Positions 1-29,615 of a stretch of DNA of 29,615 nucleotides are shown piece after piece. The stretch spans positions 1 to 29,615 of the forward strand of contig CBDBIJ010000028.1 in assembly GCA_965205655.1 (NCBI GenBank), written 5' to 3'. Below the pieces are notes generated by a model, which was given only the letters and a program-made list of their open reading frames with translations, was not told the origin of the DNA and ran no database searches. The translations under genes were made by a program, and so were the position numbers. Source of the stretch: Candidatus Latescibacterota bacterium (lineage in GTDB: Bacteria > Latescibacterota > UBA2968 > UBA8231). Numbering within the stretch: the stretch's first letter is position 1; each line of letters starts with the position of its first letter.

Positions 1-402
1 CTGGCCACCAACCTACCTTTCGATGCAAAATCGCTCTGGCGCTTCATGGGTGGTCGCGGCCTACACGAAAAAGCCATCGGCGAACTCAAGACGGGGCTGG
101 CCTTCGACGCCATTCCCACGGATGACTACCGGGCCAACAGCGTCTGGCAACAATTTGTCGTGCTGGCGCACAATCTCCTAGCCAATTTCCAGATCGAATC
201 CGGGCTAATAAAGCGCCACCGAACCAGGAAGAATACCGCCCGCTGGGCCCTGAAATCCGTGCGCACGCTACGTTTCGAGCTGTTCAACCGCGCCGGACAC
301 TTGATGCACCCGGAAGGACGAGCCACTTTGCGTCTGCAACGCAACAAGAAGGCCGAAAAACAGTTCCGAAAAATCAGCGCAGCTCTACGAAAAGTCGCCT
401 GA
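1..402 (+). CDS. IS1380-family (DDE_Tnp_1_4-like) transposase, C-terminal part, running off the window start
   Basis: Open from nt 1 (LATNLPFDAKSLWRFMGGRGLHEKAIGELK...NSVWQQFVVLAHNLL...TLRFELFNRAG). The TNL...RGxxExxIxElK and AHNL motifs are typical of IS1380 transposase C-termini. Confidence 0.8.
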   Translation: MATNLPFDAKSLWRFMGGRGLHEKAIGELKTGLAFDAIPTDDYRANSVWQQFVVLAHNLLANFQIESGLIKRHRTRKNTARWALKSVRTLRFELFNRAGHLMHPEGRATLRLQRNKKAEKQFRKISAALRKVA

Positions 403-419
403 TTTTTGCCGAATCAAGG
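1..419 (+). mobile_element. Right part of an IS1380-family element ending ...TTTTTGCCGAATCAAGG
   Basis: The transposase stop at 402 is followed by a short GG-terminated end. An unrelated coding fragment resumes at exactly 420. The left end and TSD lie outside the window. Confidence 0.7.
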
Positions 420-545
420 CTAACTGCGGTCACCGAGCAGTACGAATCGTTGTTCCAGAACCAGGCGATGATGTACTATTTCTACGAGATGCCGGCGAAC
501 TTTGACGTGGAAGATTTCATCGCCAGCTGGAACGGATCGCGTTGA
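420..545 (+). pseudogene. IS-severed 3' end (41 aa) of a paralog of the PhyH-like gene at 560..1689
   Basis: Translates LTAVTEQYESLFQNQAMMYYFYEMPANFDVEDFIASWNGSR*, 34/41 identical to the peptide at 1564..1689 (LTADTEQYESLFQNQAMKYHFYEMPASFGVADFIASWDGSR*). Confidence 0.85.
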
Positions 546-559
546 CGGAGGCGGGCAGA

Positions 560-1689
560 ATGAAATCGACCATCGAAGAGCAAACAGCACAGTTGATGGA
601 GTCGGGGTACGTCATTGTCCGCGACCTGATCCCACCAGACGAGCTCCAGCGGCTGCGCAGAAGCGTCGATCTCATGGCCGAGCGGGCTCCGTGAGAGCCG
701 GTTCATGACGACCGAGTGGGTTGATGGCGAGACCGCCGACGCGGTGGAATTCTGTTTCGACGAACGCACCCTCGGCGTCAGTCTGCAATTGATGAATGCA
801 CCCGCCGTGACGACGTTGGGAATGTTAGTGCTGTCTACTTCGGGCACAGGTTGGCATCGCGACATCGTCCCTATCGACATGGGTCCTCTCGATGGACTGC
901 AGGAAGACTTGAGGATCAACGGCCCCCACTATCTGCAGTGGAACGTCCCGCTGTATGACGACAGCTTTTCTGCATTTCATTCCGGGAAGCCACCTGCGGC
1001 GGAACAATGCCGAGGAGCGCAAGATCGAGCGCCGAATGGGGGTCGTGCCGTTGCCGGGAGCGATCGCGGTCGATCTGAAGGCCGGTGATGCGGTCGTCTA
1101 TCTCAACATCTGCCTCCACAGTTCCGCGCCCAACGGTGAGATCAAGCGGCGCACGATGATCATGGGATACGGGGCTTTCGGCAACAGGGGATTCACCCAC
1201 TACCTGCACGAGCCCATAGGCGTCGATTTCATCGAACACCTTTCGCCACAAGGCGCCGAGCAATGCAAGCAGTTCGCGGGGCTGCACGCGCAAAGGCACG
1301 ACGAGATCGTCGCAACCTTCAAGGCTGTTCTACAGAAAGACCGCGATGCATTTGTGGGGGCGTTCGAGACTCTTCATCCGAGTGAGCACAACCGCATGAC
1401 GTCACTGATCGTGCTGTCGAAGATCGCCTACAAGCTTCGCAAGTACAAAGATTCGGATTCGGATGATTGGCAATACACCGGCGAGGTCAAAATCCTTGGC
1501 GCGCGCTTCACCGCGGATGAACTGGATCTGCTCTGGGATCGATTCGGAGCCCTTGAGGACGCACTGACAGCAGACACTGAGCAGTACGAGTCATTGTTCC
1601 AGAACCAGGCGATGAAGTACCATTTCTACGAGATGCCAGCGAGTTTTGGCGTTGCCGATTTCATCGCCAGCTGGGACGGTTCAAGGTGA
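560..1689 (+). CDS. PhyH-like Fe(II)/2-oxoglutarate dioxygenase with a C-terminal extension (~375 aa after correcting two frameshifts)
   Basis: GGAGG RBS then ATG 560 (MKSTIEEQTAQLMESGYVIVRDLIP). Extra base near 692 joins the 705 frame (WHRD). Extra T in the run near 966-969 joins the 955 frame (FIPGSH...LKAGDAVVY...LHS...RRT). HxD...H triad is present. Confidence 0.75.
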
Positions 1690-1690
1690 T

Positions 1691-2546
1691 CTATTTTTGC
1701 AGCGGCACCAGCTCGAAACCAGTCTCGACGAGGTTGCTCGGGTTGCCGGCCCTGTCCCGCGAGAAAAACATGAAGGTATAAGTTCCTAACAGCGCGTCCT
1801 TCGTGATTTTGAAGTTCCACGAAAAGCGACCGTCCCCCTTCTCCACCTCGCCGATATCGGGATCGCCGTCGTCGAAGAGAGGGTAGCGGACGCCGCCGGG
1901 TACGCCCGGTTTGCCCGGTTCCCCTTCTCCCCCCCCCAGCTGCCGTCCGGCTTCCGGAATTTGAAGTAGACCGAATCGATATCGCCCAACCCTTGCCGGT
2001 CCGAGACCGAAATGCGCACCTGAACCGGATCGCCGGTCTGGCGCTCCAGCGTATCGGCGTGTCGGCCTCGAATAGAATGGGCGCTTCGTTTTCCAGATAT
2101 ATCTCCTTCGTCAACATCTTCGACCCGCCGGCACTGGCATCCACGGCCTGAAACTGGAGCGTCTGATTCCCCAGGAATCCCGCCGCCAGAGTCGAGTCGA
2201 ACATCGCGCCGAATCGGGCGGTATTGGCGCTGACCGAATCCTGCCGGGACAGAGTCCAAACTTCATCGCCCCGCCGCAGACGCATCGCGACCTCGATCTG
2301 GCCGGCAAACTGATTGGAGTCCTGTACTGTCGCGGCAAACATCACCGGCTGACTGCCTGAAAACAGGGTATCCGGAGCCTCGACCGCGACTACCACGAGC
2401 GAGGTATTATTCTCTTCGAATATCGGCCCGTCGTTTCTGTTTTCCGCCTCGCCGGAGGAATTGTCGCCAACGCCGGTGGGACTGCTGTCGCCGCCGCAGG
2501 CACTCATCAGGCACAGCGCCACCAGGGTGAAGAGCCACTGCGCCAT
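1691..2546 (-). CDS. Lipoprotein of unknown function with beta-rich domains and an LFDDG...GDGxFS motif (~285 aa after correcting two frameshifts)
   Basis: AGGAG RBS, MAQWLFTLVALCLMSA-CGGDSSPTG lipobox. Frameshifts near 2057 and in the G/A runs near 1920-1937. The final frame reads YPLFDDGDPDIGEVEKGDGRFSWNFKITKDALLGTYTFMFFSRDRAGNPSNLVETGFELVPLQK* (stop at 1691). Confidence 0.7.
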
Positions 2547-2691
2547 CTGGCGATCTCCTGATATATTTTCTTCCGAATAAATCGTTGCCATATCGCCGTC
2601 GCGTCACTTCCTTCTAGATACTCCTATGTAGATTGGAAAGGCGCGAATACCTGGAACATACTCACGCACCCCGTGTCAACGGAATCAGTTG

Positions 2692-5600
2692 ATGCCCGCT
2701 ATCCGCCCCTTCGCCGCGCTCCTGATTCTCGCCCTGCTCACGGCCCCTTTCATTTCCCCCGCCACCGCTGGCACCGGCAAGATCGCCGCACCGTGATCGA
2801 CGCGGCCAGCGGCGCTTCTCTGCCCTTTGCCACCATCATTCTGGTCGGCGATCGGCTGGGCACCACCGCCGACGACGAGGGCCATTTCTTCATCCTCAAC
2901 CTCGCCCCCGGCACCTACACCCTCCAGGCCACCCACGTCGGCTACTCCCCCTACACCCTGGAAAACGTGTACGTCTCGGCCGACCTGACCACCACCGTGG
3001 AACTCGAGCCCGCCCCGGCCGATATCCAACTCGAGGCCGTCGTCGTCCGAGCCGCGCGTCCCCTCGTCGACAAGAACGCCACCAATGCCGTGCGCATCGT
3101 CGACGGCGCTGACCTGGAGCACTTGCCCGTCCGCGGCGTTCCAGATGTCCTCGCGCTGCAGGCCGGGGTCGTCGAGGACGAGGGTCGTTTCCACGTGCGC
3201 GGCTCGCGTAGCGACGAGGTGGGCTACTACGTCGAAGGCGGCAGCGTGCGCAATCCCATCACCGGCGCCAGCGCCGTCACCCTCATCGATGAGGCCGTCC
3301 AGGAAATCCAGCTCCAGGCCGGTGGCTTCAACGCCGAGTACGGCGGCGCCAATGGCGGTCTCGTGTTGCAGGAATTGCGCACCGGCGGCCCCGAGTGGAA
3401 GGTCGCCTTCCTCGCCGAGACCGACCGTTTCACCTCCCGCTATGACCGCCGCTTCAATACCTATTCCTACGGCCACAGCAACCAGGTAATTACCCTTGGC
3501 GGCCCCGTGGCCGGCCGGCGCTCGATCCGCGCCTTCGCCGCCTTGCAGCGCCGGGCGCGCGATTCGCGCGCCGTCTTCTGGGACGGCTTTGCTTTCTCAG
3601 ACCTGGTCGATTCCGGCGACCGGGGAGGACGCGTCCACTGGACCGATCCCAGCACCCCCGATACGGTCGGCGCCCTGATCATGCGCCCCGGCAACATCGA
3701 CCACACCGGCCGCGAGGCCTACGACTTCAACGGCACGCTGCTGTTCAACAACACTCCGGTCCAGGTGCGCCTCGCCGCCCTCCTCTCCGTCGACGACCTC
3801 GAACTCAACCAGGCGCCGGTGCGCAACATGCTCAACCTGGAGCGCCAGCCCGAAGCCCGGCGCACCTCCGCGCTCTTGAACGTGAGGGCCACCCACATCC
3901 TCGACCCTTCCATGTTCTACCAGGTGAACCTGAGTCTTTACGACCAGGACCGGCGATTCTTCGACCCGATCTTTGAGGACAATTTCATCGTTTACAACGA
4001 CAGCGTGGCGGTTGCCCGCGCCAGTGACGCCTTCATTTCCTACCCCAGCCAGGGCACCGTCCCACGCCCCTACGACCTCAGCGGCTTCCCATTCACCCGC
4101 CCCGGTACGCCCACTGCCTTTGGCAACGGCTCAGAGCGCGCCAGCTTTTTCGCGATCGAAGAGGACAACTATCTCGGCCTTGCCGCCGGGCTTACCAAGC
4201 AGACCCGTATCCATCAGCTCAAACTCGGCTTCGACTACCAGCGCTGGACCTCACGGCGCTACCTGGTGGTGCTCAACTCCATCCGCGCCGCCATCCACAA
4301 CACCTATCCCAACCTGGAGGCCGTCTACCAGCGCTACTACGACGGCGCCATCGGCCAGGACGCCCTCCTCGACGAGCTGCTCGCGGCGGCCTCGAGCGCG
4401 CCGGAGGATGAGGGGGACCTGAGTGATTTCAAGAACCTCATTCGCCAGAACAGCCAGGCCGACTTCTACGGCTTCGACGAATTCGGCCGGCGGGACGAGG
4501 CAGCGGGACTGGAAGCCCCGCGCCATCCCGTGCTGGCCGCTGCTTACCTCCAGGACAAAGTCGAATACCGCGACCTGGTCCTCAACGCCGGCATGCGCTG
4601 GGACTACTTCGACGTCGACAGCTTCCGCTTCACCGATCCGGCCGCACCGGTCCGCCTCGCGGAACAGACGACCGTCGACCTGACCTCCATGCGCCCCACC
4701 CGCACCTTCCTCGAATTCAGCCCGCGCCTGGGCCTCTCCTTCCCCGTGTCGGCGCGCACCGTGTTCCACATCCAGTACGGGCGCTTCGCCCAAATGCCTC
4801 GCCTGCGCGACATGTTCACCGGAGGTGCCGCCCTTGCCCTCGAAGTGGCCGGCGGCAACTTCATCCGCTTTCCCACTGCGTTCGACGTCGAGCCCATCCG
4901 CACTACTCAGTACGAGATCGGTCTCGGGCACCAGTTCGCCACGACCGCCTCCTTCGACCTGAGCGGCTTTTACCGCGACGTCAAGGGCCAGCTGCAGGTG
5001 CGGCGCCAGCAAGTGACTCAGAGCGCCGTCGACGCCGGGGCCTACAACTACCTTGCCAACGCCGACTTCGCCACGACCAAGGGGGTGGAACTGGTCTTCA
5101 AACTCAGCCGTATCCGCCGTCTTCAGGCCCAGTTCAACTACACCCTCTCCGACGCCCGGGGCACCGGCTCCACCGTCAACTCCGGCATTGCCGGCATTGA
5201 GAACAACGCCAACTTGCCCACTGTCGTCTCGCCCCTCGACTTCAACCAGACCCACCGCGGCAGCGCCTACCTGGACTACCGCTTCGGGCCCGACGAAGGC
5301 GGCGCTGTGCTGGAGCGACTGGGCCTCAACCTGCTCCTCCGCTTCACCAGCGGTCACAACTACACGCTGGCCACCGGGTCCGTCGGCCAGCGCGGTCGGG
5401 AGCTGGGCGCCATCCTCTCCAGCGACGACCCCCGCGCCCGCCAACCCCTCGAACCCATCAACCGCTCCACCACCCCCTGGACCTTCGCCGCCGACCTGCG
5501 GGTGGACAAGGCATTCCCTCTCCTCGGGGTCAGGGCCTGGGCCTACGTGTACATTCAGAACCTCTTCAACCGCCGCAACGTCATCAACGTCTACAACCGC

Positions 5601-5801
5601 ACCGGCAACGATCAGGACGACGGCTTCCTCACCGATCCCGAGCTGAGCGGCAAAATCGTCGAGGCCAGCGGCGGCGAGCAGTACCGACAACTCTACGAGC
5701 AGATCAACCTGATCAATCGCCAGCACTACTGGTTCACCGAGGGCGGCGATCTCTACGGGGAACCACGCCAGCTCCGTTTCGGTCTGAAATACGAGCTGTG
5801 A
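2692..5801 (+). CDS. TonB-dependent receptor with an N-terminal carboxypeptidase-regulatory-like domain (~1036 aa; one frameshift near 2788)
   Basis: ATG 2692 gives the signal peptide MPAIRPFAALLILALLTAPFISPATA-GTGKIA[G]TVID; one missing G joins the long ORF. Motifs: G..TTADDEGHFFILNLAPGTYTL..THVGY, plug HVRGSRSDEVGYYVEG and GGFNAEYG, barrel YLQDK/GMRWDY/FSPRLG/QNLFN, C-terminal RQLRFGLKYEL. Confidence 0.92.
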
Positions 5802-5813
5802 ACGGTGCCTTGC

Positions 5814-8800
5814 ATGAGCCGAACGCGTAACTTCCACTTTCTCTTCTCGGCGCTGATCCTGACACTCGCCCTCGGCGCCATTCCGGCCCGCGGCGCCTTT
5901 CCGGCCCGCGGCCGCCCTGCCCTTTCTCTCACCAGCGCCGCCAAAGTGACCCAGGACCTGAGCCTGGGCCGGCGCGCCCTGATCAACGTCAACAATATCT
6001 CGATGTGGTTCGCCCGGGACGGTTTCTCGGGCCACAATCCCCTGACCGACACCCCCGGCACCATCTTCCCGCGCTCCACCTCCAACATCGTCTTCCAGGA
6101 TGGTCTGGTCTGGGGCGGACGCGTCTTCGACGGTGACTCCCAGCAAGTGCGCGTCGGTGGCCAGACCTTCCGTATCGGCACTGTACCCGGCCGCATCCTC
6201 CCCGGGGGCACGGCCCAGGATCCCGGTGACCCACTAAACCGCATCTATCGCATCCGTTCGGACTACCGCCGTGCCGACCTGCGCCTGGACACAGCCGAGC
6301 TTTTGGGACAAGACGAAGTCTCGGAGGCAGACATCGAGCGCGTGCGCGCCCAGTACGAGAAGGATTGGCGCGAGTGGCCCTGGGAGTGGGGAGCCCCCTT
6401 CTACGATCGGGACGGCGACGGCGCCTACGACCCGCAAGTCGACGAGCCCTCTTTCCGCGCCGCCGACTGCGGTCAGACGCCCGATCTGTGCGTCAGCCGC
6501 GCCGACCAGGTGGCCTTCTTCATCTTCAACGACCTGGACGAGGCCGCCACCATTTCGTTCCACGGCTCCCGTCCCATCGGACTCGAAGTGCAGGTGACGC
6601 TGTGGGCCTACGCCCGCACTGACCCTCTGGGCGACGCGCTCTTCAAAAAGTTCACCATCCTCTACAAGGGCGCGGCCTCCACTCCGGACGACGCCCGCAT
6701 CGAGGACCTCTACTTCGCCCAGTGGGCCGACACCGATATCGGCGACTTCAGCGACGACTTCGCCGGCGCCGACACCACGCTAAGCCTGGGCTACGGTTAC
6801 AACGCCGAAGAGGAAGATCCCCGCTACCGGGCCTTCGACCTGCCGCCGCCGGCCGTGGGCTATGACTTCCTCCAGGGACCCATCGTCCCCCACGCGGCGG
6901 GCGAGGCCGTCTTCAACTTCCGCCGCCGCCCCGGCTATCGTAACCTGCCCATGACTTCTTTCGTCTACTTCGCCTCTGGCAGCGGCATCGACGATCCCCA
7001 GTTGGGCGCCTATGTCGGCACCGAGGAGTGGTACAACCTGCTGCGCGGCTTCCAGCCCCAGCCCGACGTCGACAGACCCGTGCCCTACACCAACCCCCTC
7101 ACCGGCGAGGACACCTTCTTCGCCCTCGACGGCGATCCGCGCCGCGACAGCGGCTGGACTGACGGCATCTCCCTTCCAGCCGGGGACCGCCGTATTGTTC
7201 TGAGCACTGGCCCGGTCGCCATGGCCCTGGGCGACACTCAGAAAGTAGTCGTCGCCCTCCTCGGCGCCCTTGGTGGCGACCGGCTGCGCAGCATTTCCCG
7301 GCTAAAATTCAACGACCGTTTCGTCCAGGACGCCTACGATCGCGGCTTCGACGTGGGCGCCCCGCCCGCCCCGCCCAGGGTGCGCGCGGCGACCGAAGAC
7401 CAGACCATCGTTCTCGACTGGGGCCACGACCTGGAGGCAGTTCGCGCCACCGAGGAAGGTGTGACGCCCCCCTTCCGCTTCCAGGGCTACAATCTCTACC
7501 AGTTCCCCACGGCGAGCCCCGACCTTTCCCGAGCCCGAAAACTCGCCACCTACGACGTCGTCGACGGAGTCACTGCCATCCTCGGCCCCCAGTTGGACGA
7601 GGCCTCCGGCCTGATTGTGCACACGCCGCTGCAAATCGGCCGCGACTCGGGCTTGCGCTGGGTCGCTCGCATCGCGCGCGACGCCTTGCGCAACGCGCCT
7701 CTGTTCAACGGCCAGCCCTACCACTTCGCCGTCACCGCCTACAGCCACAACGCCGATCCGGAGGCACTGACCGCTGCGCTGGAATCGGCACCCCAGCGCC
7801 TCACGGTTGTGCCGCAGCACCCATCGCCGGGTTTCCGTCGCTCGGCGGAGTTCGATACCCACCTGCCGGTCGTCCACACTCGTGGCTTCGGCGACGTCGT
7901 AGTCCAGCCCATTGTCGTCGATCCCGACCAGCTCGTCGACGCCACCTACACCCTCAGCTTCAACGAGGACCGCTCCTGGAACCTGGCGCGCGACGGCGTG
8001 CCCATGCTCGAAAACCAGCGCAACCTATCTCTTGACGAAAGCTACCTGGCCGTCGATGGCGTCCAGCTCAAAGTCGGTGATCCGGTATTCACCGCTCCCG
8101 CCACCTTTACCAGCGCCGCCGTGGTCGTCGACGCCGACCCGGCCGACGGCGACCTCGACTTCTGGGGCGACGCCATCGTATTCGACTATCCCGACGGTCG
8201 CGCCGCCACCTTCTGGGAAGGCGGCGGCACCGACGATCCTTTGCTGTTGGGCCGCGATCTCGAGATCCGCTTCACCGGTGTGTGGAACGAGGATGCCACC
8301 GAAATCGTCGCCGGCGGTTCCGTCGCCACCCTCGCCGGCGTCAGTCCCGGTTCGGCCGGGCGCGAGCTCGACGCCCATCCCTTCCGCCCGCCTGACGCCC
8401 CCGCAAGCGGCCCGTTTCTCCAGCGCGTGCCGTTCGAGATCTGGGATGTGGAGGATCCGGCGCGCCCGCGCCAGCTCAACGCTGCCATCTTCGACCGCGG
8501 CGCCGACGGCTCGCGCAACGAGGGCCGCGAGGCCTACCACCGGACCTACAACATGGCCGGGCGCGACTACATCACCGCGATCGCCACCGACTACGATCCG
8601 GAGCGCACTAACACTCTGACCGATCCCAACACCACCTGGCTGCTCGTATTCAGGCAAGGCGGCGCCTCGGTCTGGTCGACCGGAGACGTGCTGCGCCTCA
8701 ACTACCCCGGCCCGATCGTGCCGGGCGAGGACGAGTTTCAATTCACCACCGCGGCCCCGGTCTTCTCCGCCGTCCACGCACGCGAGGACATCGAAAGAAT

Positions 8801-9107
8801 CAATGTCTTCCCCAATCCCTACTACGGCGTCAACGAGGCCGAGACCAGCCGCCACAACCGCTTCGTCACTTTCAGCCACCTGCCGCCAAGAGCTGTCATC
8901 CGACTCTTCGATGTGTCGGGCAATCTGGTGCGGACCCTGCGGAAAGACGATCCCGACCCGTTCTTCCAGTGGGATCTCAACAACGACAACGCCCTGCCGA
9001 TCGCCAGCGGTTTCTACATCGCCCACATCGAAATGCCGGAGATCGGCGCCGCCAGAGTGCTGAAACTGGCTATCGTTCAGGAACAGCAGTTCCTGGAAAA
9101 CTTCTGA
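5814..9107 (+). CDS. Large exported protein (~1097 aa) with an Fn3-like module and a T9SS type-A-like C-terminal sorting domain
   Basis: Hydrophobic signal peptide; DRDGDGAYD Ca-binding-type loop; PPAPP..IVLDW..FQGYNLY..YHFAVTAY Fn3-like segment; C-terminal INVFPNPY...IRLFDVSGNLVRTL...WDL...ASGFYI...KLAIV. The start may be GTG 5805 or ATG 5814. Confidence 0.8.
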   Translation: MSRTRNFHFLFSALILTLALGAIPARGAFPARGRPALSLTSAAKVTQDLSLGRRALINVNNISMWFARDGFSGHNPLTDTPGTIFPRSTSNIVFQDGLVWGGRVFDGDSQQVRVGGQTFRIGTVPGRILPGGTAQDPGDPLNRIYRIRSDYRRADLRLDTAELLGQDEVSEADIERVRAQYEKDWREWPWEWGAPFYDRDGDGAYDPQVDEPSFRAADCGQTPDLCVSRADQVAFFIFNDLDEAATISFHGSRPIGLEVQVTLWAYARTDPLGDALFKKFTILYKGAASTPDDARIEDLYFAQWADTDIGDFSDDFAGADTTLSLGYGYNAEEEDPRYRAFDLPPPAVGYDFLQGPIVPHAAGEAVFNFRRRPGYRNLPMTSFVYFASGSGIDDPQLGAYVGTEEWYNLLRGFQPQPDVDRPVPYTNPLTGEDTFFALDGDPRRDSGWTDGISLPAGDRRIVLSTGPVAMALGDTQKVVVALLGALGGDRLRSISRLKFNDRFVQDAYDRGFDVGAPPAPPRVRAATEDQTIVLDWGHDLEAVRATEEGVTPPFRFQGYNLYQFPTASPDLSRARKLATYDVVDGVTAILGPQLDEASGLIVHTPLQIGRDSGLRWVARIARDALRNAPLFNGQPYHFAVTAYSHNADPEALTAALESAPQRLTVVPQHPSPGFRRSAEFDTHLPVVHTRGFGDVVVQPIVVDPDQLVDATYTLSFNEDRSWNLARDGVPMLENQRNLSLDESYLAVDGVQLKVGDPVFTAPATFTSAAVVVDADPADGDLDFWGDAIVFDYPDGRAATFWEGGGTDDPLLLGRDLEIRFTGVWNEDATEIVAGGSVATLAGVSPGSAGRELDAHPFRPPDAPASGPFLQRVPFEIWDVEDPARPRQLNAAIFDRGADGSRNEGREAYHRTYNMAGRDYITAIATDYDPERTNTLTDPNTTWLLVFRQGGASVWSTGDVLRLNYPGPIVPGEDEFQFTTAAPVFSAVHAREDIERINVFPNPYYGVNEAETSRHNRFVTFSHLPPRAVIRLFDVSGNLVRTLRKDDPDPFFQWDLNNDNALPIASGFYIAHIEMPEIGAARVLKLAIVQEQQFLENF

Positions 9108-9117
9108 GTCTCTTGCG

Positions 9118-10164
9118 ATGGTCAATGGTATAAGTCGCCCCCTCCACCTGCCCGCCCTCTTTCTGGTCGCCCTGATCTGGGCAGCTGAACTGCAGGCCGG
9201 CGGCCAGGAGCGCGCCGGCACGGCTGCCGCCCCCGAACTGCTCATCCCGGTGGGCGCCCGCGACATGGCTCTGGGCGGTGCCGCCATCGCCACCAGCGCC
9301 GGCATCGGTGCCCTCCACTGGAATCCCGCCGGCCTGGCCCGGGCCGGCTCCGATGCCGAGCTGCAGCTCTCGACCATGTCCTACCTGGCCGGTATCCGGG
9401 TTCACTACGCGGCGGTCGGCGGCCACTTCCGACGCTTGGGCGCCCTGGCCCTCAGTCTCAAGGCCCTCGACTTCGGCGCCATTCCCATCACCACTTCGAG
9501 TCATCCCGACGGCACCGGCGCCACCTATTCGCCCACCTTCCTGACCACTGGCCTGAGCTGGGCTCGCCCCCTCTCCGACCGCATCGTCCTGGGCGGCACC
9601 ATGCACTATATCTTCAACCGCATCGAGCGCGTCTCCGCCACCGGCCTCTCCTTCAACGCCGGCCTGCAATACGCCGACCTTGGCGACGTCGGTGGCCTGG
9701 ACTTGGGAGTTGTCATCAAGCACATCGGCTCGCGCCAGCAGTACGACGGCCCGGCCTTGCTGCGCCCCGGCCGCCTCGACGACCTGCGCCGCCCCGACGC
9801 GATCTACAAAGTCGAGGCCAGCTCCGCCGACCTGCCCTCCACCTTCGAGATCGGCCTGGGCTACCGCTACAATCCCGCCGCCTCGGGCCGGGCCGAACTC
9901 TCCCTCGCCTTCCAGCACCACAACTTCGCCAACGACCGGTGGAAATTCGGCTCTGAATATGTGTACCGGGATTTCTTCGCCGCCCGCGGCGGCTTGGACT
10001 ACTCCGACGACGGGGCCGACAACGCCCACATCTTCGGCACCAGCTTCGGCTTCGGCCTGCAGTTGGACCTGGGGGGGTTGGAGGACGTGCAGCTGGACTA
10101 CGCCTACACTACCGTCGACTTTTTCGACCCGCTCAACACCTTCACCTTCCGGGTCGGTTTCTGA
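9118..10164 (+). CDS. PorV/PorQ-family (FadL-fold) outer-membrane beta-barrel
   Basis: Signal peptide followed by AGTAAAPELLIPVGARDMALGGA...ALHWNPAGLA, the signature of PorV-like barrels. C-terminal DYAY...TFRVGF beta-signal. Confidence 0.85.
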   Translation: MVNGISRPLHLPALFLVALIWAAELQAGGQERAGTAAAPELLIPVGARDMALGGAAIATSAGIGALHWNPAGLARAGSDAELQLSTMSYLAGIRVHYAAVGGHFRRLGALALSLKALDFGAIPITTSSHPDGTGATYSPTFLTTGLSWARPLSDRIVLGGTMHYIFNRIERVSATGLSFNAGLQYADLGDVGGLDLGVVIKHIGSRQQYDGPALLRPGRLDDLRRPDAIYKVEASSADLPSTFEIGLGYRYNPAASGRAELSLAFQHHNFANDRWKFGSEYVYRDFFAARGGLDYSDDGADNAHIFGTSFGFGLQLDLGGLEDVQLDYAYTTVDFFDPLNTFTFRVGF

Positions 10165-10170
10165 GTCGAT

Positions 10171-11208
10171 ATGTCCGAACCTTACAAAACATGCCTGGTC
10201 GGCTGTGGCCGCATGGGCGGCACCATAGACGACGAAATGCTGGGCCGCCCTTACCACGTTCCGCCCCACACCCACGCCGGCGCCTGCAAGGTCGTGGATC
10301 AAGTCGATCTCGTGGCGGCGTCCGATGTCGTGCCCGAGAAAATCGAAACCCTGTGCGAGCGCTACGACGTGGCCAACGGCTACGATGACTACCGCGTGAT
10401 GATCGAGCGGGAGGATCCCGCCATCGTCTGCATCGCCACGCGTCCGAACAACCACGCAGAGATCACCGTCTTCGCCGTCGAGCACGGCGTCCGCGCCATT
10501 TATCGCGACAAACCATTGTGTGGCTCGATGGCCGAGGCCGACGCGATGCTGGCCGCGTGCAGCCGCCATGGAGTCAAGTTCAACTACGGCACCAATCGTC
10601 GCTTCGTGCCGATGTTCAACACCATGCGCCGGATCATCGACGAAGGCGGGATCGGAGAGCTCGAGTCGGTCACGGCGCTCAGCAGCAGCGTCGCGCAATG
10701 GGGCCTAACCCATGCCGCCGACCTGCTCCTCTACCTCGCGCAGGACGCGGAGATCGATTTCGTTCAGGGCCATATCACGTGCGACGAAGGGGACTTCGAT
10801 GGCGAGCACCTGATGACAGACCCGATGGTGCACATGGGTTATGTCCAGTTTGCCAACGACGTGCGCGGCTATGTCGTGACCGGGATCGGGTACGAATTCG
10901 AAATCAGCGGCAGCGAAGGGCGATTGCGCACCGTGAACGACATCGAGGCGCTGATCCATCGCCGGGAGGGAAATCACCGGGAGTTGAGCGAAATGCCGCG
11001 GCCGCCCTACGAGCGCGTGAGCGGTACCGTCAACGCGATCGCTGATCTGGTGCGGGCCCTGAACACCGATAGCGACACGATGGGCAATCTGACGCTGGCC
11101 TGTCGCAGCCAGGAGATGGTCATCGGTTTCTGCGAGTCACACCGGCAGGAGGGCGCGCGCGTCTCGCTGCCGCTGGCGAACCGCGAACTCTACGTGGGGA
11201 AATGGTGA
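10171..11208 (+). CDS. Gfo/Idh/MocA-family oxidoreductase
   Basis: LVGCGRMG Rossmann motif, IVCIATRPNNH, DKP (EKP-like) motif, NRRF, THAAD, GSEG. Confidence 0.9.
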   Translation: MSEPYKTCLVGCGRMGGTIDDEMLGRPYHVPPHTHAGACKVVDQVDLVAASDVVPEKIETLCERYDVANGYDDYRVMIEREDPAIVCIATRPNNHAEITVFAVEHGVRAIYRDKPLCGSMAEADAMLAACSRHGVKFNYGTNRRFVPMFNTMRRIIDEGGIGELESVTALSSSVAQWGLTHAADLLLYLAQDAEIDFVQGHITCDEGDFDGEHLMTDPMVHMGYVQFANDVRGYVVTGIGYEFEISGSEGRLRTVNDIEALIHRREGNHRELSEMPRPPYERVSGTVNAIADLVRALNTDSDTMGNLTLACRSQEMVIGFCESHRQEGARVSLPLANRELYVGKW

Positions 11209-11253
11209 GAGCTGTGGTTGAATCCGAGCAAGGACGGTGCTAGGAGATACGAC

Positions 11254-12044
11254 ATGGCCGAATACACCTTTCCGGATTTACGAGGCCTGGATACGGACTA
11301 CGACCGGGATGGCTATGCCATCATCCGCAATGTGTTGGATGCCGAACTGGTTCAGGAGTTGAATCGGCACGTAGACTGGCTGATGGAAAAGCACCCCGAG
11401 CTGCGGCCGGAAGGGCTCGGACACACGCTGATTGCGCAGGATCCCTTCTGGGTTCGTTTCTTGAGCGATCCGAATCTGCTGGATGTGGCCGAGGCTCTGG
11501 TGGGTCGCAATGTCGCCCTTTTTGCCGCCGACTACATCTGCAAGCCTCCTCAAGAGGGAATGGCTGTTCAGTGGCATCAGGACGGTCACTACTGGCCGCT
11601 CGAACCGATGGAGGTGGTCACACTGTCTGGTTTGCGGCGACGCGATGGGTAAAGGCCAACGGCTGCGTTCGGTTTATCCCGGACAGCCATCGCCTGGATC
11701 TCCAACAACACGCGGCGGAGACAGTTGAGAACAAGCTGCTCCGTGAGGTTGATCCTGCCGTACTCGATGAAAGCCTGGCTGTCGATATCGAGCTCGAGGC
11801 TGGTGATATTTCAGTGCATCACCCGCACATGCTGCACGGATCCGAGCCCAACACCAGCGGAGAATGGCGGCGCGGCGGGTCGATTCAGTACATGCCTGCC
11901 ACGACCCGGGTCACAGCCCCGGACTGGCCGTGCCTGTTTCTGTTCCGGGGCGAGGCGGTCGAGGGCGTCAACGCATACCGTCCACTCCCCAAATACATCG
12001 AAGGTGAGCATATGCCGTTTCACGACTGTGAGGCGTGGCAGTAA
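11254..12044 (+). CDS. PhyH-family dioxygenase (one frameshift near 11625)
   Basis: AGGAG RBS; DGYAIIRNVL, CKPP..WHQDGHYWPL; continues in the 11571 frame as WFA...NGCVRFIPDSH...LEAGDISVHHPHMLHGSEPNTSGEWRR. Confidence 0.85.
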
Positions 12045-12066
12045 CGCACCGCGCTCGAACCAGACT

Positions 12067-13914
12067 TCAATCGAAAGCCGGCCGCGCGTACGTCGGCCGG
12101 TGCGCCAGCCGTTTCAGTCCGATCCGCAGTCGCACCTGCGCCGCCGGTCCCAGCCGCACCCGCACGTGGCGCTCATCGACGGCTGTGGGCGCCGCGTCTC
12201 CATCGTCACTGCGCAACTCGCCGAACTCGTGCTCGGCACACCCGCCGGCTTGCAAGATCAATTCCCGTGATTCCAGAATGTCCGTGTTCACCAGGTGCAC
12301 GCGTATGTGGTCGGTCTCGACCTCATCGACCAGAGCAGCCACGTGCGGGGGCAGTCCCGGCCGCCGTGCCACCGGGTCGAAATAGCGCAGCGCGGCGTGC
12401 ACCATGCCGCCGTGATACACCGCCGTTGGCGTTCCCATGGCCATCTGCATCATGCCCTCGGGAATCACCGGGTTGATCTCCTGCCAGTGATGAACGTCCT
12501 GATAGTCTGGCACCTCGCGCCAGGTCGTCCAGTCCAAAGTCTCCGAATCGATGCGGTCGAGGCGCCGGCGCATCTCGGCGTGAGTGATTTCCAGAGCCCG
12601 CTCCGGAAACGCCGGGTTGCAACCGACGATGTACTCAAACCAGTCGTGGATGTAGAAGCTGCCCGACTTGCCGCACTCGGGCAGGGGCAGGTCTCGGGGC
12701 AAAGGCCGGTCGCCGTACTGCTCCTCGATACGGTCGAGGTCCTGCTGCTGGCGGCCGACGGCGTAGGCGTGCATCAGCAGCCGCAGGGTGTTGCTCGAGG
12801 CGTGCGGGGCGTATTCGAACCAACCCTGTTCGCCGTGTTTGTTGGGGATCATGACCTGTGCGTCTTCCTCGCGCCGCATTTCCCACAGTTTGTCAGCCTG
12901 AGAGCGGAACAGGTCGAGCCAAGAGGGGTCGCCGGTCAGCATGGTGGCGTTGCAGCCGGCGTTGCACATGGCTTCGAGCATGACCCAGCCACCATGGGGC
13001 CAGCGCCAGCCGTAGTAGCCGCCCCACCACTTGCCGTTCATGCGCTCGCCGATCTTGCCCGTGGGACCGACGTTGTCGGGAATGAGCCCGCCGTTCGCCT
13101 CGGTGCGGTCCATCCAGGCCTGGATGTAGTCGAGGACCCACTGAGTGTATTTGTCGTCGCCCGTATACATGTAGGCGTTGGAAATCAGGCTGGTGGCGTT
13201 GAGGTTGAACGGAACATCGCCGGGTACCATGCGTTCGTTCATGCGCTTGAGGATCTCGGCAAATATCTCATCATCGGTCCAGTCCATCTGGCAGAAGGGG
13301 TCCGAGCTGTCGAAGCCGGGAATGTCCTCGTACGGTGCGAGGTAGAGCGACAAGTTGAGGCGGTGGGTGTGCCAGTCCTCGGCCGTCATCTCGAAGCACG
13401 GACCGGCGCCGCCGGTGATCGGCGAGCGGATGATCTTGTGTTCCTGGTCCCAGTTGCAGACTTCGGGGTCTTCACCCATGTACCAGGCGGCGAACTTGAG
13501 GGTGCGCTGGCGGTCGACATGACAGTCTGGATCGGCCAGGCCGAAGTAATGCAGGAAGGTGCCGGACTCCCCGTGATGCATCCAATCGTAGTACTTGGCG
13601 AACTCGCGAGTCACGGTGCCGTATTCGGTGAACTGCCGGGTCACCGCCGACCACAGCCGCCGCGCCATTGCGTGAATCTCCTCGCTGCCGCCGAGCATGT
13701 AGAACAGGGGGAAGGAGAGAAAACTCTCGTAGCCGTCGTCGGAGCCATCCATCCCCGGCCACTCGTCGCGCCAGATCAAGGTGCCGTCGGGCCGCGTGTA
13801 GCGCTCGACGAACTTCGGTGCGGCGCGGTTCATCAGGTCGAACAGGTGGCGTTGGCGTATCGCCCATTCGGGGGGTGTGCTGCGGCCGTCGAACTCGATC
13901 GTCTTCATGGTCAT
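12067..13914 (-). CDS. Uncharacterised ~615-aa protein, predicted helical-barrel enzyme; paralog of 25232..27181
   Basis: Long ORF with strong codon bias. Start moved to ATG 13914 (or 13908) after a GGAG because the track's start overlaps the divergent AKR gene. Shares AYxYTGxDKYxQWVLDY..AW, PDNVGPTGxIGE and WWGGxYGW with the paralog. Confidence 0.8.
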   Translation of the reverse strand: MTMKTIEFDGRSTPPEWAIRQRHLFDLMNRAAPKFVERYTRPDGTLIWRDEWPGMDGSDDGYESFLSFPLFYMLGGSEEIHAMARRLWSAVTRQFTEYGTVTREFAKYYDWMHHGESGTFLHYFGLADPDCHVDRQRTLKFAAWYMGEDPEVCNWDQEHKIIRSPITGGAGPCFEMTAEDWHTHRLNLSLYLAPYEDIPGFDSSDPFCQMDWTDDEIFAEILKRMNERMVPGDVPFNLNATSLISNAYMYTGDDKYTQWVLDYIQAWMDRTEANGGLIPDNVGPTGKIGERMNGKWWGGYYGWRWPHGGWVMLEAMCNAGCNATMLTGDPSWLDLFRSQADKLWEMRREEDAQVMIPNKHGEQGWFEYAPHASSNTLRLLMHAYAVGRQQQDLDRIEEQYGDRPLPRDLPLPECGKSGSFYIHDWFEYIVGCNPAFPERALEITHAEMRRRLDRIDSETLDWTTWREVPDYQDVHHWQEINPVIPEGMMQMAMGTPTAVYHGGMVHAALRYFDPVARRPGLPPHVAALVDEVETDHIRVHLVNTDILESRELILQAGGCAEHEFGELRSDDGDAAPTAVDERHVRVRLGPAAQVRLRIGLKRLAHRPTYARPAFD

Positions 13915-14042
13915 TTCACATCGTAACTCCCGTTGCGCGTTCATCGACATCCGGCGCGAAATGTAACTAATTTCTTTTTCGATGTGACAGCTCGAAGCGC
14001 TATGCATTTCCGTTTCGGATCTGAACCCGAAGGGCGACGACG

Positions 14043-14849
14043 ATGAACTACGACTTGCCTCGGACAACACTCGGTCGCACCGGACTGAAAGTGACCCGCC
14101 TGGGAATCGGCGGCGCCTACTGCGAGACCGTCGATGGCTACCGTCAGGCTCTGGACACCGGCGTCAACTACGTGGATACGGCCCGCGCCTACCGCAACGG
14201 CGAGGACGAGAAATGTATCGGCGAAGCCATCCAGGGTCGTCGGCACCAGTTGGTTGTGGCCACCAAGACCGGAGCTCGCGACGCGAAGGGACTGCGGGCG
14301 GACCTGGAGACCTCGCTTCGTCTGTTGCGGACGGATTGCGTCGATGTCTACCAGCTACATCATCTTAATACGCAGGGGGAGCGCGAGCGGGCCCTGGCTC
14401 CCGGCGGTGCGCTGGAAGCGGCGCACCGCGCCCGCGAGCAGGGCTTGATTCGCTTCATCGGTGTGACCGGTCACGACTGGACGCAGGTTCAGCACGCGGT
14501 GTCGAGCGGTCATTTCGACACCGTCTTGTGCTGGTACAACTGCGCCATGAAAGAGCCCGAGGAGACAGTGTTGCCGGCTGCCCGCGCCCACGACACCGGT
14601 GTCGTGATCATGAACGCCGGCCGCAACGACAAGCTGTTTCTGGAGCCGGACTCTCCCGCTCCCGAGCTTTTCTACCGCTACGTTCTGGGCAACCCTTGCG
14701 TCCACCTCACCATCATGGGATTGCGGGATGTGCCCCGGTTTGTGAAGGTGGCAGCGGCTTTGGCGGAACGCGATCGCGCAGAGGAGCGGGAACGCATGGA
14801 GCTGGAGGAATACGGCGCCATGATGCGGTCCGCGGGCAAGCTGGATTAG
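14043..14849 (+). CDS. Aldo/keto reductase
   Basis: LGRTGLKVTRLGIG, VDTARAY, ATK, SLRLLRTDCVDVYQLH, GLIRFIGVTGH. The D-Y-K-H tetrad pattern is present. Confidence 0.92.
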   Translation: MNYDLPRTTLGRTGLKVTRLGIGGAYCETVDGYRQALDTGVNYVDTARAYRNGEDEKCIGEAIQGRRHQLVVATKTGARDAKGLRADLETSLRLLRTDCVDVYQLHHLNTQGERERALAPGGALEAAHRAREQGLIRFIGVTGHDWTQVQHAVSSGHFDTVLCWYNCAMKEPEETVLPAARAHDTGVVIMNAGRNDKLFLEPDSPAPELFYRYVLGNPCVHLTIMGLRDVPRFVKVAAALAERDRAEERERMELEEYGAMMRSAGKLD

Positions 14850-14858
14850 AAGCGGCGC

Positions 14859-16177
14859 TCAACCCCCCCATTTCTGACCTGTTAGCGTGGGTCGAAGCCG
14901 ACTCATGATCAGGGCGCTCGTCCCCAGCAGCGCCGTGCCCAGCAGAAAAACGGGTGTGAAGGAATCGACGGGCAGTGCCAGCCATCGACCTGACGTTCCC
15001 TCAAAGGTATCGAGGAGAACGCCCCCCACGATCGGCCCGAGCCCTCCGAGCAATCCCATCCAGGCGTGAAACACGGCAGTGTACTCCGTCTTCTTCTCGG
15101 GGGGGATGAGGTTCACGTAGAGCAGGCGCTGCTCGCTCACTGCCCACCCCGTACTCAGGATACCCCAGAGAAGGGCGATCACCATTCCCGCGGCGAAGCT
15201 CCAGGCGTGGTGGCGGGGCATCACCCACCAGCACAGGGGAAGGATGACCATCAGGCCGAGTGCCCACATCACCACCGGCTTACTGCCATAACGGTCGGCC
15301 GCCCATCCCCACAGATAGCAGGAGAGCAAGCCGGCGCAGTAGCTGCTTACCTGAAGTAGCAGGATCTCACCCTCCGCTGTGTCCTACCTGCTCCTTCATG
15401 AAGAGGGGGACGAAGGCGAACACCATGCTGTATCCACCCATCATCGTCAGGCCCGTGGCGGCGAGGTAGATCCGGAATCCCCTGTCACCCACAGCCGAGC
15501 GCATGGCACGGCTGTGCGCCATCTGCCTCCTCTGTGCCGGCGCTCCCCCGGGAATGGGCAGCGCGCAGAGGACGGAGGCGAATCCGGCAAGGACGCCGGC
15601 GCCGATGACGGCGATGTAGCCGTCGATCCCCGGCACGTGGTCGATTGTGTAGCTTGCCGCGGCCAGACCGATCCCGGCCGCGAGCAGGGTGAAGAGACTG
15701 GAGACGCCGCTGAACCGCCCGCGAATGGCAGCGGGAATCATCTCCTGGAACCAGGGAAAGAAGGCGGTCTTCCCGATGGCGCGAAGGATCGCGAAACTCA
15801 TCACCAGCGTCGCGACGAAGGCGAACGTGGTGTCGACGCCGTGGCGACTGACCACCCACGGCACCATTAGGAAAAGCGCGGTCACAGCCGTGCGCAGGGT
15901 CCAGCTTACCAGGTAGATCCGCTTGACGCCGACCCGGGCCACGGCTGGAGCCACGAAGAGGGCCAGAGCGCCGCAGAAAGGAAGCAGCGAGAGCAGGAAG
16001 CCGATGCGCGTCTTGGGCAATCCCAGCTCGCTGAGGAACAGCACGAAGACCGGCCCCGAAATAGGTCAGCGTGGCAAACATGCTGTTCAGGGTATCGTGC
16101 ATGATGATCCAGGGGAGGTGGCGAGGCCGTCCCCGAGATTGACCGGTGGCAGCCCGACCAGTGTCAGACGGCGGCAT
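14859..16177 (-). CDS. MFS transporter (~438 aa after removing extra Gs near 16055 and 15372)
   Basis: Three consecutive hydrophobic frames: LPWIIMHDTLNSMFATLTYFG / PVFVLFLSELGLPKTRIG...IRGRFSG / WGWAADRYGSKP (MFS motif A). The start codon is uncertain. Confidence 0.78.
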
Positions 16178-16338
16178 GTGAAGCATAGAGTGCGAACAGC
16201 CTGGCGCGGTCGAGGTAGACTTTGACCTTGAGGCCCCCACGTCCCTGTGCGGCCATCTTCTCTTCGAGCCCACCGGCTTTGGTCCCGTCTGCGCCCTGCG
16301 GATCGTTTCTCCATTCTACCCGGTAATCTGTTTCATTC

Positions 16339-17761
16339 GCTTTGTCCCGATCTTAGTTGAAACAGCACAGGCTCCAATCGTTACGTTTTGATACGAGAAG
16401 CCCGTTGGAAGAAGTCTCGCATCGGTAACAAAAGGAGCCTGCAATGAGCAAGCTAGTAGCACGGAAGAAGGGCGTCAAACGAACGGTGAGCATCGGCAAG
16501 GTAGCACCCGAGACTGCAGAGCAAGTAGAGGACCTGGATGGCCGGATCGAGGCGATCCAATGGCTGATTCCCTTGGGCTGCAGGCGGTCGCGGAGGAGCT
16601 GCAAAGAGCGGTCGTTGAGTTGGCTGGGCCGCGGTATCAGCGCAAGGGGTCGGATCAGCCGTTACGCCGCTGGGGGTCTCAGCTCGGGTCGGTGTACCTG
16701 GCCGACCAGAAACTACCCGTCGATGTGCCGCGGGTGCGCAACGTGGCCAACCATACCGAGGTCCCGCTGGATGTTTACCAGGCACTGCAGACGCCTCGAC
16801 AGAATGGACGAAGGTCTGCTGTTGCGGATGCTGAAGGGCATCGCCACGCGCAACTACGAGGCCTGCGCTGAGGCCGTACCCGAGGCCTTTGGTCTGTCAT
16901 CCTCATCGGTGTCCCGTCGTTACGTGAAAGGCACGGCTCGAAAGCTGGCTGAATTCCAGGAGCGATCCCTGGAAGGATATGATCTGGTGGCGCTATTCCT
17001 CGACGGCAAGAGCTTCGCGGACGAGGAGATCATCATCGCCCTGGGCGTCACCCTCGACGGACAGAAGATTCCTCTTGGCTTCGTGCAGGCGGCCACGGAA
17101 AACGAGCGCGTCTGCCGTCGCTTCCTGTCCGATCTGGTCGAACGCGGTATGCAGTACGAAGCCGGACTGTTGGTCGTCATCGACGGCGCCAAGGGGCTTT
17201 ACAAGGCGGTGATGTCGGTGCTCAAAGGACATGCCTGCGTGCAGCGCTGCCAGTATCACAAGCGCCAGAACGTCGTGTCGTATCTGTCCAAAAGCGAGCA
17301 GTCCGGTATCGCAAGATGGAGGCGGCCTACGGCAAACCGAGATACGAGGCGGCCAAGGCGGCACTGGACGCGCTCAAACCGGGCTTGAAGTTGATGAATC
17401 AGTCCGCCCTACACAGCCTCGAGGAAGGCATGGAAGAGACCCTCACACTCCATCGGTTGGGACTGACGCCGATGCTCAAGGATTCCTTCCGCACCACCAA
17501 CTGCATCGAGAACGTCAACAGTCTCCTGGAGCAGCTCACACACAACGTGCGACGCTGGACCAACTCATCACAGCGTCACCGTTGGGTAGCCACGGCACTG
17601 CTCGACATCGAACCACGTCTGCGCAGGGTCAAGGGCTATCGCCATCTGCCGATGCTCCGGCAAGCCATACAAGCCGAACTCGGCATCAAACAGCTCGCGA
17701 TGATGGGCCGACACACTCACCCGAGCCTGTGATTTGTTTCAACTGAAACTGGACCTTGACC
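16339..17761 (+). mobile_element. IS256-family element A (~1423 bp)
   Basis: Imperfect IRs share AGTTGAAACA...CACAGGCTC (left 16339-16374; right 17723-17761). 9-bp direct repeat GTTTCATTC at 16330-16338 and 17762-17770. The left boundary is uncertain by 1-2 nt. Confidence 0.9.
16444..17732 (+). CDS. IS256/Mutator-family DDE transposase (frameshifts near 16576, 16803 and 17308)
   Basis: AAGGAG RBS; GIATRNY, SSSSVSR, LFLDGK, VIDGAKGL, QRCQYHKRQN (CxxH), RTTNCIENVN. Confidence 0.9.
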
Positions 17762-18066
17762 GTTTCATTCGCCGAGAAGGGTATGCAGTCGTCTTTGCCG
17801 AACCCCGGCACGATCCGGTCAAACGGATCGACTATCTCTACCCGCAGTGACCCGCCGGACGCGTCGGCGTTGATCCACAATGCGTTGGGATCGATACTCA
17901 GCGGGTCCGTGGTGACAACCCCATCCCCGTCCGACTTCAGGCAGACCAGCCGGTCCTTTTGGATCTTCGCCAGATTGATTCCCTTCCGGGACTCCTCGCC
18001 ATGTCGCGGCGGCTCGCCGTGCAGACAGTTCGAGGCGCTGTGATAGACCCATATCTCCTCGTCGCG

Positions 18067-19451
18067 GAGCTAGGGTCAAATGGTGTGTAAACGACTCAGG
18101 CGGCGATCTTCTTCCTTTGCGCGATGGGTGATCCGTTTTCGTAGCACTCCCCGGCGTAGACGTCAGCCATGAGATGCGGTGCATTGAGTCGCCGGAATCG
18201 TTTCTCGGCCACCATCAGTACCCGCCAAATGAGGGCGGTGGCATTGGCCACCTTCCTGTATCGTTTGGCCGCATTGGTTCGCAACCGTACCGAAGCGAAG
18301 GGACTTTCGACGACGTTGGTGGTGCGCAGGTGTTGCCAGTGGGCCTCGGGAAAGTCGTAGAATGTCACCATACGGTCCCAATCGCGCTCAAGGATATCGA
18401 CGGCGTCTGGACACTCGCGGCGAAACCGTTTGGCGAATTGATCGCGACGTTTCGTCGCTTCCTGACGGGTCGGCGCGTACGGGAGCTGTGTCAGCAGGTG
18501 CCGCCCTTCGACCTGCACGCGTTTTGGCAGCTTATCCAGCACGTTCAGGATGCGGTGATTCCAGCATCGCTGTTCAGCCGTCTCCGGCCAGACCTCTGCC
18601 AGGGCCGCCCAGATACCCAGGTGCCCATCCGCCACCAACAACTTCGCCACGCTCAGTCCGCGGTCACGCAGATCGCGCAGTACGCCCGCCCACGACTCCT
18701 GTCGATTCGCGATAGCCCGGGACAATCGTCAGGACTTCTTTGCGCCCATCGCTCATCGCGCCGATGACCACCAGGAGAGCGGCTTTTTGCTTCTCGAGAC
18801 CGGCTTTGACGTAGATCCCGTCCGCCCAGGCGTAGACGAGCTCGCGGTCATCCAGTCGTCCAGTCGTCGGCTGCGCCAGGCGTTGTATTCGACGATCCAC
18901 TTCTCACGCAAACGAGCGATCGAGGACGCCGACAAAGGCGCTCCCTTGCCCAGCAGGCCGCGCAGCGCCAGCTCGAAGTCGCCCTGAGACAAACCGTGCA
19001 GGTAAAGCTCTGGCAGCAGCTGACCTGTTTCTTGGGTGCGCCGGGCGAACAGCGGCAGTACCGCACTCTCAAATCGCTCTTCCAGACCCCGCACCCGAGG
19101 GCGTTTCACCTCGATCGTGCCCGAGGTCAAGGACAGTCGCCGCCGCTTCCCGTACCCATTGCGGTAGCCGCCGGCTGCGTCCAACGGTGCCTGTCGCTCG
19201 TACCGTGACCGTCCCAGCGCATGGGTGACTTCTTCATCCAGAACCGACTGCATCAGCGACTGAATCTGCGAGCGTGTCCACTCTTCCAGCGTTTCGAACG
19301 TGGGCATGGACATTTCCGTCGTGCTCGGCTTAGGTTGTGCCATGGCGATTCTCCTCTTCCTGCCGGGATAGCCCCGGCGTTTGTGATGGCTAATTACAAA
19401 GGAAGGGTAGGATCGCCGTCTGTCTATTTCCACACCTTCTGATTATAGCTC
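18067..19451 (-). mobile_element. IS256-family element B (1385 bp)
   Basis: IRs GAGCTAGGGTCAAATGGTGTGTAAA and (reverse complement) GAGCTATAATCAGAAGGTGTGGAAA match at 19/25. 8-bp TSD TCGTCGCG at 18059-18066 and 19452-19459. Confidence 0.93.
18096..19343 (-). CDS. IS256-family transposase (~412 aa; broken by an 8-bp duplication at 18851-18866 and an extra base near 18699)
   Basis: GAGGAG RBS; YRNGY, RPRVR, LYLHGLSQGDF, YAWADGIY, GYRES..SW, VADGHLG, QRCWNH, LRTTNVVES. Confidence 0.92.
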
Positions 19452-20614
19452 TCGTCGCGGACAAAATGGGCGTGCGGGGGATAGACACTACCGCAGTCAT
19501 AGCTGCCGCGGGGGCCGCATGTCAGGATCGGTTCGCGGTTGCCGGCCCGATGCCATGTCCGGCCGTCCTTCGAATAGGTCAACTGAATGTCCATCTGGTT
19601 CATCCACTCGGGCATCCAGTCTTCGATCTCGTTCTCGACGATCCACCTTTCGTAAAGGGTGTGGAATACGGACAGGAAGCCGATGCGAAAGTCGCGATAG
19701 GCGAGCGAGCTCATGCCGTAAAACTCGTGGTCTTGCGGGGGGTCGCGCTCATCGGGTGCGACGATGATCTCGCGCGGCGTCCAGTCTTCGAAATCGTCAC
19801 TCTCGGCCATGCAGATGATGCGCACATTGGGCCGGCCTCGCAGAAAGACGACGTAGCGGTGGATCTTTGCATCCCAATAGGCGACGAGGTGGGTGTCGGA
19901 ACCCTGGGGAATGACCGGGTTGACCCAGTATGGGGGCACGTCCCAATGAATCCCGTCGGCGGAATACGCCACGCAGACCGGCTGGACGATGCCGGCGAAA
20001 ATCATGTCTCCGGTCTGGAACATGAAGAGCATCTTGTAACGCTTGGCCGGGTCGGTTTCGATGGGGTCTTTCATGACGCTTGTTCCGGCGCCCCACCTGA
20101 ACAATGGAAAGACCAGGTTGTTCTCCTTGCTGCCGCCGTCCTCGACGAGGTTGAGGACCGGTTTTTCCCAGTGGATCCCGTCCTGCGACACGGCGTAGGC
20201 CAGTCCGTCCGCGCTCTCGCGGGCCGCACTCAAGTTTCGGCTCACGCCGTACCACATCTTGAAGATGTTTTCTTCGTCGTCGTAGATGACGTTGACGTAG
20301 GTGCCGATCATCCACTCGTCTTCCCAGGCTCGATCCTTCTCGATCAGCGGCTGTTGCGAAACCTTCTCTGCGGCAACGACGCCTTTCACGACGCCCTCGA
20401 GGCTTTCGATATACGTATCATCGATGAACAGGAATGCCGATTTTTCGTCAGTCATGTGGTTTCTCCTCGTTCGATAAAAGGACCATTGCCGATACTGGGT
20501 CAAGACCACGATCGGTCGACATGCGCGCCGCCAGTTCCTATCATACTGGCCGCCGAAAGTCAGTTGCGCGTTGAATCATTCCCCTGGGGGGATGAACCGC
20601 CGGTGTCCTGAGAC

Positions 20615-21458
20615 ATGCCCTCTACTACTCCGTTGCAACCGCACATAGGCGCGCTAATCGAAGACATCGATATCGCCGCGCCGATCGACGATGACACCTT
20701 CGCCGGGCTGCGAAAGGCGTTGGCCACTCATTCCGTGCTCGTGTTTCGCGGTCGCGAGATCACGGACGAGCAGCACGTCGCCTTCACCGAGGGCTTCGGC
20801 CGCATCGAGCCCACGATGCCGAGCGACCCTATCGGCGACGGCGGCCCGATCGGCGTCTTCACCAACGTCGACGACAGCGGCGAGATCATACCGCCTGACG
20901 ACGACCGCATGCTGTACCAGAAAGGCAATGACCTCTGGCATTCGGACGGCTCCTTCCGGCCAGTGCCTTTGCGCGGATCGCTCCTGTCCGCCAAGGCGGT
21001 CCCCCCCGAAGGGGGAGAGGACCGAATACGCCAGCGTGCGCGCGGCCTACGCAGCCCTGTCCGACGACAGGAAAAGGCTGCTCGAAGACCTGAGCGCCGA
21101 GCACTCCCTCGCGCATTCGCGGGCGCAGATCGCTCCCGATCTGGTCAGCGATGATTTCCTCAAAGACACGCCGCCTTCCGTTCATCCCCTTGTTCGTTCG
21201 ATACCGGAGACCGGCGACAAGGCCCTCCTCGTCGGTTCGTTCGCCTCCCGGGTCGTCGGCTGGCCGCTCGAGAAGGGCAGGGTGCTCTTGCGGGAGCTCC
21301 TCGAGGAGGCGACGCAGCCGCAATTCGTCTACCGTCACGAATGGCAACTGCACGACCTGGTGATGTGGGACAATTTCGGCTGTCTGCACCGCGGGCGAGA
21401 ATTTGACCGGGGCAGGCACCGACGGGTCATGCACCGCACGACCCTCGCAGGCGACTGA
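20615..21458 (+). CDS. TauD/TfdA-family Fe/2OG dioxygenase (~280 aa; extra G near 21019)
   Basis: PLQPHIGALIEDID, VLVFRG, WHSDGSF, PPEGGET, HPLVR, YRHEW..DLVMWDN..LHRG, RVMHRTT. Confidence 0.9.
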
Positions 21459-21541
21459 CGCCACCGGCGTCCTGCTGATGGCGGCTGGTCTTTTGCGTTA
21501 GCATGGACCATTTTTCTCGCAACCTGTACACGGAAACGTCC

Positions 21542-22372
21542 ATGCCCCGCATAGAAGACCGCGACTGGAGCCAGCTCTCTCTCGGCGATCGAGTTCAACA
21601 TCTCGAGGTGGAGGGCTACGTCATGCTTCCCGATCGGCTGAGCGCCAGTCACATTGTAGAGCTCAAGGAGCAGACGGCTCAATTCGAAACCATCCACGTC
21701 GACTACAGCGTTCATCAGCGCAGTAGGGGCGACATTCAGTTTGCCGGCGGCGCTATCACCGAGCTGATCGCCAACCCGCCGACGATCGAGTTCCTCGAAA
21801 TGTTGTGCGGCGACATCGTCGCCATGTCGTACGACTACACCCGCTCCGAGCCGGGGCACCCCGGCATCAGCCTCCACTGTGACGGTCAGCCCTGGGGCTC
21901 CGAGATTTTCGCAGCCGAATACACCTGTCCCAAGCTGATTCGAGTGCTCTACTATCTCGACGACCTCATCCCCGAAGTCTCGCCCTTCCGCGTGGTACCG
22001 CGCACGCACTTGAGCTTCCACAACGAGGCCAACCCCTACTTGCGTTACGAAGAGCACCCGGAGGAAGTGATGGTGACCTGCAAGGCCGGTTCGGCGTTGC
22101 TGTTCAACAACAATGTCTTTCACGGCAACTATCCCAACACGGGATCCTACGCGCGCGAATCGCTGCAGATCTCCTACCGCCCTACATGGGCCGGACCGGC
22201 CGAACCCATCGAGCCGTGGGATGCCGCCGAGGTGGCCAAGCTCTCACCGGCCGTGCGTCGACTCATGGGCGACCGTAGCAGCCGTATCTGGATTCCCGAG
22301 GCTGGCAACAAGCCGCCGGACATGCCGCGGGAAGCGCCCGGAATCAACCCGAGTCGCTGGAAGCGTCAGTGA
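21542..22372 (+). CDS. PhyH-family dioxygenase
   Basis: VEGYVMLPD, SLHCDG, VLYYLDDL, VVPRTH, KAGSALLF...FHGNYPN...R. Alternative start at 21503. Confidence 0.85.
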   Translation: MPRIEDRDWSQLSLGDRVQHLEVEGYVMLPDRLSASHIVELKEQTAQFETIHVDYSVHQRSRGDIQFAGGAITELIANPPTIEFLEMLCGDIVAMSYDYTRSEPGHPGISLHCDGQPWGSEIFAAEYTCPKLIRVLYYLDDLIPEVSPFRVVPRTHLSFHNEANPYLRYEEHPEEVMVTCKAGSALLFNNNVFHGNYPNTGSYARESLQISYRPTWAGPAEPIEPWDAAEVAKLSPAVRRLMGDRSSRIWIPEAGNKPPDMPREAPGINPSRWKRQ

Positions 22373-22416
22373 TAACCAGGTTGGATTACAACTCGTAGCC
22401 CAGGAGAGGATTCCCT

Positions 22417-23403
22417 ATGAAAATCGCCCTCGGTCTCGGCCCGGAACCCGATGCAGCGTCGGCTTTCGGCACCCAGTGCGGCGTCGAGCACGCCGTCGGC
22501 TTCTTCGGCCTTGGCCCCAAACCAGACCTCGCCATAGACGACGACGAGCAGCCATTCAGTCGCCAGTCGCTGGCCGCTACCAAGGCGGCCTACGAAAGCA
22601 ACGGCTACCAGCTCTCGGTGATCGAGTCCCGGCCGCCGCGGGAGAAGATCATGCTCGCGCAGCCCGGGCGCGACGAAGAAATCGAGGTCGTCTGCGAGTT
22701 CATCCGCAACATGGGCGCCGTCGGTATCCCCGTGTGGTGCCCGGCCTGGATGCCCGTCCACTTCGTCATTCGCACGTCTGAGGTCACGCCAACCCGCGGC
22801 GGAGCGAAAGTAACGGCTTTCGATCTTGAGGAGTTCAATCGAACCGCCCCGCCTCACGAGCACGGCGAGGTCACCGAAGAGGATCAGTGGGACAACCTTA
22901 AATATTTTCTCGAGCGCGTCGTGCCCGTCGCCGAAGAGGCCGGGGTGAAGCTCGCCATGCACCCCGACGATCCGCCACTCTCGCCGATTCAGGGCGTCGC
23001 CCGCATCATCAGCAGCGTCGACAACTACCAGAAGATGCTCGACCTCGTCCCCAGCCCTGCCAACGGCATCGGCCTGTGCCAAGGCAACTTCGGCTTGATG
23101 ACCGACGACCTGCCCGGCGTCATTCGCCACTTCGGAGAGCAGCAGAAGATCCACTTCGTCCACTTCCGCGACATCCGGGGCACACCCGAAAAGTTCGACG
23201 AGGCCTTCCACGACGACGGCAAGCACGACATGGCCGAGTGTGTCCGCGCCTACCGCGACGTCGGCTACCAAGGCGTCGCGCGGCCGGATCACTTCCCGCG
23301 CATGACGTATGCGGACTTCGAGGACGAGCACGAAATCGAGCGCCTCTTCGCCATCGGCTACATGAAGGGGTTGATCGAAGCGGTTTACAGCGAGCTGGAC
23401 TGA
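22417..23403 (+). CDS. uxuA: Mannonate dehydratase (UxuA)-family protein
   Basis: AGGAGAGG RBS; WDNLKYFLERVVPVAEEAGVKLAMHPDDPP, NGIGLCQGN, IHFVHFRD, RPDHFP, FAIGYMKG. The substrate may differ from mannonate. Confidence 0.85.
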   Translation: MKIALGLGPEPDAASAFGTQCGVEHAVGFFGLGPKPDLAIDDDEQPFSRQSLAATKAAYESNGYQLSVIESRPPREKIMLAQPGRDEEIEVVCEFIRNMGAVGIPVWCPAWMPVHFVIRTSEVTPTRGGAKVTAFDLEEFNRTAPPHEHGEVTEEDQWDNLKYFLERVVPVAEEAGVKLAMHPDDPPLSPIQGVARIISSVDNYQKMLDLVPSPANGIGLCQGNFGLMTDDLPGVIRHFGEQQKIHFVHFRDIRGTPEKFDEAFHDDGKHDMAECVRAYRDVGYQGVARPDHFPRMTYADFEDEHEIERLFAIGYMKGLIEAVYSELD

Positions 23404-23420
23404 GAAGTCCGCCAGCTATT

Positions 23421-24182
23421 TTGCGCATCCTTACCGAATTCGACCTCGATTTTTTCCGTCACAACGAATATGTCGTTCGCACTGACCTCGTAACGCCCGA
23501 CGAAGTGCGGGAGTTCGTTGAGCTCTTCAGCGCCGACCGCAAGATCGTGCCGCTTCGATGGGCTCGCCGCGGCACCCAGGACGGCAACTACGACGCCCTC
23601 GTCACCTCGCCTCAATTCGATACAGTCATCCGCCATCCCCTCATCCTGCAGGCCGTTGAAGAGCTCATGGGGGGGGCCGTCTGCTTCGGTGAAATCGGCA
23701 TCCGCTTCATGGGCCCGTACGACGGCGAACTGAAACAGTCCTGGCACCGGGACAAGCTACACTGGCCCGAGCATCCCTTTCGCATGGACTACATCCAGCT
23801 CATGCTCTACCTTGCGGACGTTGACGAGACGACCCACTGCTTCTCAGTGTCTCCCGAGTCTGTCGATGAACCGATTCTGGAGGATACGGCGAAACAGCTC
23901 GAACGCGGCGGCGGCGTTGACATCCACGGCCCTGCCGGAACAGTCTGTCTCTTCAACGTATCGGTGTTGCACACTGCCACGACGCGACCTACGCAGAGCG
24001 AGCGCTTGTCCGTGCAGGTCTACTACGGACACCGAGCGCGCGCCTACCTGGCCGACGACTCGGTAATTCCCCCTATGTTTTGGAAGGACCACCCCGACCC
24101 CGAAGTGCGAGCCTTCTACGGCAACATCAACGAGATCACTCGCATTTACTTGCCCGCATTCGGGATGGATGAGCCGACGTGA
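23421..24182 (+). CDS. PhyH-family dioxygenase
   Basis: The track ORF 23076 overlaps uxuA; plausible protein begins at TTG 23421 (start uncertain). WHRD, QLMLYLADVD, PESV, GPAGTVCLFN..VLHTA...R. Confidence 0.8.
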   Translation: MRILTEFDLDFFRHNEYVVRTDLVTPDEVREFVELFSADRKIVPLRWARRGTQDGNYDALVTSPQFDTVIRHPLILQAVEELMGGAVCFGEIGIRFMGPYDGELKQSWHRDKLHWPEHPFRMDYIQLMLYLADVDETTHCFSVSPESVDEPILEDTAKQLERGGGVDIHGPAGTVCLFNVSVLHTATTRPTQSERLSVQVYYGHRARAYLADDSVIPPMFWKDHPDPEVRAFYGNINEITRIYLPAFGMDEPT

Positions 24183-24274
24183 TCTCGGGCTTGGTGTCCG
24201 GCGAAAGGGCGCCTTCGAATCCTTGCTGGTGGGAGAGGATGTCTGATCCGGAACCTGATTCGGATTCCCGCCCG

Positions 24275-25072
24275 TTACCTGCCCGGGTGAACCGTGGGTT
24301 CCCGACGGGGATCGGCTGCCACCTCGGAGTAAAACAGGCGCTGGGCGGGCGTCATACGCTCTAGCGCTTCCTTCGGTGGCCAGTAAGCTCGCCACTTCAT
24401 GCCTGCGTGGTTGTATTTGTAGAACAGATTCACGCGCTCGCGGTCGCTGTTCCAGGGAACCGCGCCGTGGGCCAGCGCCTCGGTGAAGATGACGACCGAA
24501 CCGGCCTTGCACGGCACCGAACGCAGCGCCGAGTTGTCGAGCTTGCCATCCTTGAACTCACGCATATCGCTTGGGGTGGGAAAGTGCGCGTTGTGGCTGC
24601 CCGGGACGCAGACGAATCCGCCTTCCTCCTCGCTCACGTCCGTCAGGTTGAAGGACACGACAGTGTGGCCGGCGAAGATCTGCCCGTTGAAATGGTGGTA
24701 CATGAAGTTCGGGTCTACGCCGCCGCCGCCGCCGTGCAGGTTCAGGCCGCCAAAACCCTTGCGTCGAATGCGGGCATAGGTGACTTCGAGCCGCAATTGA
24801 GGACTGATGATCTCGGAGAGGATGCCGATGACTGGTGGCAGGTCGATCAAGTCTGCAAACATCGGGCCTATGCTGGTCAGGTCTCCGACGCCGATCTCGC
24901 CGGGCTCGGGTTCGTAATGGGAAACCCCAGTGGGTAGCTGATCTCGGGGAGTGTCGATTAGCTCATGGAGGGCGTCGATCAGCCGTTCGCAGTCGTCGCC
25001 TGCGAGCACATCCTCGACGACGAGGTAGCCGGCAACATCAAAGAGATATTTCTCCCCGTCGGTCATTATCAT
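24275..25072 (-). CDS. PhyH-family Fe/2OG enzyme with an HxG instead of HxD motif
   Basis: YLFDVAGYLVVEDVL, LNLHGGGGG, FNLTDV, GGFVCVPGSH, CKAGSVVIFTEALAHG..PW...R. The start may be 25066. Confidence 0.85.
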   Translation of the reverse strand: MIMTDGEKYLFDVAGYLVVEDVLAGDDCERLIDALHELIDTPRDQLPTGVSHYEPEPGEIGVGDLTSIGPMFADLIDLPPVIGILSEIISPQLRLEVTYARIRRKGFGGLNLHGGGGGVDPNFMYHHFNGQIFAGHTVVSFNLTDVSEEEGGFVCVPGSHNAHFPTPSDMREFKDGKLDNSALRSVPCKAGSVVIFTEALAHGAVPWNSDRERVNLFYKYNHAGMKWRAYWPPKEALERMTPAQRLFYSEVAADPRREPTVHPGR

Positions 25073-25231
25073 TCCTCATTCTTGGAGTGGATCGGGAATT
25101 TTCCGATTCTGGTGCAGAATAGAGCGGCTGAACCGATGGCCGCGGAGATTTAATATACTTACGGGTCTGGTTTTCCGCTTTTCTTGAGCGCGAATTGTCA
25201 CGCAATCAAACTGTGAATCGGAGGTGTCAGA

Positions 25232-27181
25232 ATGGCTCATGTTGGCTCTTCTTCAGATTCGGTGACGGTCCCCGGATTGGTCGAGGTCAAAGCGACACAG
25301 GTTTCGCCGCCCCCCGGATGGGCTCTTCTGGAACGCCAGTTGATGAAACTCATGGAGGGCGCCGTTCAGCCGATGGTGGACAAATACGCTGAAAAGGGCG
25401 GGGCCTTCTACTTCGCCGACGACGTCGACGACCTCTACGAAAGGGTATACAACTGGGGCCTGTTCTACGCCATGGGGGCAGATAGACAGGTGCTCGACCT
25501 GGCGCTGCAGCAGTGGAATGCGACCACCCGCTTCTTCGCCGACGATATCGTCAGCCGTATCCACAAGCGCTTCCAGTCGCAGATCCACAACGAATACTAC
25601 AATCAGGAGGTCCCCGGTGCGAGTGAATGGCATCACCAGGGCGAGGGCAACATGGCCTTCTACCATTTCGGCCTGGCCGATCCGACGATTTCGGAGAACG
25701 TCCGCCGTGCCAAACGGTTTGCTGCGATGTTCATAGGCGAAGATCCCGAGGCCCCCAACTACGATCCCGAACACCGGATCTTCCGCAGCCCGATCCAGAC
25801 CAGCGTCGGACCGTACGTCCACAGCAGCCTCCAGCACGCGACCGAAAGGCTTCAGGGGGGGATACCGAGCATCGGCGAGGTATACCGCTGGTACGGCGTG
25901 CGGGCCACCCTCTATCCGGTCGTCAAAGACCTGGAGCCGGACTGGACGGAAAACCCGCAGCGTCGGGACGAGATCCTGAAGCTGTTCGATCAGGTTGTCC
26001 TCAACGGCGATGTGGCCAACAGCCTGGGCGCGACTGCTCTCGTCACGAACGCCTACCTCTACACCGGCGAAGACAAGTACAGGCAGTGGGTTCTCGATTA
26101 TACCGAAGCCTGGATGGAGCGCATGCGGCGCAACGACGGCATCATGCCGGACAACGTCGGACCTACCGGGCAGATCGGCGAGAACCGGCAGGGCCAGTGG
26201 TGGGGTGGGATCTACGGCTGGAACAGCTTCATGGGCTACGGCATCATGTTCAGCTCGCTGACGATTGCCGCCGAATGCGCCGTCCTGCTCACTGGTGATT
26301 TCAGCTACCTGGAATTGCTGCGCTCGCAGATCAAGGTCCTCATGGACAATGCCACCATCCGTGAGGACGGGCACCTCACCCCGCCGGCCCGCTATGGCCC
26401 CGACGGCTGGGAGTACCATATGGGCCATCCCGACCCTTTGAAGGGGAGAACCCAGCCGTTCCGCCTGCAGGAACTGACTCACCTCTACCACATCTCGATG
26501 GCCAGCGAAGATTACGACCTCATCGCCAGAATACGGGAGACCGACAAAGAGCGCGATTGGAATCACGTGCCGGTCGTCGGTGAGAAGAACTGCGGTGACA
26601 CCGAACTGGCCCGCTTCCAGTACTACGACGGCAAGAATCCGGACTGGCCGATGAAGATTCTGCAGGCCGAGTACGAGAACGCCCAGACTGCCGTCGACAA
26701 GATACAGAACGAGACCCGCGATGCATTTGCTCTGATCGCCGATAACCCCGGTTCCCCCAATCCGGTTTACACCAAGGGCTTGACCCAGGTGATGATGGGC
26801 GCACCGCATTCGGTCTACACCGGTGGGCTGCTGCGTGCGACCGTGCGCTACTACGATTCAGACCGCGCCCGGCCCGGCCTGCCAAGAGACGTGGCCGCCC
26901 TGGTCGACAAACTGGACGCCGATGGCGCCGGGGTTCATCTGGTCAACTTGAACACGAGCGAGACGCGAAACCTCATCGTGCAGGCCGGCGCTTTTGGCGA
27001 GCACGAGTTTGTCGAGGTGACCCATGCAGGGCAGACCGTCCCCGTGGAGTCGAAGTACTTCGCCGTCCAACTACCACCCGCTGCATCCATCCGCTTGGAC
27101 GTGGGCATGAAGCGCTTCACCAACCGTCCCACCTATGCCCTTCCCTGGCACGGGGACGAGATACCGGTGCCGTTCCCGTAG
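25232..27181 (+). CDS. Uncharacterised 649-aa protein, paralog of 12067..13914
   Basis: GGAGG RBS; collinear shared motifs PPxWA..R, DDxYE, WxHxGE, RSPI, PDNVGPTG, WWGGxYGW, RPGLPxxVAALVD, QAGxxxEHEF, PTY. Confidence 0.85.
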   Translation: MAHVGSSSDSVTVPGLVEVKATQVSPPPGWALLERQLMKLMEGAVQPMVDKYAEKGGAFYFADDVDDLYERVYNWGLFYAMGADRQVLDLALQQWNATTRFFADDIVSRIHKRFQSQIHNEYYNQEVPGASEWHHQGEGNMAFYHFGLADPTISENVRRAKRFAAMFIGEDPEAPNYDPEHRIFRSPIQTSVGPYVHSSLQHATERLQGGIPSIGEVYRWYGVRATLYPVVKDLEPDWTENPQRRDEILKLFDQVVLNGDVANSLGATALVTNAYLYTGEDKYRQWVLDYTEAWMERMRRNDGIMPDNVGPTGQIGENRQGQWWGGIYGWNSFMGYGIMFSSLTIAAECAVLLTGDFSYLELLRSQIKVLMDNATIREDGHLTPPARYGPDGWEYHMGHPDPLKGRTQPFRLQELTHLYHISMASEDYDLIARIRETDKERDWNHVPVVGEKNCGDTELARFQYYDGKNPDWPMKILQAEYENAQTAVDKIQNETRDAFALIADNPGSPNPVYTKGLTQVMMGAPHSVYTGGLLRATVRYYDSDRARPGLPRDVAALVDKLDADGAGVHLVNLNTSETRNLIVQAGAFGEHEFVEVTHAGQTVPVESKYFAVQLPPAASIRLDVGMKRFTNRPTYALPWHGDEIPVPFP

Positions 27182-28773
27182 TGAACCCGCAGCTGCACTG
27201 TGTCCAAAATGAGAGGCGTCTGCATTGAATCGTCTCGTTTGCTCACCATCAGCTCGACCTTGTTGTCTCCGCGCATGACCTGAGCGGGATTGAGCCGGCA
27301 TTCGAGCCATTGCCCCCCGGATTCCTGCGCAGGGCCGGCCGGCTCAAGGCCATCGAGAGGCTGATCATTGAGCTTCGCGACGATGTCGTCATTGGGCGCA
27401 AAATCCCAGAAGTGCAGGCGGAACAGCAACTCGGGGACATTGCCCGACTCGATATCCTCGCCCACCTGAAACTCCGTACTGACAAGCTCCCCTTGCGGCA
27501 GTTCCACTTCGCGCACGTCCGCGAAGCTGGAATCGCCCCCGAAGCGGTCCACGCCGAACATCTTGTCCTTTTGTGCCATCGTTTCGAGATCGCCAAGCTC
27601 CCGAAAGGGATCAATACTGGCGTCGACAAAACTATTGAAGAGGTAAATTCCATCCGGATCGGCATTCCACAAATTCACGGCGGCGCCGCGCCATGCCGCC
27701 ATTCTTCCTTCCCATGAATTGAGCGCCACGAAATTAGGCGTCTTCTCACTGCGCAGTGCTTTGGTCCACAGCTCGCGTGTCCTGTTCTCTCCCGCTCCGT
27801 TGTCGAGAAAGGCCCACTGCTGCCAGAAACCCCACCCGATACAGGGATACACTGGCACATCGTACTGGTGTCCCAGGTCGACGCTCTTGCGAAACGACTG
27901 AGTCATTTTCGACTCCTGGAGACCGCCCGGTATCCAGATGTCGATGAGATCTTCCTGTAGCCACTTTTCTATATCGAGACCGACAAATCTCGAATCCTCG
28001 ACGGAAAACGGCGTGCGCGCCGCCAGCAGAAGCGGACGCCCCCTTTGCCGGCTCGCTTCGCCGGCCATCGTGCTCACGCGCCGCACCAGGTCGGTCATGG
28101 CATCCAGGTGCTCCTCCTCGACCGGAAGTTCATCCAGAGTCGGCAGGAAATACCTGGGGGATCGGAGGAAATCCAGCTCCACTCCATCCACGTCGTATCC
28201 GTGGCACACTTCCTGGATCAACGAGAATATGTGCTCCCGGACCTCTGGATAGCTGAAATCAACAGAAGACCAGACCTTGCTCTCGGGATCCTTCTCCCGG
28301 TCGCCTGCCTGACCCAACAAGAATTCCGGATGGTCCCGCTTGAAGGGAGCCAGACCATCTACTAGGAAGTTCGAACCTCCGGGCCAGGAGTCGTGGGTGT
28401 CGTTCATGCGCAGTGACCAGAATCCCTCCCTATCCTGTTCGCGACAGAAGTCGAGCTGGATCTGCAGGTTGTCGCGCCCGTACTCGTCGATGAGCTGCTG
28501 CGGAACTCCCTTGCCGTGAAATCCACCCAATTTCGTGTGGTGTGTGAACGTGAGTCCTGACATGCAGGTGGCATACCAGAAGCTGTCCACCTGGGTCTCC
28601 ATCAGCGGCGCGGTACGTGCCTGGAGAAAGTCATCGATCAGCTCACCGTCGCTGCGGGTCATCAGTCCCGTCATGACGCCATACCCGTCGCTCGTCTCGA
28701 TTATGTCGTCTCCGTCATTGTTGTAAATTATGCGCCGCTTTCTCGAGCGTGCGGCTTTCCTCTCTTCGTCCAT
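27133..28773 (-). CDS. Glycoside-hydrolase-like TIM-barrel protein (GHL10/'family 10 glycosylhydrolase'-like) with a C-terminal beta domain
   Basis: GAGGAG RBS before ATG 28773; RRIIYNNDGDD, SLRMNDTHD, FKRDHPEF, DFSYPEVR, YDVDGVELDFLR, GLDIEKW, DGIYLFN. No signal peptide. Overlaps the convergent gene by 49 nt. Confidence 0.65.
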   Translation of the reverse strand: MDEERKAARSRKRRIIYNNDGDDIIETSDGYGVMTGLMTRSDGELIDDFLQARTAPLMETQVDSFWYATCMSGLTFTHHTKLGGFHGKGVPQQLIDEYGRDNLQIQLDFCREQDREGFWSLRMNDTHDSWPGGSNFLVDGLAPFKRDHPEFLLGQAGDREKDPESKVWSSVDFSYPEVREHIFSLIQEVCHGYDVDGVELDFLRSPRYFLPTLDELPVEEEHLDAMTDLVRRVSTMAGEASRQRGRPLLLAARTPFSVEDSRFVGLDIEKWLQEDLIDIWIPGGLQESKMTQSFRKSVDLGHQYDVPVYPCIGWGFWQQWAFLDNGAGENRTRELWTKALRSEKTPNFVALNSWEGRMAAWRGAAVNLWNADPDGIYLFNSFVDASIDPFRELGDLETMAQKDKMFGVDRFGGDSSFADVREVELPQGELVSTEFQVGEDIESGNVPELLFRLHFWDFAPNDDIVAKLNDQPLDGLEPAGPAQESGGQWLECRLNPAQVMRGDNKVELMVSKRDDSMQTPLILDTVQLRVHYGNGTGISSPCQGRA

Positions 28774-28851
28774 GAGGCTACTCCTCATCCAGGATTGTTC
28801 ACATCATTGCTGATTCATACCTGCATATTCCACATAAGGGTACTCTAAACC

Positions 28852-29615
28852 ATGAAAATCGCCATTGCCCAGATCTGGCAGGAAACGAACACCTTCTCTC
28901 CCGTCCTTTGTGGGCTCGAGGACTTCGAGGCTTACCGCCTCCATGTCGGGGAGGAGGTCATCCTCAACTGCGGCGATGGGCAGGAGATCGGTGGCTTTGT
29001 CGCTGCGGCTGAAGCTGCGGATCGCCTCGAGCTCGTGCCCATCCTGGCGGCCGGTGCCTGGCCTGGCGGCACGGTGACCGCTCAACTCATGAGTCACCTG
29101 GAGGAGATCCTCTTGAACGGGTTGGCCGCGGCACTGCCCGTGGACGGGGTCCTGCTGTCGCTCCACGGCTCGATGGTCACCGAGACCATTGACGACGTAG
29201 AAGGTCACCTCTTGAGCGAGATCAGAAGGCGCGTTGGTCCGCAGGTGCCGATAGCCATCTCCCTGGACCATCACGCCAACATCACGCGGCGGATGATGGA
29301 CAACTGCCAGATCCTGGTCGGTTATCGGTCACTGCCTCACATCGACATGTACGAAACCGGCAAACGGGCAGCCGAACTTCTCCTGGCACATCTTCGACTG
29401 GAGATCACGCCGACTATGGGATGGCGCAAGATCCCCATGATAACACCGGCAGATTTGTTTTTTACGACGATGGAGCCGATGAAGACATGGTTCGATGCAG
29501 CGCGGGAGGTGGAAGCGCGACCCGAGGTCGTTTCAGTATCCCTGTTCCCCGTGCAACCCTGGCTCGATGTTCCCGAGTTGGGCTGGACCACAGTTGTCGT
29601 CACCGACGGAGACAC
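28852..29615 (+). CDS. M81-family (MlrC-like) metallopeptidase/deacylase, running off the window end
   Basis: Absent from the ORF track because it has no stop. Manual translation: MKIAIAQIWQETNTFSP...DGVLLSLHGSM...DDVEG...ISLDHHANIT...GYRSLPHIDMYETG...QPWLDVPE. Confidence 0.9.
   Translation, partial: MKIAIAQIWQETNTFSPVLCGLEDFEAYRLHVGEEVILNCGDGQEIGGFVAAAEAADRLELVPILAAGAWPGGTVTAQLMSHLEEILLNGLAAALPVDGVLLSLHGSMVTETIDDVEGHLLSEIRRRVGPQVPIAISLDHHANITRRMMDNCQILVGYRSLPHIDMYETGKRAAELLLAHLRLEITPTMGWRKIPMITPADLFFTTMEPMKTWFDAAREVEARPEVVSVSLFPVQPWLDVPELGWTTVVVTDGD

Follow-up and report, generated by a model that had tools for sequence, protein, structure and literature searches.

SusC/SusD (RagA/RagB) and BtuB/BtuG are transporter-lipoprotein pairs of Bacteroidia. 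In Porphyromonas gingivalis the CTDs of PorZ and PorU are uncleaved and are retained on PorQ and PorV, as described in parts of PMC10202324 and PMC11285876. Type B cargo proteins (SprB-SprF, PG1035-PorP) have one carrier per cargo and are anchored at the surface by staying bound to it, according to sections of PMC9143113, PMC12618676 and PMC12635249. In the Bacteroidota BAM complex, portions of PMC12578637 depict BamG-BamH as a FadL-type barrel beside a large barrel, forming a platform on which a surface protein is kept above the latter. The triad of genes analysed here, nearly always found together in many Bacteroidota relatives, looks like an undescribed alternative to SusC/SusD for nutrient capture; no description of it was found in the literature searched, mostly main texts of papers accessible without subscription.

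Gene order and the transporter gene

The window, i.e. the whole stretch of 29,615 nucleotides that was analysed, contains three co-directional genes on the + strand encoding a TonB-dependent transporter (TBDT), a large secreted protein (‘cargo’) and a small barrel (Table 1). Gaps of 12 and 10 nt follow from the gene coordinates, as stated in the preliminary description. Genome-wide searches for SusD, SprA, PorU, the PorV family and CTDs, combined with Pfam scans of 30 ORFs of the window, confirmed that it holds neither SusD nor a further type IX secretion system (T9SS) gene, the barrel and the cargo CTD being the only such matches on the contig.

Table 1. Coordinates of the triad genes and of features within them.
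Feature	Position	Strand	Remarks
TBDT, ~1036 aa	2692..5801	+	Pfam, AF2 model, Foldseek
One-base frameshift site in the TBDT gene	2786..2790	+	Extra base in other runs, intact relatives
Cargo, secreted, 1097 aa, unnamed family	5814..9107 (ATG 5814)	+	Gap of 12 nt to the TBDT gene, whose stop is at 5801
Cargo domain 1, residues 43-516	5940..7361	+	Beta-supersandwich, galactose-mutarotase type, plus closing helix
Cargo domain 2, residues ~520-668	7371..7817	+	Conserved beta-sandwich, long hairpin 585-610
Cargo middle region, residues 670-985	7821..8768	+	Variable insert ~760-950
T9SS CTD, PorZ-like, residues ~986-1088	8769..9077	+	Begins with invariant PNPY
C-terminal tail, 9 residues QEQQFLENF	9078..9107	+	Follows the final CTD strand; putative signal to the dedicated barrel
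PorV/PorQ-family (FadL-type) outer-membrane barrel, 348 aa	9118..10164	+	Triad-specific paralogue; NF033709

The TBDT comprises a signal peptide (judged by eye), a CarboxypepD_reg-like N-terminal extension (PF13715/PF13620, residues 40–125), a plug (PF07715, residues 134–229; 26 bits, above the cut-off of 23.9), a 22-stranded barrel and long extracellular loops. The AF2 model (pLDDT 79, pTM 0.80) showed the 22 barrel strands in the DSSP list, and the top Foldseek matches were all TBDTs (E ~1e-25). The SusC family profile TIGR04056 reached 42 bits (cut-off 368.25) over residues 40–161 only, which leaves the protein outside that family. SusD (PF07980) was not found in the host genome (84% complete), in a search in which the control was detected. 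With TIGR04056 far under its cut-off and no PF07980 match, membership of the triad in SusC/SusD was rejected.

The frame opened by ATG 2692 is signal-peptide-like, continues with GTGKIA and meets a stop after 33 codons, and the TBDT body sits in another frame (ORF 2673..5801); hence 2692..5801 is not a single open frame as assembled. In two other runs, the contigs (X1, depth 2.6; X4, depth 8.2) have one base more after 2787, and the TBDT of the closest relative is intact (1034 aa, 83% identical). The frameshift near 2787 is probably an assembly error, since the missing base is carried by the two other runs. In view of these runs and the intact relative, the ~1036-aa protein of the preliminary description probably reflects the organism correctly, although the present sequence does not encode it. 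A pseudogene as the main explanation was rejected on account of the base in two other runs, although one of them has a depth of 2.6 and similar breaks occur in the gene upstream of the TBDT. TonB_C matches are present in the host genome, and promoter and terminator scans at the locus gave no signal above shuffles.

The secreted protein and its barrel

The cargo begins with a Sec-type signal peptide, recognised by eye, without lipobox, and the signal region from its ATG contains no Cys, which bears out the earlier assignment as a non-lipoprotein; a lipobox-like motif occurs within the first 60 residues in 2 of 125 triad cargos. Its family is very large (1756 clusters at 50% identity, E≤1e-30). 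The Pfam scan of the cargo yielded no match, the sole signal being the C-terminal CTD, and Foldseek with the whole protein (AF2 model: pLDDT 90.3, pTM 0.79) returned low-TM matches only.

Domain 1 resembles the N-terminal domain of GH15/GH65/GH94/GH116 enzymes, minus their (alpha/alpha)6 catalytic barrel. VIA-align gave Z 19.2 for 9ju0 (rmsd 3.5, 262 aligned) and 18.9 for 1ulv, as well as Z 13.7 and 13.0 for two catalytic supersandwiches, GH174 fucanase (9k1g) and galactose mutarotase (3mwx). The YidC periplasmic domain is also matched (Z 12.2–12.8) and identities in the fold matches are 6–12%, so that the supersandwich fold is no proof of sugar binding. Alignments to the GH15/65/94/116 enzymes cover their N-terminal domain only, and the cargo as a member of these families was ruled out because its model is nearly all beta after residue 516, with no helical barrel. 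An invariant acidic motif around W304-D306-x-D308-x-G310, D315 and D320 could bind calcium; D240, D335, D394, D458 and R460 are likewise invariant. In the ESM Atlas, domain 1 matched unnamed clusters only (0.93–0.94). It is reused in ordinary proteins that carry a CTD or a dockerin (L026, the 759-aa protein of L062, P0008, P0102) and can therefore work without a TBDT. The fold that domain 1 has in common with carbohydrate-active enzymes was counted for the capture model described below.

Domain 2 is read from the model as a candidate fibronectin-III-like domain; Foldseek lists FN3 arrays without domain-level alignment. Conservation falls to 0.23–0.42 in the middle region, for which the best ESM Atlas score was 0.82 (residues 670–985). 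Among 37 homologs scanned with Pfam, this region contained CHRD in three and PSII_BNR (BNR/YCF48-like propeller) in one.

The modelled CTD (residues 991–1089), an Ig-like beta-sandwich, superimposed onto residues 687–776 of PorZ (5m11) with Z 12.3 and an rmsd of 2.1 over 90 residues, and the profile match of the cargo to the 5m11 CTD had an E of 0.0062. The PorZ profile NF052228 matched residues 989–1092, i.e. the CTD only, at E 1.9e-6 and 26.7 bits (cut-off 260). The preliminary description had given a protein of ~1100 aa with a type-A-like CTD. Length and presence of a CTD hold; the type A label is reasonable but weak, with TIGR04183 at 18.4 bits vs a cut-off of 23 and no match to PF18962. 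The latter profile found 8 of 37 cargo homologs at E≤0.001 and 2 above its cut-off, and the type B families TIGR04131/PF13585 gave no cargo match at E≤0.05. Altogether, the cargo CTD is closer to the uncleaved PorZ type than to the typical cleaved type A CTD. Across the junction preceding it, 10-residue means of model confidence are 92–98 (residues 961–1000).

The tail ends in F or Y in 132 of the 143 cargos with a barrel gene downstream, E1090 is nearly invariant, and among 41 CTD matches in its own genome a tail of this kind is unique. Three full-length cargo homologs with the canonical KKMxLLK CTD end have neither a TBDT nor a barrel as neighbour. The cargos of the distant triads L282–L284 end KFAVVR-like, without the tail, which is therefore not general and was ruled out as a universal triad signal.

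The small barrel matched NF033709 with 148.6 bits (cut-off 90), in agreement with its first description as PorV/PorQ-type, and scored below the equivalog cut-offs for PorQ (NF033711, 74.8/220), PorV (NF033710, 63.2/250) and PorV2 (47.2/325). PorV in the PDB (6h3i_F) was matched at E 1.4e-8; the PorP/SprF family gave no match at E≤0.05. The best PorV-family match in the genome, at 246.8 bits, is encoded on contig C127 immediately after porU, and in a quick tree the triad barrels are split from nine paralogues of the host genome by a branch with SH-aLRT 100. This canonical porU-porV and the separate grouping rule out the housekeeping PorV; the barrel is a paralogue distinct from the porU-linked one and, contrary to what the preliminary description had considered as a refutation, not the sole PorV of the genome. 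It probably holds the cargo at the cell surface.

Distribution, co-inheritance and secretion machinery

Where metagenome loci were picked by the cargo, 69 of the 72 testable ones have the TBDT immediately upstream and 57 of 61 the barrel immediately downstream; in cargo-picked regions drawn from the phylum to which an Ignavibacteria genome belongs, the values are 73/81 and 69/79, and at places picked by the TBDT the cargo comes next in 76/79. The order is retained down to ~30% identity and across phyla, and by these counts its recurrence in FCB lineages is beyond chance, as had been anticipated. The preliminary description mentions similar triads in non-Bacteroidia FCB genomes; they are present there but not limited to them, distant triads being found in 5/5 GldM-positive genomes checked. 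Within 151 genomes of the host’s own phylum, cargo was detected in 78 and barrel in 79, with matching tallies in families f1 (51/63), f2 (24/30) and f3 (0/19).

The trees of the three genes, built from 55 triads, agree largely: 33, 40 and 32 of 52 splits are common (~0.2 with shuffled labels), and the patristic correlation is r 0.88–0.92. As such co-inheritance and agreement are expected of any stable operon, they do not demonstrate contact. Locus L060 is arranged TBDT-cargo-TBDT-cargo-barrel, indicating joint duplication of TBDT and cargo. Several genomes have two or more diverged triad copies; in the host’s own family the triad is mostly single-copy, with neighbours including GWxTD, TPR and PPIase genes. 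Exceptions are a solo TBDT (L274), an operon split by ~24 kb (G055), cargos with neither neighbour (L082, L089, L142, L221, L247, L254) and loci where cargo and barrel lack a TBDT (L027, L234). Downstream neighbours encode GWxTD, PIG-L, multiheme, TPR, NHL, peptidase, sulfotransferase and CTD proteins, and no glycoside hydrolase was found among the 19 scanned.

Inter-protein covariation in 125 paired triads (effective number 81) was discarded because a few hub columns dominated the top pairs, which we read as phylogenetic noise. A complex prediction of TBDT 676–1042 with cargo 43–668, made from paired 102-row alignments with half of the TBDT barrel and without controls, scored 0.25 (mark 0.32), which counts neither for nor against contact.

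Of the secretion genes named in the preliminary description (sprA, porU, porK-N), the first two are present in the host genome, PorU with two matches over cut-off, together with 33 CTD matches over cut-off. GldL, GldM and GldN gave no match in this 84%-complete genome and GldK matched below cut-off only; divergent homologs could be missed in these searches, the GldN control was detected nowhere, and GldM was found in 103/401 of a positive-control sample. In the own phylum SprA occurs in 146 of 151 genomes and GldM over cut-off in 0/151; a further sample had a GldM match in 0/94 genomes with strong cargo matches, GldM absence being confounded with lineage. As far as profile matches indicate, the close family of the triad is concentrated in lineages with SprA and PorU and without a recognisable GldKLMN motor. 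Since family f3 has SprA in 19/19 genomes and cargo and barrel in none, SprA does not require the triad, and a role of the triad as general energiser of a motor-less T9SS was ruled out. As the CTD scores too low for type A and GldK/L/M/N gave nothing above their cut-offs, export of the cargo by the known energised route is putative.

Model, alternatives and relation to known systems

We favour, at a probability of about 0.55, a model in which the barrel transports the cargo and retains it uncleaved, in the manner of PorQ with PorZ, and the cargo is a capture partner of the TBDT. Homology and models place the TBDT and the small barrel as outer-membrane barrels and a T9SS-type CTD on the cargo. 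The cargo would very likely pass Sec and then the SprA translocon of the genome. By analogy with PorQ and PorZ, it would then likely be collected by the co-encoded barrel, not the porU-linked PorV, and stay bound with its CTD uncleaved; in its own subfamily the F/Y-terminated tail probably contributes to the pairing code. Held at the surface, the cargo may well serve the neighbouring TBDT as a capture partner replacing the SusD lipoprotein. Its supersandwich and FN3-like domains would bind ligand or TBDT loops, the variable middle domain would tune specificity, and TonB would then open the plug. That the ligand is a glycan or glycoconjugate is a doubtful supposition. Tethering by the CTD to a private barrel, as proposed in the preliminary description, is in line with the precedents of PorZ/PorQ, PorU/PorV and type B/PorP as well as with a tail specific to the subfamily; this interpretation is partly supported, with lid, binding protein or enzyme as candidate roles of the cargo. 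More tentatively, the triad might be an old and widespread FCB three-protein uptake machine, in which the T9SS-exported cargo, its tail-coded CTD locked on the PorV-like barrel, forms a lid over the TBDT. This would make the cargo a lipid-anchor-free counterpart of SusD, and the concentration of the close family in lineages without a recognisable GldKLMN motor would also imply a differently energised T9SS.

Alternatively, the barrel-held cargo may be an enzyme that makes the import product of the TBDT, with the supersandwich itself catalytic and little or no stable TBDT contact. The many invariant acidic residues of domain 1, its matches to the catalytic supersandwiches 9k1g and 3mwx and its use in free-standing proteins with a CTD or dockerin, a setting typical of enzymes, would fit. 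However, the best matches (Z 17–19) are non-catalytic N-terminal domains whose catalytic barrel is missing in the cargo, the acidic motif could be calcium-binding, and the paired duplication in L060 better fits a matched pair; we regard an enzyme as rather unlikely. Less probable still is a barrel whose sole task is to take the cargo off SprA, after which the cargo would be released or PorU-processed and return to the TBDT as a diffusible scavenger, as in the hemophore system HasA/HasR. PorV does shuttle type A CTDs according to parts of PMC10202324 and PMC8754138, two PorU matches of the genome exceed the cut-off, and orphan cargos without an adjoining barrel occur. Yet the known dedicated carriers retain their cargo, as portions of PMC9143113 and PMC12635249 describe, and the CTD is PorZ-like with a confidently modelled junction before it, unlike the flexible cleavage-site linkers reported in sections of PMC11969387. 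A 120-kDa protein would, moreover, be a costly diffusible carrier.

PorF is TBDT-like. Its listing as a T9SS component in part of PMC8754138 is in keeping with an accessory role, in which the TBDT-like barrel would be TonB-coupled surface architecture or part of a GldKLMN-less T9SS, e.g. ejecting carrier-cargo pairs; the near-universal SprA without GldM in the own phylum, the 94 strong-cargo genomes without GldM, and the mostly single copy beside GWxTD/TPR/PPIase genes point the same way. Against this stand f3, with SprA throughout yet neither cargo nor barrel, the distant triads in all GldM-positive genomes checked, the confounding of GldM absence with lineage, and the two or more diverged copies in several genomes, as expected of substrate-specific importers. 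We consider this role as improbable as a diffusible cargo. Mere co-regulation of neighbours sharing no machine, or an ordinary PorV as barrel, is most improbable of all: one member is indeed lost or separated at some loci, but the order is held to ~30% identity across phyla, canonical porU-porV lies elsewhere and the triad barrels group apart.

If retention of the cargo as a capture partner is correct, type IX secretion and TonB-dependent uptake, two Bacteroidota hallmarks, would be joined in one machine, surface substrate capture in FCB lineages without detectable SusD might be explained, and the dedicated-carrier rule of type B cargo would apply to PorV-like barrels as well, with a short swappable tail. 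The model also offers a functional hypothesis for a very large unnamed protein family. The survey in addition exposes a gap, SprA being near-universal in the own phylum and the known motor not found there.

With PorZ-PorQ and PorU-PorV the triad shares a PorZ-like long CTD and a putatively cognate FadL-type PorV/PorQ-family barrel. The cargo is, however, neither PorZ nor PorU and bears an extra C-terminal tail, the barrel is under both equivalog cut-offs, and a TBDT gene precedes the pair. The succession of a cargo gene and a carrier-barrel gene recalls type B/PorP-SprF, from which the triad differs by its type-A/PorZ-like CTD, its PorV/PorQ-family barrel and the TBDT in the unit. BamG-BamH is an architectural precedent, although BamH is a lipoprotein, the large barrel is BamA, and neither CTD nor TBDT is involved. 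The supersandwich found at the N-terminus of GH15/GH65/GH94/GH116 enzymes and in galactose mutarotase-like proteins shares fold and following helix with domain 1 (Z 13–19), whereas identity is 6–12% and the cargo has large insertions and no (alpha/alpha)6 domain behind. Unlike in SusC/SusD, the TBDT lies outside the SusC family, and the cargo is no lipoprotein, has double the length of SusD, consists mostly of beta structure instead of TPR helices and is predicted to depend on T9SS parts; conserved glycoside hydrolase neighbours, as in a polysaccharide utilisation locus, were not seen among the 19 scanned. In common with SusC/SusD and BtuB/BtuG, the triad has a CarboxypepD-like-extended TBDT directly followed by a co-inherited, predicted surface protein, and the two duplicate as a pair.

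Layout of the locus and the break in the transporter gene

The genome that has the window as its contig C28 measures 4.0 Mb and is 84% complete, and its nearest relatives among the matches listed are Candidatus Latescibacterota and records labelled Gemmatimonadetes. As claimed in the preliminary description, the TonB-dependent transporter (TBDT), the cargo protein and the PorV-like barrel are encoded by three tightly packed genes on one strand. The non-triad genes are PhyH/TauD dioxygenases (one divided between two ORFs), oxidoreductases, a dehydratase, an MFS gene and transposases. A Gfo/Idh/MocA gene begins 6 nt 3' of the barrel gene; in the closest relative another gene occupies this place.

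Positions of the triad and of surrounding features in the window
Feature	Coordinates	Strand	Remarks
Transposase fragments (DDE, Mutator)	46-402, 16444-19433		around triad
PhyH and TauD dioxygenase genes, many	955-1689, 11218-12044 (the divided gene), 20691-25072		around triad
Lipoprotein-like gene	1694-2591	-	divergent, upstream of TBDT
TBDT	2692..5801	+	frame broken near 2787 as assembled
Cargo	5814..9107	+	ORF, begins with ATG, 12-nt gap after TBDT
Barrel	9118..10164	+	ORF, 10-nt gap after cargo

The TBDT gene is present from the ATG at 2692 but is not one open frame: a stop follows 33 codons after this ATG and the remainder lies in another frame. One more base is found behind position 2787 in contigs of two other sequencing runs, X1 and X4, which cover the site (no piece is listed over it for X2 and X3; X1 is possibly the sample of origin). 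Because of this extra base, and because the gene is intact in an 83%-identical relative, we read the frameshift as an assembly error. The lipoprotein-like gene is broken across three frames, its intact homologs having 300 and 269 residues, and the two breaks together suggest that the assembly carries indel errors here.

Domain structure of the cargo

No Pfam family matched the cargo, which has relatives in 6787 clusters at E 1e-3, 3936 at 1e-10 and 1756 at 1e-30. Its model (pLDDT 90, pTM 0.79) has four parts. Domain 1 (residues 43-516) is a beta-supersandwich resembling the N-terminal domain of dextran dextrinase, glucodextranase and GH94/GH116 enzymes (Z up to 19.2, rmsd 3.5, 262 aligned, 9% identity); a catalytic helical barrel behind it is absent from the model. 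The second domain is conserved and, in our reading, FN3-like. The middle is variable, with CHRD in 3 and a BNR propeller in 1 of the 37 homologs scanned. The T9SS C-terminal domain (CTD) is nearest to that of PorZ (Z 12.3, rmsd 2.1, 90 residues) and is followed by a tail of nine residues. The supersandwich also occurs outside the cargo, in secreted proteins that stand alone and end in Ig, PKD, dockerin or canonical CTD domains (loci L026, L062:6041-8320 and L063, proteins P0008 and P0102), and in two genomes of Latescibacterota family f2 a dockerin-type copy lies directly upstream of the triad (scanned for L062).

Each part of the triad is of a known kind; the literature searched (listings and the starts of abstracts) contained no description of the triad, and neither the combination nor the cargo family is described in it.

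Conservation and co-inheritance of the three genes

The full triad occurs in 9 of 11 loci of the nearest relatives, the exceptions being an Ignavibacteria locus with cargo and barrel only and one in which domain 1 lies within a 1936-aa CTD protein. Among 79 metagenome loci (from the best 80 of 680 relatives), where flank sufficed, the TBDT gene is directly upstream of the cargo in 69/72 and the barrel gene directly downstream in 57/61. Within 151 Latescibacterota genomes the cargo is found in 78 and the barrel in 79, in matching families; the cargo follows the TBDT in 76 of 79 places (84 at E<=1e-50, minus five N-terminal fragments). In the three misses the TBDT stands alone, its operon is split by about 24 kb, or the contig ends. 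Across the phylum to which an Ignavibacteria genome belongs, the cargo matched in 114 of 401 genomes, and 80 regions picked from the matches listed (60 strong, 20 weaker) have the TBDT upstream in 73/81 cargo ORFs and the barrel downstream in 69/79. The triad is thus syntenic across relatives.

Distant triads were present in all five of the GldM-positive genomes with weak hits that were checked, and three of the four regions fetched for weak TBDT hits in Latescibacterota hold further subfamilies (L282-L284). These loci and L064:1-4777 have diverged cargos (800-1150 aa) and their own barrels, with KFAVVR-like CTD ends in L282-L284; some genomes of the window's family carry another subfamily's triad alongside the window's type.

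Trees of 55 triads largely agree: of 52 splits, TBDT and cargo have 33 in common, TBDT and barrel 40, and cargo and barrel 32 (about 0.2 when shuffled). Well-supported splits conflict in 2-7 cases, and patristic r is 0.88-0.92. This agreement shows co-inheritance only. One locus (L060; G147:C1 1328038-1341665) has two TBDT-cargo pairs before a single barrel gene; the two cargos diverge mainly in the middle domain, and the genome has one further TBDT copy, the third, which is solo (L274). In a close relative (L059/L278/L279; G055:C2 2650003-2682620) the cargo is separated from the TBDT by about 24 kb and from the barrel by about 2 kb. The 24-kb insert includes restriction-modification-like genes, as judged by eye, and this genome also has a second, intact triad.

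A probable dedicated carrier and a possible capture role

The barrel belongs to the PorV/PorQ family, yet scores under the PorV, PorQ and PorV2 cut-offs, and the genome has 13 PorV-family matches in 12 ORFs. We reject the housekeeping PorV as its identity because a profile built from triad barrels gives it 462 bits and the next own paralogue 93, because a tree (a quick search, with several paralogues on long branches) places 33 triad barrels and 9 own paralogues on opposite sides of a branch with SH-aLRT 100, and because the best-matching PorV-family gene, on contig C127, is immediately preceded by one of two PorU matches over cut-off. Other PorV-like genes of the genome encode fusions with additional domains (1034 aa, 475 aa) or stand behind CTD genes (C110:48536-59915, C38:16246-19777, C147:15180-16607); the CTD genes on C110 are ORFs of 2266 aa and 523 aa, and on C38 two barrels follow a 571-aa CTD protein, which suggests further private carrier-cargo pairs. 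The near-duplicate loci C77:4410-7009 and C95:94-2526, with a common gene order and a PorV-like gene last, possibly represent a second strain in the assembly.

Of the secretion components named in the preliminary description, sprA (contig C68, open frame of 2083 aa) and PorU were found in the genome, as were TonB and 41 CTD matches (33 passing cut-off); GldL, GldM and GldN were not, and GldK appeared below cut-off only. SprA is present in 146 of the 151 Latescibacterota genomes and GldM over cut-off in none; the same search was positive in 103/401 genomes of the other sample and in 0/94 of those with strong cargo hits, counts in which kin are non-independent and from which divergent motors may have escaped. 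We reject the triad as the general substitute for the motor, since family f3 has SprA in 19/19 genomes and neither a cargo nor a barrel match. A simple glycan locus is made less probable by the absence of glycoside hydrolases from 19 downstream neighbours scanned and by the other kinds of genes in the window. Several lineages (L141, L138, L112 and similar loci) repeatedly have GWxTD-domain genes immediately after the barrel; in others the recurring genes are of the PIG-L-family, multiheme cytochrome, NHL and TPR lipoprotein kinds.

The downstream flank was long enough in 160 cargo ORFs (near-duplicates and kin included): the barrel gene is next in 143, of which 132 end in F or Y; three with canonical CTD ends have neither neighbour, and another 14, tailed or otherwise non-canonical, are without an adjacent barrel. 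Within the window's genome only this cargo, among the 41 CTD matches, carries the tail. The tail is a subfamily trait, as distant triads are without it.

PorU and PorZ are reported to retain their CTDs and remain on PorV and PorQ, and cognate barrels have been suggested to shield CTDs from cleavage (PMC10202324, PMC11285876). Type B cargo is described as staying with dedicated PorP/SprF carriers whose genes come immediately after its own (PMC9143113, PMC12618676, PMC12635249), one PorV is said to serve type A CTDs in common (PMC12618676), and in the Bacteroidota BAM a FadL-type barrel is reported as a platform next to a larger barrel (PMC12578637). By analogy with PorU/PorZ, PorP/SprF and BAM, and from the gene order, we infer with a probability of about 0.8 that the barrel would be a dedicated carrier retaining the cargo at the surface. 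The pairing of TBDT and cargo leads us to favour, with less confidence, a role of the cargo in capture for the TBDT, in which it may be a lid, a binding protein or an enzyme.

The TBDT has CarboxypepD_reg-like and plug domains; its model (pLDDT 79), in which the barrel has 22 strands and long loops, matches solved TBDTs. The protein is not of the SusC family. Some late extracellular loops (residues about 830-860, 895-935) are conserved and of low confidence in the model, as might be expected if they became ordered against a partner. SusCD systems work by a lid mechanism; here the lack of SusD beside the TBDT extends genome-wide, where a search found none and its control was positive. If it were released from the barrel, an unlikely reading, the cargo would resemble a hemophore.
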